A stretch of 64,000 nucleotides of DNA, from positions 544,001 through 608,000 of the forward strand of contig OZ242214.1 of NCBI GenBank assembly GCA_965206595.1, written 5' to 3'. The notes below the pieces were generated by a model, which worked only from the letters and a program-made list of their open reading frames with translations, did no database searches and was not told the DNA's origin. This document shows positions 1 through 64,000 of the stretch, piece by piece; positions within the stretch are counted from its first letter, which is position 1, and each line of letters begins with the position of its first letter. This stretch comes from Candidatus Latescibacterota bacterium. Lineage in GTDB: Bacteria > Latescibacterota > UBA2968 > UBA8231. Both the position numbers and the translations under genes were made by a program.

Positions 1-1052
1 TCGAGCCATTGCCCTTTCAGGGCGCCGATCCCCGCGGCAACCCGCCGTTTCCGCTCTTCCCGCCCCGTCTCCCCGATCCGCGTTTTCACCTCGTCGACGA
101 GGGCGGCCAGGGTCAGCCGGGCATCTCCGATCAGACCGACGGCGGCCGCTTCGTCCTTGTTGATGTCGTCCGGGTTGTTGCTGTTCTGGATGATGACGGT
201 TTCCGGCCGGATCTCGTGAGAGTAGGGGGACCGGCTCAGGCTGGCGCCGACGGCCAGCAGCAGGTCGCATTCGAGGATCGAGGTGCGGGCGGCAAGGTTC
301 ATCGCCCGGCTGCCGGCGCCCAGCGACAGGGGATGCCGTTCGTCGAAACCGGATTTGCCCGCCAGGGTGCAGAACACCGGGATGCCGGTCAGCTCCGCCA
401 GCTCCTTCAGTTCACCGGAAGCGCCGGAGAAGAGGACGCCGGCACCCGCCCATATCAGGGGTTTCTCCGCTTCCAGCAGCAGCTTTGCGGCATCCTTCAC
501 GTCGCCGTTCGCAGGCGCCTGAAGGGACATCCTGGGAGCGCGGTAGTCCCGGGCGTCCGGGGGAACCTCGCGTCCGCAGACGTCCTCGGTCATCTCGACC
601 GCCACCGGTCCGGAGGGGCCGTTGCGCAAGGCGTGAAAGGCGCGCCGCATGACCGCGGAGATCTGCTCCGGCGCGTACACCGCTTCGACCCGCCTGGTAA
701 GGCCCTGGTACTGCCGGACCGCGGAAAAGTTCGGCCGCACCCCGATGCGGTCGAGGTCGGGGCCCTGCGGCAGCAGCAGTATCGGAACGTTGTCGGCGAA
801 CGACTGGGCCAGTCCCCCCATGGAGTTCTCGGCGCCCGGCTGCGACTGGACCGCGACGACACCGAAGCGCCGCCGGTCGCTGGTGCGGCTGTACCCGTCC
901 GCGGCCATGACGGCGCCGCGTTCGTGGCGGAACATGACGGGCCGGATGCCTTCCCGGGCGGCCGCTTCGATCAGCGGATTGGAAGGAAAGCAGGCAAGCC
1001 ACTCGACTCCCTCGGTCTTCAGTATCCGGGCGATGAGCTCGGTGCCGTTCAT
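1..1052 (-). CDS. Thiamine pyrophosphate-binding enzyme (acetolactate synthase-like), 3' end beyond window
   Basis: Manual translation from ATG at 1052 gives MNGTELIARILKTEGVEWLACFPSNPLIEAAAREGIRPVMFRHERGAVMAADGYSR, a TPP-enzyme N-terminal motif. Missing from the ORF track because it runs off the window edge. Confidence 0.85.
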   Translation of the reverse strand, partial: MNGTELIARILKTEGVEWLACFPSNPLIEAAAREGIRPVMFRHERGAVMAADGYSRTSDRRRFGVVAVQSQPGAENSMGGLAQSFADNVPILLLPQGPDLDRIGVRPNFSAVRQYQGLTRRVEAVYAPEQISAVMRRAFHALRNGPSGPVAVEMTEDVCGREVPPDARDYRAPRMSLQAPANGDVKDAAKLLLEAEKPLIWAGAGVLFSGASGELKELAELTGIPVFCTLAGKSGFDERHPLSLGAGSRAMNLAARTSILECDLLLAVGASLSRSPYSHEIRPETVIIQNSNNPDDINKDEAAAVGLIGDARLTLAALVDEVKTRIGETGREERKRRVAAGIGALKGQWL

Positions 1053-1354
1053 TTGATTTGTCCGCCAGCCTGTCAGAGGTGTGATCGAAACGATTTCCGC
1101 TCCGGGGATGGTGCCGGGCCAGGAAGATGGTGCCAAAGGGCAGGGTTCGCTACGCCGGAATCAGGGGCTCGCATCGGTTGGGCCGCAACGAATGCGGATG
1201 GCAGTCTGGTCGAAGGCGAACGGGGCGGGTGCCTCTCCGGCTCCGGTCCGGGAGGGGGCAGCCCGGGTGGTTGCGGTGCGTTGTCCGGCTCGAGTACGTA
1301 CTCAGCGAACGGGTGCGCACGCCCCCGGGCGATGGCTTTCGCATGGTGGAAATG

Positions 1355-1809
1355 GCTTGAGATTTCCGGAGATCTTCCGGGCCGCCGCGCGGAAGGGGGC
1401 AGAGCTGTTCTTCCTGCCGAACGGAGGCAGTGGCTACGGGGAACTGGTCGGCGACGACGGCGACCAGACAGAGCAGGTAAAGGCGCACGTGGAGGAGGTC
1501 ATGTACCTGCTTCAGGCCCGGGCGGTCGACAACGGTTTGTACGTGTTCTTCGCCAACCAGGCCGGCCTGAGCGGCCGCTCGGGGTTTCCGGGTTATTGCC
1601 TTGCGGTGGATCCGAGCGGCCGCCTGCTGGGGGCGCACACCACCGGCGGCGAAGGGATGATCGTTGTCGAGGTTTCGAAGCGGGCGGTCGAGGAGGCGAA
1701 GAAAAACCCCAGATGTACGGTCGGCGAGATTCGTCTGGACGTGTACGAGAATCCGACGATCGTGAGAGGGTTAACAGAGAAGAAGAAAACTTTCAGGAAC
1801 AAAGAGTAA
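1355..1809 (+). pseudogene. C-terminal half of a carbon-nitrogen hydrolase (nitrilase superfamily)
   Basis: LRFPEIFRAAARKGAELFFLP...ARAVDNGLYVFFANQAG...AVDPSG...EGMIVVEV matches the CN-hydrolase C-terminal half. The upstream part of ORF 1081..1809 has no recognisable catalytic E/K/C motifs. Confidence 0.6.
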
Positions 1810-1876
1810 GCCACCGGAGTCAGCCCGCTAAAAAGGGGGACCTTCTAACCGGGGGGGCTTTCAGGGTTTTTCGTCC

Positions 1877-3043
1877 TTATTGATCGCGGTTTTTCCATCC
1901 GGGTGGATCGGAGTTGTTTTTACAGAAGAAAAGTTGAACGTGTCCGCAATTGTTGCAGGTGAATATTTTGAACGATTTTCCAGACGTTGGTCTCAATCCA
2001 AAATTGTACATTCCATCATGATCTTTGTCCACATCAAATTGATATCTACCGAAACCACAAACTCTACAGGGACGGTCGAAATCCCCGATTGGACCACCGC
2101 CAATCCTTATGGCACCGAGAAGGCTATCAATTTTTTCAAGTAACAGCCCTGCGTTATAAAGACAGTCCGCTTCATTTTCCACAATGCACTTGTCAAGCAA
2201 GTCATTGAGAAGTGCCATTTCAGCTCTATCCGGGAACTTCTTCTCAAGATCGTTTTCGGAACGACGGTGATACCAAAGGGGAAGGATCGGGGTGTTTGAT
2301 ACCATTGACCAAATAGTCTTACCCAATGAAAAGACATCGAAACTTGGCCTTACATCCTCTAATCGCATACGGGTAGCCCATAGTGGCATCCAGTCAGAAC
2401 TGCCTGCGTTTTCGAAGGTGTCGGTGAGTCGCGTGAGCTCTCCGTCCATGAACAACACAAGGCCAAAGTCTCCCAGGATTAGCTGATTTTTTTCACTTAG
2501 GAAAATGTTATCTGGTTTGATGTCGCGGTGGACAAGATTATTTCCGTGCAAAGTTGCGACCCCTTCAACGAGTGGCCGAACTGCATTCAGGGAATTTCCC
2601 ACTTGACCGGTGAAATCTCCTGATCTGCATTTCAAGGTCCCATTTGGATAATATTTCGAAACAAACCATTTCTCTTCAATATCGTGATCTAGAACCTTCA
2701 GGAGATTAGGATGGTCGGCTTGGGCCATAGCTTCTATTTCTCGATTCAGCCGCGTTTCTGCGTCTTCGAAATTCCGGGCTTCATTCGGGGCGTTAAGGAT
2801 TTTCAGGGCACCATGGTTCATGGGATTTTCCGCTTGAAAAATGCGGACAATTTCTTTCCGGATCTGGTTCAGGATTTTTGGTTTTTCCTCCCTAGGGAGT
2901 CCCACAGTCCCAAGCCTACTAATGGCATCTGTTAGAGCATATAGATCCAGTTTGACTGACCGCCTGTCCAAGACTCGGATGACCTTACCTTGTCCACCTT
3001 CTCCAATGGGTTCGATCTCTTCCCAACGGCTTTGGTACTTCAT
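1877..3043 (-). CDS. Hanks-type Ser/Thr protein kinase with C-terminal Zn ribbon
   Basis: Motifs GEGGQG, ALKIL, REIEAM, HRDIKPDN, DFG and DVFSLG; C-terminal CRVC...CNNC; visibly AT-richer than its flanks. Confidence 0.9.
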   Translation of the reverse strand: MKYQSRWEEIEPIGEGGQGKVIRVLDRRSVKLDLYALTDAISRLGTVGLPREEKPKILNQIRKEIVRIFQAENPMNHGALKILNAPNEARNFEDAETRLNREIEAMAQADHPNLLKVLDHDIEEKWFVSKYYPNGTLKCRSGDFTGQVGNSLNAVRPLVEGVATLHGNNLVHRDIKPDNIFLSEKNQLILGDFGLVLFMDGELTRLTDTFENAGSSDWMPLWATRMRLEDVRPSFDVFSLGKTIWSMVSNTPILPLWYHRRSENDLEKKFPDRAEMALLNDLLDKCIVENEADCLYNAGLLLEKIDSLLGAIRIGGGPIGDFDRPCRVCGFGRYQFDVDKDHDGMYNFGLRPTSGKSFKIFTCNNCGHVQLFFCKNNSDPPGWKNRDQ

Positions 3044-3308
3044 TTTCTAATCTCCAAGTGGGTAGAACAACCGGCGAGCTTTATGAATGCAGGAATTAAT
3101 CGGAACAGGAAAACCTGAACCGATGGTTGGCGCAAATGAAAACCATGGACCCGTACCGAACAAGCCACTCAGGAGCTGCCGAAAAGACAGATGTCGTTTC
3201 TGTGAGGGGTATGTGGACGTTGCTTACGTCCGCATCGCATCAGTCAAACATCCGGCTGACTGAGACGATGGCCGCCGTTTGGCCGACACCCCTACCTCCG
3301 TTTCACTA

Positions 3309-4388
3309 TCACCCCGTAAGCCTGCTCACCATCTCATCGTCGAGCTCCACCCCGAGACCCGGCCCGTCCGGCACCGCGATGTACCCGTCGACCACCTCCA
3401 GCGGTTCTTTGAGGATCGGCCATTCATCCCTTATCGAAATCGGTTCGATGTTGTATTCCTGCGAGTAGGGAACCATCGGGCTCGCCGCGCAGAAATGCAG
3501 GTGGGCCACCGTGCTGAGTATCGGCTGGGTATTGTGAACGGTGATCGGAATGCCGAACGCCGACGCCAGCGCCTCGATCTTCATGAACTCCGTGAACCCC
3601 GGAACCTTGACGATGTCCGGCTGAATTATATCCACCCTTCCCCTGGTGATGAGGTCGCGGTACTGGTGGTGGGTGTAGATCATCTCCCCCGAGGCTATCG
3701 GGATCGTCAGCGCGTCGGCGATCCGCGCCAGCCCCTCGAGATCGTGCGCCGGCCGCGGCTCTTCGAAGTGGAACACCCCGAGGTCCTCCAGGGCAGCGCC
3801 GATGTAAATGGACTGGTGCACGGAGTACGCCCCGTTCACGTCGACCAGGATGTCGATGTCGTCCCCGACAGCGGCTCGCACCTCGGTCACCGTCTCGATG
3901 GTCTCGTCCGCAGGGTCGTCGATTTCACCGGGAACGGCGCTGTGCAGCTTGTACCCGCTGTACCCCTGTTCCACGAACGAGGCCGCCCGCCGGCCCTCCT
4001 CCAGGGGAGTCAGGTCGCGCCGCATCGAGCTCGCGTAGACCTTCACCTTGTCCCGGATCCTGCCGCCCAGCAGCTTGTGGATCGGAACCCCCAACGCCTT
4101 CCCCTTGATGTCCCACAGGGCGATGTCCAGGCCGGCGATGGCGCAGAACACCGCACCGCCCATCTCTTCGGCCGAACCCGCCTCCATCATGTCGCGGAAC
4201 CGCGGGCCGGTATCCAGGGGATCCCTGCCGGCTATGGCCGGGGCAAGATGCTCCTCGATGAGGGCCTTGGTCACCCCCGGCTGCCGCCGGAAACACTCGC
4301 CGATTCCCGTGATCCCCTCATCCGTATGGACCCACACGAACGGGAAATCCCCGTCCAGTATCAGGCACTCCACCGAGACGATCTTCAT
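3309..4388 (-). CDS. Mandelate racemase/muconate lactonizing enzyme family (enolase superfamily)
   Basis: TDEGITGIGE, AIAGLDIALWDIKGKALGVP, metal ligands in DVNG / FEEP / SGE, and PDGPGLGVELD. Confidence 0.92.
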   Translation of the reverse strand: MKIVSVECLILDGDFPFVWVHTDEGITGIGECFRRQPGVTKALIEEHLAPAIAGRDPLDTGPRFRDMMEAGSAEEMGGAVFCAIAGLDIALWDIKGKALGVPIHKLLGGRIRDKVKVYASSMRRDLTPLEEGRRAASFVEQGYSGYKLHSAVPGEIDDPADETIETVTEVRAAVGDDIDILVDVNGAYSVHQSIYIGAALEDLGVFHFEEPRPAHDLEGLARIADALTIPIASGEMIYTHHQYRDLITRGRVDIIQPDIVKVPGFTEFMKIEALASAFGIPITVHNTQPILSTVAHLHFCAASPMVPYSQEYNIEPISIRDEWPILKEPLEVVDGYIAVPDGPGLGVELDDEMVSRLTG

Positions 4389-4496
4389 AAGCTGAAACCT
4401 CCAGGCTGCCGGTTTGTCCGCGCTGGCTTGGACCTCAAAAATTCCGCGCCGCCCGGCGCCGCTCCATTCCGTGTACCGGAAACCACTCCCGTAATC

Positions 4497-5651
4497 TCAG
4501 GCACCGGGGGCCTTCCATGAGAACGCCGGCTGCAGGTGCCGGTAGGGATGGCGGTTGTAGCTCGCCCGGGGTTCCCGGCCTTTCCACTTCCAGGCGATGA
4601 AATCGAGCAGGACCTCCCAGTCCTCGAGGGCGTGCGAATGGCCGCCCTTCCGGAGGTGGAAGGCAATGTCGTCCGGCACCCCGAGGAAACGGTAGATCTC
4701 TCCGGCTGCCCACGCGGACTGCACCATCCCCTCCGGGTTCGACCAGCGGTCGTCCAGGGCGAAGGTCAGCAACAGCGGCCGGGGTGCGACCGCGGCCAGG
4801 AGGCAGTGCTGGTCGAAGGGGATCTCCTTTTCCCGGCCGAGAAAGGGCCTCAGGCCGGGGCCGAACCAGGATGGGAAGGCGTTGATGATGTCGAGGGTTT
4901 CCCCGCCGTCCCCGACGTACCGGAAAGGGGGGCTGCCCGCTGCGCAGGAGGCGTTGTCGTTGACCAGGGCGATCCGGTCGTCGCTTGCTCCCGCCACCAG
5001 GGCGGCCTTCCCGCCCCGGGAGTGCCCGGTGACGGCGATGCGATCCGGGTCGATGAAGGGAAGACCCTGCAAGAGATCCACGCAGCGGTGATATCCCCAG
5101 GCCCAGGCCGCCAGGGCACCGAACTCCCGGCCGGGGTACAGATCGTAGAGCCCGCCGCTCCGCCTGGTCTTGTCAGCAACCCCCCTGTAGCCGAGGTCCT
5201 CGGCCATCTCCGTCCGGTTGAACATGACCAGGGCACAGCCGCCCTCCACCACCCGTCCGGCAACGTCGTCCGATACATACCACCAGCACCCGTCCCCGTC
5301 GACGATTGCCGGGCACGGCTCCCCTTCTCCCGGAAAGAGGATGCGCACGTTGAAGCTGAAGGGGCGTTCGCCGCCCCGGCAGTGGACGCGGAACGACCAG
5401 AGGTTCGGACTGCCGGGCAATCGCCGGGCCTGGCTGTGGCAGAGCGTCTCCACCTCGATCCCGTCCGGAGGGGGCGGCAGGCCTCCGTATTCCATCTCGA
5501 CGACCATGTCCCTCCAGGCGCGCGAACAGGCCGGCCATTCTTCTTTCGATGCTATCCTCTTGCCGCCCGGTGCAACGAACGGGTCGGGCAGTTCCCCCTT
5601 GTTCACGACTGGCTCGGTTGGATAGCTGGCTTCGGAGTTCTGTTTCGTCAT
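4497..5651 (-). CDS. Glucuronoyl esterase-like alpha/beta hydrolase (CE15-like)
   Basis: GALAAWAWG, nucleophile motif GHSRGGK, and PFDQH.LLAAVAPRP; start placed at MTKQ. Confidence 0.85.
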   Translation of the reverse strand: MTKQNSEASYPTEPVVNKGELPDPFVAPGGKRIASKEEWPACSRAWRDMVVEMEYGGLPPPPDGIEVETLCHSQARRLPGSPNLWSFRVHCRGGERPFSFNVRILFPGEGEPCPAIVDGDGCWWYVSDDVAGRVVEGGCALVMFNRTEMAEDLGYRGVADKTRRSGGLYDLYPGREFGALAAWAWGYHRCVDLLQGLPFIDPDRIAVTGHSRGGKAALVAGASDDRIALVNDNASCAAGSPPFRYVGDGGETLDIINAFPSWFGPGLRPFLGREKEIPFDQHCLLAAVAPRPLLLTFALDDRWSNPEGMVQSAWAAGEIYRFLGVPDDIAFHLRKGGHSHALEDWEVLLDFIAWKWKGREPRASYNRHPYRHLQPAFSWKAPGA

Positions 5652-6226
5652 CGCGTTCCCCCGGTCATTGCTGCAGGATTGGTCAACGGACCACCGATAT
5701 CTCCGTTGCAAAATGCGGCCTGAGTCGCGAATTGCAACGCAGGCGCGGGGTTTCTTCTCCCGTATCTATCTATAAACAACCAGTTACCGATACCCCCTGC
5801 AGGGGGTATGGAGGCACTGGAGCGGTTCGAGGCCGCATTCTGCAGCATTTCGAGACCGATCGGCCGGCTTTCCAATATTCCCTAACCTCCGCATTTACAG
5901 CAAGTTGGCCGATTGATGAAAAGGAGGCACCGATCTTGCTCCATTTCGGGGATTCCAGAATTGCAGGATGGGGATGCAGCCGTTCAGGTAGGAGTGCTAG
6001 GGCGATGATCCGGACCGCGCTCGCCATCATCGCTCGGGCAGGTCCGAAGCGGCAGTGTAGCTATGTCAACGGATTCTGCGGCAGAGGGGAAGGGTGGATG
6101 GTGATGGGTATCGGCGAGACGGAAAGCCCCCCTGTCTCAAGTGCCTTCCATGTTTTTTGAGGGTACGCTCGAGTTTAAATTGTGCATTAAATATTGGCCG
6201 GGCTTTAGGTGGCAGTTTTTTTCCGA

Positions 6227-7737
6227 TCACTCCGTCGGCAACCGTGAGCGACTGTCGATTGCATTCATCAAGCACTGACAAATCCCCTCGACTGTTTGGT
6301 CCACTTCAGCCTTTCCGAAATCGAGTTTCGAAAAAGGGATTTGGCCCCCTGGCGCCGTGAGAGGATCTCCGTCGATTGCTACCTCAAACGAGAATCCTTC
6401 GCCTCCCAGTTTCCACCCAACAGACAGGATCAAACCAAAGTTACTGCCACCTCCTCCTGTGTAATCATCGAATTTGTATTCCTCCCTCAGCTCGATTTGT
6501 CGTTCATCCCCAAGCTTGAACCCCCGCTTCACGAAATGTTCCTGCTTCGTGCGTTCCCAGTTGGTCGAAACGAATTGCCCACCACCGATTACCTGATGTT
6601 GTCCAATGTATGAGATGCAAAAGGATCTGCGAAATAGTTCCTGCAAGTGAACAAGCGCACTCTCCAACTTATCCAGCGTAGGCCGAAGGTGCATAAGAAA
6701 GACATGATCGAGGATTTCGAGATCGGATTCGTTGGGCTCAGGTCCCCTTATATTGCGCACGAAAAGTTCCATCTCTTTGGCGGTATCGTCGGGGTCCTGG
6801 ATCGATTCTCCTTTCGCAGCCCGAATTCCCAGATCAATTGACCATGAAGCATTTTCCAGCATGAACTCGGTCAGTGGCAAGATGCGACCAACATCGGCGT
6901 TCTGGAGCGCGCTGATGTAGCGGTCCCGATCGTCGCTCTTGATCACGATAGGGAGCAGGTTTTTCCGGAGCAATGCGTAGTTTGCGAGAAGCCGCGCGGT
7001 GCGACCGTTCCCATCGTCGAACGGATGGATGCACAAGAAACGCCAGTGAGTTTCGGCCAGAAACAACGGCAGAGGATAGGCATTCCGCTCCAGATCACGT
7101 CGAAAATTCCGGGTCCACTCCTCCATTGACCGGGGTGTTTCCTCGGGCTCGGCGTACCGGTGCAGCTCCCCAGTAGTGGTCCGCACGTGATTCGGCTGTA
7201 TTTGCCTGGAACAATTCGCTTCCGGGTTGGTTGGCCATCCGGCGTTTCAGCGGGTCTCCAGAATGGCTCCTTGAGGAGGATTTCGTTCAGCTGCCTTATA
7301 TCGCTTTCCCCGATGATCTGTTCCTCACCTGCAAGGGATCGCGTATAGTCGATCGCAACATTGTGCGCCTTCATCTCCTCGTAATCCCGCATCGGATGCC
7401 CACCCGCCGTACGGCCGTGGATTAGCAGCAATTCCGTTTCGTGGTAGGTCAGCGTGTTCCCCTCGATATGGTTGCTGTTGTAGTTCCATTCGAGTCTGAG
7501 TTTCCTCCAGAGTCGTTCGTAGTCAGAGATCTTGATCCCTTCGCGCAGCTCCCGCCATTCCGCTATCTCCGCCTCCAGTTTTACAAAACGTTCAAAGAGG
7601 CGAACGTGATCACCGGTGAGGTCTGGGATGTCGATACCTAGTGAGCGAGATTCAGCGATCCAGCGGTCCATTCTTTCTCTGACCTCGGCCTCGGTTTCGA
7701 GGGCAAAATGGTCATCCGATTTTTCGGTGTTTTTCAT
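6227..7737 (-). pseudogene. Fic-family protein with C-terminal extension, frameshifted near 7195
   Basis: N-terminal part WNYNSNHIEGNTLT...PGKY is in ORF 6943..7854. It continues in another frame as PNHVRT...HPFDDGNGRTAR (canonical Fic motif) in ORF 6227..7186. Confidence 0.85.
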
Positions 7738-8516
7738 TTTCGATCCCTTCAAATAACAATCCAGCCCGGCTGCGACTTCCGCAATCCCACCTCCAGTCTG
7801 AAATCTCCTGGGGCACCGGGCGATTCCTCCCCATTTCTCCGGCCGCAGGACCACATTGCCGGGAGTATCAAGGAAAATAGGTTATCCATTTTGGCCCTCA
7901 ATCCATTGGGTGAATGCACGCAGGACCGACAAGGTCCCTGAAGGACCTACCCACGGTCCTATCGGCAGTGTTTTCAGTATAGCCCCGGAGGCTGCCTCGT
8001 ATCCGATCCGATCCCGGGTCAGGCGGGACACGGGGGCCTTCAGGGCGCAGAAACCTGTGCTGCTCGTGCGTAGGGGGGCTGTCGACAGGCCAGGTCCCGC
8101 CAATTCGGGCTGCATTGGAGGGGGTCACCGCCTACGGCTTCCCGGCATCCTAACCACCAGATTGCCTCGGTTGAGTCCGGGTTCGGAAGGTCGGCAAGGA
8201 TCCTCAGCCGCCCACCGGACCGCGCATGGGCTGACCACGGCGGAAATTATTGCGGGAGGAGGATCCCCCACCGCAACCGACGACTCCATCCCGCTGATAC
8301 CCCCCGCAGGTGACAATTTGGCTTTTCCGCCGGCCTTCGGGGGCCCACTTTATCGGCGCTGTTCCGGCAACTTCAGGTACACCATCTGCACGATGCCAAC
8401 CGGAGAGACAGACGCCACCGTGCTCTGGGAGAGCCAGCGCGACCCCTTCGACGCTGCCGGTGCGCACCGTCTTCGGCGCTACCCCATGGCATTCCAACCG
8501 GCAAAAGACCGATCTG

Positions 8517-10247
8517 ATGCGCTCTCCAGATTCCGCCGGCACCCGCGATCGGCGCATGCTCATCGTCAGCATCCATGACGTGGCACCCCCGTTTGCATCC
8601 GGTGTGCGGCAGCTGCTCGAGGAGCTGGACCGCCGCTCCATCCGGCCGCGGGTGCTGAAGGTCGTACCCGACTATGCGGGCAAGTGGCCGCTTTCCCAGG
8701 ATGCCGAACTGTGCCGGCTCCTGCGGTCGGAGGCGGCCGCAGGCAGCGAGATCGTCGCCCACGGCTGGACTCACCGGACTCAGGGCCGGATGCGGGGATC
8801 GCTGACCGCCCGTTGGATCGGCTCCTGGTTCGCTCCCGGGGCGGCCGAGTTCCTCACCCTTCCCGAAGCCGCGGCCCGCGAAGCTGCCTGCCGCGCCCGC
8901 CGCGCCCTCGCCGACGCGCTGGGGGTGGAGCCGCAGGGATTCTGCGCCCCGGCCTGGCTGATCGACAGCGAAGGACGGTCCGCGGTCGCTGCCGCTGGGT
9001 ACCGCTATCTGCTCGAGCAGACGGCGGTTCGCGACCTTCGCACCGGGGAGGCAATCGCCGCTCCCTGGCAGGGCTTCATGGGGGTTGGAGGTTTCCACGA
9101 ATGGCTGGTGCAGCGAGGGAACGGGGCCGTTGCGGCCGGCGCCTTTTTCACCCGCGGCGGCTTCTCCCGCTGCCCGGTGGTCAAGGTCTTCCTCCATCCC
9201 CAGCGCCTGCAGGATAACCCGGCCCTGGAGCGGGTGCTTGACCGCCTCGCCGAGCTTGCCGCCGAGCGGGAGCTGGTGACGGCGGGCAAGCTCTTCTCAA
9301 TAGCCTACGGCCAGGAGCACTCCCTCCCCCGGACGCGGCGGGACCCGCTGCCGCTTGTCTCGGTGGTCATCCCGGCGCTGAACGAGCAGGCCTGCATCGC
9401 GCGAGCCATCGAATCGGTAGGCCGGCAACAGTATCCTGCGGACCGGCTCGAATGCGTCGTGGTGGACAACGACTCCCGCGACGCCACGGCCGACGTCGTG
9501 TCCGGTCTTGCCCGCAGCTGGGAGGCCGCGCCCGGCCGAACGCCTCGCCTGAGCCTGGTCCACGAACCGCAGCGCGGCGCCGCAAGGGCCAAGAACCGGG
9601 GAGCTGAGCAGGCGCGGGGCGATGTCCTGGTTTTCCTGGATGCGGATTCCACGCTCGGACCCGCAGTTGCCCGGGACGTTGCCGACGCCTGGCGCAGCGG
9701 CGCCCGCGGGGGCAGCATTCCGGTGCAGGCCGAGTCCGACGATTTCTGGGAGCGGGGGTTCTTCACCGCGATGGAGCTCGGCAAACGGGTCTTCGGGATC
9801 CATTGCCAGATGTTCTACCTGGACCGCCGGCTGTTCCACCAGCTCGGCGGCTTTCGGCACGAACTGCGCCTCGCCGAGGACCTGGAGCTGATGCGCCGGG
9901 CGGGAGCATCGCTGGGCACCGGAAACGGCCGCTTGCAGCGCACAGGGCGGTCCGGCTTCCGGGGCCGGACCCTCGACGGATCCTGCATTCGCACCTCGCC
10001 GCGACGGATGCGCGCGATGCCGTGGCGTGTCGGAATGATCTGGATGCTCGTGCGCTGGACCCTGGGCTTTATCGGAATCGGGCGCCGGCGGTACGTAGCC
10101 GGGGGGCCGGCGCCGGGTGTCCGGCCGATGGCTGTCCGGTGGGCCCGCAGGTTGGCCGAGGGGGGCCTGGGACTGGTGCTCTTCAGTGCCGGATCGCACC
10201 AACCGGGTAGGCCCGCCGGCCTGCTCCGGCTGTATTTCCAGCCATGA
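8517..10247 (+). CDS. Polysaccharide deacetylase-like (DUF2334) domain fused to a GT2 glycosyltransferase
   Basis: N-terminus: VSIHDV, HGWTH, GFCAPAW, FLHP. C-terminus: VSVVIPALNE, VVDNDSRD, FLDADS, EDLEL, TSPRR. Start position uncertain. Confidence 0.8.
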   Translation: MRSPDSAGTRDRRMLIVSIHDVAPPFASGVRQLLEELDRRSIRPRVLKVVPDYAGKWPLSQDAELCRLLRSEAAAGSEIVAHGWTHRTQGRMRGSLTARWIGSWFAPGAAEFLTLPEAAAREAACRARRALADALGVEPQGFCAPAWLIDSEGRSAVAAAGYRYLLEQTAVRDLRTGEAIAAPWQGFMGVGGFHEWLVQRGNGAVAAGAFFTRGGFSRCPVVKVFLHPQRLQDNPALERVLDRLAELAAERELVTAGKLFSIAYGQEHSLPRTRRDPLPLVSVVIPALNEQACIARAIESVGRQQYPADRLECVVVDNDSRDATADVVSGLARSWEAAPGRTPRLSLVHEPQRGAARAKNRGAEQARGDVLVFLDADSTLGPAVARDVADAWRSGARGGSIPVQAESDDFWERGFFTAMELGKRVFGIHCQMFYLDRRLFHQLGGFRHELRLAEDLELMRRAGASLGTGNGRLQRTGRSGFRGRTLDGSCIRTSPRRMRAMPWRVGMIWMLVRWTLGFIGIGRRRYVAGGPAPGVRPMAVRWARRLAEGGLGLVLFSAGSHQPGRPAGLLRLYFQP

Positions 10248-12463
10248 GAGTCTATAGTCCCTTGATGCTATCGACGCTTCTTGCCGGCCTCGCCGCGGTC
10301 ACCCTCCAACCGGCGGCGCAGGTGGCAGCCGAGAGGAAGGTCGCCTTCGCCGCACCGCTGTCGGGCATCACCATCGACGGCCGACTCGACGACTGGCCGG
10401 GTGGCCTGCCGGTGTACAAACTCAGGGAGATGGCCGCTGTGTATGGTCCCACTGATGTGGACGGGACGGACCTGGACACCAGTACCGACTTGAGTCCGGA
10501 GTTCATGGTCGGATACAGTCCGGAAGAGCAGCTCATCTACGTGGCCATTCGCGTCAGGGACGATCGCATCAGGGTCGGCGGATGGAGTACTAACACCGAT
10601 GCGTGTGAGGTCTTCCTGGGCCGAGGGACGCTGCCATTTCAGTACATGTTGTGCCCCGAAGGCGGAAGCTATCGCGGCGGCTCGAATCCCAGCCTGACTC
10701 ACGACGATCTGGGCGGCGACCTGCCCATAAACAAAACCCGGTCCCGCGGTGCCTTCGGACGGGTCGGCGACGTCACCGTGTACGAGTGGGCATTGGAGCT
10801 GTTGGGCGCATCGCTGGAGGACTCCCTTCCCCTGGACCGGGGCATGGCCATCGACTTCGACGTCGTCGCCGTCGACAAGGACACGGAAGACGGCAATCCA
10901 GCTTACGTGTCCTGGAACCTGCTTCCGCCCAAGGGCGCCTCAAAACGCGGAGATCCTGCCCTGCAGGGCAAGTTGGTGCTGGTGAAGAGCGTTGCCGACT
11001 TGCCCGATGCGACCGTTTTGACCGAGCCCACTACCGGAACGATCAAAGGTCGAATCACTCGTCGGGAAGACGGGACGCCATTCGGTCATGCTACAGTCGA
11101 ACTGCGGCAGGATGCGCGAGTGCACCGATTCGATACCGGCGCCGACGGTTCGTTTCAGCTGTCAGAGCTTCCCGGACGTTACACGATCACCGCTTCGGGA
11201 CGGGGGGGGCTGCCAGAAACAGGCGAGGTCCAAGTCGAGATAGGCGAGGAAGTCGCCGTGCACCTGTCCCTCGCAGATCGGGGCACGCTGTTTCACATGG
11301 ACCCCGATACTCCGAAGGACAAAGACGCGGACGGTGGCAACGGCAGCGCGTCTCGTCCGTTTCGAACTATTCAGGAAGGCCTTGATGCAGCCAGTTACGG
11401 CGACACCATCCGTCTCGCGCCAGGGACCTGTGATCAACCTGCCGAACTGATCAGTGGAGTCACCCTGATGGGAGCGGGGCAGGGCCGGACGAGGGTTATC
11501 GGGGAAGCGCACTTTGGCCTGGCGCTCCGCCCCTTTATTCACTACTACTAGCCTCCCGGGGCAGGGGCTGAACTTTCGACTGTAGCTTTGCGTGATGTCG
11601 TGATGGAAGCCTTCACCTTCGACGGTGGAGAGGAGTACCCACCGCGTTCAGCCGAGGAGGTCTCTGACCTGCTGGCCCTCGTCATGGCCGCAAACCGGCA
11701 GGATGTTTCTTCCGTAGAGGACCTGCTGACGCGCAATCCCGGACTGGCCACCGCGAGAATCCTGTCTCCGGATGCGCATTCAGAAGGAAGCACACTCCTG
11801 CATGGGATCGTCAGTGCGTATTCCGCCGCTTCGGATGAAAAGCTCGAGATCGCCAAGCTGCTGATCGAACACGGAGCGGATGTCGATGCGGAGGGTGGCC
11901 AGGCTCGGGGCTCGGGCGAGTCCGCATTGGGGTATGCCGGTTTTTTTGGCGACGTGCGCCTGGTCGAGTTGTACCTCGCTCACGGTGCGGACCCCAATCG
12001 AATAAACTCCACCGGGAACACGCCTGTTGACGCCACTGCGCACGAGGGATCCCACGCCCGGGGTTACCCTACGTTCATCCCCAGTTTCGAAGCCCTGGTA
12101 AAGGCGGGCGGGCGCTACGACCTCGGTCACCTGATCATGCTCAACCACACCGAGCGGCTCGTTGCCGAGCTCGACAAGGACCCGGCCAAGGTCAATGAAC
12201 AGATCAAACTCAGACACGAACGCGACCAATACGGCAGTCCTCTGCATGAGGCGGCCGACGATTGCAGTGCTGACATTTCCGCAATGCTGCTGGATCGAGG
12301 CGCTGCTCTGAACGCCCTCGACAACAAAGGACAGACCGCCCTCCAGCGAGCGCTCAATCGCGATGACGATGAGTGTAGGGGCGTTGTCGAGATCCTGCGA
12401 GACCGGGGCGCCGACACCGCTTCCGGCACAGCACCTCACCACTCAGGCCCCGCCACGAATTAA
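10244..12463 (+). pseudogene. Secreted multidomain protein (CBM9/DOMON-like, carboxypeptidase-regulatory-like, DUF1565-like, ankyrin repeats) with an in-frame TAG at 11549-11551
   Basis: Signal peptide; ITIDGRLDDW; GTIKGRIT...LPGRYTITAS; GNGSASRPFRTIQEGL. ORF 11588..12463 is in the same frame and carries ankyrin motifs (LLIEHGADVDA, SPLHEAA, GQTALQRA). Confidence 0.75.
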
Positions 12464-12847
12464 TTAACTCAATCACTGCACTATCTAGTCTTGCGACGCC
12501 CCCGATTCATGGCTCATTTTTTTCGGTACCGATTTCATCCATGAGATGCTGGTCAGCGATCTGGTGGATGCCCATCGCGGTCTGGAGGAGGCAGCTGAAC
12601 CGGATCTGGAGGCGGGCACTGAGATTCCGTCCCGTGCGCATACCCGAGGAGGGTGCTCCTCATACGCCGGGCTGCAACTTCATCGATGCCGGCAGCGTCA
12701 TCGGCGGCCGCGGGGCATTTGCGCGCGGTGGACCCGGGGCTCGTAGCGGCCCCGCCCTACCGGGTACCAGGGGCAAGGCTCCCCTCGGGACTGTCCCTCA
12801 CGGGTAATCCGGTTTACCATGATCTATTCAACCAGGAGTCTGAACTT

Positions 12848-14110
12848 TTGAAAGCAGCGCTGATTCTTACGGGGACCATATCTATGAGCGGATTGGCGGC
12901 GTGGGCGAAGCCTCCCCCTCCGGTGGAGAGTGTCGAGATCCGGGAAGGGCATCTGATCGTAAACGGGGAGCCGTTTTTCCCGGTGGGTATAGGCTGGGTC
13001 GCACACGGGCATTTTTCTCTGCCCGAGGCCGGGGAAAAGGGCTTCAATCTTGCCACTACCCACGGGGACCGGACCGAGCCGTGGACCTTCCGTGCCGACA
13101 TAGATGACGCGTATGCAAACGGCATGTACGCGATGGCTTCCGTTGGCAATGGTGTGTGGGAGAACCTGGAGGAGGTCGAGAGGATCGTCATGGCCTGTCG
13201 CGACGCCCCCGGACTGCTGGTGTGGGAGTTGGAGGATGAACCCAACCATGGCGGCAGCGGTGGCAACTACAGGGTTCCACCCGGGGCGCTCAAGCCGGCG
13301 TACGACCTGATCAAGCGCCTCGACCCGGCCCACCCGGTGATGCTCAACCTCGCGCTGGGGCGTCTCAAGGACCATCAGGACTACCGGGATGTGGCCGACA
13401 TCCACTCGGACGACGTCTACCCGGTTCCCCTCTATCCCCTTGCCCATGTTGCCCAATACTCCGACAGCGTAGTCAAAGGCGCGGCGGGGAAGCCGGGATG
13501 GATGTGGGTGCAGATGGGGCCTCTGCGAGGCGGCCCGGACGATCGTTCCCCGACCATGACAGAGGTCCGGTGCATGACCTACCTGGCCGTGGCGCACGGC
13601 ATCAGCGGCATCAATTACTTCAGCTTCCACTACAATGTGGGTGACATGGACTGGTGGGCGAACCAGTCGGAGCCGGCGTACTGGGCGCAGTGGGCGGACC
13701 TGACCGCGGAACTGCGCCTTCTGGCTCCTTGCCTCCTGGCCCCTGAGGTGCCCGGGCTCGGGTCGGAAATCATCGAAGGGTCCAGAGAACCCGCCAATTT
13801 CGGATACACGGCGCTGCACCTGTCACTGCGGCAAATCGAGGGCGGTTATTTCCTGATCGCCGTCAACGGCTTCGATTCGCCGATCAAAGCGCGATTCACT
13901 GTTCCGCTCCCTGCCGGCGGACTGGCGGCGGACGGCGCCGCGGTGCGTTCGGAGAATCGGCTCGTGGAAGTCAGGGATGGAGTTTTCGAAGACTCCTTCG
14001 CGCCGTATGCCGTGCATCTGTACGAGTTGCCCTTCGGCGTCGACGCAATAGGTTCGCCCGCTCAGGAACCGGTTGCCTGGCCGCGGTGGCAGCGGCGGCC
14101 CCGGCCTTGA
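12848..14110 (+). CDS. Secreted glycoside hydrolase-like TIM-barrel protein
   Basis: TTG start after AGGAG, signal peptide, LIVNGEPFFPVG, WELEDEP (clan-A-like acid/base), DVYP, and LAVAHGISGINYF. Confidence 0.65.
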   Translation: MKAALILTGTISMSGLAAWAKPPPPVESVEIREGHLIVNGEPFFPVGIGWVAHGHFSLPEAGEKGFNLATTHGDRTEPWTFRADIDDAYANGMYAMASVGNGVWENLEEVERIVMACRDAPGLLVWELEDEPNHGGSGGNYRVPPGALKPAYDLIKRLDPAHPVMLNLALGRLKDHQDYRDVADIHSDDVYPVPLYPLAHVAQYSDSVVKGAAGKPGWMWVQMGPLRGGPDDRSPTMTEVRCMTYLAVAHGISGINYFSFHYNVGDMDWWANQSEPAYWAQWADLTAELRLLAPCLLAPEVPGLGSEIIEGSREPANFGYTALHLSLRQIEGGYFLIAVNGFDSPIKARFTVPLPAGGLAADGAAVRSENRLVEVRDGVFEDSFAPYAVHLYELPFGVDAIGSPAQEPVAWPRWQRRPRP

Positions 14111-14200
14111 CGGTGGCCGCGGCGAGTCCGCAGGGCGGAAGAACCATACCTGTCCACCGCCGCCGCTAGGCGAGGTGACCAAGCCGAAAGGAAACAGCAA

Positions 14201-15094
14201 ATGACCGCAGAACTCGAAGTGATCGCCGACGACGGCAACCTGGTAGGGGAAGGCCCGATCTGGGACGGGGAGCGCAACCGCCTGCTGTGGACGGACATCA
14301 GCAGCTCCCTCGTCTACCAGATGGACGCCGCCGGCACCAAGAGCATCATCAACCGCGACCTGGTCGTGAACGGCATCGGCCTCAATGGCGACGGCCGCCT
14401 CGTCTTTTCCGGGGCGGGCGGGCTGTTCCTTTGGAGCGGGGAAGGGGAGCACCGCAACATCGCCTCGGAGCACGAAGGGGAGGCGCTCTCCTTCAACGAC
14501 ATGATCGTCGGGCCGCAGGGGCGGGTGTACGCCGGCACCATGTACTGGGGGGAGAACGGCAAGGAAAGGGACGGCAAGCTTTATAAGTTCGGCCCGAGCG
14601 GCGTCGTCGAGGTCGTCGCCGAGGGCATCGAGCTGTCCAACGGCCTGGGTTTCAGCCCGGACGACGGGACCCTCTACCACTCCGACTCGGCGGCCCGCAG
14701 GATCTACGCATTCGACGTCGACGCGGCGACCGGCAGGCTGGAGAACCGGCGGGTGTTCGTGCAGGTGCCCGGCGACGAGGGGATCCCCGACGGCATGACC
14801 GTCGACGCCGAGGGCTTCGTCTGGAGCGCCCAGTGGTACGGCGAGCAGGTGGTCCGCTACGATCCCGACGGCAGCGTCGAGCGCCGCCTGCCGATGCCGG
14901 TGAAACAGGTCTCCGCGGTCGCCTTCGGAGGACCCGACCTCGACGAGCTGTACATCACCAGCGCCGGCGCCTCCTGGCCGAGCGACGTCGCTCCCCCGGG
15001 GTACGACTTCGCAGCGCCGAACATGGGCGGCACCCTCTTCCGGCTGCGGGCGGAGGTCAGGGGCAAGCCGGAATTCCGCGCCGCCTTCGAGTAG
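14201..15094 (+). CDS. SMP-30/gluconolactonase family protein
   Basis: GEGPIWD, FNDM, SNGLGFSPD, PDGMTVDAEG, AFGGPDLDELYIT. Confidence 0.93.
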   Translation: MTAELEVIADDGNLVGEGPIWDGERNRLLWTDISSSLVYQMDAAGTKSIINRDLVVNGIGLNGDGRLVFSGAGGLFLWSGEGEHRNIASEHEGEALSFNDMIVGPQGRVYAGTMYWGENGKERDGKLYKFGPSGVVEVVAEGIELSNGLGFSPDDGTLYHSDSAARRIYAFDVDAATGRLENRRVFVQVPGDEGIPDGMTVDAEGFVWSAQWYGEQVVRYDPDGSVERRLPMPVKQVSAVAFGGPDLDELYITSAGASWPSDVAPPGYDFAAPNMGGTLFRLRAEVRGKPEFRAAFE

Positions 15095-15106
15095 GCGAGG
15101 CAGACG

Positions 15107-15439
15107 ATGCAGCGGGTAGCGTTCGTCATGCAGGTGAAACCGGGTCGCGAGGAGGAGTACGCCCGCCGCCACCGCGAGGTCTGGCCGCAGGTGGAGGCCG
15201 ACCTGAAGCGGGCAGGCGTGCACAGGATGAGCATCTTCATGCGCGGGCGGCAGCTGTTCCTGTACATGGAAGTCGAGGACTACGCCGCGGCCTGCGAGGT
15301 CCTCGAGAACAGTCCGGAGTCGGTGCGCTGGGAGGAGTACATGGCCCCGATCATGGATAATGCCGAGGGGACCGACTACGACCCGGCGAACCCCTACCCC
15401 GAGGGGCTGCCGGAGGTCTATTTCTGGGAAGCCGGCTGA
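15107..15439 (+). CDS. rhaM: L-rhamnose mutarotase family protein
   Basis: AFVMQVKPGREEEYARRHREVWP...RWEEYMAPIM. Confidence 0.8.
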   Translation: MQRVAFVMQVKPGREEEYARRHREVWPQVEADLKRAGVHRMSIFMRGRQLFLYMEVEDYAAACEVLENSPESVRWEEYMAPIMDNAEGTDYDPANPYPEGLPEVYFWEAG

Positions 15440-15461
15440 CGGCCGGTGAGCGGGAGAGCGC

Positions 15462-16805
15462 TCAGCCCGCGGCGAGCGCCTCTTCCTGCTGCCGGCGCAG
15501 CTCGAGGGCGGGGGATTCGGCCAGCTCGACGTCGTCGCGGTTGATCATGCCGTCCTCGGGGACGTCCCGCCTGAGCACGGCCCCGCGCGAAAGCCCGACC
15601 GGCAGCAGGTTCTCCGCTCCCGCCACCGCCGCCTTTTCGAGCAGTCCGTAGAGACAGAACCCCCCCTCTCCGTCGAGGGTGGTCCCCGCCTTCAGCGGCT
15701 TCTTCGCCGCCGACACGACCTCGGCGTGCCACCCGATCGGGGCGCCGCAGGTCTGGTTGTCGAGCATGATGGTCGCCACCGAAATCGGCATCTCGTGGCC
15801 GATCCAGTGCTGCGGCCGGTAGATCATCGCGTAGTTGCTGCGCCTGCCCATGATCATGCCGATGATCTCCCCGTACGACCCCAGCGATTCGGCGGTGAAG
15901 CCGGTCGGCCCTTCGACGACGCAGTAGAGGCCGCCGCGCAGGCTGCGCTCGACCGCCGCCTCGTTCTCGTCTATGGAGCTGACCGCCTCGACCACTCCTT
16001 CCTGTGAAAGCACGCCGCCCTTGTCGCGGTGGCAGACGACGTCGGGGATGTCGCGCAGGTCGGAGCAGGGGAAGTGCATGCCGCGCACGTCCGGCACGAG
16101 GCCGGACATGTTGGCGAGACAGGCCATCTCGATGGCGTGCTTGGTGCCGTCGAGGAAGCTGCCGAACATCTGCGCGTTGTAGTCGTCCCCGGTGAAGCCG
16201 TACAGCCGCGGCACGTCGTCGGGGTTGGCCTTGCGGAACGCAGTCCTGAAGCGCGTCCCCTTGCCCGCGGCCACCACCCGGAAGCCGAGGGCGCGGGCCC
16301 AGTCCCAGAGCCCGAGGGCGACCGCGGGCTCGTCGCCGTACGCGGCGCTGTAGAGGACCCCGGCCTCGTCGGCGAGCCGTTTCAGCTGCCAGCCGACGAC
16401 GACGTCGGCCTCGACGGTCACCATCACCACGTGTTTGCCGGCGTCGATGGCGTCGCGCGCGTGGCCGGCCCCGGCCTCGACGTTGCCGGTGGCCTCGATG
16501 ACGACGTCGACCCCGCTTTCGAACAGGACCCGGGCATCCCGGGTGACTGCGAAGCGCCCGGAAGCGATGGCAGCGTCGATGGCGTCCGCTGTATCCGCCT
16601 CGATCACCTCCATATCCCCGGCGCCCCCGATGCGGAAGGCGCGCACCGCCTTGCCGGGGTCGAGCTCGGCGATGACCGCCAGGCGCATGCCCGGGGCCGC
16701 GGCCATCTGCGAGGCGATCTGGGTGCCGAAGGTACCGGCGGCGATCAGGCCGACCTCGATCGGCTCGCCGCTTTCGTCACGTTCACGCAGTCGCTGGTAG
16801 AGCAT
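15462..16805 (-). CDS. Homoserine dehydrogenase-like NAD-dependent oxidoreductase with C-terminal SAF domain
   Basis: VVMVTVEAD, GDEP, AAGKG, FLDGTKHAIEM, AKKPLKAGTTLDGEGG. Confidence 0.85.
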   Translation of the reverse strand: MLYQRLRERDESGEPIEVGLIAAGTFGTQIASQMAAAPGMRLAVIAELDPGKAVRAFRIGGAGDMEVIEADTADAIDAAIASGRFAVTRDARVLFESGVDVVIEATGNVEAGAGHARDAIDAGKHVVMVTVEADVVVGWQLKRLADEAGVLYSAAYGDEPAVALGLWDWARALGFRVVAAGKGTRFRTAFRKANPDDVPRLYGFTGDDYNAQMFGSFLDGTKHAIEMACLANMSGLVPDVRGMHFPCSDLRDIPDVVCHRDKGGVLSQEGVVEAVSSIDENEAAVERSLRGGLYCVVEGPTGFTAESLGSYGEIIGMIMGRRSNYAMIYRPQHWIGHEMPISVATIMLDNQTCGAPIGWHAEVVSAAKKPLKAGTTLDGEGGFCLYGLLEKAAVAGAENLLPVGLSRGAVLRRDVPEDGMINRDDVELAESPALELRRQQEEALAAG

Positions 16806-16811
16806 GGGCGG

Positions 16812-17585
16812 TTACTCCTCGAGGCGCTGCCAGCGCAGCACCTGCCTGGCGTGGTCGGAAAGGGAGTCCCAGAGCTCGCGGGAGAAGTGGGCTTGGGTGT
16901 TCTCGTGCTGCCAGCGGCTGAAGACCCAGGAGCTGCTCATCGCCATGCAGAGCTCGTCGCGCGGCCTGTCGGAGCGGTTGGGGGTGCCGCGGTGGATGAC
17001 GCGGTTGTCGTGAACCCACAGGGAGCCCTTGCGCAGGTTGAGCCGGCGCGAGGTGTAGCGCTCGCTGAAGGCGGCGCCGTGTCCGAAGAGGTCGTCGAGG
17101 TTTTCCGCGGGCAGCTCGCCGACGTACTGGGTGCACGGCATCACCTCGAAGCTGCCGTTCTCCTCGGAGGTGTCGCACAGAGGGAACTTGACGCCGACCT
17201 GGTAACAGGGGGTGGCGATGCCGGGGAACAGGCTGTTGATGCCGTCGCGGTGCCAGCGCTGGTAATCGCTCCCCGGCAGCGGGATGTTCGAGTCGAACAC
17301 GAACCAGACGTAGTCCTCTCCGAGGATTTCCTCGAGAAAGGCCACGAGGTCGGGGTGCTCGAAGATCTCCGGGTCGAGGAAGGGGGGCTCGTACGGCACC
17401 GGAACGTTGTAGCGGCCCCAGCCCCGGGTCGGGGGGTTCTCCCCCTGGCTGGCGATGCCGGCGTCGCGGACCGGCTCCCAGGCCTCGAGGATGCGGTCGA
17501 TCCTTTTGTGCGGGATCAGGTCCTCGAACACGGCGAGCCCGTTGATGCGGAACTGCTGGACCTTGGCGGCGGCGTCCCGGCTCAT
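16812..17585 (-). CDS. Phytanoyl-CoA dioxygenase (PhyH) family protein, tandem copy 2
   Basis: QRWHRD (HxD), ENGSFEV, HRGTPNRS; start MSRD overlaps the upstream stop codon. Confidence 0.88.
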   Translation of the reverse strand: MSRDAAAKVQQFRINGLAVFEDLIPHKRIDRILEAWEPVRDAGIASQGENPPTRGWGRYNVPVPYEPPFLDPEIFEHPDLVAFLEEILGEDYVWFVFDSNIPLPGSDYQRWHRDGINSLFPGIATPCYQVGVKFPLCDTSEENGSFEVMPCTQYVGELPAENLDDLFGHGAAFSERYTSRRLNLRKGSLWVHDNRVIHRGTPNRSDRPRDELCMAMSSSWVFSRWQHENTQAHFSRELWDSLSDHARQVLRWQRLEE

Positions 17586-18376
17586 CGGGCCTCCTCGACA
17601 CGCATCAGCCGCAGCACCTGCCTGCCGTGCTCGGGCAGCGACTCCCACAGGGCGCGGGGGAAATGGCCGGCGGTCTCCTCGTGCAGCCACCGGTTGAATA
17701 GAAAGGGGCGCGACATCGCCATGCAAAGCTCGTCGCGCGGGAGGCCGGAGCGGTTGGGAGTGCCGCGGTGGTAGTTGCGGCCGTCCTGCATCCACAGGGA
17801 GCCCTTGCGCAGGTTGAGACGGACCGGCTTGAAGGCGGGGTTCGGGTCCGCTCCCCTGCCGAGCACCTCGTCGAGGTCCTCCCGCGGCAGCACCTCCTCG
17901 GTGACGTACTGGGTGCAGGGCATCACCTCGAAGCTGCCGTTCTCCTCGCTGGTGTCGCACAAGGGAAACTTGACCCCGATGGTCGGGACCGGCGTCATGA
18001 TGCCGGGGAAGAGGTTGGCGCGGCCGTCGCGGTGCCAGTTCTGGTAGTCGGTTCCCGGCAGCGGGATGTTGGAATCGAAGTGGGTCCAGACGTAGTCGTC
18101 GCCGAGCGCCTGCCGGAGGAAGGCGACGACCGCGGGATGCTCGAAGATCTCCGGGTCGACGAAGGGCTCGCGGAAGGGGACCCGGACGTTGTAGCGGCCC
18201 CGGCCCCGGGGCGGGTTCTCCCCCTGCCTTTCGATGTCGGCGTCGCGGACCGGCACCCAGGCCTCGAGGATGCGGTCGATCTTTTCGTGCGGTATCAGGT
18301 CCTCGAAAACGGCGAACCCGTTGATGCGGAACTCGAGGACCTTGGCGTCGATGTCGTATTCTGCGGCGGGGGTCAC
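17582..18376 (-). CDS. PhyH family protein, tandem copy 1
   Basis: QNWHRD, ENGSFEV, HRGTPNRS; the GTG start is approximate. Confidence 0.88.
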   Translation of the reverse strand: MTPAAEYDIDAKVLEFRINGFAVFEDLIPHEKIDRILEAWVPVRDADIERQGENPPRGRGRYNVRVPFREPFVDPEIFEHPAVVAFLRQALGDDYVWTHFDSNIPLPGTDYQNWHRDGRANLFPGIMTPVPTIGVKFPLCDTSEENGSFEVMPCTQYVTEEVLPREDLDEVLGRGADPNPAFKPVRLNLRKGSLWMQDGRNYHRGTPNRSGLPRDELCMAMSRPFLFNRWLHEETAGHFPRALWESLPEHGRQVLRLMRVEEAR

Positions 18377-18541
18377 GGTTGTCTCAAGGTCGTTGGCAGG
18401 CGAGCTACCCTGCAAGCGGGCTCCCGGTCCGGGCGGCGGAATATAGATTCCTCTCAGAAAGGTTGACAACCGGTTCCGGGCCGGGCGGTATTTGCGCCAG
18501 CACCTATTTTGCCCCCGCATGCATCAAAGACAGGAGGTCCG

Positions 18542-19492
18542 ATGAAGGCAGTCATCGCATTCGACTTGGGGGAGGAGTACGTCGCCGATCTGCGCGCCTC
18601 TTTCCCCGAGGTCGAGTTCACCCTCGCCTACAGCGAGGAGGAGCAGCTCGCCCAGGCCCCCGACGCCGAGATCTTCTTCGGCACCATCAGCCGCGCCGCG
18701 TTTCTCGCCGCCACCCGGCTGAAGTGGTACCAGTACATCGGCATCGGGTTCGACAACGAGCTGCGCCGCGTCCCGGAGCTGCTCGACAGTCCCGTGGTCA
18801 TGACGCTGAACCGCGAGACCCACGTGGTCCCGATAGCCGATCACGTCTTCGCCATGATCCTGTCGTTCGCCCATTGCATCCCCGGGTTGATCGAGGACCA
18901 GAATGCCCGCCGCTGGGACCCGCACAAGTGGACGGTCGCCGAGCTGGCCGGCTCGACCATGGGGGTGCTGGCCATGGGGGACATCGGCAGGGCGGTGGCG
19001 CGCCGGGCGCAGGGGTTCGACATGGAGGTCTACGCCGTCGACATCGCCCAGATGGAGCCGCCGCCGGGAGTGCGCGAGGTGTGGGGCCCCGAACGCCTCG
19101 ACGACCTGCTGAAGATCTCGGACTGGTTCGTGGTCACGGCGCCGCGCACCCCGCAGACCGAGGGGCTGATCGACGCCCGCCGGTTCGGGATCATGAAGCC
19201 CAGCGCCCACCTGATCGTCGTCTCGCGCGGCGGCATCGTCGACGAGGAGGCCCTCGCCGCTGCCCTCGCCTCGGGAGAGATCGCCGGCGCCGGCTGCGAC
19301 GCCCTGTGGCCGGAACCGCCGGAGCCGGACAGCCCCCTGTGGGACCTTCCCAACATGCTGATCTCGCCGCACTCGTCCGCCCATTCCCCGCAGCTTTGGG
19401 AGCGGCGCAGGCAGATCTTCAAGGAGAACCTCGGCCGCTACCTCGCGGGAGAGCCCCTGAGGTTCGTTTGCGACAGAAAGAGAGGATACTGA
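18542..19492 (+). CDS. D-2-hydroxyacid dehydrogenase
   Basis: MGDIG Rossmann motif, SRGGIVDE, EPP, ISPHSS; GGAGG RBS upstream. Confidence 0.9.
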   Translation: MKAVIAFDLGEEYVADLRASFPEVEFTLAYSEEEQLAQAPDAEIFFGTISRAAFLAATRLKWYQYIGIGFDNELRRVPELLDSPVVMTLNRETHVVPIADHVFAMILSFAHCIPGLIEDQNARRWDPHKWTVAELAGSTMGVLAMGDIGRAVARRAQGFDMEVYAVDIAQMEPPPGVREVWGPERLDDLLKISDWFVVTAPRTPQTEGLIDARRFGIMKPSAHLIVVSRGGIVDEEALAAALASGEIAGAGCDALWPEPPEPDSPLWDLPNMLISPHSSAHSPQLWERRRQIFKENLGRYLAGEPLRFVCDRKRGY

Positions 19493-19499
19493 AACCGCC

Positions 19500-20243
19500 A
19501 TGGCACTTACCGAAGCGATCGTCGTCAACTGGAGGGAATCGCGCACCTACCTCGGGCACGACAACGCCGTCGTGTCGCCGATACTGACCCCGGAGGGAGG
19601 AGACAACGGCATCTCCTCCTGCCTGCAGTACATCGGCGCCTTCGCCCGGCACTCGCTGCAGGGGCGCAAGAACTCCGACAACCACGCCCACGAGAAAGCC
19701 GAGCAGTACTACTACATCCTCTCCGGGGAAGGAGAGGTGCTGATCGGCGATGAGCGCCACCCGGTGCGCGAAGGCACGGTCACCTACTTCCCGCCCGGCA
19801 CGCCGCACCAGTACTTCAACGAAAGCACCGATGCCTGGGCCGAGCACCTGATCATCACCTTCCCGACGGAGCGGACCGGCAGCGCCCCGCGGGTGCTCAA
19901 CTGGCGCGACGTGACCCCGGCCTTCGGGGTCCACGGCGACGCGGTGACCTGGAAGCTGCTGGAATCGGTCCACGAGCCCGAGCCCGGCACCGACCGGCCC
20001 TGCCTGCTGAAGTCCTACTACCTGGCGAGGCAGGCGGTCATGCGCGGCAAGGCCTCGGATTTCCACGTCCACGACGACAAGGAGCAGGTCTACTACATCC
20101 TCGAGGGAGAGGGGCTGGTGATGGCGGACCGGTGGGTGCACCGGGTCGGCGAGGGGGACACCGTGTACCTGCCGCGCGGCGTCGGCCACCAGATAATCAA
20201 CGAGGGGTACGACGGCTGGCTGTCGTACCTCGTGGTGAGCTGA
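19500..20243 (+). CDS. Bicupin protein
   Basis: Two cupin repeats: HAHEKAEQYYYILSGEG and HVHDDKEQVYYILEGEG. Confidence 0.85.
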   Translation: MALTEAIVVNWRESRTYLGHDNAVVSPILTPEGGDNGISSCLQYIGAFARHSLQGRKNSDNHAHEKAEQYYYILSGEGEVLIGDERHPVREGTVTYFPPGTPHQYFNESTDAWAEHLIITFPTERTGSAPRVLNWRDVTPAFGVHGDAVTWKLLESVHEPEPGTDRPCLLKSYYLARQAVMRGKASDFHVHDDKEQVYYILEGEGLVMADRWVHRVGEGDTVYLPRGVGHQIINEGYDGWLSYLVVS

Positions 20244-20254
20244 GGGAGAAGACC

Positions 20255-21298
20255 ATGATCACCCGGCACCCTGACACACTTCGCGACGACATCGCCCGCG
20301 TGCTGCGCGCCGCCGCCGCCGACGGCCGCAACGTCGACATCGTCGCCGACCACCTCAAAGGGGCGGAGCTGTGCGGCGTCCAGACCCACGGGATCTTCCA
20401 GATTCCGTCGTACATCGAGCAGATCGATCAGAAGGAGCTGATCCCAGACGCCTGGCCCGAGGTGCTCAGCGACTCCGGCAACCGCGCCGCGGTCACCGGC
20501 AACGTCGGCTTCGGCCACGCCGCGGCCGACTTCTCGGTGCGGCTGGCGGTGCAGAAGGCCCGCGACCACGGCCTCGCCCTCGTCGGGCTCGTCAGGGCCA
20601 ACCACATAGGCCGCCTCGGCCATTACGCGGAGATCGCCGCCGGGCAGGGGATGATCTCGATGATCTGGGGATCGGGGTACTCGGTGACCAGCGCCCGCGC
20701 CGCGCCGTTCGGGGGCCGCGACCGCGTCCTCGACACCAACCCCTACTGCGTCGGCATCCCCGCCGGGGAGGGCAGGCCCCCGGTGATCGTCGACTTCGCC
20801 ACCACCCAGGGCTCCGCGGTGAAGGTGATGAACGCCCAGCGCCGCGGCGAAGAGCTGCCTCCCGGGATGATCGTCGACAGCGAGGGCAGGCCGAGCATCG
20901 ACCCCGGAGACTTCTACGGCGGCGGGGCGCTCGCCCCTTTCGGCGGCCACAAGGGGTACGCGATCATGACCGTCGTCGAGCTGATGGGCAGGGTGTTCGC
21001 CGGGGCCGACGGCCACGCCGTCGAAGGGGAGGGGACGCCGATGATGCGTCACCAGGGAGTGACTTTCCTCGTTATGCGGGCCGACGCCCTCGGGCCGATG
21101 GATGAGTTCCTGACCCGCGCCGGCACCACCCTCGACGGCATCAGCGGCAGCGAGCCCGCGGCCGGATTCGGCGAGGTCCTCTACCCCGGGCAGAAGGAAG
21201 AGGCAACGCGGCGCAGGTGGGCCGAAGGCATTCCGCTGGCCGAGGATGTCTGGGAGATGTTCACCCAGGCGGCGCGCAAGCTCGGGGTCGAGCTTTAG
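20255..21298 (+). CDS. Ldh_2 family oxidoreductase (malate/L-lactate/ureidoglycolate dehydrogenase-like)
   Basis: GVQTHG, NHIGRLGHY, TNPYC, DFATT, PFGGHKGY. Confidence 0.9.
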   Translation: MITRHPDTLRDDIARVLRAAAADGRNVDIVADHLKGAELCGVQTHGIFQIPSYIEQIDQKELIPDAWPEVLSDSGNRAAVTGNVGFGHAAADFSVRLAVQKARDHGLALVGLVRANHIGRLGHYAEIAAGQGMISMIWGSGYSVTSARAAPFGGRDRVLDTNPYCVGIPAGEGRPPVIVDFATTQGSAVKVMNAQRRGEELPPGMIVDSEGRPSIDPGDFYGGGALAPFGGHKGYAIMTVVELMGRVFAGADGHAVEGEGTPMMRHQGVTFLVMRADALGPMDEFLTRAGTTLDGISGSEPAAGFGEVLYPGQKEEATRRRWAEGIPLAEDVWEMFTQAARKLGVEL

Positions 21299-21492
21299 CG
21301 AAGCAGCAGCGCTAAACGCAGGACCCGGGGCCCGGGCGCGGGAGGGTGCGGCGAGCGTGGCCGCTTAGGCCGGTGGTGTCAGCGCCGGAGCGGGCGAATC
21401 TCCGGGGATCGCGGCCGGTCCGGGGGTAAGCGCCGGAAGCGCGGCGAACCTCCCCGGTTCGTCCGGCGGGGCTCACCGAAGGCGGGGAAAGC

Positions 21493-22494
21493 TCAGGCGT
21501 AGAGATCGGCCACGTACTCTTCGTAGCCGTTGTAGAGCAGGGTCGGGCGCCACTCCCAGATGCCGATCATGCGCTCCCGCGCCTGCGACCAGCGCGGGTG
21601 GGGCACGTCGGGATTGACGTTGAGCCAGAAATCGTACTCTCGGGGATTTACGATGTTCCAGAAGTTGTCCGGCTGCTCGGCGACGAACTCGATGCGGACG
21701 ATCGATTTGATGCTCTTCATCCCGTACTTCCAGGGCACGATCAGCCGTATCGGGGCGCCGTGCTGCACCGGCAGCTCGTGCCCGTAGATCCCGGTCACCA
21801 TCATGGTCAGCTCGTTGACCGCCTCGGGCATCGACAGCCCCTCGAAGTACGGCCAGGGCAGTTCCGGGGTGTTCCACTGACCGCGGGCGTTCTCGGTGTC
21901 GAAGAAGCTGGTGAAACGGACGAACTTCGCCGAGGACAGCGGCTTGACGAGGTCGATCAGGGCCCGCATCGGAAACCCCGTCCACGGCACCGCCATCGAC
22001 CAGGCCTCGACGCAGCGGAGGCGGTAGAGCCGCTCCTCCAGCGGCATGCGCCGGACCAGGTCGTCGACGTCCCAGGTCGCCGGCTTCTCGACGAGCCCTG
22101 ATACCTCCACCGTCCATGGCCGCGTCTCGAAGTCGTCGACGAACAGGTGCACCTGCTTCGACTGCGTGAACTCGTAGAAGTTGTTGTAGCGGCCCGCGAC
22201 CTCCTCCTCGGTCAGGGGGCGGTCCAGGGTGCCGAACTCGGGGTTGAGCTCCGCAGGGTAGAGGGGATTGCTCCCCTCGGGCGCGGCCGGCTCCTGCAGC
22301 GTCGGCAGCGCCGTTTCACCTTCCGGTTCCGGCTCGACGGGAGCGATGATGCGATCGCTGCCGCAGCCGGCGGCCAGCCCCAGTCCGGCGAGCCCGGCCG
22401 AACGCAGGAACCTGCGCCGGTTCAGGAAGACCTCTTCCGGGGTCGCTTCCCGTTCCGGGATTTCCCAGCCTCGCCTGCGCCTTATGCCTGTCAT
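21493..22494 (-). CDS. msrP: Protein-methionine-sulfoxide reductase catalytic subunit MsrP
   Basis: Tat motif NRRRFL, YNNFYEF, RLRCVEAWS, HGAPIRLIVPWKYGMKSIK, NVNPDVPHPRWSQA. Confidence 0.93.
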   Translation of the reverse strand: MTGIRRRRGWEIPEREATPEEVFLNRRRFLRSAGLAGLGLAAGCGSDRIIAPVEPEPEGETALPTLQEPAAPEGSNPLYPAELNPEFGTLDRPLTEEEVAGRYNNFYEFTQSKQVHLFVDDFETRPWTVEVSGLVEKPATWDVDDLVRRMPLEERLYRLRCVEAWSMAVPWTGFPMRALIDLVKPLSSAKFVRFTSFFDTENARGQWNTPELPWPYFEGLSMPEAVNELTMMVTGIYGHELPVQHGAPIRLIVPWKYGMKSIKSIVRIEFVAEQPDNFWNIVNPREYDFWLNVNPDVPHPRWSQARERMIGIWEWRPTLLYNGYEEYVADLYA

Positions 22495-22754
22495 CGTTTC
22501 CTCGCAATCCCCAAAATCAAGGTGTTGCCGCCCGTCGTGTTGCAGCCGGCGGCGGTCCGTATCAGCTCGAAGCTCAATTCCGCGTCACCCGGCAAACCGT
22601 AAATGACGCCCGGCGACAATTTAAGGATGTCCTGGTCGCCGATCATACCCCCCTGTCCGGAAGCGCCGCACTCCCCCAGGGTGCGCACCCCGTCGAGGCG
22701 GGCCTCGTTGTCGGCTCGGTTGCTTCCGCCGCGCCAAAAAAGCGATTTTTACCT

Positions 22755-22793
22755 CCGGCACCACCGGCACCGGCACCGGCACCGGCACCGGCA
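22755..22793. repeat. CCGGCA hexamer tandem repeat (5 perfect copies plus 1 offset copy)
   Basis: Directly visible in the intergenic region between msrP and the divergent sensor kinase gene. Confidence 0.9.
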
Positions 22794-22839
22794 GCGCCCA
22801 ATATAGGATTCGCAAATCTACACTTGGGACACGACACGG

Positions 22840-23951
22840 ATGAGCAAGCAGCAGCAGCAACAGCAGCCTGAGGGGGCCGCCGGCCCGGAGGGGTCGCGGC
22901 TGAACCTGGAGGAGTATCGAGAGCTGTTCGAGGAGTGCCGCGACGCCATGGCAATCATCGCCCGCGACGGGACCATCCTCGACGCCAACCGCGCGGCCAG
23001 CGCGCTGTTCGCCTGGCCCCATGCGGAGTTCCTCGGCAGGAACATCCTCGGCGTCTACGCCAATCCCGAAGACCGCGCCCGCTACCAGGAGCAGATCGAG
23101 CGCGACGGGTACGTCCGCGACTTCGAGGTCGTCTTCGTCACCCGCGACGGACGCCGGCTCGACTGCCTGCGCTGACCACGGTGGTTAGGCGCGCGCCCGA
23201 CGGCAGCGTCCGCGGGTACCAGGGCATCGTCCGCGACGTCAGCGAGCGTAAGCGCATGGAGAAGGAACTGCGCGAATACCACGAGCAGGTGCGCGCGATG
23301 GCGGCCGGGTTCGTCGCCATCGAAGACCGCGAGCGGCGGCGCATCGCCGTCGACCTGCACGACCGCGTCGGCCAGACCCTGGCCGCGTCGCAGATGAAGA
23401 TCGGAGTGCTGCGGCAGGCGGAGGAGGAGCGGCAGGCCCTGCTCGACGACCTGCACGGCCTGCTCGACCGGATGGACGGAGAACTGCGCACCCTCATCTT
23501 CGAGCTCAGTCCGCCCGTGCTCCACGACTTCGGGCTCATGGCCGGCCTGCAGTGGCTCGCCGGGAAGCTCGAACAGGAGCACGGGTTGCGGGTGCGTCTG
23601 GAAAGCGAGGGGGACTGCGAGGTCCCAGAGGAAGGTCTGCGCGCTACGTTGTTCCGCTGCCTTCGCGAGCTGTTGCTCAACGTCTCCCGCCACGCCGGCA
23701 CCGACGCGGCCGTAGTCTCCCTGCGCCGCGACGAGACGCAACTGAGCCTGGCGGTCGCCGACCGCGGCCAGGGCTTCGAGCCCTCTCCGGATGGTGCCCG
23801 GCAGCGCTTGGGTTTCGGCCTGTTCAGCATCGGCGAATGCCTGAGTCAGGCCGGCGGTTCCTTCGACATCGAATCGGCGCCGGGGCAGGGGACGCGCTGC
23901 GTGCTGGCGGTCCCTTCCTCGGCGCTGGAGCGAAAGGAGAACTCCCGATGA
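22840..23951 (+). pseudogene. PAS-domain sensor histidine kinase (NarX/UhpB-type), frameshifted near 23170
   Basis: PAS domain in 22840..23175; ERRRIAVDLHDRVGQ, ELLLNVSRHA, DRGQGF and SAPGQGT in the next frame. Confidence 0.85.
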
Positions 23952-24171
23952 CGACCCGCGTCTTGCTGGTGGACGATCACGAGCTGGTGCGCGACGGGTT
24001 GCGCACCCTGTTCGCGCAGGACGAGGAGTTCGAGGTGGTGGGCGAAGCCGGGGACGCGCGCACCGCGGTGGAGCTGGCCTCGGCCTGCCGGCCGGACATC
24101 GTGGTCATGGACGTCTCCCTTCCCGACCTGAGCGGAATCGAGGCGACGCGGCAGGTCCTCGCCCAGGCCCC
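23948..24171 (+). pseudogene. NarL-type response regulator, truncated by an IS630 remnant
   Basis: MTTRVLLVDDHELVRDGL...PDIVVMDVSLPDLSGIEATR, then an abrupt loss of similarity. Confidence 0.85.
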
Positions 24172-24585
24172 GTGGCCCCCTTCGGTGGGTGCTCGAGAGT
24201 CGTATGAATCAAAGCGGCGACCTTCTCATCGCTTATCGACCGCGGACCCCCGGGGCGCAGTTCATCGTAGAGCCCCATCAGGCCTTGCTCGCAGAAACGA
24301 CGGCGCCACTTGCCAACCGAAGCGCCCGACAGCCCAAGATGCTGTCCGATCTGTTGATTGGTGAGCCCCTCATCGCTCATCAAGACGATCTTGGCTCGCC
24401 GCACATGCGCATGAGGCAGGCTACGGGAACGGGCCATGGATTCGAGTTGGGCACGAACTTCGTCACTGAGGTCGAGCGGCTCCAACGGACGTCCCATTGC
24501 CATAGGTTCCTCCTTGCGGTATCGCTACATAGGAACCTACTGAGGAAATCATATTTATTCAATATATTCCTGGGACGGGACACTA
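24172..24585 (-). mobile_element. IS630-family remnant (left end and N-terminal HTH of transposase)
   Basis: LESMARSRSLPHAHVRRAKIVL...VGKWRRRFCEQGLMGLYDELRPGGPR; terminus TAGTGTCCCGTCCC at a TA dinucleotide. Confidence 0.8.
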
Positions 24586-25035
24586 TGTGTTCCTCAAGAA
24601 AACCAAACAGACGGCCCGTTTGTTCCCGATAAGCGCCTATGTATGGAACCGCGATGTTTCGAACGACCCAAAGGGCGGCGAGGCCAGCGGCGGAAAAAAC
24701 CAGGAATACAGCGCCAAGGCGCCAGTCGAAGTTGAAAAAGAACGCCTGAATTCCCACAAGGAGCAGGACGTTTCCCACGATCTGGACGAAGAAGAATGAA
24801 AGGAATCCGGAAAGTTCACTGCTGGACACATACGACGCCGATGAACGCGAAGGAAAGGTGGAGGAGCGTGTCCCCGTTGCCTCCCGACTTGGCCGTGTCA
24901 AGGAATGACCGAATGATCTGCGGATTGACGAGGAGCAACGCTGTGCTTCCGGAGGTCATCAGGAAAAGCAGAAGCAGACGAGACGCCTCGGGTCGCACTA
25001 ATCGACCGGCAAATCTCCAATCACTTTTCATTTTG
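24586..25035 (-). pseudogene. ABC exporter transmembrane-domain fragment
   Basis: LLLVNPQIIRSFLDTA and FFVQIVGNVLLLVG...DWRLG...LFGFLEEHI lie in two frames; cut by IS630. Confidence 0.65.
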
Positions 25036-25090
25036 GCAGCTAAGCAAGTCCTCACCAGTACTCCCTCTGCAGTACGCAGGTAAGGAAAAA

Positions 25091-25281
25091 GGCTCGTCAG
25101 TAGAATTTGTGGGTGAATGTGGCTCGGGCAAATCACCAAGCTGATGGAATGAAGCGATTTGGAGTGCCTTGAAGGTGCGGAATCCGAAGGCTTTTCTCAC
25201 CGTCAGATTCCATTTCAGGTTCAAGCCCTCGACAATGCCGTTGTTGAACTGCTTCTTGGCCCTGGACCAATTGAGGATGAG
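25091..25281 (-). mobile_element. ISL3-family 3' end remnant
   Basis: NNGIVEGLNLKWNLTVRKAFGFRT; terminal GGCTCGTCAGTAGAAT; near-identical to 29698-29890. Confidence 0.85.
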
Positions 25282-25284
25282 CGG

Positions 25285-25586
25285 TGGGCGGCCCTGCTCG
25301 CCCGGGTGTTTTCCGCCGACCTCAGCGGCTGCCCGGCCTCCCGGCAGAACGCACTGTCCTGGGTGGCGGTCGCCCTTCGGAGATCCGATGGGACCCATCC
25401 GGCGACGACGTCTGCGGCTTGCGGTAGATGGCCGTCAGTCCCATCTGTCGCATCAATCGACGCACGCGCTTCGTGGCCGCCCTGACCGATCCGGCCTCGA
25501 TCCGGACCTGTCTGGAGGGGGTAGGGCTGCCGTCGGTGCCCCCGCCGAGGGCCCCGCCTCAGCCGCAGTTCGAGTTCGCCGCCTGA
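25285..25586 (+). mobile_element. IS91-like transposase C-terminal remnant interrupted by an IS3-like fragment
   Basis: WAALLARVFSADLSGCP ... VAALTDPASIRTCLEGVGLPSVPPPRAPP; the minus strand at about 25385-25467 reads VRRLMRQMGLTAIYRKPQTS (IS3 OrfB-like). Confidence 0.6.
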
Positions 25587-25885
25587 CCTCCTCTGCCCTT
25601 CGCTCCCTGCGCTGTGAGCGGTACGGAGGAGTGCCCCTCAAGTACCAGGTTGACCCCTGAAACGCGCCGAAATTCTTACAACGGTACTCGGAGCATTCCC
25701 GAACAATTCTGTGCGACGACAAGCAATTCATCAGGGACCCTGCTGGACCCTTGCGTACGAAATGTACGCCGCCTGCAGAAGCTCGGTGAGATTGCGGCCG
25801 TCCTGGTCCGCGTATGCCTTGGCGTGCATGTGGGCGAAGCTGACCCGGTGCAAGCGGTTCGTGTTGCCAACGACGGCTGAGAGAG

Positions 25886-27532
25886 TCACCGCCATTCGTC
25901 AACGGACACGGTGGCCGCGTGGTTGGCCCCGAAGATGCGCCAGTAGCCGTTCGTTTCGCCTCCGACGACGACGACCTGGATCTGGTTCTTCGGCCACATG
26001 CGGATGAGCTCGTCCTCTTCTGCTTCCAGCATCGTGGCCCAGGGCTCCTGGCCGACGAGCGCCCTCGGCTCGACGTAGTTCTCGATCAGCTGGTAATCCC
26101 AGTAGACGCCGGCTCGCATCGTGCCGTTCTCGTGGACCCAATCGACGAGCTCGTCGACGCTGTGGAAACCGCCGCGGTCGACGAACTGACGGGCCGTGAT
26201 CGGGTCGAGGACGAAGGTGGGCGCTTCGTGCGGGTCCATGCCCCGCAGCATCTGGATGACGTGAGTCTGCCAGTGCTTTTTGCGCAGCCCGAGGGTGAAG
26301 GCGGTGGATCGACATCCCGAGAATACACTGACGGTGCTGTCGCCCTTGTCGAAGCCCTGGCGGACGTGGAAGGGATCCCACGGACTGCGCTCTTCGTTCT
26401 CGGCGTAGCAGATACTGCCGTAGGCGTAGCCGTTGCCCTGCGAGCCGAGGTAGGTGTGCAGCGGCAGCGAACCGCCCTGGCCGTTCTGTGACAGCAGGCC
26501 GTAGGCGCGCCCGATGGTGGCGTTTGCGTGGTTGTAGGGTCCCATGGCGCCGACGCCCCGGTTCATGCCGATCTCTTCGCGGAGGGGCCCGTTGACGACG
26601 GCCATGGCCGCCGCCGAGCTGGTCGTGCTCGGGCGCGCTGTGACCTGCGTCGATGCCAGCGCGAGAATGGCGGGAAAGTATTCCGGCCGTGCACCGGCCA
26701 TGACGGCGTTGACGGCGACCTTCTCTACCGTGTACTCCCAGGCCTCGCGCGGGCCCGTGGGCCGCATCTGCCCGACTACCTGATCGGGATCCCGGCTCGT
26801 GCCTCTGAGCATGGCCTCGACACGGGCCTCGGTGGGCAGCACGATCGGCAGCTTGTCGGTCCAGTTTTCGCGCAGGAAGAGCTCGTGGAGGTGGTCTTCC
26901 GAATCGGGCTCGCACAGTCGCGGCGTGGATCGATCGAAGGTGACGACCTCCGTCTCCCCGGCGCTGACCGGGCGGGTCAGCGCCTCGATCACTTCCGTCA
27001 TGAACGGACGTCCGGTGACAGGATCGTCGCCGTCGACGTACGCCCGCAGCTCCTCCGGCGACTTGCCCATCACCGGCTGAGGGACGAAGACGAACCGCTG
27101 CTTCGGCATGCCCCGCGCCAGCGCCTGCGCCCGCGCCAGGGGTTCGAAGATGTCGGTGTGGACGGAGGCAGTCGGCACTCCGTATTCGGTTTCAACAGTG
27201 ATGCACTGGTCGGCGACCGCCGGCGCACACGTGCTTCAGTGGCCGACGCCGATGACGGCGGCATCTCCCTGCTGTTTGATCTCCTCGTAGAGCGCGTCGT
27301 CGCGCTGGGTGTAGACGTTCGACTTGCGGCGCACTTCCACGTTGATCCCCGGGCAGTGCTCGGTGAACCAGTCCCCCATTTGGCGCATGAGGATATCGCC
27401 GTCGTCGAAACGGCAGTCGACGAGGTAGACGGTACCGCCTTCGAGCGAGTCGGGACGAGGGGCCATGCCCAACTGCTCCGTCTTCGGCGGGTGCCCCATC
27501 GGGTTGAGGACCGTGATCCTGTTGTCGTCCAT
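25886..27532 (-). CDS. UGSC-family selenoprotein fused to its usual partner domain (548 aa; Sec at TGA 27236-27238)
   Basis: ORF 27236..27532 ends AVIGVGH-TGA and continues in frame as STCAPAV...GVPTASVHTD into ORF 25886..27178, giving a UxxC motif. The downstream domain has WTDKLPIVLPTE, EKVAVNAVMAG and ANATIGRA. Confidence 0.8.
27202..27227 (-). promoter_or_regulatory. Candidate bacterial SECIS hairpin
   Basis: The mRNA after the UGA reads AGCACGUG-UGCGC-CGGC-[GGUC]-GCCG-ACCA-GUGCA. The apical loop starts with G, 17 nt after the UGA. Folded by eye. Confidence 0.55.
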
Positions 27533-27643
27533 CGGTCTTTCTCCTTAGTAGTACGGGTTGACCTGAGATGGAAGGAAGATCTGCAGGTACCGTGAAGCGG
27601 TGTGGTCGAGGCGCCGTGTCTCCTGTCCTGTCCCCGGCGGACG

Positions 27644-28543
27644 TCACCCCGCAGCCGCGGGCTTCTGTCCGGCGGCGTCCAGGCGGCGCTTGGCCTCGGC
27701 ATACGTCTCGGGAGAGAGAGGTCCCTTCGAGATACCTGCGATGTTCTCTTCGAGGTGATCGACGCGGGTCGTTCCCACGATGTTGGTGTTGGAGTGAGGG
27801 TGGGTGAGGGTGTAGCGCAGCATGAACGTGGTGCGGCTCTCCCCCTCGACCAGCTCGTCGAGACGGGCCGTCTCGAACACCTTCCACCTGTCCGCTCGCT
27901 TGTCTCCCGAGGCAGCATCCGGCTCACCCTGTGCCACCCCGCCGCGGATGACGATGCCGGTCCCCGCCTGCGCAGCCCTGGTGATCCACTCTTCGTGTTG
28001 CCGCTCCAGGGCCGAGTAAGGGATCTGGAACACGTCGAACACTCCCCACCCGAGGAAGGTCGGCAGGTGCGGCAGGGTCGTCGACACGCCAATCCAGCGC
28101 ACCTTGCCCTGCTCGCGCATATCCTCCAGCACTGTCACCAGATCGCCGGCCTTGCACTCCTCCACCGAGGGATTGTGGTACTGCATCAGGTCCACGTAAT
28201 CCGTCCGCAGCCGTCCCAGGCTTTCGTGCAGTCCCCGGAAAGCGTTTTCCCGTGTCCAGATGTGGTCGCCGCCGCCGGGAGGGCATCCGCACTTGGTGGC
28301 CAGGTAGAATTCCGAGCGGCGTCCCGAGAGATGCCTGCCGATCTGTTCTTCCGCCGGGCTCGCCCAGTGCAGGCCGTAGTCGTTGGCGGTATCCACGAAA
28401 TTGATCCCCGCGTCCAGTACCGAGTTCAGCAGCACCTCCCAGCGGTCGTCGTCGAGGCCGCTGCGCAGTGCGGTGCCGAACCCGAGGCGGGTGATTTCCA
28501 GGCCGGTGCGCCCCAGCTTCGCGGTTGGAATGGCTGATGTCAT
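27644..28543 (-). CDS. Aldo/keto reductase
   Basis: LGRTGLEITRLGFGT, NFVDTANDYG, LATKCG, SLGRLRTDYVDLMQYH, GKVRWIGVS. Confidence 0.93.
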   Translation of the reverse strand: MTSAIPTAKLGRTGLEITRLGFGTALRSGLDDDRWEVLLNSVLDAGINFVDTANDYGLHWASPAEEQIGRHLSGRRSEFYLATKCGCPPGGGDHIWTRENAFRGLHESLGRLRTDYVDLMQYHNPSVEECKAGDLVTVLEDMREQGKVRWIGVSTTLPHLPTFLGWGVFDVFQIPYSALERQHEEWITRAAQAGTGIVIRGGVAQGEPDAASGDKRADRWKVFETARLDELVEGESRTTFMLRYTLTHPHSNTNIVGTTRVDHLEENIAGISKGPLSPETYAEAKRRLDAAGQKPAAAG

Positions 28544-28573
28544 GTCGTCTCCTCTTTCAGCTGGCAGGTTTCA

Positions 28574-28640
28574 GTGTGTGCCTGTGGCGGTCGTCTTCGG
28601 ATCGTGGCCGCCCTGACCGATCCGGTCTCGATCCGGATTC
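28574..28640 (+). mobile_element. Second short IS91-like C-terminal remnant
   Basis: Reads CACGGRLRIVAALTDPVSIR; 36 bp (28602-28637) match 25471-25506 with one mismatch. Confidence 0.55.
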
Positions 28641-28709
28641 CAAGATCCTCAAGTTCCCCTGGTCCGTATGCTCAGAGCAGGAGCCTCTCTCGTTCTGATG
28701 ATTGCCCAT

Positions 28710-29697
28710 CTACAGCTCCTCAACTCCTACAAATCTGCCCGTGCCACGACTTCTGACGGCCGCCTCCACCAGCGCCAGAGTGTGGATCGCATCGGCATAT
28801 TCCGAGCGGACCAGCGACCGTTCGCCTGTTTCTATAGCGCGCAACCAGGCACCGGTCTTATCCATGCCCAGGCTGTTCTCTTCAGGCACCGATTTGTCCA
28901 ACTCCTGTCCATTGAGGTACCCAGTAATCCGGTTTTGGGTCACGTTTGCGCGAAGACGCAGGTGAGGGCCGATAACCTCGAGATCAAAGCTGAACCCTTC
29001 AGTGCCACAGTGATTGGTATGTGTGCCCAAGACACCGTTGTCAAGCGCGTAAGTCATCTGGATGGCATTCTCGGCGTCGAATTCGGAGCGGTCGTGTGCC
29101 ATGTTTTTGACTGCCAGCGCATGTGCCTGAACCGGTTTGGGATTGCCCAGGACGAAACGTCCACAATCGAGCAGGTGGATGGCCTGCTCGGCTATAGGCC
29201 CTCCGCTGATCTTCTGTTGCAGGAACCAAGGCGCCATCTTAAAGCTCAGATAGTAATTGACTGTACAGACGGTCTGCATCAGATGGACTGTCTCATTGGC
29301 CAGCAGATGTTTCAGCCTCTCGTAGAGCGGTGCGTAACGCAATTGAAAACCAACGGCGGCAATTACCCCGGCTTTTTCGATTTGCTCCAGACAGTCCCGT
29401 CCCTCGTCCATGTTCAGCGCAGGGGGCTTTTCGATCATCAGATGGATACCCCGTTCACAAGCCATTCGCACCGGTTGAAGGCGTACCGGAGGAGGCGCAG
29501 TGATAACTACGCCATCGATTTCGTGCTCGAAAAACGGGTCGAGTTCATCAGTGGCGATCTCTGCACCGCTTGCCGTCGCCAGCTGTTGTGCGGCATCCAG
29601 GCGAGTGCTGTGAACCGCGACGACCTGCGCTCCATAAGCAGCAACGGCTCGCCCATGCGCACGTCCCATGTTGCCGGCACCAACAATTCCGATCTTT
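28710..29697 (-). pseudogene. Gfo/Idh/MocA oxidoreductase lacking its native start (ISL3 at 5' end)
   Basis: KIGIVGAGNMGRAH, IEKPP, GGPIAEQAIHLLD; the ISL3 terminus abuts the KIG codons. Confidence 0.8.
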
Positions 29698-30918
29698 GGC
29701 TCGTCAGTAGAATTCGTGGGTGAATTGTGGCTCGGGTAAATCGCCAAGCTGATGGAATGAAGCGATTTGGAGTGCCTTGAAGGTGCGGCATCCGAATGCT
29801 TTTCTCCCTGTCAGATTCCATTTCAGGTTCAAGCCCTCGACCATGCCGTTGTTGAACTGCTTCCTGGCCCTGAACCAATTGAGGATGAGCTCTTGGTGAC
29901 GCCGCAGCATTCCGGCGATGTCTTTCATCGGTTCGATGTTGCTTCTCATCGTACGGAAACACCCGCGCTGGAGGAACTTCTCAGCCCACGCGGAGTAGGT
30001 GTAGTCCCAGAAGCGCTGGAAGTCCTCCTTGAGCAGGTAGGCTCTGACCGTCCGCAGGTTCATCTTCAATAGCTCCGACAGCTTCAAGCCTTGGGAGTCG
30101 CTTCTGGTCGAGGAAACGGGTCGGCTCCTGCTCGCCGCCGGCTTCCTGCTTGCGCCGGTGCTCCTGCTCCCGTTCGGTAAAGCCGTCGTTCAAGGCCTTC
30201 TTCGTCCGCTTCTCGCCCATCCACAACAGGCGGCGGCGGTGGGGGTCGATCTGGTACAGCAACGTCAGATAATGAGGCCCCTTACGATACTGGATTTCAT
30301 CCACGCCGAGGGCCGTGACCTGGTCGAGGCAGCGATGAGCGAGCCCATAGTCCACGACGTACTGGACGGAGTGGTAGACCTTGTCCCAACGGGTCCGGAA
30401 GGAACGCGCCACCTCGATCCACGACAGTTTTTTGGCCCCCTGGGCCAGGAAGCAGCGGTAGAGGTCGGTCAGGTGGTGCTTGCCCGTGCTCCAGGGGACC
30501 TTCTCGACGACCACCCGGCCGCAGGCTTTGCAGGCAACCCGGCGCATGCGATACACCAGAAAGACCGGAAACCCCCAGAGGGGAACAAACTCGAACAGCC
30601 GGGCCTCGGGGGCCGTGTCATAGGTGGGGGCCAAGTGACCGCAGCCGCTGCACGCGCCCCGGGAGTTTTTCCGTGGCCTTATCCTCACCATTATCCTTCC
30701 GTGCCGGTCAAAATGACTGCCCTCAAACACAAACCGCTTGAAGGTCGTGCACCGGTTTAGTACCGTGATCAGGCGCATCATTCCCTCCACAGGTAGTTGG
30801 GTTCCGTCTTGGTGGACTGTCCCAACATACCGGGGGATGATGCGCCTGGGCTACCTGGCCTCCTCTATTCCCATCGCCGCAGCCTCCCCTCCTCACCCAC
30901 AGATTCTCCAGAGGAGCC
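29698..30918 (-). mobile_element. ISL3-family IS with internally deleted/frameshifted transposase
   Basis: Termini GGCTCGTCAG... and ...CAGAGGAGCC (imperfect inverted repeats starting GGCTC); CSGC/CKAC zinc finger, LGVDE, AYLLKE, VEGLN. Confidence 0.88.
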
Positions 30919-31295
30919 ATAAAATCTAGTCCCCAAGACTCGGCATTGTAATCGTGGTCGTTCTTGTATATGTCGTCGCTGGCAACGTAGGCCACGTAGA
31001 AACGGGCCGGATCGTCGTGCCAGGCCAGCCAGATGCGGAAGTCGAGGTCGGACGGATCAGGAGAAATCCCCGGATCCAGGCTTGTGAAATCCAGCATGGT
31101 CATGGACGGCTCGCCGATCAGCTCTTGCCATTCCTCCACCGAGCCGTCCTTGAGATCGATCCGTTCCAGCATCTCGTCGCTGATATAGTGGATCGGGTAC
31201 AAGCGGTCGCCGATGTGGGCGTCTGCCGAGACAACCAGCCACAGAACGAGCCCCAGGGCGGCGCAACACTGCTTCCTGCTTCCGACAGAAGTCAT
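30919..31295 (-). pseudogene. Secreted protein (CBM9/DOMON-like family), truncated by ISL3
   Basis: Signal peptide followed by HIGDRLYPI...DGSVEEW...DLDFRIWLAWHDDP...DDIYKNDHDY; paralog at 54985-55359. Confidence 0.7.
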
Positions 31296-31544
31296 CTCTT
31301 TCCTCCTTGCCCGGTCCGTGTCCCCGGACTGGCCATCGGTTACCCCGGTGGTTGATGCGCTTGGGTTGCCCCTCTGATGCGGGCACAATATAGGCGGTCT
31401 GTTACCGGTCTCCTCGAATAACCACGGCTACTACTTTCCATAGACACTTCGTCCTGTTGTTGAATCGCTCGGGATTCGCCGCGATCGGTGTAACCCCCTG
31501 CGCCATGCCGTATCTTTGCGGCCACACTCATTCCGGGAAACCAG

Positions 31545-32783
31545 ATGTCAACCACCAGAAAAGGACTGCTGACCGCGGTCGGCCCGGGTATGCTGGTCGC
31601 GGCCACCGGGGTAGGCGCCGGCGACCTCGCCACCGCGGCGCTCACCGGCTCCCGGCTCGGCCTCGCCGTCCTCTGGGCGGTCGTGGTCGGGGCCTTCGTC
31701 AAGTTCGTCCTCAACGAGGGGCTGACGCGCTGGCAGCTGGCGACCGGCGAGACCCTGCTCGAAGGGGCCATGCGCCGCCTCGGCAGGCCGGCGCAGTACA
31801 TCTTCCTCGCCTACCTCCTCGCCTGGAGCTTCATGGTGGCCGCGGCGCTGATGAGCGCCAGCGGCATCGCCGCCCACGCCATGCTGCCGATCGCAGCGGA
31901 TCCCTCCGACGGCAAGATCGTCTACGGCGCCCTGCTCAGCCTCGTCGGCCTGGCGATGGTGCAGGTCGGCGGCTACCGCCTGTTCGAGAAGGTGATGGGC
32001 TTCTTCATCGCCGTGATGTTTGTCACCGTGGCGATCACCGCCGTCCTCCTCCAGCCTCCGCTCGGGGCGGTCCTGAAGGGGCTGGCCTGGCCGACGATTC
32101 CCGATCTCACCGGCAACGGGCTGTCCTGGACGATTGCGCTCATGGGCGGGGTCGGCGGCACCGTGACCGTGCTCTGCTACGGCTACTGGATCCGCGAGGA
32201 GGGGCGCGGCTCCACCGGCGACCTTGCGGCCTGCCGTTTCGATCTGGGCGTCGCCTATGCGGTGACCGCCCTGTTCGGGATCGCGATGGTGGTGATCGGC
32301 AGCGCCATCGAGGCCGACGGCAAAGGGGCGACTCTGGTCATCCGGCTTGCCGACCGCCTCGGAGGGGAGCTCGGGGCGCTGGGGAAATGGGCTTTCCTGA
32401 TCGGGGCCTTCGGCGCCATCTTCAGCAGCCTCCTCGGCGTCTGGCAGAGCGTCCCCTACCTGTTCAGCGACCTGTGGGGGATGATGCGGGCCGGCGATTC
32501 CCCGCCGCCGCCGGTGAGCACCGACTCGGCGGTGTACCGCTGGTTTCTGTACGGGCTCGCGATCCTGCCGATGGCCGGGCTCTGGGTCGGCTTCGCCAGG
32601 ATGCAGAAGACCTACGCCGTCTTCGGCGCCCTCTTCATGCCGATGCTCGCCTTGGTGCTGCTGCTGCTCAACGGGCGCACCGACTGGGTCGGCCGGCAGT
32701 ACCGCAACCGGCCGCTGACGACGATCCTTCTCCTGCTCATTCTCATCTTCTTCGCCGCCGCCGGATACTTGGCGGTGACGTGA
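31545..32783 (+). CDS. Nramp-like/APC-superfamily membrane transporter
   Basis: GPGMLVAATGVGAGDL, KFVLNEGLTRWQLATGE, and about 11 hydrophobic segments. Confidence 0.8.
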   Translation: MSTTRKGLLTAVGPGMLVAATGVGAGDLATAALTGSRLGLAVLWAVVVGAFVKFVLNEGLTRWQLATGETLLEGAMRRLGRPAQYIFLAYLLAWSFMVAAALMSASGIAAHAMLPIAADPSDGKIVYGALLSLVGLAMVQVGGYRLFEKVMGFFIAVMFVTVAITAVLLQPPLGAVLKGLAWPTIPDLTGNGLSWTIALMGGVGGTVTVLCYGYWIREEGRGSTGDLAACRFDLGVAYAVTALFGIAMVVIGSAIEADGKGATLVIRLADRLGGELGALGKWAFLIGAFGAIFSSLLGVWQSVPYLFSDLWGMMRAGDSPPPPVSTDSAVYRWFLYGLAILPMAGLWVGFARMQKTYAVFGALFMPMLALVLLLLNGRTDWVGRQYRNRPLTTILLLLILIFFAAAGYLAVT

Positions 32784-32802
32784 ACCCTGCACTGAGGTTG
32801 CG

Positions 32803-33636
32803 ATGAAAACCGCGCTGATCCCCGAACAGATCGACCACCACCGCCGCGAAGGCTGGACCATCGTCGAGGGCTTTCTCTCCCCGGAAGAGCTCGCGGAGCT
32901 CAGCGACGCGGTCGACGATGCAGTGGCGCGCATGGGGGATGCCAAGCTGACCGGCGAAGGCAACGAGCGCATCAAGAAAAACGAGGGGGGGAGCGAGTAC
33001 TACGACCGCGTCTTCCTGCAGCGCCTCAACCTCTGGAAGATCGACGCCACCGTGAGGAAGTACATGCTCGCCCCGGAGCTGGGGGAGATGCTCTGCCGGT
33101 TCGAGGGGATCGACGGCATCCGCGTCTGGCACGACCAGACCCTGCAGAAGGGCCCCTGGGGAAACCCGAGCTCCTGGCATATCGACGTGCCGGCCTGGTC
33201 CTTCTGTTCGCCGCACGCGATCTCGATCTGGATCGCCCTCGACGACGCCACCATCCAGAACGGCTGCATGTACTACATCTCGGGATCCCACCGCGAGGCG
33301 GTGTACGAGAAGCGAGGGGGATTCGGGCCCAACGTCGGCGCCATTTTCGAGGAGTATCCCGAGTGGCGCGGCCGCGACCCGGTCGCCGTCACCCTGAAGG
33401 CGGGGGACGCCGCCCTCCACAACGGGCTGATGGCCCACGCCGCCGGCCCCAACATGACGCCGCGCTCACGCCGCGCCATGACCTGCGCCTACATGCCGGA
33501 CGGGGCCACCTTCAACGGCAACCAGAACATCCTCTCCGACGCGCAGATAGCGAAGCTCGAGATCGGGGACCTGCTCGACGACGAGAGCCAGGTGCCGCTG
33601 GTCTGGTCGAAGGAGATGGCCGCGGCCAACCGGTAG
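32803..33636 (+). CDS. PhyH family dioxygenase
   Basis: WHID, WIALDDATIQNGCM, SGSH, HAAGPN, RRAM. Confidence 0.92.
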   Translation: MKTALIPEQIDHHRREGWTIVEGFLSPEELAELSDAVDDAVARMGDAKLTGEGNERIKKNEGGSEYYDRVFLQRLNLWKIDATVRKYMLAPELGEMLCRFEGIDGIRVWHDQTLQKGPWGNPSSWHIDVPAWSFCSPHAISIWIALDDATIQNGCMYYISGSHREAVYEKRGGFGPNVGAIFEEYPEWRGRDPVAVTLKAGDAALHNGLMAHAAGPNMTPRSRRAMTCAYMPDGATFNGNQNILSDAQIAKLEIGDLLDDESQVPLVWSKEMAAANR

Positions 33637-33699
33637 CTTCCCCGCCCCTCAGGGCGCCACCGGTTCCATTTACTGAATACAATCTGATACAGTCCCGAA

Positions 33700-34503
33700 T
33701 CAGCCGGCCGTTGGCTGCTCCGCCTCATCCACCAGTCCTCCCGCTGCCACCCACTCCTCGTATTCCCGCTGGCCCACCTCGTCCAACGGGTAGTACCTGG
33801 ACAGGGCGCCCCCCTGCTGCAGCTTCATGCGCACGAAAACTTCCTTCTCGTCGCGTGAACCCCCGATCTCGAGGATCTTCGGGATCAGCCGCGGCGGCAC
33901 TGCAATGGCGCCGCCGTCGTCGGCCATGATCACGTCCCCGGGATGGACCCGCACCTTGCCGCAGGCGATCGGCAGGTTGACGTCGGCGGGGAACATGTTG
34001 AGATGCCCGGCTCCCCCGGTGGCCACCCCGACAGACCAGACCGGCACCTTCAGATCGTTGAAGATCGGCGCCGAATCCCTTATCGCCGCGTCGATCACCA
34101 CGCCGGCTCCTCCCCGGGCCTTGAAGTAGGTCATCAGCATCTCGCCGAAGCAGCCGGTCGCCAGGTCCCCGCGGCCGTCGACCACGATGACGTCCCCCTC
34201 CTGGACGTAGTCGAACACCTCCCACAGGGCGGTGCGCTTCTCCCCTTCCTCCTCCCCTTCGATGACGGACGCTCCCTTTTCCTCTCCCGGGACCTGGTAC
34301 CCCTTCATCAGGTCCTCGCGCATGGGCAGGAAGCGCAGGGTGAGGGCCGGGCCGGCGATCTTGCTGCCGGGAACCCGGGCAACCGGTCCTTCCATGAAGG
34401 TGCGGCGCACGCCGAGGCCCTCCATGGTCGAGGTGACGGTATCGACGCCGATCCTTCCCAGCGCCTCCACTACTTCCCTGGGGGGGCGTTTGATGTCATT
34501 CAT
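33700..34503 (-). CDS. RraA/HMG-CHA aldolase family protein
   Basis: GPALTLRF, GDVIVVD, FGEML, IRD, VHPGDVIMADDGG. Confidence 0.88.
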   Translation of the reverse strand: MNDIKRPPREVVEALGRIGVDTVTSTMEGLGVRRTFMEGPVARVPGSKIAGPALTLRFLPMREDLMKGYQVPGEEKGASVIEGEEEGEKRTALWEVFDYVQEGDVIVVDGRGDLATGCFGEMLMTYFKARGGAGVVIDAAIRDSAPIFNDLKVPVWSVGVATGGAGHLNMFPADVNLPIACGKVRVHPGDVIMADDGGAIAVPPRLIPKILEIGGSRDEKEVFVRMKLQQGGALSRYYPLDEVGQREYEEWVAAGGLVDEAEQPTAG

Positions 34504-34608
34504 TTACTTACTCCTTCGGTTTGTGTCTTGTGGTTTCCCTGCCAATATTGAGCCGCGCTAAAGAGGCGCCTATCCCGCGTCTCACACAACCTTCCCGGAG
34601 ACAACCCC

Positions 34609-35430
34609 ATGAGAATCGCACGTATCGCCGACGCCGACCTGAGGGCGGCCGAAAACTGCCACGGCGGAGCCGGCCACCTCGACTACGCCCGCCACTGGGG
34701 CAGGAACGACTTCGAGACCCCCTGGTATTTCGTCCACTGCGGCTCCATTCCCCCGGGCGGCGGCATCGGCCATCACCGCCACGTCAACTGCGAGGAGATG
34801 TTCGTCACCTTCGACAACGCCGCCCAGTTCACCCACAACGGCCGCACCGTCCAGGTCGAGGGGGGCGCCTGCGTCCCCTGCCGCAAGGGGGAGTCGCACG
34901 GCATCTACAACCACACCGCGAAGCCGACCCGGTGGATGAACTTCTGCGTCGCCGACCCGGACGGCGGGTACGACGCCGACGACTTCGGCGACGACCGCGT
35001 CGGCGCCTCCCTGGAGCCGGCCGACCGCATTCCTCTCGGGCGCTTCGACAGATCCCTGCTGACCGGCCACAGCGAGGTGCACAAGGGCAGGGGAGAGATC
35101 GGCATCCGCAACATCTGGCAGCACTCCGACTTCCGCACCAACTGGCATTTCGTCGCCCACGTCCTGATGCCACCGGGGACCTCGATAGGATACCACCGCC
35201 ACGACACCGTCGAGGAGACCTACGTCGTCATCGACGGCTGCGGGCGCATGACGGTCGACGGCGAAACCGAGGAGGTGTATGCCGGCGCCTCGATCCCGAA
35301 CCGGCTCGGCGGCACCCACGGGATCTTCAATCACCGCCAGGAAGACCTCGAGCTGTTCGTCATGGCGGTGACCCTGGAGCCCGGGGTGGCCGACAGCGAG
35401 GACCTCGGCGACGACCTCGTGAACCGCTGA
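34609..35430 (+). CDS. Bicupin protein
   Basis: IGHHRH..EE...HGIYN and IGYHRH..EE...HGIFN repeats. Confidence 0.85.
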   Translation: MRIARIADADLRAAENCHGGAGHLDYARHWGRNDFETPWYFVHCGSIPPGGGIGHHRHVNCEEMFVTFDNAAQFTHNGRTVQVEGGACVPCRKGESHGIYNHTAKPTRWMNFCVADPDGGYDADDFGDDRVGASLEPADRIPLGRFDRSLLTGHSEVHKGRGEIGIRNIWQHSDFRTNWHFVAHVLMPPGTSIGYHRHDTVEETYVVIDGCGRMTVDGETEEVYAGASIPNRLGGTHGIFNHRQEDLELFVMAVTLEPGVADSEDLGDDLVNR

Positions 35431-35510
35431 GGTTCCGGTCCGGCAACCGCCGCCACTGTTTTACCCATTACCGGGCGACGGCATGCCGCCCGGCTTTCCG
35501 ATACCTCTCC

Positions 35511-36260
35511 ATGGCCCAGCAGTGGGACCCGGAACAGTACGAGCGGGAGGGCGGCTTCGTCGCCGACTACGGGCGCGAGGTCGCCGCGATGCTCGATCCG
35601 CAGCCGGGGAAACGCATCCTCGACCTCGGCTGCGGCGACGGCAGGTTGTCGGAGTTCCTGGCGAGATCCGGTTGCAGGCTGGTCGCCGCCGACTCGAGCC
35701 CGGAGCAGGTGGGCGCGGCGCGCGCCCGCGGCCTCGACGCCCGCGTGGTCGACGCCGTCAGGCTGCGATTCCGGAACGAGTTCGACGCCGTCTTCAGCAA
35801 CGCCGCCCTCCACTGGATCAAGCCGCCCGAGGCGGTCGCCCGCGGGGTCTTCGCCGCCCTCAGGCCGGGAGGCCGCTTCGTCGGTGAGCTCGGCGGCCGC
35901 GGCAACATCGCCGCCATCCGCGGCGCCCTCGCTATTGCCCTGCCGGCGCACGGTCTCGATTTCGCCGACCTCGACCCCTGGTATTTCCCCGGCCAGAAGC
36001 AGTACTCCGAGCTCCTGGAGGCCGCCGGGTTCTCCGTCGACCGCATGGAGCTGTTCGCCCGGCCGACGCCGCTGCCGGGCGGCATCGCCGGGTGGCTGCG
36101 CACCTTCACCCGGGGCTTTCTCGAACAGGTCCCCGAGGCGGAACGGGAGGGGTTCCTCGCCCGCCTCGCCGCGGCGCTGGAGCCGGAGCTGCGGCGCGAC
36201 GACGGAGAGTGGTTCGTAGACTATGTGCGGCTGCGCTTCGCCGCGACGAGACCGGGGTGA
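35511..36260 (+). CDS. Class I SAM-dependent methyltransferase (trans-aconitate methyltransferase-like)
   Basis: ILDLGCGDG, FDAVFSNAALHW, LRPGGRF, DYVRLRF. Confidence 0.9.
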   Translation: MAQQWDPEQYEREGGFVADYGREVAAMLDPQPGKRILDLGCGDGRLSEFLARSGCRLVAADSSPEQVGAARARGLDARVVDAVRLRFRNEFDAVFSNAALHWIKPPEAVARGVFAALRPGGRFVGELGGRGNIAAIRGALAIALPAHGLDFADLDPWYFPGQKQYSELLEAAGFSVDRMELFARPTPLPGGIAGWLRTFTRGFLEQVPEAEREGFLARLAAALEPELRRDDGEWFVDYVRLRFAATRPG

Positions 36261-36312
36261 CGGCCGCAGCCGGCACCCAACCGATTCCCGATCAAGATCA
36301 GGAGGCAGGGCC

Positions 36313-37863
36313 ATGGCCGACCGCCGCTCCAAGGTCCCGCAGCGGACCTACGCTACCACCCTCGACGAGCAGCTGAGACAGCTCGAGACCGATCCGCTGC
36401 TGCAGCGGTTCCAGGCCTCGCGGGAACGGCTCTCCAGCGACCCGCACCGGCCCGTCTACCACTACGTAAATCCCGAGGGCAACCTCAACGACCCGAACGG
36501 GTTCTGCCGTTGGCAGGGGCGCTACCACCTCTTCTACCAGGCGTACCCGCCCGAGGATGTCCGCCAGCACTGGGGGCACGCCTGCAGCGAGGACCTCGTG
36601 CACTGGCGCGACCTGCCGCTGGCCATCTACCCCGACCCGGAGGACAAGTGCTTCAGCGGCTCCACCCTGGTCGAGGAGGACCGCGTCCTCGCCTGCTACC
36701 ACGGCATCGACGAGGGCACCATGATCGCCGTTTCCTCCGACCCCATGCTGCTCAACTGGGAGAAGCTGACCGGGAAGGCCGTCATCCCCGACGTCGAGCC
36801 GGATGCCGCGGGCAACCCCTACCGCGTCGGCGATCCCTGCATCTGGCGGGAGGAGGACGGCTACTACTCCCTCTCCGGGGGATACGTCGACGGTGCCATC
36901 TTCGAGGACTGCCGCATGGCGGAGTTCCTCTTTCACTCGCAGGACCTCGAGCGCTGGATCTACCTGGGGCGTTTCGTCGAGAACGACATCTTCACCGCCC
37001 CGGGGGAGGACGGCGCCGTCCCCTACTTCTGGCCGATCGGCGACCGGCACATCCTGCTGTTCGCCAGCCACCAGCGCGGCTCCCAGTACCTGATCGGCGA
37101 CTACGACAGGCTGCGCCGCCGCTTCCGGGCAAGCGGCCACGGCCGCTTCAACTTCGGACCGCTGCGCAACGGCGGCGTGCACGCCCCGTCGGCCTTTCCC
37201 GACGGCGACGGCGGTATCCTGCTGATCCACAACATCAACCACGGCCGCAACACCGAAGACTGGAACCACATCATGTCCCTGGTGCGGAGGCTCACCCTCA
37301 ACGACGACGGCTCCCTGCGGATCGAGCCGGTGGCGGCGATAGAGGGGCAGCGCGGCGAGCACCGGCGTATCGGCGCAACCACGCTGCTCCCCCGGGAGTA
37401 CGTGCTGCCCGGGATCGAGGGGAACGCCATGGAGCTGTCGCTGGCGCTCGATCCGGGCAGCGCCCGCGAGCTGAGGATCGAGGTGCTGCGCTCCCCCGAC
37501 CGCCGGGAGCACACCACGATCCGCTATCTCAGGGAGGGGGGGCTGGCCCAGAGTCCGGGGGACTACCGCTGGAAGGGAGACGCCCTGGTTATCGACAACG
37601 CCCGCAGCAGCTCGGCCTCCCCCGAGGTGCTGGCGCGGCCCCCCGAGATTGCGCCGTTCCAGCTCGCCGAAGGGGAGCTTCTCGAGCTGCGCATCTTCAT
37701 CGACAGGAGCGTCGTCGAGCTGTTCGCCAACGGCCGGCAGGCCATGGGCCTGCGCGCCTACCCCGACCGCAGGGACAGCGTCGGGGTGTCGATCACCGCG
37801 GTCGGCGGCCGGGCCTCCATGCTGTCGCTCGACGCCTGGCAGATGCGCAGAATCTATTCCTGA
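36313..37863 (+). CDS. Glycoside hydrolase family 32-like protein
   Basis: NDPNG, YHLFYQ, HWGHA.SEDLVHW, FSGS, GDP, and C-terminal LRIFIDRSVVELFANG. Confidence 0.88.
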   Translation: MADRRSKVPQRTYATTLDEQLRQLETDPLLQRFQASRERLSSDPHRPVYHYVNPEGNLNDPNGFCRWQGRYHLFYQAYPPEDVRQHWGHACSEDLVHWRDLPLAIYPDPEDKCFSGSTLVEEDRVLACYHGIDEGTMIAVSSDPMLLNWEKLTGKAVIPDVEPDAAGNPYRVGDPCIWREEDGYYSLSGGYVDGAIFEDCRMAEFLFHSQDLERWIYLGRFVENDIFTAPGEDGAVPYFWPIGDRHILLFASHQRGSQYLIGDYDRLRRRFRASGHGRFNFGPLRNGGVHAPSAFPDGDGGILLIHNINHGRNTEDWNHIMSLVRRLTLNDDGSLRIEPVAAIEGQRGEHRRIGATTLLPREYVLPGIEGNAMELSLALDPGSARELRIEVLRSPDRREHTTIRYLREGGLAQSPGDYRWKGDALVIDNARSSSASPEVLARPPEIAPFQLAEGELLELRIFIDRSVVELFANGRQAMGLRAYPDRRDSVGVSITAVGGRASMLSLDAWQMRRIYS

Positions 37864-38351
37864 ATCGGCTGCACTTTTTTGCGCAGGCTCCCTCCCGGTG
37901 GGCCCCCGGAGGCCGGCCGGGCGGACGACCGGGTTTCCCGGCAGCCCCCCCGGCCGGGACGTTGCCCCGTTCCCGCACCGCCGCTGCGGATGGCTGCCTG
38001 ACCGGCACCGGCCGAGCCGAAAGCATTGTCCGCTGCGGGCGGCCTTAAATCGGCCGCTTCTTCTCACACTCCGTCAGCGAGCGAGGACACCTTGCCCCCA
38101 GGTTCGCGCGCTCTTTCGTACTGTCAGCAGAAATACCGGGGACAGGGTAGTACTGAGAGCTTTTCAATCGTCAATAACCTCATAAGTCATTTCGGCCACT
38201 TCCCGGTATCCCCGAGTGCCTGGCCGGGTTCTCCCGCGCCGCGGATCCCCTGTATCCGTATCCGCCATCCGCCTATCTTCGGTCGAACAACCCATCCAGG
38301 CCGTCCCGGCAGAAGAATGCAGGCCAATAACCCCGTCAAGGAGGCCCTCTC

Positions 38352-39074
38352 ATGGAAAACTCAGCGACGCAGTCCCCGCAAATCGGCCTGATCGGCCGCA
38401 TGATCCGGGTCTTCTACGCCCCCCGGGAAACCTTCGAGGATGCAGCGGCGTCGAGAACGGCGATCGACTGGGTGGCTCCTGCCGCGGTCTCGGCCATCGT
38501 CGCCCTCGCGGCCGCGGTTGCGATCGTGCCCCTGGCCATGGAAGAGGGGGCTCGCGTTATGCAGGAACAGATGCAGGGCCAGGAGCTCAGCGACGAGCAG
38601 CGCGAGATGATGGAGAAGATGACAGGGGCCGGGCAGACTTTCGGCATCGTCGTGGCGCCGGCCGGCAGCTTCGTCGTGCTGTTCGTCTCCGCCCTGGTGC
38701 TGCTCGGGGCGGCCAGGATCGCCGGCGCCGATGTCGGCTACTCCGGGATGCTGACCGTGAGCGCCTACTCGTCGCTGGTACAGGCGCTGAAGGGAATCAT
38801 CGTCACCCCGCTGATGCTTTCCAAGAAAAGCATGGTGGTGCATACCGGCCTCGGACTCCTGCTCCCCGGGGAGATGATGAACACCTTCGCCGGCCGCTTT
38901 CTCGCCGGCATCGAGATCTTCATGCTGTGGCAGGTCGTCATCGTCGCCGTGGGGATCTCCGCTCTCGGCAGGGTGGATACCCGCAAGGCCCTCGTTCCGG
39001 TGGTGGTGCTGTGGCTGATCTGGCTGCTGATCGCCGCCAGCCTCGGAGGCCTGCAGCAGATGGGAGCCCGGTGA
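38352..39074 (+). CDS. Yip1-family membrane protein
   Basis: RVFYAPRETFE, about 5 transmembrane segments, EIFMLW; lies upstream of MacAB-type genes. Confidence 0.75.
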   Translation: MENSATQSPQIGLIGRMIRVFYAPRETFEDAAASRTAIDWVAPAAVSAIVALAAAVAIVPLAMEEGARVMQEQMQGQELSDEQREMMEKMTGAGQTFGIVVAPAGSFVVLFVSALVLLGAARIAGADVGYSGMLTVSAYSSLVQALKGIIVTPLMLSKKSMVVHTGLGLLLPGEMMNTFAGRFLAGIEIFMLWQVVIVAVGISALGRVDTRKALVPVVVLWLIWLLIAASLGGLQQMGAR

Positions 39075-39151
39075 CGGCGCTCCCCGGGACGGCCGCGTCC
39101 CGCATGAAGCAAGCACCGAACCCGCTGTTCCCGAGGTCGGGAGACTGAACG

Positions 39152-40759
39152 TTGGCGGAAACCGCGCGCCGAAATAGGGGCCGCCGCTCTGTTTGGCTCA
39201 GGCTGCTGGTCTTCGCCCTGCTTGCCGGGGCCATCGGAGCGGTCGTCTACCTCAACCTCGACAAGGAGACCCCGGTGGAGACCTTCGCCACCGTCTCCGT
39301 CGAGCGCCGCGACCTCGTCGACAAGCTCGCCGAGACCGGCAGCATCGAGCTGGTGCGCACGGTCGAGGTCAAATCGACCATTTCCGGCGTGATCCGGTCG
39401 CTCCACTTCGAGACCGGCGACGGGGTCGGCGGCGGCCGGCTGATGGCCGTCATCGAGCCCGACCCCAACCAGACCCTGCAGCTGTTCCAGAAGCGCTCCG
39501 CGGCCGAGAACGCCCGCATCAGCCTCCACGAGCAGGAAAAGGACTACTCGCGCAAGAAAACCCTGTTCGAGAGCGGCATGCTGCCCAAAAAAGGTTTCGA
39601 GGATGCCGACGGCGCCCTTACCCGGGCCCGGAACAGCCTGCGGCTGGCCGAGCGCGAGCTCGAGATCCTCGAGACCAAGGCCAACCACAGCGTTGCGGGA
39701 CAAAGCCGGGACTCCGAGCTGGACGAGGTCCGCGTTCTCGCCCCGATCAGCGGGGTCGTGATCAAAAGGGAAGTAGAGACCGGGGAGATCGTCGCCTCCG
39801 GAACCTCGCTGTCCGGAGGCACCGTGCTGTTCGAGATCGGCGACCCGAGCCAGATGATCGTGCGCGCCGACATAGCCGAGATCGACATCGGCGACCTCCG
39901 CACCGGGCAGGAGGTCGACATCGTCGTCGACGCCTTCGCCGACACCACCTACCGCGGCACGGTCCGCTGGATCGCCCCGGTCGGCGAGAAGAAGCAGGGC
40001 AGCACCATCGTGACCTTCGACGCCGAGATCGACATCCTCGACCGCGAACCGCGCCTGCGCCAGGGCATGTCGTGCGACCTCGACATCATCTTCCGGCGCC
40101 GCGAGGGCACCCTCAGCCTTCCAGTGGAGGCGGTGCTCGAGCTGTTCGACGAGGAGGAGGAAGAGCAGTCCGAGGTGAAGGGGCGCCGCGGCCGCTTCGT
40201 GACCTACCTCTATTCCCCTGCCGACTCGGCCGCGGCCGGAACCGACGGGGACGGGCTCCCGGCAGCGGAGGGTACGCCTGTTGCCGCCGCGCACGATTCC
40301 GCCGCAGGTGCGAGCGGCGGTCGCCTCGGCGACACCCCCGGAGCGGCTTCAGGTACCTCCCCTGCCGGCAGCGCCACCGCCCGGGACTCGACGACAGACC
40401 CGGGGGCCTCGGGCGCCGACTCCCCCGACACCGCTTCCGCAGGCATGGTCCCAGGGGAAGATTCGACCGAAGACCCTGGGACCGACCCGGCCCGTTCCGG
40501 CACCGGGGAAACCGCTTCCACAGACACCGCCGCGGCGAAAGCGGACTCCGCCTCGGGGAAGCCCGCCCCTCCCCAGGTCCCGCTCGACGAGTTCACCGAG
40601 GTCGAGCTGCGCATCGGCCTGGAGACCTCCACGCGAATCGAGGTTCTCTCCGGACTGGGTGAGGGGGATTGGGTCGCCGCCGACCCCGAGGCGATCCGGC
40701 GGAAGCTGAAGATGAACGAGGGACCGCCGGAAGCCGAAGGCCGGGGCGGCCGCTTCTGA
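39152..40759 (+). CDS. MacA-like efflux periplasmic adaptor with low-complexity insertion
   Basis: N-terminal TM segment, VEVKSTISG, APISGVV, EIDIG, GQEV, LRQGMS, EVLSGL.EGD. Confidence 0.88.
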   Translation: MAETARRNRGRRSVWLRLLVFALLAGAIGAVVYLNLDKETPVETFATVSVERRDLVDKLAETGSIELVRTVEVKSTISGVIRSLHFETGDGVGGGRLMAVIEPDPNQTLQLFQKRSAAENARISLHEQEKDYSRKKTLFESGMLPKKGFEDADGALTRARNSLRLAERELEILETKANHSVAGQSRDSELDEVRVLAPISGVVIKREVETGEIVASGTSLSGGTVLFEIGDPSQMIVRADIAEIDIGDLRTGQEVDIVVDAFADTTYRGTVRWIAPVGEKKQGSTIVTFDAEIDILDREPRLRQGMSCDLDIIFRRREGTLSLPVEAVLELFDEEEEEQSEVKGRRGRFVTYLYSPADSAAAGTDGDGLPAAEGTPVAAAHDSAAGASGGRLGDTPGAASGTSPAGSATARDSTTDPGASGADSPDTASAGMVPGEDSTEDPGTDPARSGTGETASTDTAAAKADSASGKPAPPQVPLDEFTEVELRIGLETSTRIEVLSGLGEGDWVAADPEAIRRKLKMNEGPPEAEGRGGRF

Positions 40760-40790
40760 CCCGGGCCGCACCCCGAAGCCCCGGCACCGC

Positions 40791-42019
40791 ATGGTCATCT
40801 ACGAGCCCATCGCCGTAGGCCTGGCTCAGCTCAGGGCGAACAAGCTCCGCTCCCTGCTCACCCTGCTCGGCATCGTCATCGGCGTCGCTTCCGTGATCGG
40901 CATCGTCTCCCTCGGCGGCGGCCTGCGGCGCACCGTGATGGGAGAGTTCGCGCGCGAGGGCGGAGCCGCGGCGATCACCGTGGGGCCCCCGAACACCCTG
41001 GAGCGGGTCGGCGGCCGCTGGGTGCAGCGCCACTGGGCGGAGCACCTGACCTCCGGGGACCTGCGCGCGATCCGCGCCGAGACCGGCCTCATCCGCACGG
41101 CCGTGCCCACGGTTTCCGCCAGCGCCGAGCTGCGCTACCTAAAGACGACGGCCAACGCCGGGGTCACCGGCACCTCCGAGGAGTACGGCCCCGCCTTCCA
41201 CTGGGGCGTCGCCGCGGGCCGCCACCTGAGCGCCGACGACGTCCGCTTCAACCGCAAGGTCTGCGTCCTGGGGGCGAAGGTGCGCGAGGACCTCTTCGGC
41301 GACGCCGACCCGGTCGGGGAGGAGGTCAAGCTCAACGGCGACCGCTACACCGTGATAGGCGTGCTCGAGCCGCGGCTGCGCTTCGGGCGCGAGCAGGGCC
41401 GCGCCGTCCTCATTCCCTACACCACCGCGCAGAGGCGCTTCACGGGGGAACGCCGGCTCGGCGAGATCTCCCTGTTCGCCGCGGAGATCGAGGACGTCCC
41501 GGCGGTGGCCGCAGCAGCGCACCGGGTGCTGCGGCGGCGCCACGAGCACGGCGACGATTTCCGGGTCGAGACCAACAGGGAACAGATCGAGGACGCCAAC
41601 AGCGTCATCGGCACCATGCAGAAGATCGCCGGCGGCATCGCCGGCATCTCCCTGCTGGTCGGGGGCATCGGCATCATGAACATCATGCTCGTATCGGTGA
41701 CGGAACGGACCCGGGAGATCGGCATCCGCAAGGCGATCGGGGCGCGCTCCGGGCAGATCCTGTTCCAGTTCCTCACCGAGGCGGTGGTGCTCGCCGGGGC
41801 CGGCGCCGCTCTCGGGACCGCCTTCGGCATCGGCTTCGGCGCCGCCATCGAGGCGGTCATTCGCTGGCTCGCCCAGGGTCCCCCTTCTCCAGCGTCGTCA
41901 CCCTTCCGTCCGTGCTCTGGGCAGTGGGGGCGGCCTGCGGAATCGGCGTCTTCTTCGGCGTCTACCCCGCCTTTCGCGCCGCGGGCATGGATCCGGTCGA
42001 GGCCCTGCGCTACGAATGA
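40791..42019 (+). pseudogene. MacB/FtsX-type ABC permease, frameshifted near 41880 (possible sequencing error)
   Basis: NKLRSLLTLLGIVIGV and [28 protein letters not shown]; the C-terminus [22 protein letters not shown] is in a shifted frame after short C runs. Confidence 0.85.
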
Positions 42020-43239
42020 TCCTGTTCGAGTCGCTGCGCATCGCCTTCGGGCAGGTCTGGGGCCACAAGCTGCGCTCCATGCTCACCTTGCTCGGCATCC
42101 TGATCGGGGTCGGTTCCGTGGTCGGGATCGTCTCGATCAGCGAGGGGATGCGGCGCATGGTGGTCGGCGAGTTCGGCAAGATCTTCGGCGACAGGATCCT
42201 GCAGGTCAGGCCGCGGGAGTTCGTGCTCAGGGACGGGCGCTGGGTTCTCAACCACCGGTTCCGGCCGATGACGATGGAGGACGTCGCGCTGGTGGAAGGG
42301 GTTTCGGACCGCATCGAGGCGGTCCTTCCGATGCTGTCCGCCAACGCGCAGATGCGCTACGCCAAGGCGACCTGGAACGGCCAGCTCGAGGCCACGGTGC
42401 CGGCCTACGCCGAGGCCTACGACTGGCGCGCCGGCAAGGGCCGATTCCTCCTGCCCCGGGACCTGAGCGCCGCCCGCAGCGTCTGCGTGCTCGGCATGCA
42501 GGCGAAGGAGGCGCTTTTCGGCCGCGCCCCCGCGGTCGGGCGGGAGGTGAAGCTCAACGGCGAGCGCTACACGGTGGCCGGGGTCATGGAGGAACGCACC
42601 CTTTTCGGCCAGGAGTGGAGCAGCATCGTCTTCGTGCCGGCGACCACGGCGATGCAGCGGCTGTTCGGCACCCGGAAGATCTCCGGGGTCGTCGCCGTCG
42701 CCGCCTCCGCCGAAGAGGTGCCGCGTCTCGGCGCCGACATCGTCGCCGCCCTGCAGGAGAAGTACGGCGGGCGGATGCAGTACGAGGTCGACAGCCCCGG
42801 GAGCTTCGTCAGCCAGATCGAACAGACGATCCTGATCATGAAGCTGGTCAGCGGCGGCATCGCCGGCATCTCCCTGCTGGTCGGCGGCATCGGCATCATG
42901 AACATGATGCTGGTATCGGTCACCGAGCGCACCCGCGAGATCGGCATCCGCAAGGCGATCGGCGCCAAACCTTCGGCGGTGCTCCTGCAGTTCGTCATCG
43001 AGGCGATCGTGCTCAGCCTCTTCGGAGGGCTGCTGGGGGTCGCCGCGGGATTCGGAATCGGCGAGGGGATCTCCGCGGTGATCGGGCGCTATTCCGACAT
43101 CCCCTACCCCAGCGCCGTCTCACCCGCCTCGATCGCCATCGCCCTCGGCATCTCCTCGGCGGTCGGCCTCTTCTTCGGCATCTACCCGGCGGCCCGGGCC
43201 TCGAAGCTCGACCCGGTCGCCGCCCTCGGCTTCGAGTGA
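42016..43239 (+). CDS. MacB/FtsX-type ABC permease
   Basis: [47 protein letters not shown]. Confidence 0.93.
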
Positions 43240-43246
43240 TCCGGCG

Positions 43247-43945
43247 ATGCTGATCGAGCTGAAAGGGATCGAGAAGGTCTACGAGATGGGGGCCGAGGAC
43301 GTGCGCGCCCTGCGCGGCGTCGACCTCGACATCGAACGGGGGGAATACGCCGCCGTCATGGGTCCCTCCGGGTCGGGCAAGTCGACGCTGATGAACATCG
43401 TCGGATGCCTCGACACCCCGAGCGCCGGATCCTACCGCCTCAACGGCACGGACGTGTCGGAGATGAACCCCAACGAGCTCGCCGACGTGCGCAACCAGCA
43501 GATCGGCTTCGTCTTCCAGACCTTCAACCTACTGGCCCGCTCCAGCGCCTTCCACAACGTCGAGCTGCCCCTGGTCTACGCCGGGACGAGGCGGGGCGAG
43601 CGCCGGGACAGGACCGAGGCGGCGCTCGAGCGCGTCGGCCTGGCAGACCGCATGGACCATCGGCCCGCGGAGCTGTCCGGGGGGCAGCGGCAGCGCGTGG
43701 CCATCGCCCGGGCCCTCGTCAACGAGCCCTCGCTGCTGCTCGCCGACGAGCCGACGGGCAACCTCGACAGCCGCACCGGTGAGGAGATCATGGGGCTCTT
43801 CGACCACCTGCACGCCGAGGGGAACACCGTCATTCTCGTCACCCACGAGCAGCATGTCGCCGGCCACGCCCGGCGCAGGATCGCCATCCTCGACGGCCTA
43901 GTGGCTTCCGACGAGAGGGAGGGTCAGCCCGCAGACGGCTCCTGA
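43247..43945 (+). CDS. ABC transporter ATP-binding protein (LolD/MacB-type)
   Basis: [32 protein letters not shown]. Confidence 0.95.
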
Positions 43946-44208
43946 GACCCGGCCGCCAGCTTGGCTAGGACGAAGTCGACGATCGCGTCGGAAGTCTCGA
44001 ACAGCTCGATGCGCAGCTCCTCGTCGTCGATTTCGAAGCCGAACTCCTCCTCCAGGCCGGCGATCAGCTCGAGCGATGCGACCGACGAGGCGCCCCCCTC
44101 ACCGAAAAGGGGCTCATCGTCGGGAATCTCCTCCGGATCGACGTCGAGCCCAAGGGTCGCGGCGATCGTCCGCTTAACCCGCTTCCTCGTCTCCTCGCGT
44201 TTCGACAT
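43924..44208 (-). CDS. Acyl/peptidyl carrier protein-like
   Basis: 94 aa, acidic; [41 protein letters not shown]...TSDAIVDFV fits the ACP pattern. Confidence 0.8.
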
Positions 44209-46155
44209 TCTCCTGCTCCGTGTTCCGTGAAAAGTGCGCAATCACCGCCTCGACCAGGCGGTCCTCCCCCGCTCCCGACAGAATCGCCGCCGCGGGAATG
44301 CCGAAGCGGTCTTCGAGGCGGCCCAGGTTACTGTCGATCTCCTCGCCCGACATCTGGCGCGGGGTGATCCAGCTGCGCCCGTACGCGGCGCGGATGTGCT
44401 TCTCCTTGTCGCTCATGGCCAGGGCGATGGTCGGGGCCTTCGCCAGTCCCCGCAGGCAGGCGATGGTATCCTCGATGTACTCCTCGGGGTCGATGCTGTT
44501 GACCACCAGGACAACGGCGTCCGGCCTGGTTCCGAGCAGGAAGCCGAGCGAGGTCATGGTGTGGGTCGCCGGGTGCTCGATGGCGTAGGGAATGGTCCCG
44601 GACTGACACCCCACCAAGAGGATGTCCGGGCTCCGGAGATGGGCGATCTCCCGCATCTTGGCGTCGAGAAACGGGGCGTACCACTGCAGCGGCAGCTCGA
44701 GCGGCGACGCGTACCCCATCGGGAAGGCGAAGTCCATGCCGAACAGGGCGGAGTGGTGCTCGGTGCCGACCTGGCCGACCGCGTATCCCGCTTCTTGCAG
44801 GCGCCGCCGCAGGGCCAGCTGCAGGGTGAACTTCCCCTGCTGCGAGCTGGTTCCGAACACCCCGAGCACCGGGACGTCGACGGCGCCGTACCGGCTCGAG
44901 CGGCGCAGCAGCCCCTCGACCTCGGCGTTGTCGACCTGGGGGCTGGCGATCTTCAGGTTGCGGCGCCGGGCCTCGGCGTGAAGATCCCCGTACTGATCCG
45001 GAGAGACCGGCAGGAAGCTGAAGACGTTAAGCCCCGCCCCCAGGGCCGCGGCGACCGACTCCCGCAGGACGTCCCGCTTGCCGATGCGACCCAGCTCGTC
45101 GACGTACCCCAGGATCAGCGAGTCCGCACCGCGCAGGGCCACCCCCAGCTTCGGGGAGATGCGGATCCCGACGGCAGGCAGCCCGAGGGCCTCGCCGGCA
45201 TCCTTGCCCGCCAGCCCCTTGCCAGCAGGGTCGGCTATGCCGACTACCTCGAAGTCGAGGTGTTTCAGGTGCCGGACCAGGCTGTGCATCTCCTTGTTGA
45301 AGGGGTACAGCGCTGCCTTGCGGATCCAGCCAGGGAGGTCGCCTTCCCGGGGACGCGGCGCCTGCTCCCGGGGGGCGGTACGGGCATGGCGCCCGCGCTT
45401 TCGGAAACGCGGGAGGCTCCCCCTTCGGCCTGGGCGTTGGCCTTCAGGACCTCGCGCACCTCCTCGAGGCCGGCTCCCGGGGAGGCTTCCCTTATGAGGG
45501 CGACGATGCCGCTTATGTGGGGGGCGGCGAAGCTGGTTCCCGCGGTCATCACCTCGCGCGGCTGCACCCAGCAGAGCCGCTGCTCGTCGCCGCGGGCGAC
45601 GCACTCGATCGGCTTCCCTTCCCTGTAGTGATACGCGTAGCGGCCGGCGACCTTGTCGCCGGTTACTCCGATGACGTCGGGCAGGACGGCCGGGTAGCTC
45701 TCGAGCCCCTCGTTATGCTCTGCGGACACCAAGATGACCCCGGCGCCGGCCGCTTCCCGGGCGGCCCCGGCCAGGGGGCGGCGAAAGCTCGGGTCCGTGG
45801 TCCCGAGGCTGAGATTGACGACATCCATCCCCTCGTCGAGGCACCATCGCAGGGCCTCGACCAGGACGCTTCCGTCGGCGCTGAGGGATTCGTCGAAGAT
45901 GCGCACGCTGTAGATGGACGCGGCCGGGGCCTTCCCGAGGATGATCCCGGCGCAGGCGGTGCCGTGGCCGGCCCTGTCGGCGATTTTCGGGGCCTGCTCG
46001 ATGCCGCCGTCCTTTGCGACCGACAGGGCGACCCCGCCGGCCACGCGGATCCGCGGATGCGTCGGGTCGACCCCGCTGTCGACGACAGCGACCCTGACGC
46101 CGGCGCCGGTGAGGGTTTCAAAGGACAGTTGCAGAGAGCTGGGCGGTGGTGTCAT
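44174..46155 (-). CDS. S8 subtilase fused to a DUF1611-like P-loop domain (frameshift at G6 run 45370-45375)
   Basis: Catalytic triad in VAVVDSGV / GHGTACAG / GTSFAAP; second part KAALYPFNKEMH...GVFGTSSQQGKFTLQ...GTRPDAVVL. One extra base in the run joins the two frames. Confidence 0.75.
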
Positions 46156-46452
46156 GGGATCGGGCGCTCCTTGGGCGTAGTGGAAGGAGGCCGGGCAACC
46201 TGCGGTGCGGCCGTCCCGCCTCTCCAAGTAGACGTGCCCGCGGCGGGAAGTGCTAGCGCCTCCGTGCGCAATTCCGCGTGAATCTGGTCGCCGCGGCACC
46301 CGCATCGGCGCCCTCGTCCGTACGCTGACATACGCGCGCAGACCCCTTGCGCCGGGCCCCGGCCCTGTCCTGGCGCTAGTACCCCGCCGCCCGGGTGCGT
46401 CTGATGGATAGCGCGCTCACCGACAATCCATTCGCAGCCCAGGAGGCTTCCC

Positions 46453-47628
46453 ATGGCGGAAACCGCCGTACTGCCGCTCAACGAAGACCCGCCGGTGAGA
46501 GGGTATCTCCGGCACGCCTTCCTCTTCTCCATTCTCGCCACCGACGACCTCTACCTGCCCTGGCTGTTCGGCGGCAACTACACCCAGCTGGTCTTCGACC
46601 GCGACCCGGGCTGGATGCCGCTCGACTTCTACAGCCCCCTCGGCTACAGCGGCAGCGGCTTCGCCTGTCCCTTTCTCGATACCCAGTGGATCGGGCGCTC
46701 CCTGATCGAGGGCGGCTACAGCAGCCTGGTCCCGTTTCTGATCGAGAGCATCGACGACGGCTACTACGCGAGATTGACCGTGGACGAGTTCTATCTGCCC
46801 GGGAGGACCTCCTACCGGCGACGCCACTTCCTGCACAGCCTGCTCGTGCACGGGTACGACCGGGGCCGCGGGATCTTCCGGGTGGCGGGCTATCTTCCGA
46901 ACGGGGAGTACGGGTCCTCCGAGGCGACCTTCACAGAGCTGGAGGCGGCGTTCGCCGTCGGCCTGGAGCCTCTGGAGGAAGGGGACGGCGACGGGAACGG
47001 GGGCATGCCGCTCAGGTTCGACGGCGTCGGCTCGCGCGCCGACCTGCGGCGCTGCATGTACAGCAAACAGCTGAGCAACGTCGAATCGAACAGGGTCCGG
47101 CTTGTCCGCTACGACCGCGAGGCCCGCTTCGAGCTCGACTTCGGGGCGGCCCTGGAGATGCTCGAGGACTACGCGAATTCCGCCCCGACGCCGTGCCGGT
47201 TCGCGAGCATCCTCACCTTCCCGAACAAGGTCTACACCCTCGGGCAGCCCATCCCCGACAGGGAGGACCTCACCTTCGGCGTCGAAATCTACCGCTGCCT
47301 GCAGTGGTGGATGGAGGAAATCCTGGGTGGGCGCCGGGAACTCGACATCATCCCCTTCCACGTGCTCTGGGAGCACAAGAAGATCATGGTATCGCGGCTG
47401 GAGTACTTCGAGAGGAACGGCTACCTCGACCCCTCGCTGGCCCTGTCGGCCCGCTACGGGGAAATCGAGGCCGGGGCCGCGCACCTGCGGCTGCTGATGC
47501 TGCGCTGCCGCATGAAACAGGACCGGAAGCTGCTGGCGCGCTCCCTCGCCCGGGTCGACAACCTCCGGGAGAAGGAATCCGAAGTGCTGGGCGGCGTCCT
47601 GCGCGCCGCCCGGGCGGCGCAGCCCTGA
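46453..47628 (+). CDS. BtrH N-terminal-like (papain/C39-like fold) hypothetical protein
   Basis: FLIESIDDGYY...VDEFYLPGRTSYRRRHFLHSLLVHGYD...FTELEAAF pattern; GGAGG RBS upstream. Confidence 0.55.
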   Translation: MAETAVLPLNEDPPVRGYLRHAFLFSILATDDLYLPWLFGGNYTQLVFDRDPGWMPLDFYSPLGYSGSGFACPFLDTQWIGRSLIEGGYSSLVPFLIESIDDGYYARLTVDEFYLPGRTSYRRRHFLHSLLVHGYDRGRGIFRVAGYLPNGEYGSSEATFTELEAAFAVGLEPLEEGDGDGNGGMPLRFDGVGSRADLRRCMYSKQLSNVESNRVRLVRYDREARFELDFGAALEMLEDYANSAPTPCRFASILTFPNKVYTLGQPIPDREDLTFGVEIYRCLQWWMEEILGGRRELDIIPFHVLWEHKKIMVSRLEYFERNGYLDPSLALSARYGEIEAGAAHLRLLMLRCRMKQDRKLLARSLARVDNLREKESEVLGGVLRAARAAQP

Positions 47629-47651
47629 GCGGACGCAGGCGCCGGCCTGCG

Positions 47652-48299
47652 CTACTCCGGGGATCCTCCGTTCATCCTGCCGTTTCCCCCCTCCCTCTCC
47701 CTGCGCCGCAGCCAGCCCGGGATTCTCCGCAGCGACGCCATGATCTGCAGCAGCAGCCGCTGGTGGCGCGCCTTGCTGACGGTCAGCTCCGCCAGCTTGA
47801 TCCAGGGGGCGCGCTCCCGCACGTGACCTTCCGCCCTCGACAGATGCGCCCTCACCGACTCCTCGGCGAGGCCGAGAAAACGCGCGATCTCCTCGCAGGA
47901 GCTCCCCTCGATATGGAAAAGCACGAAGATGCGGCGGCTTTCCCGGGGGATCTCGTCCAGGAGGTTCCAGAGTTTCGCCGGCACCTCGACCCTTTTCTCG
48001 GAATCCTTGTCCTCCGGGGGGAGCGGCTCTCCCTTCATGTAGGCGTGAACGCGCCCATCCGGCTCTTTCCCCGCCTTTCCCGAGCCCTTCTCCGCGTAGC
48101 GGCTGACGGCCCCGTTCACAGGCCGGACCAGCACGGCAACGAGCTCGCGCAGAAAACGGCGGGCTTCTTCTTCGATTTTCTGCATCATACCGGCGGCAGC
48201 CCCCTGCAGGGAAACCGCGCGACAGCTGACGGGATCCGCCTGAATCAGGCTGAGGCGATCCTCATCACTGCGGATTTTCAGGTCTCTCATTCTCATCAT
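47652..48299 (-). CDS. ECF sigma-70 region-4-containing protein
   Basis: LLDEIPRESRRIFVLFHIEGSSCEEIARFLGLAEESVRAHLSRA; region 2 not recognisable. Confidence 0.6.
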   Translation of the reverse strand: MMRMRDLKIRSDEDRLSLIQADPVSCRAVSLQGAAAGMMQKIEEEARRFLRELVAVLVRPVNGAVSRYAEKGSGKAGKEPDGRVHAYMKGEPLPPEDKDSEKRVEVPAKLWNLLDEIPRESRRIFVLFHIEGSSCEEIARFLGLAEESVRAHLSRAEGHVRERAPWIKLAELTVSKARHQRLLLQIMASLRRIPGWLRRREREGGNGRMNGGSPE

Positions 48300-48470
48300 G
48301 TGGTTCGTTCGTCTCCCATGGCTATTCTCAACGGCTTCACATATCTGACGACAATGGACAGCGAAGTACTATGTGGCAGAATGAGTTGTCCCCGACAACG
48401 TGTGCAGTCCCCCCGTTTAACTGCCACGGACCGCCTTCGCGGCGGTCATCCGGACGGACGGAACACGAAC

Positions 48471-49523
48471 CTATATCCAGCCGTGCTCGATGGTGGTGGG
48501 GGAGCCCGAGGCCTGGTGGCTCCACCCCAGGCCGCTGTCGAGGAGGACGTCACGCCCGGTGATCGCCGACTTCTCCGCGGCGAACAGGATCTCCATGATG
48601 TGGCGTCCGTACTCTCCGTGCGCGGGGGGCTCGATGCCGCTCTCTATCGCCTCGACGAAGCCCTTCCACTCGTTGTGCATTTCGTGCGGGGTGTCCTCGA
48701 ACGGCACGTCCTCCCACCGGTCCCCGCGGCCTATCCTGACGTACTTGCCGTCCGCGCCGTGCTGGTTGAAGCGCAGGGTTCCGTTGGCGCAGATCACCTG
48801 GCACTCGAAGTTCGGCGCCCCGTCGGCGAAGCCCACGGCGACGGCGACCCCGCCCAGGCCGTTCTTGTAGCGGATGAAGGCGGTGGCCGAATCGTCGGCC
48901 GCCTGGTAGTGGGCGCGCGTGCCGATCACCGCCGACACCGAGACCGCCTGCGAGGCCATGACCCAGGTGAGGCGGTCGACGACGTGAACGCCGTTGGTCA
49001 GCCACATGCCGCCGCCGTGGAAGCGGCTGCGGTACTGGGGCCGGCGCGAGCGGCCGCTCCAGTTCTTCGACATGTAGCTCACCGCGGTGATCATGGGCCC
49101 CAGCTCCCCGGAGTCGAGGATCTCCTTCGCCTTGACGCTGGTGGCGTAGAAGTGCTGCGACAGGCCCACCATCAGCTTGACGCCGTTGGCCCGCGCCGCT
49201 TCGACCATGTCGTCGCACTGCGGCAGAGAGATCGCCATCGGCTTCTCGACCAGCACGTGCTTGCCGGCGTTGCAGGCGTCGACGGTCAGCCGGTGATGGA
49301 GCTGGTGGCCGAGCACCACCGCCACGGCGTCGACCTCGTCGTCTTTCAGCAGCTCGGTATGCGAGGAGTAGCCGCGCGGGATGCCGTACTTCTCCATGAA
49401 CTCCGCCCGCTTCTCCTCGAAGAGGTCGGCGACGGCGACGACCTCGACGCCGTCGAGGCCGGAGATGGCGTCGCAGTGCGAGGTGGCGATGCCGCCCAGT
49501 CCTATGATCCCTGCTCGTATCAT
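48471..49523 (-). CDS. Gfo/Idh/MocA oxidoreductase
   Basis: GIIGLGGI, GKHVLVEKPMA, GGGMWLTNGVHVVD. Confidence 0.92.
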   Translation of the reverse strand: MIRAGIIGLGGIATSHCDAISGLDGVEVVAVADLFEEKRAEFMEKYGIPRGYSSHTELLKDDEVDAVAVVLGHQLHHRLTVDACNAGKHVLVEKPMAISLPQCDDMVEAARANGVKLMVGLSQHFYATSVKAKEILDSGELGPMITAVSYMSKNWSGRSRRPQYRSRFHGGGMWLTNGVHVVDRLTWVMASQAVSVSAVIGTRAHYQAADDSATAFIRYKNGLGGVAVAVGFADGAPNFECQVICANGTLRFNQHGADGKYVRIGRGDRWEDVPFEDTPHEMHNEWKGFVEAIESGIEPPAHGEYGRHIMEILFAAEKSAITGRDVLLDSGLGWSHQASGSPTTIEHGWI

Positions 49524-49560
49524 TGCGTGGATTGCTCCCTGGTGTGTGCCGCCGAAACCG

Positions 49561-50886
49561 TCACCCGACTTCGGCCAGCGCCCTGCCGAAGGCCTCGACG
49601 AAGCCGTCGATGTCCGCGGCCTGCGTCGGCAGTGAGACGGCGTTCATGCCGAGGGCATGGCAGAGGAAATACCCCTGGTTCAACAGCGACAGGAACACCG
49701 GGGCGTTGAGCTCCTTGTCGCAGTGCGCCAGGCTGCGGTAGCAGCGCGGCTGCTCCTCGGTGAAGTATATGCTGAACACCGAGCCGTCGCGCACCGCCCT
49801 GCCGGGGATGCCGGCGCCCTCCAGTTCCTTCTCGACTCCGGCGCACAGCCTTTCCGTCAACCCGTTCACGTGGGCGAAGGCCTCCGGGGTCAGCTGGTCG
49901 AGGGTGGCCCTGCCCGCGGCCATCACCAGGGCGTGGGCGCTGTGGGTGCCGCTCTGGAAGACCCGCGCCGGCCCTGCGGAGTTGTCGGTCAGGTCCATGA
50001 GGTCGCCCCGGCCCCCGAACGCCCCGACCGGGAAGCCGCCGCCGACGATCTTGCCGTACGTGCTGAGGTCCGGCCGGATCCCGAACTGCTCCTGAATACC
50101 GCCGGTGCCGACCCGGAAACCGACGATCTCGTCGCACAGGAGGATGAGGCCGTGCCTTCTCGCGGTGGCCTCGACGGCGCGGGCGAACTCCGGCCGCTGC
50201 GGCATGACCCCGGCCTTGGGATCGAACATGATGCAGGCCAGCTCGCCGGCGTGGGCGGCGACGATCCGCTCCACCGCGGCCTCGTCGTCGTAGGGCAGGA
50301 TGACCACCGCATCGGCGGCGTTGGGAGCCATGCCCCCGGCCCCGGGCACCGCCACCGGCGCCTCCGCGGGCCCGGCCCGGTCCAGGGGCGGGGCGACGCT
50401 GATCTCGACGCCGTCGTGGTTGCCGTGGTACCCCCCTTCGAACTTGGCGATCTTCGGCCTGCCGCTGAACTCGCGCGCCAGGCGCACGGCGTGCAAGGTC
50501 GCCTCGGTTCCGGAATTGCAGAAGCGGACGCTGTCGAGGGAGGCGACACGGCGGCACATCTCCTCGGCCATCTCGACCTCGTTCCCCATGCTCGCCCCGA
50601 GGGCGACGCCCCGTTTCATCTGGCTTGCGATCGCCGCCATGACCGCCGGGTGGTTGTGCCCGAGCACCTGCGCGGTGTGGTGATTGGCCAGATCGAGGTA
50701 GCGGTGGCCGTCGGCATCCCACACGAACTGGCCCTCGCCCCGTTCCAGGGACAGCGGAAACGGGGGGTGGAAGTAGGCCCCCTTCACACCTCCCGGCATC
50801 ACTTTGCGGACGCGCTCGAACAGGGCCCGCGAGCGCGGGTTGGCGGCGCTGTAGCGTTCTGAAACGGCTTCGAATTTCGGGTTCAA
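49561..50886 (-). CDS. Class III aminotransferase (glutamate-1-semialdehyde aminomutase-like)
   Basis: NSGTEAT, FEGGYHG, DEIVGFR, PDLSTYGKIVGGGFPVGA, SGTH; may be a HemL paralog. Confidence 0.88.
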   Translation of the reverse strand: MNPKFEAVSERYSAANPRSRALFERVRKVMPGGVKGAYFHPPFPLSLERGEGQFVWDADGHRYLDLANHHTAQVLGHNHPAVMAAIASQMKRGVALGASMGNEVEMAEEMCRRVASLDSVRFCNSGTEATLHAVRLAREFSGRPKIAKFEGGYHGNHDGVEISVAPPLDRAGPAEAPVAVPGAGGMAPNAADAVVILPYDDEAAVERIVAAHAGELACIMFDPKAGVMPQRPEFARAVEATARRHGLILLCDEIVGFRVGTGGIQEQFGIRPDLSTYGKIVGGGFPVGAFGGRGDLMDLTDNSAGPARVFQSGTHSAHALVMAAGRATLDQLTPEAFAHVNGLTERLCAGVEKELEGAGIPGRAVRDGSVFSIYFTEEQPRCYRSLAHCDKELNAPVFLSLLNQGYFLCHALGMNAVSLPTQAADIDGFVEAFGRALAEVG

Positions 50887-51167
50887 AAGACCTCTTTCCT
50901 GTTCGCGAAAAAGCGCCAGCGTGCCGGAAGATCCGGCCGCCGACTGCGTTGAGCGGCAAGTCTATGGATACCGCGCGGCGACTGTCAATTTGGGTTCCAG
51001 CCGGGGACACTGCCGGGCTTCATCGACCTCAATTGCTGCTCGACAGGCCATCCCGAACAAGGGTTTTCGGGCATGGATTATCGCTATGTGCCACTTCCGC
51101 TTCCGCCCCTTCAAGTCGACCCGCAGGAGTTTCACGCTTGTGGTTGTCACCCGATTGAAAAAATCTC

Positions 51168-51200
51168 TTGACTTCACGCCCCCCCCCCCCCCCTTACCAT
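51168..51200 (+). promoter_or_regulatory. Sigma70-like promoter TTGACT-N21-TACCAT with a C15 tract in the spacer
   Basis: -35 box at 51168-51173, C run at 51179-51193, -10 box at 51195-51200; 100 bp upstream of the ATG at 51301. Confidence 0.5.
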
Positions 51201-51300
51201 GCCCGCACCTTTGGTCACCAGCGGTTAGTGCTTGGGAAAGGTTGGGGTCGGGGTAGTGAAGCCGGGGTGATCCCTCTCACTGCAAGGCGGTTTGGAAGGC

Positions 51301-51903
51301 ATGACCTCCCGCAAGCCTGCAGTCCTGATCGCCTGCGTCCTGATCCTGGGCCTGACCGGCGGAGTCGCCGCCCTCCTTCACTTCTACTCCGAAGCCCGCG
51401 CCCGCCACTTCGCTCCCGCGCTTCCGGCGCTCCCCTCCGCAACACAGCTTCTCGCCACCACCCGTCAGTTCGACCCCTCGCTCGCTTCCATCGACCTCCA
51501 GTTGCTCCACGAAGCCCGTCCCCTGCCCCGCTCCGGTCTGCTGCAGCTCTACCGGGTCTCCGACCACGGCCGCCCGGTCTACGCCCTGGCCCTGGTTCGT
51601 CACGACATCGCCTGCAGCACCTGCCGCGACCTGCTGGCCGCGGTCTACCTGACCGCCTCGACCCGGGAGATCGCCGGGGTGGCGCCCCTGGAAGCCTGGG
51701 AGAAGGAGGGCGGCTTCTTCGATCCGGACGCGTTCCTGTCCCAACTGAAGGGGACCTCCCTGGGCGATTCGTTGCGGCTGGGAAAAGACCTGGACGGCAT
51801 CAGCGGGGCGACGCTGACGGTCGGGGCCATGCTGACCGAGCTGCGCGGGCTGCGTTCCTGGTTCGCCTCGAGACCGCCAAATGGGAGCAACGGAAATGGC
51901 TGA
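51301..51903 (+). CDS. Membrane-anchored FMN-binding (flavinylation motif) protein with CxxC
   Basis: N-terminal TM segment, CSTC, FLSQLKG, and DGISGATLT (RnfG/NqrC-type motif). Confidence 0.7.
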   Translation: MTSRKPAVLIACVLILGLTGGVAALLHFYSEARARHFAPALPALPSATQLLATTRQFDPSLASIDLQLLHEARPLPRSGLLQLYRVSDHGRPVYALALVRHDIACSTCRDLLAAVYLTASTREIAGVAPLEAWEKEGGFFDPDAFLSQLKGTSLGDSLRLGKDLDGISGATLTVGAMLTELRGLRSWFASRPPNGSNGNG

Positions 51904-52441
51904 TCCTTCCGAGATGAACCCTATGGTAAGGCCGCTGTCTGCGGCCGCGGGGCTGCTGCTGGCGCTCTGCATCGGCATCGGCGCGCGCCTGGAAACCGGG
52001 GCGCCGCCCGGTCTGCCGCCCAAGCCGTTCGCCCACCTGCTGGGCCGGCAGGCGCCGGACTTCACCCTGCCCGGCCTCGGCGGGGATACCGTTTCCCTGG
52101 CCAGCGCCGGGGGGGCCGATGCCTGGCTGCTCTACTTCACCGACGCCGGGTGCGGGGCCTGCAAGGCCGCCTACCCGGCGGTGGCCAAGGCGGCCGAAGT
52201 GCTGCCCATCGTCGCCGTCGCCACGGGCGACCCGGATCTGCTCGAGACCAATCTGGGCGGCAGGACGACGGCCATCGGCCACGACGAGCAGCAGTCGGTG
52301 CTTCGGCTCTACGACGTGCGCGGGGTGCCCAGCGCCCTGCTGATCGACCGGCGCGGGGTGGTCCGCCACGCCGCCACCGGCAGCCGCAGCATCACCGACG
52401 TCCTGGCGGCCTGGAACGACTCGAAGGGAGGAGGGGGATGA
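51896..52441 (+). CDS. TlpA/ResA-like thioredoxin-fold protein (CGAC)
   Basis: TM anchor, APDFTLP, CGAC, YDVRGVPSALLID. Confidence 0.8.
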   Translation: MADPSEMNPMVRPLSAAAGLLLALCIGIGARLETGAPPGLPPKPFAHLLGRQAPDFTLPGLGGDTVSLASAGGADAWLLYFTDAGCGACKAAYPAVAKAAEVLPIVAVATGDPDLLETNLGGRTTAIGHDEQQSVLRLYDVRGVPSALLIDRRGVVRHAATGSRSITDVLAAWNDSKGGGG

Positions 52442-53040
52442 TGGACCGGAATGCACTCAAGCCGTTGCTGGCCGGCGGCTTACTGGCGCTGGGGTTGATC
52501 GCCGCCCTGGCGACCGGAGAACCGCCCGAGGACCGGGATCCGCAGTCCTCCCTGCTCCTGCGCGTGGTCGGGGAAGAAGGGTCCGCCCTGCTCTCCCGGG
52601 GCACGCCGGCCCCCGACTTCGAGCTGCCGGATACGGCCGGGGAGAACACCGTCAGCCTGGAAGATCTCAAGGGGGAATCTGCGGCCGCCGTGTTCGTCAG
52701 CTTCTCCTGCCCGTACAGCCGCCAGCTCATTCGCACCGTGCTGGACGAGGGCCTGCCCGACCTGGGCAAACGCATGCTGTTCATCCAGCGCGGGGGCGAC
52801 ACCGGCCGGGAGCCGACGCAGGAAGAGGCCGAGCTGCAGGCCGAACTGGCAACCCAGTTTCCGGTGTTGGTGGATGCCGACGGCAGCACCTTCGACGCCT
52901 ACCGGACCAGCGGCGTGCCCACGACCTACCTGCTCGACGCCGAGGGCAAGGTAGCCGGTTCCGGCGTCGGCGAGCCGGAGGGAGCCAAGCTGGTAGGGAC
53001 CCTGGCCGCCGACGTCCTCGGGCGGAAAGGGAGCCGATGA
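52438..53040 (+). CDS. TlpA/peroxiredoxin-like thioredoxin-fold protein (CPYS)
   Basis: TM anchor, GTPAPDFELP, SCPYS, FPVLVD, GVPTTYLLDAEG. Confidence 0.78.
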   Translation: MMDRNALKPLLAGGLLALGLIAALATGEPPEDRDPQSSLLLRVVGEEGSALLSRGTPAPDFELPDTAGENTVSLEDLKGESAAAVFVSFSCPYSRQLIRTVLDEGLPDLGKRMLFIQRGGDTGREPTQEEAELQAELATQFPVLVDADGSTFDAYRTSGVPTTYLLDAEGKVAGSGVGEPEGAKLVGTLAADVLGRKGSR

Positions 53041-53260
53041 ACCTGTTCACCGACCCGGTCTTTCTCGTGGAGACGGCCATGCTCGCCAGCCTGCTGGCGG
53101 TCGGCTTCTACACCAGCTGCACCGACCTGAAGGCGAGGCGGGTGCCCAACCGCTACACCCTGACCCTGCTCGGGATCGGGCTGGTCGGGCAGGCAGCGAT
53201 GGTGGGCCTGGACGTGACCACCTTCGACCGCGTCGCCGCCTTGCTCGGGATCGGCCTGGC
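53037..53260 (+). pseudogene. A24/CpaA-type prepilin peptidase N-terminus, truncated by an IS
   Basis: Hydrophobic segment followed by TDLKARRVPNRYTL, the first-Asp motif of A24 peptidases. Confidence 0.65.
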
Positions 53261-54985
53261 GCCTGCAGGCGAGCTGGGCCGAGACCTTTCGCGCGCACGC
53301 CTTGCCGCTGATCGACGAAGAACAGTTCGCGCCCTTGTATTGCGACGACAACGGTCGTCCCAACCAGCCGGTGGCGACGGTCTTGGGCGTGCTTCTGCTC
53401 AAGGAGATGTTCGCTCTGACCGACGCCGAGGCGCTGGAGCAGCTGGAGTTCAGCCTGTTGTGGCAGCACGCCCTGGAGCTGACCCCGGACGAGGCCCACT
53501 TGGCGCAAAAGACGCTGCACAACTTCCGCGCTCGCTTGCTGGCCCATGACCGCGGCCGGCAGGCGTTCGAGGCGACCACGGATGGCATTCTCCAAGCGTT
53601 GGGTACGAAAGTCACTCGACAGCGTCTGGACTCCACCCACGTGCTCAGCAACATCGCGGTGTTGTCGCGTCTGGGGCTGTTGTGTGAGACCCTCCGTCAC
53701 TTTCTGAAAACCCTGGCGGCGGAGCATCCGCGCCTGTACGGGCGGGTGTCGAAGCGCCTGCGCGAGCGCTACCTGAAGGAGGACGGCAGCGCCACGGCCT
53801 ACCAGGACGCGCCCTCCGGCACGGGCAAGAGGCGGCTGCCGGTGTGCGCCCGCGATTTGTATCGTCTCCATCAGCTGTGTGCGGGCACGGCGGCCGAGGG
53901 CTTGGAGTCCTGGGCGCTGCTGCAGCGCCTGCTGTGGGAGCAGTGCGACGTGGTCGAGGGGCGCTGAAGGCGCCGGAGCACGTCGGCAGCGACTCGCTGC
54001 AAAGCCCTCATGATGCCGAGGCCACCTACCACGGCCGCAAGGGCAAAGGGTATGAGGTGCAGATCGCCGAGACCTGCGTCGAGGCCGACGACGGCAAGAC
54101 CGACACCGTGAACAGGATCACCCACGTAGCGGTGACCGCTGCCTGCGCCAGTGACGAGCACGCGACGATGCCGGTGCTGGAGGCTCTCGAAGAGCGCGGG
54201 CAGCGACCCGACGAGCTGGTCGCCGACACCGCCTTCGGCTCCGGCGACCATGCCATCCACGCCGAACGCCTCGGCACCGAGTTGGTCAACCCGGTCAAAG
54301 GCCCCCAGGTCGACGTCGAGGAGCGGCCCGATACGGTGACCGAGGCCGACTTCCTCGTCGAGGCCCGTCTCCGGGATCCGGCCATCTGCCCGGCCGGACA
54401 CTTGGCTAGAGAGCAAACGTCGTATGAGAAGAAGAAGCACCACGTGGTGCTGACCTTCGAGCGCCGAAGCTGCCAGACCTGCGCCCTGTTTCCCCTCTGC
54501 CCGGTGCGGCCGAACCAGGACGGGGACGGCTACGCCGTAACCGTGGACCTGAGGGCGGCCAACCTCGAACGCCGCCGCCGCGCCATCGCCAGCGGCGCCT
54601 TCAAGGAGCGCTATCGCATTCGCGCCGGCATCGAGGCCACGGTCTCGGAGCTCAAACGAAGACACGGGCTGGGCGCCCTGCGCGTGCGCGGGCGTTGGCG
54701 CGTGGAGCTGGCCGTCTACCTGAAAGCCTTGGCCTGCAATATCAAGAGAATGGTGCGGGCGCTTACGCCCAAACCCGAAGCCATAGCTCCGGCGATGGGC
54801 TGAAAAAGGGAACGGAGGTCCTTTTCGGTGCCGGAAAAAGGCCTTATAAGCCCGATTCGAGGCCATCGGACGATAGAGCGCTGAAGCAGCTTACATTGCG
54901 GCGCATTCTCGATTCTTTTCATGTTGGTGAAACTAAAGTTTCAAGAAAAACCCCTGTCTGTGAAAACGGGGTTGTTACGAGGGAG
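53261..54985 (+). mobile_element. IS1182/IS5-like element; transposase 5'-truncated and frameshifted near 53960
   Basis: LYCDDNGRP, TLHNFR, RLDSTH, SPHDAEATY, KGYEVQIAETC, ADTAFG, YRIRAGIEATVSELKR; element ends are approximate. Confidence 0.8.
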
Positions 54986-55359
54986 TCATTATTGCTGATC
55001 AACCTCCGTGAACCCACACTGTAGTCGTGGTCGTTCTTGTACACGTCGTCAGTGGCGACGAAGGCCACGAATAGACGTACCGGGTCGTCGTGCCATGCCA
55101 GCCAGATCCGGAAATCCAGGGACGACGGATCGGGCGGCTCTTCCTCGCTTCTTTCCCGGAAATCCAGCGAGGTCATGGCCGGCTCGCCGAGCAGCTCGTA
55201 CCACTCGTCAATGCGGCCGTCCAGCTGGACCTCGACCAGCATCTCATCGCTGAGATAGGGAATCGGGTACAGGCGTTCCCCCACGTGAGCGCTGGCTGAA
55301 GCCGGCAGCCACAGGAGCAGGCCTAATGCGGCGTGCCATTGCTTCCTGATCCGGTTCAT
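54985..55359 (-). pseudogene. Secreted protein paralogous to 30919-31295, truncated by an IS
   Basis: HVGERLYPI...DGRIDEW...SLDFRIWLAWHDDP...DDVYKNDHDY. Confidence 0.7.
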
Positions 55360-55566
55360 CGATCTGTCTCCTTTCCCGGGGCCAATATCGCCCGAGGGTA
55401 CAAGCTATTCTCGGGCGGCCGCCCGGGGTGAGTGACTTCATCCATTCCGTCCACGCGGCGACATCTGTTCCCTCGAACGGGTATCCGGTACGGGGTCCCT
55501 CCGGCCGGGCCCGGCTGCCACCTGCAACCCACTGAAGCAGGGCGCCCACACACCCTCCCGGATGCC

Positions 55567-56656
55567 TTACGCCGACCGGATCCCGCGCACCTCGTCGGAC
55601 CAGTCCCGCCAGATGTCGCCGCCGGCGTCGTCGACCACGAGCGCGTCGGGAAGGGACTCGGCCGATTTCAAAAAACCGTAGATCGTCGCCTGGCGGATGA
55701 CGTCGGCGGACCGGTTCTGTCCGGGGATGTGCAGAATCTTGGTGTGCCACAGCACCGCGGTGCCGGCCGGCCCGCAGCAGTCGACCGGCTCGGTGTCGGC
55801 CTTGATCTCCCCGATGACGGGATCGGTGTAGCCTCCCGCCTTGCGCACCGGCAGGTGCTTGTCGGTGTGCTTCTCCCCATCCTGGAACGGCCTTCCACTG
55901 CTCGGGCCAGATCCTCGCGTGGCTTCCCGGCCACACGGTGAAGCCGCCGCAGGCCGGAGGCAGGTCGTCGATGTAGGCCGACACTTGCAGGCGAAAGCGG
56001 CTGTAGCAGGCGCCGTCGGAATGGGCGCCGCGGTAATCGGCGGTGTGCGCAGGGCTGCCCGGAAGGGTGCAGTACAGGCCACGGGTCCCCTGTCCGTTGA
56101 GCCACACCGGTCCGGTTGCCGGCAGGCGCAGCTCCTCTGTAGTGAAGGTCCCTTGCCGCGGCCAGCCCATGTCGCTCCCCGTGTGGCTGACCAGCCCGCC
56201 CACCGCGTCGTCGCACATGAAGCAGGGGCCGGTCGCCGTCCCCGACTCACCGAGCCCGGCCGGCCACACCACGGTGCCCTCACCGAGGAGCTGCGCGGCC
56301 ACCTGCCACAGCGCCCGCGGCACCAGGTCGAGGAGGGTGTCCCCGGTGCCGTTGCGGACCGTGAAACGGTGGTCCTTGCCGCTGAAGTACGGATCCCCCC
56401 CGGCTGCGGGCAGGTTGGCCGCCAGTCTTTCGTTCTCCTCCGCGGTGACCGGTCCCCACGTCGAAGGGTCGTTCCGTTTCATGCGCGGGAGCCCCTCGTC
56501 GATAGCCTCCCACATCTCGTCCCGGGCTCGGCGGCACAGCTCCGGGTCGAGGACCCCCGGGAGAACGAGGAATCCGTCCCGCTTGAAATCGGCTATCTGG
56601 CTTTCCGTCAGGCGCTCGACCTGCCTTACGCCGGAGGTATTCTTCGGCTCGACCAT
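55567..56656 (-). pseudogene. PhyH-like dioxygenase, frameshifted near 55890
   Basis: LTESQIADFKRDGFLVL, AHSD, GGFTVWPGSH; the C-terminal GTAVLWHTKILH is in a second frame. Confidence 0.75.
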
Positions 56657-56729
56657 TGCTGTCCGTCCTGATTATAAAAGGGGCTTCTCGGGGAAGCCGC
56701 CGGCCGCAACCCCTGGCGGCAGGCGGCTC

Positions 56730-57222
56730 TTATTCGGGATGCTCTCCCACTTCGATCTCGGCGATGTAGGTGTCGTTCTCCGACTCCTTGTAACGGTATT
56801 CGGGGAAATGCCGGGGACGCACCTCCCCCGAGACGTAGGCGACGTCGGAGTAGCAGGACAGATCAGCTTTCCCGGCTCCAGCGAGACGAGGCCGGGATAG
56901 GAGGCGTCGAAGGAAGGCGGCATCAGCACCAACAGCTCGGCGCGGTCGCGCGATAGCCGCTACAGTCCCGTGGTGCCGGAGCGGATGAAGGGGCTTTCGC
57001 GGTGGCTGAAGCTGTTCTGAAGGGCGAACGGCATGGTCCCCTCCGCCCCGGCTCCCCCGCGCTCGATCCGGCACAGCGCCCCGCCAGGTACACGTGGCCC
57101 CCGGGACTCGCAGATCACCGGGGCGTCGCAGCAGCCGGCGGGTTATGTCGAGCGCCTTCTCCCAGTCGGTGTACGGTGGCCTGGAGCGGCTGCTGCGCCG
57201 TCTCTCCGTTCTCGGCTGTCAT
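56730..57222 (-). pseudogene. Decayed gene fragment (possible beta-propeller/sialidase-like C-terminus)
   Basis: DASYPGLVSLEPGKL then SCYSDVAY...DTYIAEIEV across two frames; weak evidence. Confidence 0.35.
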
Positions 57223-57393
57223 TCGGAACTCCTCGCTGAAGCGTGGCAACCGGCAGTGAAAGTCGCCTTGCCGGCGTGGCCGGGCAATCGGCGGCAAGTT
57301 GCCCGTTGCAGCCCGGATCGGCTTTTCAACGGGATGTCAATGCGGGTCGCAAACTGAAATGGAAGCTGGACGCGTCCCAGAGGTGGCAAAAGC

Positions 57394-57431
57394 AAACAGG
57401 CACTCACCTTGTAGCCGGCAAGTGCCTGTTT
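57394..57431 (-). terminator. Hairpin terminator downstream of tRNA-Phe
   Basis: Perfect 11-bp inverted repeat AAACAGGCACT/AGTGCCTGTTT followed by a T-rich tail on the minus strand. Confidence 0.65.
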
Positions 57432-57449
57432 ATCTTTGGGGAAATTTGA

Positions 57450-57525
57450 TGGTGGCTCCTCGCGGAATCGAACCGCGGACACAGGGATTTTCAGTCCCCT
57501 GCTCTACCTACTGAGCTAAAGAGCC
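57450..57525 (-). tRNA. tRNA-Phe(GAA)
   Basis: GGCTCTTTAGCTCAGTAGGTAGAGCAGGGGACTGAAAATCCCTGTGTCCGCGGTTCGATTCCGCGAGGAGCCACCA forms a cloverleaf with GAA anticodon and encoded CCA. Confidence 0.97.
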
Positions 57526-57663
57526 ACCGAATAATCGCTATAAATAGCGAGAGCCGGCTGTCCGCCCTGCCGGCCATTCAGGCAACCCGCATCAACCTGC
57601 TCCGCTACGGGTTACCGAAGCGGCAAACTTTACGATTGCCCCCAACCCTGTCAAGGAGGACCG

Positions 57664-58233
57664 ATGGCCGTTACCATCATTCCATTCAACATGCCGGCGC
57701 CCATGGAAATTCCGTCCCACATCGTCGAAATGCTCTCCGGAATGGACCCCGACGAAGCGGTCTGCAAGGGCATGGAGCTGCTGCTGGGGATCGACGCCGC
57801 GGACGCGATCATGTACGAGCGGATCGCCGGCGACGGAACCCTGCACCTGCACGCGGTGCAGTCGGGGGACGGCCGTGCCGGAGAGCTGGAGCATACCCTG
57901 CGGCAGGAGAGCTTTTACGGCGCTCCGCTCGGCGCCGATGCCAGCTCGACCGCCGCGGCTGCCTTCGAAAAAAATACCCCGCTGCTGATCATGGGAGAAA
58001 GCAGCGGGGATGGCGAGGGACCGCTGCCGTCCAATCTCGGCAAGGTGATCCTCGGCGGAAACGACAGCGGCAACGTCGGCTTCGTCTACGTGCTCCCCCT
58101 GGCCGGCGCCGGCAACCGCCCGCTCGGCGCCCTGACGCTGATTCGCTCACAAAAAAACGGGCCGCTCAATCACGAGCAGCCCAATATTACCGAGGGAATG
58201 AGGCAGCTTCTCGGCAGGCTGCTCGATCAGTAG
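57664..58233 (+). CDS. Stand-alone GAF-domain-like protein
   Basis: GGAGG RBS; YVLPL...PLGALTL C-terminal GAF pattern. Confidence 0.6.
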   Translation: MAVTIIPFNMPAPMEIPSHIVEMLSGMDPDEAVCKGMELLLGIDAADAIMYERIAGDGTLHLHAVQSGDGRAGELEHTLRQESFYGAPLGADASSTAAAAFEKNTPLLIMGESSGDGEGPLPSNLGKVILGGNDSGNVGFVYVLPLAGAGNRPLGALTLIRSQKNGPLNHEQPNITEGMRQLLGRLLDQ

Positions 58234-58270
58234 CCGGCCGAGAAGCCGATTTGAGAAACCGGGTTTCGCC

Positions 58271-58540
58271 TCAGGCGTTTGCCGGCTGGACAACCCCGTT
58301 CTGCAGCATCCAGGCCTCGACCTCCTGGCCGCTGACGTCGGCGAGCATCTCGCCGTCGACCACGACGCATGGGGAAAGCGGCTGGCCGCTTTTCTGCACC
58401 ATCTCGGCGTAGTTGTTGGAGTCGTTGATGATGTCCTTGTCCTCGTACTGCAGGCCGTACTTGTCGAATACGTCCCGCACTCCGGCACTCCAGCCGCACA
58501 CCGGCTTCAGGTATGCGGTGATTTCAGGTTGGTCTGCCAT
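58271..58540 (-). CDS. Glutaredoxin-like protein (CGWS)
   Basis: YLKPVCGWS, KSGQPLSPCVVVDG. Confidence 0.8.
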   Translation of the reverse strand: MADQPEITAYLKPVCGWSAGVRDVFDKYGLQYEDKDIINDSNNYAEMVQKSGQPLSPCVVVDGEMLADVSGQEVEAWMLQNGVVQPANA

Positions 58541-58780
58541 CCGTCTGTCCTCCATTCGTGGGCGTCGTCGGCCTCGAAACAACTGCCCTTCGAGGCAAGA
58601 AAGTGTTGAAATATACCCACACCTATCTACCTGTCAACCCAAGGTGTTACGTCGAATTTTACCGGTTGACTCCAACGGGGCGATCACGGTATCTTGGGAA
58701 TGCTTTCCCCCATGTCCCTCCCCGCACATCGGCAGGATCGCTCCACCCCTACCCCTGTCCCTGCCACATTCTGAGAGCTG

Positions 58781-60049
58781 ATGGCTACCGAATCTCTGTA
58801 TATCGAAGGTGGAACCCCCCTGGCCGGGGAGGCCGTGGTCCAGGGTTCCAAGAACGCCGCCTTGCCGATGATCGCCGCGTCGATTCTCGCCGAAAGCGGA
58901 CAAACCGTACTGCACCGCGTCCCCCCCGTGAAGGACGTGCTGCTGGCCCTGGAGATCCTGCGCCGCCTCGGGGCCCGTGTCGACTACGACCCCTACGAGG
59001 GAGTCGCCGTTATCGACGCGACCACCCTTTCCACCACCGAGCTGCCCGGCGAGCTGTCGCACCGGCTGCGGGCATCGCTGCTTTTCGTGGGCCCTCTTCT
59101 CAGCCGCTTCGGGGAAGTCACCATCGAAGAGGTGGGCGGCTGCTCCATCGGCCCCAGGCCCACCGACTACCACTATCGCGGGTTCGCGCGCATGGGGGCC
59201 ACCATTTCAGGCACCGGCTCGGGCGGCTACGGCGTCAGGGCGGACGACCTTCGCGGCGCGAGGATGTACCTCGACCTTCCGAGCCACACAGGGGTCGAGA
59301 ACCTCGTGATGGCCGCCAGTCTTGCGAAGGGGGACTCGGTCATCGTCAACGCCGCATCCGATCCCGACATTTCCGACTTCGCCGCGCTGCTGACCAAAAT
59401 GGGGGCAAAGGTCGAGGGCGTCGGCTCGCGCACGGTGCAAATTACCGGTGTCGACAAGCTCCATGGCGCCGAACACACGGTCATGTACGACCGCCTCGAC
59501 GCCGGCATGCTGATGATGGCCGCAGCGATCACGGGAGGCGACGTCGCCCTGCGCGGGGTTGTCAGGCACCACATCGACATCTTCGAGGCCAAGCTGGTGC
59601 AGATGGGGGTCGAAGTGCGCGGCGAAGAGGATCTCGTTCGCGTGGCCGGACCGGACCGCCTGCAGCCGATCAACGTCGTGTCGACGTTCTATCCCGGATT
59701 CCCGACCGACCTGCAGCCGAGCATCACCGCCCTCGCCTGCGTCGCCGACGGCGACAGCTATATCCGCGAGACCGTGTTCGAGGATCGCTTCGGGCACGTG
59801 AAGAATTTGCGCGCCTTCGGCGCCAACTTGTCCCCCGAAAAGGACCGCCTCGTCATCGTCCACGGGCCGGCGAAGCTGCACGGGGCGCGGGTGCGGGCCG
59901 AAGACATCCGCGCCGGCGGCGCCTGCCTGCTGGCCGGACTCGCGGCCGAGGGGCGCACCTGCATCACGAACCTTTACCAACTCGACCGCGGCCACGCGGA
60001 TCTGGCGGGACGGCTGAGGGGGCTCGGCGCCGCCCTCGAACGTCTGTAG
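58781..60049 (+). CDS. murA: UDP-N-acetylglucosamine 1-carboxyvinyltransferase
   Basis: GSKNAALP, LRAS, GGCSIGPRP (catalytic Cys), YPGFPTDLQ, ETVFEDRF, DIRAG, LDRG. Confidence 0.93.
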   Translation: MATESLYIEGGTPLAGEAVVQGSKNAALPMIAASILAESGQTVLHRVPPVKDVLLALEILRRLGARVDYDPYEGVAVIDATTLSTTELPGELSHRLRASLLFVGPLLSRFGEVTIEEVGGCSIGPRPTDYHYRGFARMGATISGTGSGGYGVRADDLRGARMYLDLPSHTGVENLVMAASLAKGDSVIVNAASDPDISDFAALLTKMGAKVEGVGSRTVQITGVDKLHGAEHTVMYDRLDAGMLMMAAAITGGDVALRGVVRHHIDIFEAKLVQMGVEVRGEEDLVRVAGPDRLQPINVVSTFYPGFPTDLQPSITALACVADGDSYIRETVFEDRFGHVKNLRAFGANLSPEKDRLVIVHGPAKLHGARVRAEDIRAGGACLLAGLAAEGRTCITNLYQLDRGHADLAGRLRGLGAALERL

Positions 60050-60074
60050 CGGCGGCTCGACAGCACCTTCGAAG

Positions 60075-60110
60075 AAGCAGTCAGGGGCTTCCTTGACTGC
60101 TTTTTTGTTT
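60075..60110 (+). terminator. Rho-independent terminator after murA
   Basis: AAGCAGTCA...TGACTGCTT stem followed by TTTTGTTT. Confidence 0.65.
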
Positions 60111-60126
60111 CTGCTACGTTGCGGTC

Positions 60127-61236
60127 ATGACCGGACTGCACGAAGAGAAAGTCTACCTCCTGCGCACCGGGATCGAAGGGGATCCCGCCCCCTTCACCAC
60201 CTACCGCGATCTCGCCTTCGCCGCCCTCGAAGCCCTCGATCCGGCGATTCCACCTTCCGGCCTCATCACCATCAAGCCGAACGCGACGGTGCTCTACCCC
60301 GCCGCCGTCCGCGTAGTCACCCACCCGGGGTTCCTCGCCGGTATCGCCGATTACCTGCTCGACCGGGGGGTGGCAGCTGACCGCCTGCTGGTGGCGGACG
60401 GCCAGTCCGGGGAAAACCCCGATGAGGGGTTCACCTGGAAGGGCGCGGGGTACGCCGCCATGGCCGAGGAACGCGGGATCGGATTGAGGTGCCTCAACGA
60501 CGAGCCCACCCGGCCGGTTTCCGTAAAGGGCGGGGTAGTCTACGACAGCTACCCGATCTACTCGGATGTTACCGACTGCAGCTTCCTTCTCAACGTCCCT
60601 TTGGCCAAGTGCCACAACCTCGGCTGCACGACCCTGGCGATAAAGAACCTGATGGGGGTTATCGGCAGGCCGGAGCGGCACCTGTGCGCCACCCAGGTGA
60701 TCGACGAGCCGCTCGGAGAGGATCTGTGGCGCCTGACAGAAACCGGTCTCAGCCTCTTCGAGGATCGCTTCTACGACAAGCTCTGCGACCTCGTAGTCGC
60801 GGTGCGCAGTCTCGGGATGCCGCGGCTCTGCATCGTCGACGGCCTCATCGGGCGCGACGGCACCGCCTTCAACGAGGGGGAGAACCACCCGCTAGGCTGG
60901 ACCGTGGCCGGGATCAACGAGGTGCATGTCGACGCCGTGGCGACCTGGCTCATGGGTCTCGATCCCACGGTCACTCCCTACCTGCGGGCAGCGGCCGGAC
61001 GCGGCCTCGGAACCGCAGACGTCAAGGAGATCGAGGTCGTCGATCTCGCCAGCGGCGAAACCCTTGGAGAGGCGCAGCTGTCGGGCGCGCGCAGGCAGAT
61101 GGCGCTGATGCCGGTATGCCGCAGCGAAGCCGGCTACTACGACCGCTTCCGCGCCGACGGCTCGGTGGTCCCCTGGCAGATCGACCAGATCAACGCCCGG
61201 CGCCGCGCCGACGGAGAGAGCGAAATTGCCGCCTGA
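60127..61236 (+). CDS. DUF362 family protein
   Basis: IKPN, VTHP, NVPLAKCH, TLAIKNLMG, IVDG, VDAVA..LMG. Confidence 0.85.
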   Translation: MTGLHEEKVYLLRTGIEGDPAPFTTYRDLAFAALEALDPAIPPSGLITIKPNATVLYPAAVRVVTHPGFLAGIADYLLDRGVAADRLLVADGQSGENPDEGFTWKGAGYAAMAEERGIGLRCLNDEPTRPVSVKGGVVYDSYPIYSDVTDCSFLLNVPLAKCHNLGCTTLAIKNLMGVIGRPERHLCATQVIDEPLGEDLWRLTETGLSLFEDRFYDKLCDLVVAVRSLGMPRLCIVDGLIGRDGTAFNEGENHPLGWTVAGINEVHVDAVATWLMGLDPTVTPYLRAAAGRGLGTADVKEIEVVDLASGETLGEAQLSGARRQMALMPVCRSEAGYYDRFRADGSVVPWQIDQINARRRADGESEIAA

Positions 61237-61582
61237 TGACGGCAGCGGTCCGACTCTCCCACAGCTGCAGCGGCAGGTCGACGAGTGGATTCGCACCGTC
61301 GGGATACGCTACTACTCCGAGCTGACGAACACCGCCATACTTGCGGAGGAGGTCGGAGAGGTAAGCAGGCTGATGGCCCGCCTCTACGGGGACCAGAGTT
61401 TCAAGGCGGGGGAAGAGGCGGGGTTGTCCGAGCTGGGCGCGGAAATGGCGGACGTGCTGTTTGTGCTGATCTGCCTGGCCAACCAGACCGGTGTCGACCT
61501 TCAGGAGGCCTTTGACCGGGCAATGCAAAGGAAGACGAGCCGCGACCGCGACCGTCACGCCGGCAATCCCGGACTGCGATGA
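61226..61582 (+). CDS. MazG-like nucleotide pyrophosphohydrolase
   Basis: LAEEVGEV, EMADVLFVLICLANQTGVDL; start position uncertain. Confidence 0.88.
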   Translation: MPPDDGSGPTLPQLQRQVDEWIRTVGIRYYSELTNTAILAEEVGEVSRLMARLYGDQSFKAGEEAGLSELGAEMADVLFVLICLANQTGVDLQEAFDRAMQRKTSRDRDRHAGNPGLR

Positions 61583-62934
61583 GGTGCGGCCTGCTCGCGG
61601 CCGTTCTGCTCGCCGGTTGCCAGTTGACCAATCCTGCGGTGAGCCGCTACGAGCCGAGCCGGCTGCCGGTGGGTGACCTGACCCTGTCGACATGGCTGCC
61701 TGCCGGCCTCGACAGCTTCCGCTTCGACGCCGGGGACCGGCAACTGCTCGCCGACATCGGCTTCAATCACATCGAGTGGCTGCAGGAAGTCCGGGTCGGC
61801 GACTCCACCGCCGAGGACGTCGCCATGTCGTTCGCCGGCGAGGCCGGCCTCGGCATGCCGGTCTACTACCCACCCCCCGGGTTCACCCGCGAGGACAAGC
61901 TGCGCGACTTCGCCGTCATGGAGGGCGTCGAGGCAGGTTTCGACGCCGCGGTCCGCGAGCGGGTGGCGGCGCTGCAGCAGCACTGGGGCGCCGCCCCCGG
62001 GTTCACAGGCTACCTGATCGGACACGAGGATTACCGCGCCCGCTACTACAAGGCGCTGGGGAACATGGTACGCGTCCTGGGGCAGGAGGATCCGCAGCGT
62101 CCGGCGATCAGCGTCGGCAACATCGACCACTTTCCCGAGGTCGGCCGCTTCCTCAACGCCCTGTTCGCCGAGGGCGGGAACGCCAACATCTTCCAGCACG
62201 AGCACTACATCTTCCGCGACGACGCGCCGGCCTCGGGCAGGAAGCTGCGGAAACGCCTCGACGCTTTGGTGGCGGGATACGGGCGGCTGGCGCGCTATCT
62301 GCAGGACCGGCACGGGCGCTGGCACGCCATCGTCCAGGTCCACAGCGAAACGCGGGACGGGCTCGGCTCGAGCGGCCCCTACTACCGCAAGCCGACCGCC
62401 GGCGAGATCGCCGTGCAGGTCGGCCTCGCCCTGTCCCGGGGCGCCTCCGGCATCGTCTACTTCCTCTACAGCTCAGGCTGGGAGTGGATCCGGGACGGCG
62501 ACGGGCACCTGGTGCAGGAGCGCTTCTACGAGGGGATCGTCGACCGCGACGGCGCACCCACGGCGACCTACGGCGCCGTCAAGAAGCTGAACGACCAGCT
62601 TGCCGGCCTGAGCACGCACCTGAGGGACCTGCACTTTCACGGCGGCTGGGAGGCCGGCGACCTGCCGGACAACGACCTGGTCGGCGACAGCGAGCCCGAC
62701 CTCGAGCTCGGGTTCTTCGGCGACGGGACCACCGCCACCCACCTGCTGGTCGCCAACAGGCAGAGCCACCGCGGCCGGCAGGTCGGGTTGAAACTCGCGG
62801 GGCCGGGGCGCGACGCCGTCTCCGGGACCGACCTGCCGCAAGCCGGCGGCCGCACCCTGCTCGACCTGGAACCGGGGGGTTTCAGGCTCCTCGAGGTGCA
62901 GCGCGAAAAGCCGGCCGTCGAGGCGGACCCGTAG
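61579..62934 (+). CDS. Lipoprotein, glycoside hydrolase-like
   Basis: Lipobox LLAGC; GYLIGHE; PTAGEIAVQVGLALSRGASGIVYF. Confidence 0.6.
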   Translation: MRCGLLAAVLLAGCQLTNPAVSRYEPSRLPVGDLTLSTWLPAGLDSFRFDAGDRQLLADIGFNHIEWLQEVRVGDSTAEDVAMSFAGEAGLGMPVYYPPPGFTREDKLRDFAVMEGVEAGFDAAVRERVAALQQHWGAAPGFTGYLIGHEDYRARYYKALGNMVRVLGQEDPQRPAISVGNIDHFPEVGRFLNALFAEGGNANIFQHEHYIFRDDAPASGRKLRKRLDALVAGYGRLARYLQDRHGRWHAIVQVHSETRDGLGSSGPYYRKPTAGEIAVQVGLALSRGASGIVYFLYSSGWEWIRDGDGHLVQERFYEGIVDRDGAPTATYGAVKKLNDQLAGLSTHLRDLHFHGGWEAGDLPDNDLVGDSEPDLELGFFGDGTTATHLLVANRQSHRGRQVGLKLAGPGRDAVSGTDLPQAGGRTLLDLEPGGFRLLEVQREKPAVEADP

Positions 62935-62988
62935 GATCCTCCCAAGCAAAAACATGCGTTCAGTTTCACCAACGTCGAAGAGAATTCC

Positions 62989-64000
62989 ATGTTGACCACC
63001 AGGATGCTGGCCGCAGCCGCGCTGGCGGCGCTGACCGCCGGCCCGTCGTTCGCGCAGCAAAGTCCCCCGGGCCTCGACTGGCGGCGAATCCAAACGGAGC
63101 GCTTCAACGTCATCTTCCCCGCGCAGATCACCGCCGACGCCCAGCGCGTAGCCAATACGCTCGAACACATTTACGGACCGGTTTCCAAGACGCTGAGGGG
63201 TCCGCAAAAGCCGCTGGATGTGGTGCTGGTCAACCAGTCGGCTCAGCCCAACGGTTTTGTCGCCCTGGCACCGCGCCGCAGCGTGTGGTTCAGCACCCCT
63301 CCCCAGAACGCGGGGCTGTTGAGCGGCGATTGGTACCGGTTGCTGGCCGTCCACGAAATGCGTCACGTGGTGCAGTCCGATCGCATGCGCCGGGGCCTGG
63401 TGCGCCTGGCCTGGCTCTTTTTCGGCGAACAGGGCCAGGCCTTGGCGTCTCTGTTGGTGCCGCCGTGGTTCTGGGAAGGGGATGCGGTAGGGGTGGAGAC
63501 GGCGCTGAGCCAGTCAGGGCGCGGGCGCATGCCCCGGTTCGGTCTGCACATCCGGGCCTTGCTCCTGGAGGGACGGCGCTATTCCTACTACAAAGCCCAC
63601 CACGGCTCGTACCGCGATTGGTACCCCGGTCACTATCGTCTGGGGTATTTCCTGACGACCTACGTCAAGCGCCACCATGGCGCCGGGACGTGGGACAAAG
63701 TGCTGGGCCGCACCGCCAGGTGGGGGTTCCACCCCTTTGCCTTCAGCCGGGCGCTCAGGAAGTACACCGGGGCCAGCGCCGCCCGGACCTACGAGCGGAC
63801 GATGGACGAGCTGACCGAGCTGTGGCAGGCGCAACACCAAGACCTGCCCACAACGCCGTTGCGGATGCTGGCCGGGCAGAGCCGTTCGGGCATCTGGACC
63901 AACTACGAAAACCCGCACCCGCTGGCCGACGGCAGCGTGCTGGCGAGCAAAAGCGGCCTGGCCGACCCGGCGACCCTGGTGCGGCTGCATCCGGATGGCC
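62989..64000 (+). CDS. Secreted HEXXH (peptidase MA-like) protein, 3' end beyond window
   Basis: Manual translation: MLTTRMLAAAALAALTAGPSFAQ...WRRIQTERFNVIF...NGFV...AVHEMRH...PPWFWEGDAV. Confidence 0.75.
   Translation, partial: MLTTRMLAAAALAALTAGPSFAQQSPPGLDWRRIQTERFNVIFPAQITADAQRVANTLEHIYGPVSKTLRGPQKPLDVVLVNQSAQPNGFVALAPRRSVWFSTPPQNAGLLSGDWYRLLAVHEMRHVVQSDRMRRGLVRLAWLFFGEQGQALASLLVPPWFWEGDAVGVETALSQSGRGRMPRFGLHIRALLLEGRRYSYYKAHHGSYRDWYPGHYRLGYFLTTYVKRHHGAGTWDKVLGRTARWGFHPFAFSRALRKYTGASAARTYERTMDELTELWQAQHQDLPTTPLRMLAGQSRSGIWTNYENPHPLADGSVLASKSGLADPATLVRLHPDG

Follow-up and report, generated by a model that had tools for sequence, protein, structure and literature searches.

The 64,000-nucleotide stretch of DNA analysed here (the window; positions 544,001 to 608,000 of contig OZ242214.1 of a Candidatus Latescibacterota bacterium) very probably encodes, at 27532..25889 of its minus strand, a single selenoprotein of 548 residues and two modules, in which UGA codon 99 is recoded by SelB and tRNA-Sec under the direction of an in-frame SECIS element. 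We put the probability of this reading at about 0.9 and have only slightly less assurance in the overall explanation that we prefer, to which a reductase function of the product belongs as its weaker part. The gene is not new in kind: both the UGSC family and a fusion of UGSC have been described, in the passages of PMC2398784 that deal with them. What is added here is a C-terminal domain that has neither a family model nor a fold match in the PDB, a thioredoxin-fused version of this domain that is encoded beside a small UGSC gene, and cysteine forms of the two-module protein that adjoin a thioredoxin-reductase paralogue.

The frame opens with an ATG at 27532-27530, 8 nt downstream of a Shine-Dalgarno-like AAGGAG that can be read off the sequence at 27541..27546 (all features of the gene given here lie on the minus strand). 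After 98 codons it reaches a TGA (27236..27238) in the context GVGH-TGA-STC and then stays open for 449 further codons, in agreement with the roughly 450 of the first-pass annotation, which had been drawn up from the letters alone. Read through, with U for selenocysteine (Sec), the translation runs GVGH-U-STCAPAVADQCITVETEYGVPTASVHTDIFEPLAR, where UGA99 is followed by S-T-C-A-P, and it continues to the terminal ...DEWR before a second TGA at 25886..25888. The latter is the true stop, at which every aligned homologue ends in ...WR, and the complete translated coding sequence (25889..27532) has 548 codons with Sec as codon 99. TGA is also an ordinary stop in this genome, since the neighbouring aldo/keto reductase gene terminates at one (27646-27644). 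Moreover, long shadow ORFs are plentiful in the ORF list of this GC-rich DNA, and the open frame by itself is therefore weak evidence. What raises the case above chance is that homology flanks the TGA both before and after it, that codon 99 is TGA or TGC in all of the best 80 loci, and that a hairpin of nearly invariant sequence occurs only in the TGA forms.

The first of the two modules, at residues 7-166 (27035..27514), matches the Pfam UGSC family PF24696 with an E value of 4.6e-28 and 98.9 bits against a gathering threshold of 25, over profile positions 1-159 of 172. This one match runs across the TGA, so homology continues through the codon as had been anticipated. Full-length homologues of 546-557 amino acids match the product at about 60% identity. 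In an alignment with 49 full-length homologues, all 49 have Cys99 opposite the TGA, and they also share Cys102 (codon 27227..27229), which is invariant in all 50 rows and which, within the UxxC motif, presumably serves as the resolving cysteine. Among the best 80 related loci in a collection of species genomes, codon 99 is TGA in 51 and TGC in 29, and no other codon occurs. Closer at hand, 13 genomes of the same class contain full-length orthologues (65-97% identity) whose frame is interrupted by a single TGA, and GH-TGA-STC recurs in all 14 loci once the window is counted. These comparisons bear out the original proposal that UGA99 is a selenocysteine codon, for which insertion of Sec is predicted from the homologous sequences.

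The same evidence weighs on the possibility that TGA99 is a real stop and that the locus comprises two genes, one for a 98-aa peptide and the other for a 430-aa protein starting from a GTG at 27178. Such an ORF is indeed present in the ORF list, and gene callers yield exactly these two products, which belong to one cluster of 30 and one of 56 members, where the name is 'hypothetical protein' throughout. Against this, a single Pfam domain spans the supposed stop, the stretch between the TGA and the GTG (STCAPAVADQC...TEYG) is conserved among homologues, and every one of the 49 homologues has a cysteine where translation would have to end. In addition, as shown below, conservation of the hairpin is confined to TGA forms and the genome has a complete Sec machinery. 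Taken together, these points make two separate genes very improbable. The split was correctly foreseen: the public annotation consists of 98-aa and 430-aa 'hypothetical proteins', and standard pipelines record the Sec forms (the window gene and those at 51 of the best 80 loci) as 98-aa and ~430-aa products of this name. The Sec forms of the family consequently go uncounted. The description of the selenoprotein as hidden, on the other hand, stands for genomes that use Sec and fails beyond them, because the cysteine versions of about 550 aa are common and have already been named 'UGSC family (seleno)protein' by NCBI.

A hairpin lies where the first-pass annotation had placed it, with an apical loop that begins with G 17 nt downstream of the UGA. 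In the consensus fold, the putative SECIS apical stem-loop CGGC-GGUC-GCCG occupies 27211..27222 (nt 17-28 if the U of UGA is taken as nt 1; its onset is 13 nt past the UGA), with a stem of 4 bp formed by CGGC and GCCG (27222-27219 and 27214-27211) and the loop GGUC at 27218-27215 (nt 21-24). The distance of 17 nt is within the range of 16-37 nt that the section of PMC10778597 on bacterial SECIS elements gives for an apical loop containing G. All 52 Sec forms have the loop GGUC, and 50 of them share the entire 12-mer unchanged; the two exceptions, one with a G.U pair and one with a compensatory change from G-C to C-G, both retain the pairing. In the 29 Cys forms, the codons under the hairpin show unrestricted variation and folding predicts no stem, the mean pair probability being 0.80 for Sec forms versus 0.03 for Cys forms. 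Constraint at the nucleotide level is also apparent from the fourfold-degenerate codons P104-A107, which show zero synonymous change over the 13 orthologues; the codon window around them has the lowest synonymous variation of the gene (0.056 versus a mean of 0.51). Because the hairpin is so nearly invariant, it yields almost no covariation signal, and RNAalifold found neither covariation beyond the two variants nor a conserved lower stem. Likewise, the consensus fold of the Sec forms has no conserved bulged U in the hairpin, the single-sequence fold of 76 nt around the UGA is unremarkable (z -1.43), and a search of Rfam at E <= 10 gave no SECIS match and just two chance rows.

The machinery for reading this codon, which had been named as a prerequisite, is present in the genome. 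Profile searches recovered selA (539 bits), selB (338 bits) and selD (368 bits), the last of which itself carries ...CG-TGA-AAK, and ARAGORN identified a tRNA-SeC with the anticodon TCA (UCA in the RNA). All four components, selA, selB, selC and selD, exceed curated cut-offs.

A TGA could also have arisen by an error of sequencing or assembly, or by a recent nonsense mutation that left a pseudogene of a Cys form. The single-contig assembly of an uncultured organism might encourage this suspicion, as might one relative (G002) with an apparent frameshift near residue 137. However, the TGA recurs over many lineages in the 51 loci noted above, and a contig from a DNA run of another study covers 26417-27700 with 0 differences, TGA included. 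Three contigs from RNA libraries also bridge the TGA with the bases unchanged; their coverage of the gene is patchy and, as such libraries may contain DNA, they speak for presence across the UGA rather than for expression level or a single product. The frame downstream of the TGA is intact, and its 229 invariant degenerate columns over the 13 orthologues indicate that it is under purifying selection. An artefact or a decayed gene is accordingly even less probable than two separate genes, and we proceed with the recoded single gene.

The N-terminal module is UGSC-like. Its motif is U-S-T-C and not literally U-G-S-C, although the general UxxC is retained, and it shares 31% identity with a canonical small UGSC selenoprotein, in an alignment that pairs the two Sec positions. 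On the NCBIfam equivalog model NF041046 it scores 70.3 bits, below the cut-off of 125; a Cys-form homologue (P0014) scores 62.4 bits on the same model and nevertheless bears the NCBI name of the UGSC family. In the predicted structure, Sec99 lies between a strand (91-97) and a helix (102-116). The module resembles CheY-like, B12-binding and lumazine-synthase folds with VIA Z scores of 8-10.9, and the 50 matches listed, drawn from the top 1000 chains as ranked by Foldseek and hence dependent on that ranking, are flavodoxin-like or Rossmann-like, with no thioredoxin among them. The model suggests a flavodoxin-like alpha/beta fold in which U99-S-T-C102 is placed at the N-terminal end of a helix.

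The C-terminal domain (residues ~195-548; 25889..26950) is characterized by the motifs WTDxLPxxxPT, AVNAVMAG, NGP, ANATIGRA, AENEE and D-x-W-R, and is without a family model. None of 54 diverse members has a Pfam match to this domain, and at E <= 1 UGSC is the sole Pfam family found in searches with the domain and its distant members. For the domain as translated with genetic code table 11, the protein atlas returned just unnamed clusters of 353-371 aa. The family is large, with 4,711 clusters at 50% identity, to which the thioredoxin-fused family described below is additional. The AlphaFold model is confident (pLDDT 93.5, pTM 0.92), and a VIA alignment of the domain with 48,161 PDB chains gave a best Z of 4.0, which is no proof of a new fold. 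Foldseek against the PDB found nothing at E <= 1e-3 for the domain and no clear match for the model of the whole protein; the sequence profile of the whole protein likewise found no relative in the PDB, the best E value being 1.4, for a CO dehydrogenase. The domain has no invariant cysteine, whereas the fold of a class I fumarate hydratase or Fe-S hydro-lyase would come with three that bind the cluster; C407 is found in 44 of 50 alignment rows. Since a confident model is here without a solved relative, the domain is a good target for structure determination.

The associations of this domain speak for its reading as part of a redox system. First, the same domain (47% identity over residues 212-405, E 4e-45) occurs in a second large family, in which it is fused to a thioredoxin-like N-terminus with the motif CxTC in 116 of 116 members. 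Second, in 5 of 5 loci looked at in relatives of the same class, the gene for the thioredoxin-fused form is directly followed by one for a small UGSC selenoprotein of the canonical type (157.3 bits on NF041046), so the two modules that are joined in the window gene also occur as neighbours, in keeping with the earlier suggestion that the UGSC domain is fused to its partner. Third, 23 of the 29 Cys forms have a thioredoxin-reductase paralogue (316 bits versus TIGR01292, with the motif CASC) encoded within 5 kb of them, in most cases as the adjacent gene and in the same orientation. Among the 51 Sec-form loci just two have it, and in the window genome the best match to this paralogue (42% identity) lies megabases away. 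Neighbourhood clustering of the best 80 loci and the window revealed no other neighbour conserved across lineages. Genes for CoA-transferase, Zn-ADH, AMP-binding and malonyl-CoA decarboxylase proteins, a GntR regulator and an ABC transporter recur in no more than 11 loci each, which looks like synteny within lineages. In the window itself the neighbours are the aldo/keto reductase, which recurs only in the two closest relatives, and a GFO/IDH/MocA oxidoreductase.

Glycine reductase and D-proline reductase offer a working analogy. In these systems, a selenoprotein with UxxC or CxxU reacts with a substrate that is bound to a partner protein, and thioredoxin and its reductase, from genes close by, then re-reduce the Se-S bond that has formed. 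The resemblance is one of scheme only: we found no sequence or fold relationship, and no pyruvoyl-forming partner is evident for the window gene. In the mechanism that we propose, the C-terminal domain would hold the substrate. Sec99 would serve as the nucleophile or as an electron donor, with Cys102 resolving the intermediate so that a selenenyl-sulfide forms. A flavoprotein of the thioredoxin-reductase type would return this bond to the reduced state at the expense of NAD(P)H. It would be supplied either by the dedicated neighbour, as in the Cys-form operons, or by the general thioredoxin system of the cell, which is likely in the window genome. That the product is a redox enzyme, as the first-pass annotation had it, is something we infer, and to the more specific proposal of a reductase driven by such a flavoprotein we give about even chances. 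More tentatively, and at somewhat less than even odds, the C-terminal domain may be the catalytic module of a large, hitherto unrecognized enzyme family with a fold absent from the PDB. Its electrons would come from dithiol or selenol-thiol carriers that can replace one another (a fused UGSC-like module, a fused thioredoxin or a free UGSC selenoprotein), and a dedicated thioredoxin-reductase paralogue would drive the system. If so, a new reductase system dependent on NAD(P)H would have come to light, and one of the most abundant selenoprotein families of the environment would gain a role.

A different view of the selenoprotein is that its UxxC is not the catalytic reductant. The C-terminal domain would then be self-sufficient and possibly not a redox enzyme, and the N-terminal module would be an accessory with a structural or regulatory part, for instance as a redox switch, that has Cys or Sec in some lineages only. 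Distant relatives lend this idea some weight: 18 of 23 distant full-length cluster representatives are without any Cys pair in the N-terminal domain and nonetheless retain the invariant T225, D226, P233, M278-G280, G315-P316, R342, E378 and D545, suggesting that the C-terminal domain can work without the N-terminal redox centre; some of them have N-termini resembling signal peptides. The weak top Foldseek rows for the domain, moreover, show hydro-lyases, namely class I fumarate hydratases. Yet that similarity is unconvincing (E 1.3e-3 with a TM of ~0.2 and an rmsd of ~17 A; VIA Z 3.5-3.6 over 85-90 residues), and the pattern described above counts against this view: the domain was linked on separate occasions to two dithiol modules that are not related to each other, the UGSC-like one of which is also a separate adjoining gene, and a dedicated thioredoxin-reductase paralogue accompanies most Cys forms. 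Selenocysteine is also costly and is typically retained at catalytic redox sites. We therefore regard a non-reductant role of the UxxC as unlikely and prefer the reductase. The fusion serves as a Rosetta-stone link. Combined with the paralogue fused to thioredoxin and with the neighbouring thioredoxin reductase, it leads to a concrete and testable scheme of electron transfer. The Cys-form operons are present in culturable Neorhizobium, Bradyrhizobium and Sphingomonas, and these could serve as test organisms.

Several comparisons with known systems place the gene in context. The hairpin is most similar to the SECIS of enterobacterial fdhF, which is likewise an in-frame hairpin shortly after the UGA with the apical loop GGUC, a loop that the part of PMC4489274 concerned with it states to matter. 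The loop lies at nt 21-24 in the window gene and, as counted on the sequence printed there, at nt 22-25 in fdhF; the upper stem of the window gene differs in having just 4 conserved bp, and binding of SelB to it is putative. The UGSC family (PF24696, NF041046; the 'UGSC-containing protein' of Zhang & Gladyshev) has been reported to rank with the most abundant families of selenoproteins in metagenomes from the ocean and from freshwater. Its function is given as unknown in the passages on it in PMC2398784, PMC1976440, PMC9312934 and PMC13188914; among the matches listed for UGSC in the literature, there was no functional study. The window protein shares with this family the UxxC motif and the alternation of Sec and Cys. 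It differs in that the domain forms the first third of a 548-aa protein instead of standing alone at ~170 aa, and in that the model of its N-terminal module is flavodoxin-like, whereas a thioredoxin-like fold was suggested for UGSC in the relevant part of PMC2398784. With the two-gene cassette of a ~476-aa 'thioredoxin family protein' and a small UGSC selenoprotein, it has in common the C-terminal domain and the kind of Sec module; unlike the cassette, it carries the UGSC-like module covalently ahead of the C-terminal domain and has no thioredoxin module. A further parallel, going by section 9 and the Fig. S1A legend of PMC2398784, is the 'UGSC/Unknown_1 fusion' from Global Ocean Sampling data, which similarly combines a UGSC-type domain with a conserved domain of unknown function that also stands alone.

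The gene lies on the minus strand, where an ATG (27532-27530) with the motif AAGGAG 8 nt upstream opens a frame that reaches a TGA at codon 99 (27238-27236) after 98 codons ending in AAVIGVGH. Past this TGA, the frame stays open for 449 codons more, beginning S-T-C-A-P-A-V-A-D-Q-C, until a second TGA (25888-25886) after SVDEWR. The ORF list holds a 98-aa piece (minus strand, 27532..27236) and a 430-aa piece with a GTG start (minus strand, 25886..27178), the split to be expected from gene callers. Public databases list exactly these two pieces as independent entries, from clusters of 30 and 56 members; any name given is “hypothetical protein,” and one MAG has the two under neighboring locus tags. 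That the genome also uses TGA as a regular stop codon follows from the neighboring aldo/keto reductase gene, which ends at one (27646-27644). The first-pass annotation had read the two pieces as one selenoprotein, and as far as computation can establish it, this is a single selenoprotein gene with an in-frame SECIS.

The alternative that TGA99 is a stop between two separate genes is contradicted by the homologs, as well as by the SECIS and machinery data, and we regard it as very improbable. The Pfam UGSC model (PF24696) gives a single match over residues 7-166, spanning codon 99 (E 4.6e-28). Of 8,000 candidates scored in a word-seeded search of 5.8 billion proteins, 5,872 were matches. The closest of these proteins (84-100% identity) are all annotated as 407-436 aa and start 3′ of the TGA; the next tier, with ~60% identity and 99% coverage, is 540-569 aa long. 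Full-length homologs read GVGH-C-STC at this site, in 16/16 cases in one alignment and 49/49 in a second of 50 rows including the query, where no cysteine besides C99 and C102 is invariant and C407 occurs in 44 rows. In 61 genomes of relatives, a match over the full length (65-100% identity) that a single in-frame TGA interrupts is present in 13, the window's own included, and one further genome has a copy split by an apparent frameshift; GH-TGA-STC is present at all 14 loci. In that further genome, of the same genus, the ortholog (L028, G002:C3:6426572-6428214) consists of two overlapping pieces in different frames, one covering residues 1-138 with the TGA and the other residues 136-548, the break near residue 137 being either a frameshift or an assembly indel.

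In a one-genome-per-species collection, codon 99 is TGA in 51 (Sec forms) and TGC in 29 (Cys forms) of the best 80 of 478 related loci. The Sec forms come from MAGs labeled Latescibacterota, Chloroflexota/Anaerolineae, Rokubacteria/Methylomirabilota, Gemmatimonas, Poribacteria, Binatia, and Acidimicrobiales, the nearest being Latescibacterota-labeled MAGs at 97, 94, and 84% identity. The Cys forms are mostly from Alpha- and Betaproteobacteria (e.g., Neorhizobium, Bradyrhizobium, Chelativorans, Sphingomonas, and Ramlibacter) and carry the NCBI name “UGSC family (seleno)protein”; on the NF041046 model, the window protein (70 bits) and one Cys form (62 bits) both score below the cut-off of 125. 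Sec forms of the Latescibacterota/Chloroflexota group (loci L043-L066) have an extra cysteine eight residues past C102 (codon 110, window 27203-27205), in the context A-D/E-Q/H-C. In Sec forms of the Rokubacteria type, as in nearly all Cys forms, Ala or Gly stands at this position, and the query alone has Cys there among the 50 aligned rows; Cys110 may serve as a third redox residue.

When 12 orthologous segments of 63 nt are folded to a consensus, it contains a 4-bp stem, CGGC/GCCG, around the loop GGUC (minus strand, nt 17-28 from the U of UGA, with the loop at nt 21-24). Across 229 invariant degenerate codon columns of 13 orthologs, the mean pairwise synonymous difference is 0.51, yet the fourfold-degenerate codons of P104-A105-V106-A107 (CCG GCG GTC GCC) show none at all, and columns 104-110 form the lowest five-column synonymous window of the entire gene (0.056). 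The loop GGTC is found in 52/52 Sec forms (the 51 loci and the window) and the stem-loop 12-mer is identical in 50; of the two exceptions, L054 has a C-to-U change that retains a G.U pair at the cost of an Ala-to-Val change, and in L098 a G-C pair has become C-G, a compensatory change. Among the 29 Cys forms, the codons at the hairpin site vary freely, with GGTC in six and the 12-mer in none, and the stem pairs with a mean probability of 0.03 versus 0.80 in Sec forms. The distance from the UGA to the apical loop, 17 nt, lies in the range of 16-37 nt given in PMC10778597. PMC4489274 prints the Salmonella fdhF SECIS and notes that “GGUC hairpin identity” matters; counted from that source, its loop occupies nt 22-25 rather than 21-24. 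Counting against a SECIS are an unremarkable single-sequence fold around the UGA (z -1.43), the lack of a conserved lower stem below the 4 bp, and an Rfam search of the region without a match.

The window's own 7.05-Mb genome encodes the Sec machinery: selA (539 bits), selB (338 bits), selD (368 bits), and a tRNA-SeC with anticodon TCA. Its selD (L001, G000:C1:6566458-6567381, outside the window) has an in-frame TGA itself (KTCG-TGA-AAK), making SelD a second selenoprotein of this organism. That TGA99 is an error or marks a pseudogene is the least probable reading of all, contradicted by the homologs and by independent contigs. The stretch is found, whole or in part, in 20 public runs from nine studies, and a DNA-run contig from a different study spans 26417-27700 with no differences. 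Contigs from three sponge metatranscriptome libraries cross the TGA with 27236-27238 unchanged, one of them differing at one site in 179 nt, where Cys102 has TGC in place of TGT, a synonymous change; since such libraries may contain DNA, these contigs vouch for the TGA itself but not for its translation. Directly before the ribosome-binding site, in the 5′ leader, strains vary: a DNA run of another study has 21 nt inserted behind 27547.

AlphaFold models the whole protein confidently as two domains (pLDDT 87.7, pTM 0.85), with Sec99 between a strand (91-97) and a helix (102-116). The N-domain model (~residues 28-193) resembles flavodoxin-like/Rossmann-like folds (Z 8-10.9), including CheY receivers, B12-binding domains, and lumazine synthase, with no thioredoxin among the 50 matches listed. 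The C-domain, modeled alone with very high confidence (pLDDT 93.5, pTM 0.92), reaches at best Z 4.0 against 48,161 PDB chains, below the 7-8 that is typical of models without a match. Foldseek gives no match at E <= 1e-3, its top rows being class I fumarate hydratases at a weak TM of ~0.2; Pfam finds no family for this domain in 54 diverse members, and sequence profiles find no solved homolog. As modeled, the C-domain apparently has a fold without a PDB representative.

In 14 same-class genomes, the best match is a paralog covering only residues ~205-410. One such ORF (L039, 476 aa) shares the C-domain (47% identity, E 4e-45), and its N-terminus matches 95 PDB sequences at E <= 1 (best E 8.4e-4), all of them thioredoxins among the 60 matches listed. 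This thioredoxin/C-domain architecture, named “thioredoxin family protein” by NCBI, has a very large membership: each of the 8,000 candidates scored matches at E <= 1e-10, and 116/116 top matches of 460-500 aa have CxTC within the first 40 residues. The gene that follows at 5/5 such loci examined is an ORF of ~170 aa whose frame contains a TGA (GLAD-U-GSCTTC). With 157 bits, it passes the NF041046 cut-off, and it is 31% identical to the window protein's N-domain with the Sec positions aligned. As the N-domain thus corresponds to the small UGSC gene and the C-domain to its upstream neighbor, the window gene is a Rosetta-stone fusion of both partners.

A thioredoxin-reductase paralog (~310 aa) lies within 5 kb of 23/29 Cys-form but only 2/51 Sec-form loci, usually adjacent to the Cys-form gene on the same strand. 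The paralog contains the motif CASC, matches Pyr_redox_2, and reaches 316 bits on TIGR01292, whose cut-off is 343; its best match in the window genome (42% identity) is far from the selenoprotein gene. No other neighbor conserved across lineages was found. At roughly even odds, we infer a reductase in which the C-domain would bind the substrate, Sec99/Cys102 would supply electrons, and a thioredoxin-reductase-type enzyme would recharge them. The main rival, that the C-domain acts alone with the redox center as an accessory, appears unlikely; in its favor, the redox center is absent from most distant relatives. An HMMER search run exhaustively on 1.84 billion cluster representatives matched 4,711 with E <= 1e-3 and 510 with E <= 1e-30; the Cys pair is retained in 5/23 distant full-length representatives, while the C-domain residues T225, D226 (conserved in 90% or more of rows), P233, M278-A279-G280, G315-P316, R342, E378, and D545 are retained by these 23. 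Several distant full-length homologs (P0131, P0133, P0136, and P0218) have Met precisely at the Sec/Cys position (e.g., GHMDTL and GIMSNC), and others (P0153, P0161, P0181, P0233, and P0266) have signal-peptide-like N-termini, sequence features that suggest exported, non-redox branches of the superfamily.

Locally, broken ISL3-family transposase pieces (25021-25398 and 29704-30790) flank a block of GFO/IDH/MocA oxidoreductase, aldo/keto reductase, and selenoprotein genes, and the 3′ parts of both share a 180-nt direct repeat of 91% identity (25118-25297/29726-29905). A 36-nt direct repeat (25471-25506/28602-28637, one mismatch, only two copies in the window) encloses the aldo/keto reductase-selenoprotein pair. 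The block between the ISL3 pieces may be a mobile or rearranged segment. Around it, at 14201-22494 and 32803-34503, genes of oxidoreductase and sugar-acid type abound (SMP-30/gluconolactonase, DRL-type oxidoreductase, three PhyH dioxygenases, bicupin, Ldh_2 dehydrogenase, molybdopterin oxidoreductase, and RraA-like aldolase), none of which recurs beside the selenoprotein in other lineages.

Among the papers listed on UGSC, no functional study of these proteins was found, and reviews up to 2026 list the family with function unknown. Its UxxC motif and abundance, along with a “UGSC/Unknown_1” fusion, already appear in PMC2398784. With the family and a UGSC fusion in print, the gene itself is not a new kind; what is added here to the known UGSC family is the linkage evidence and the apparently unrepresented fold modeled for the C-domain.
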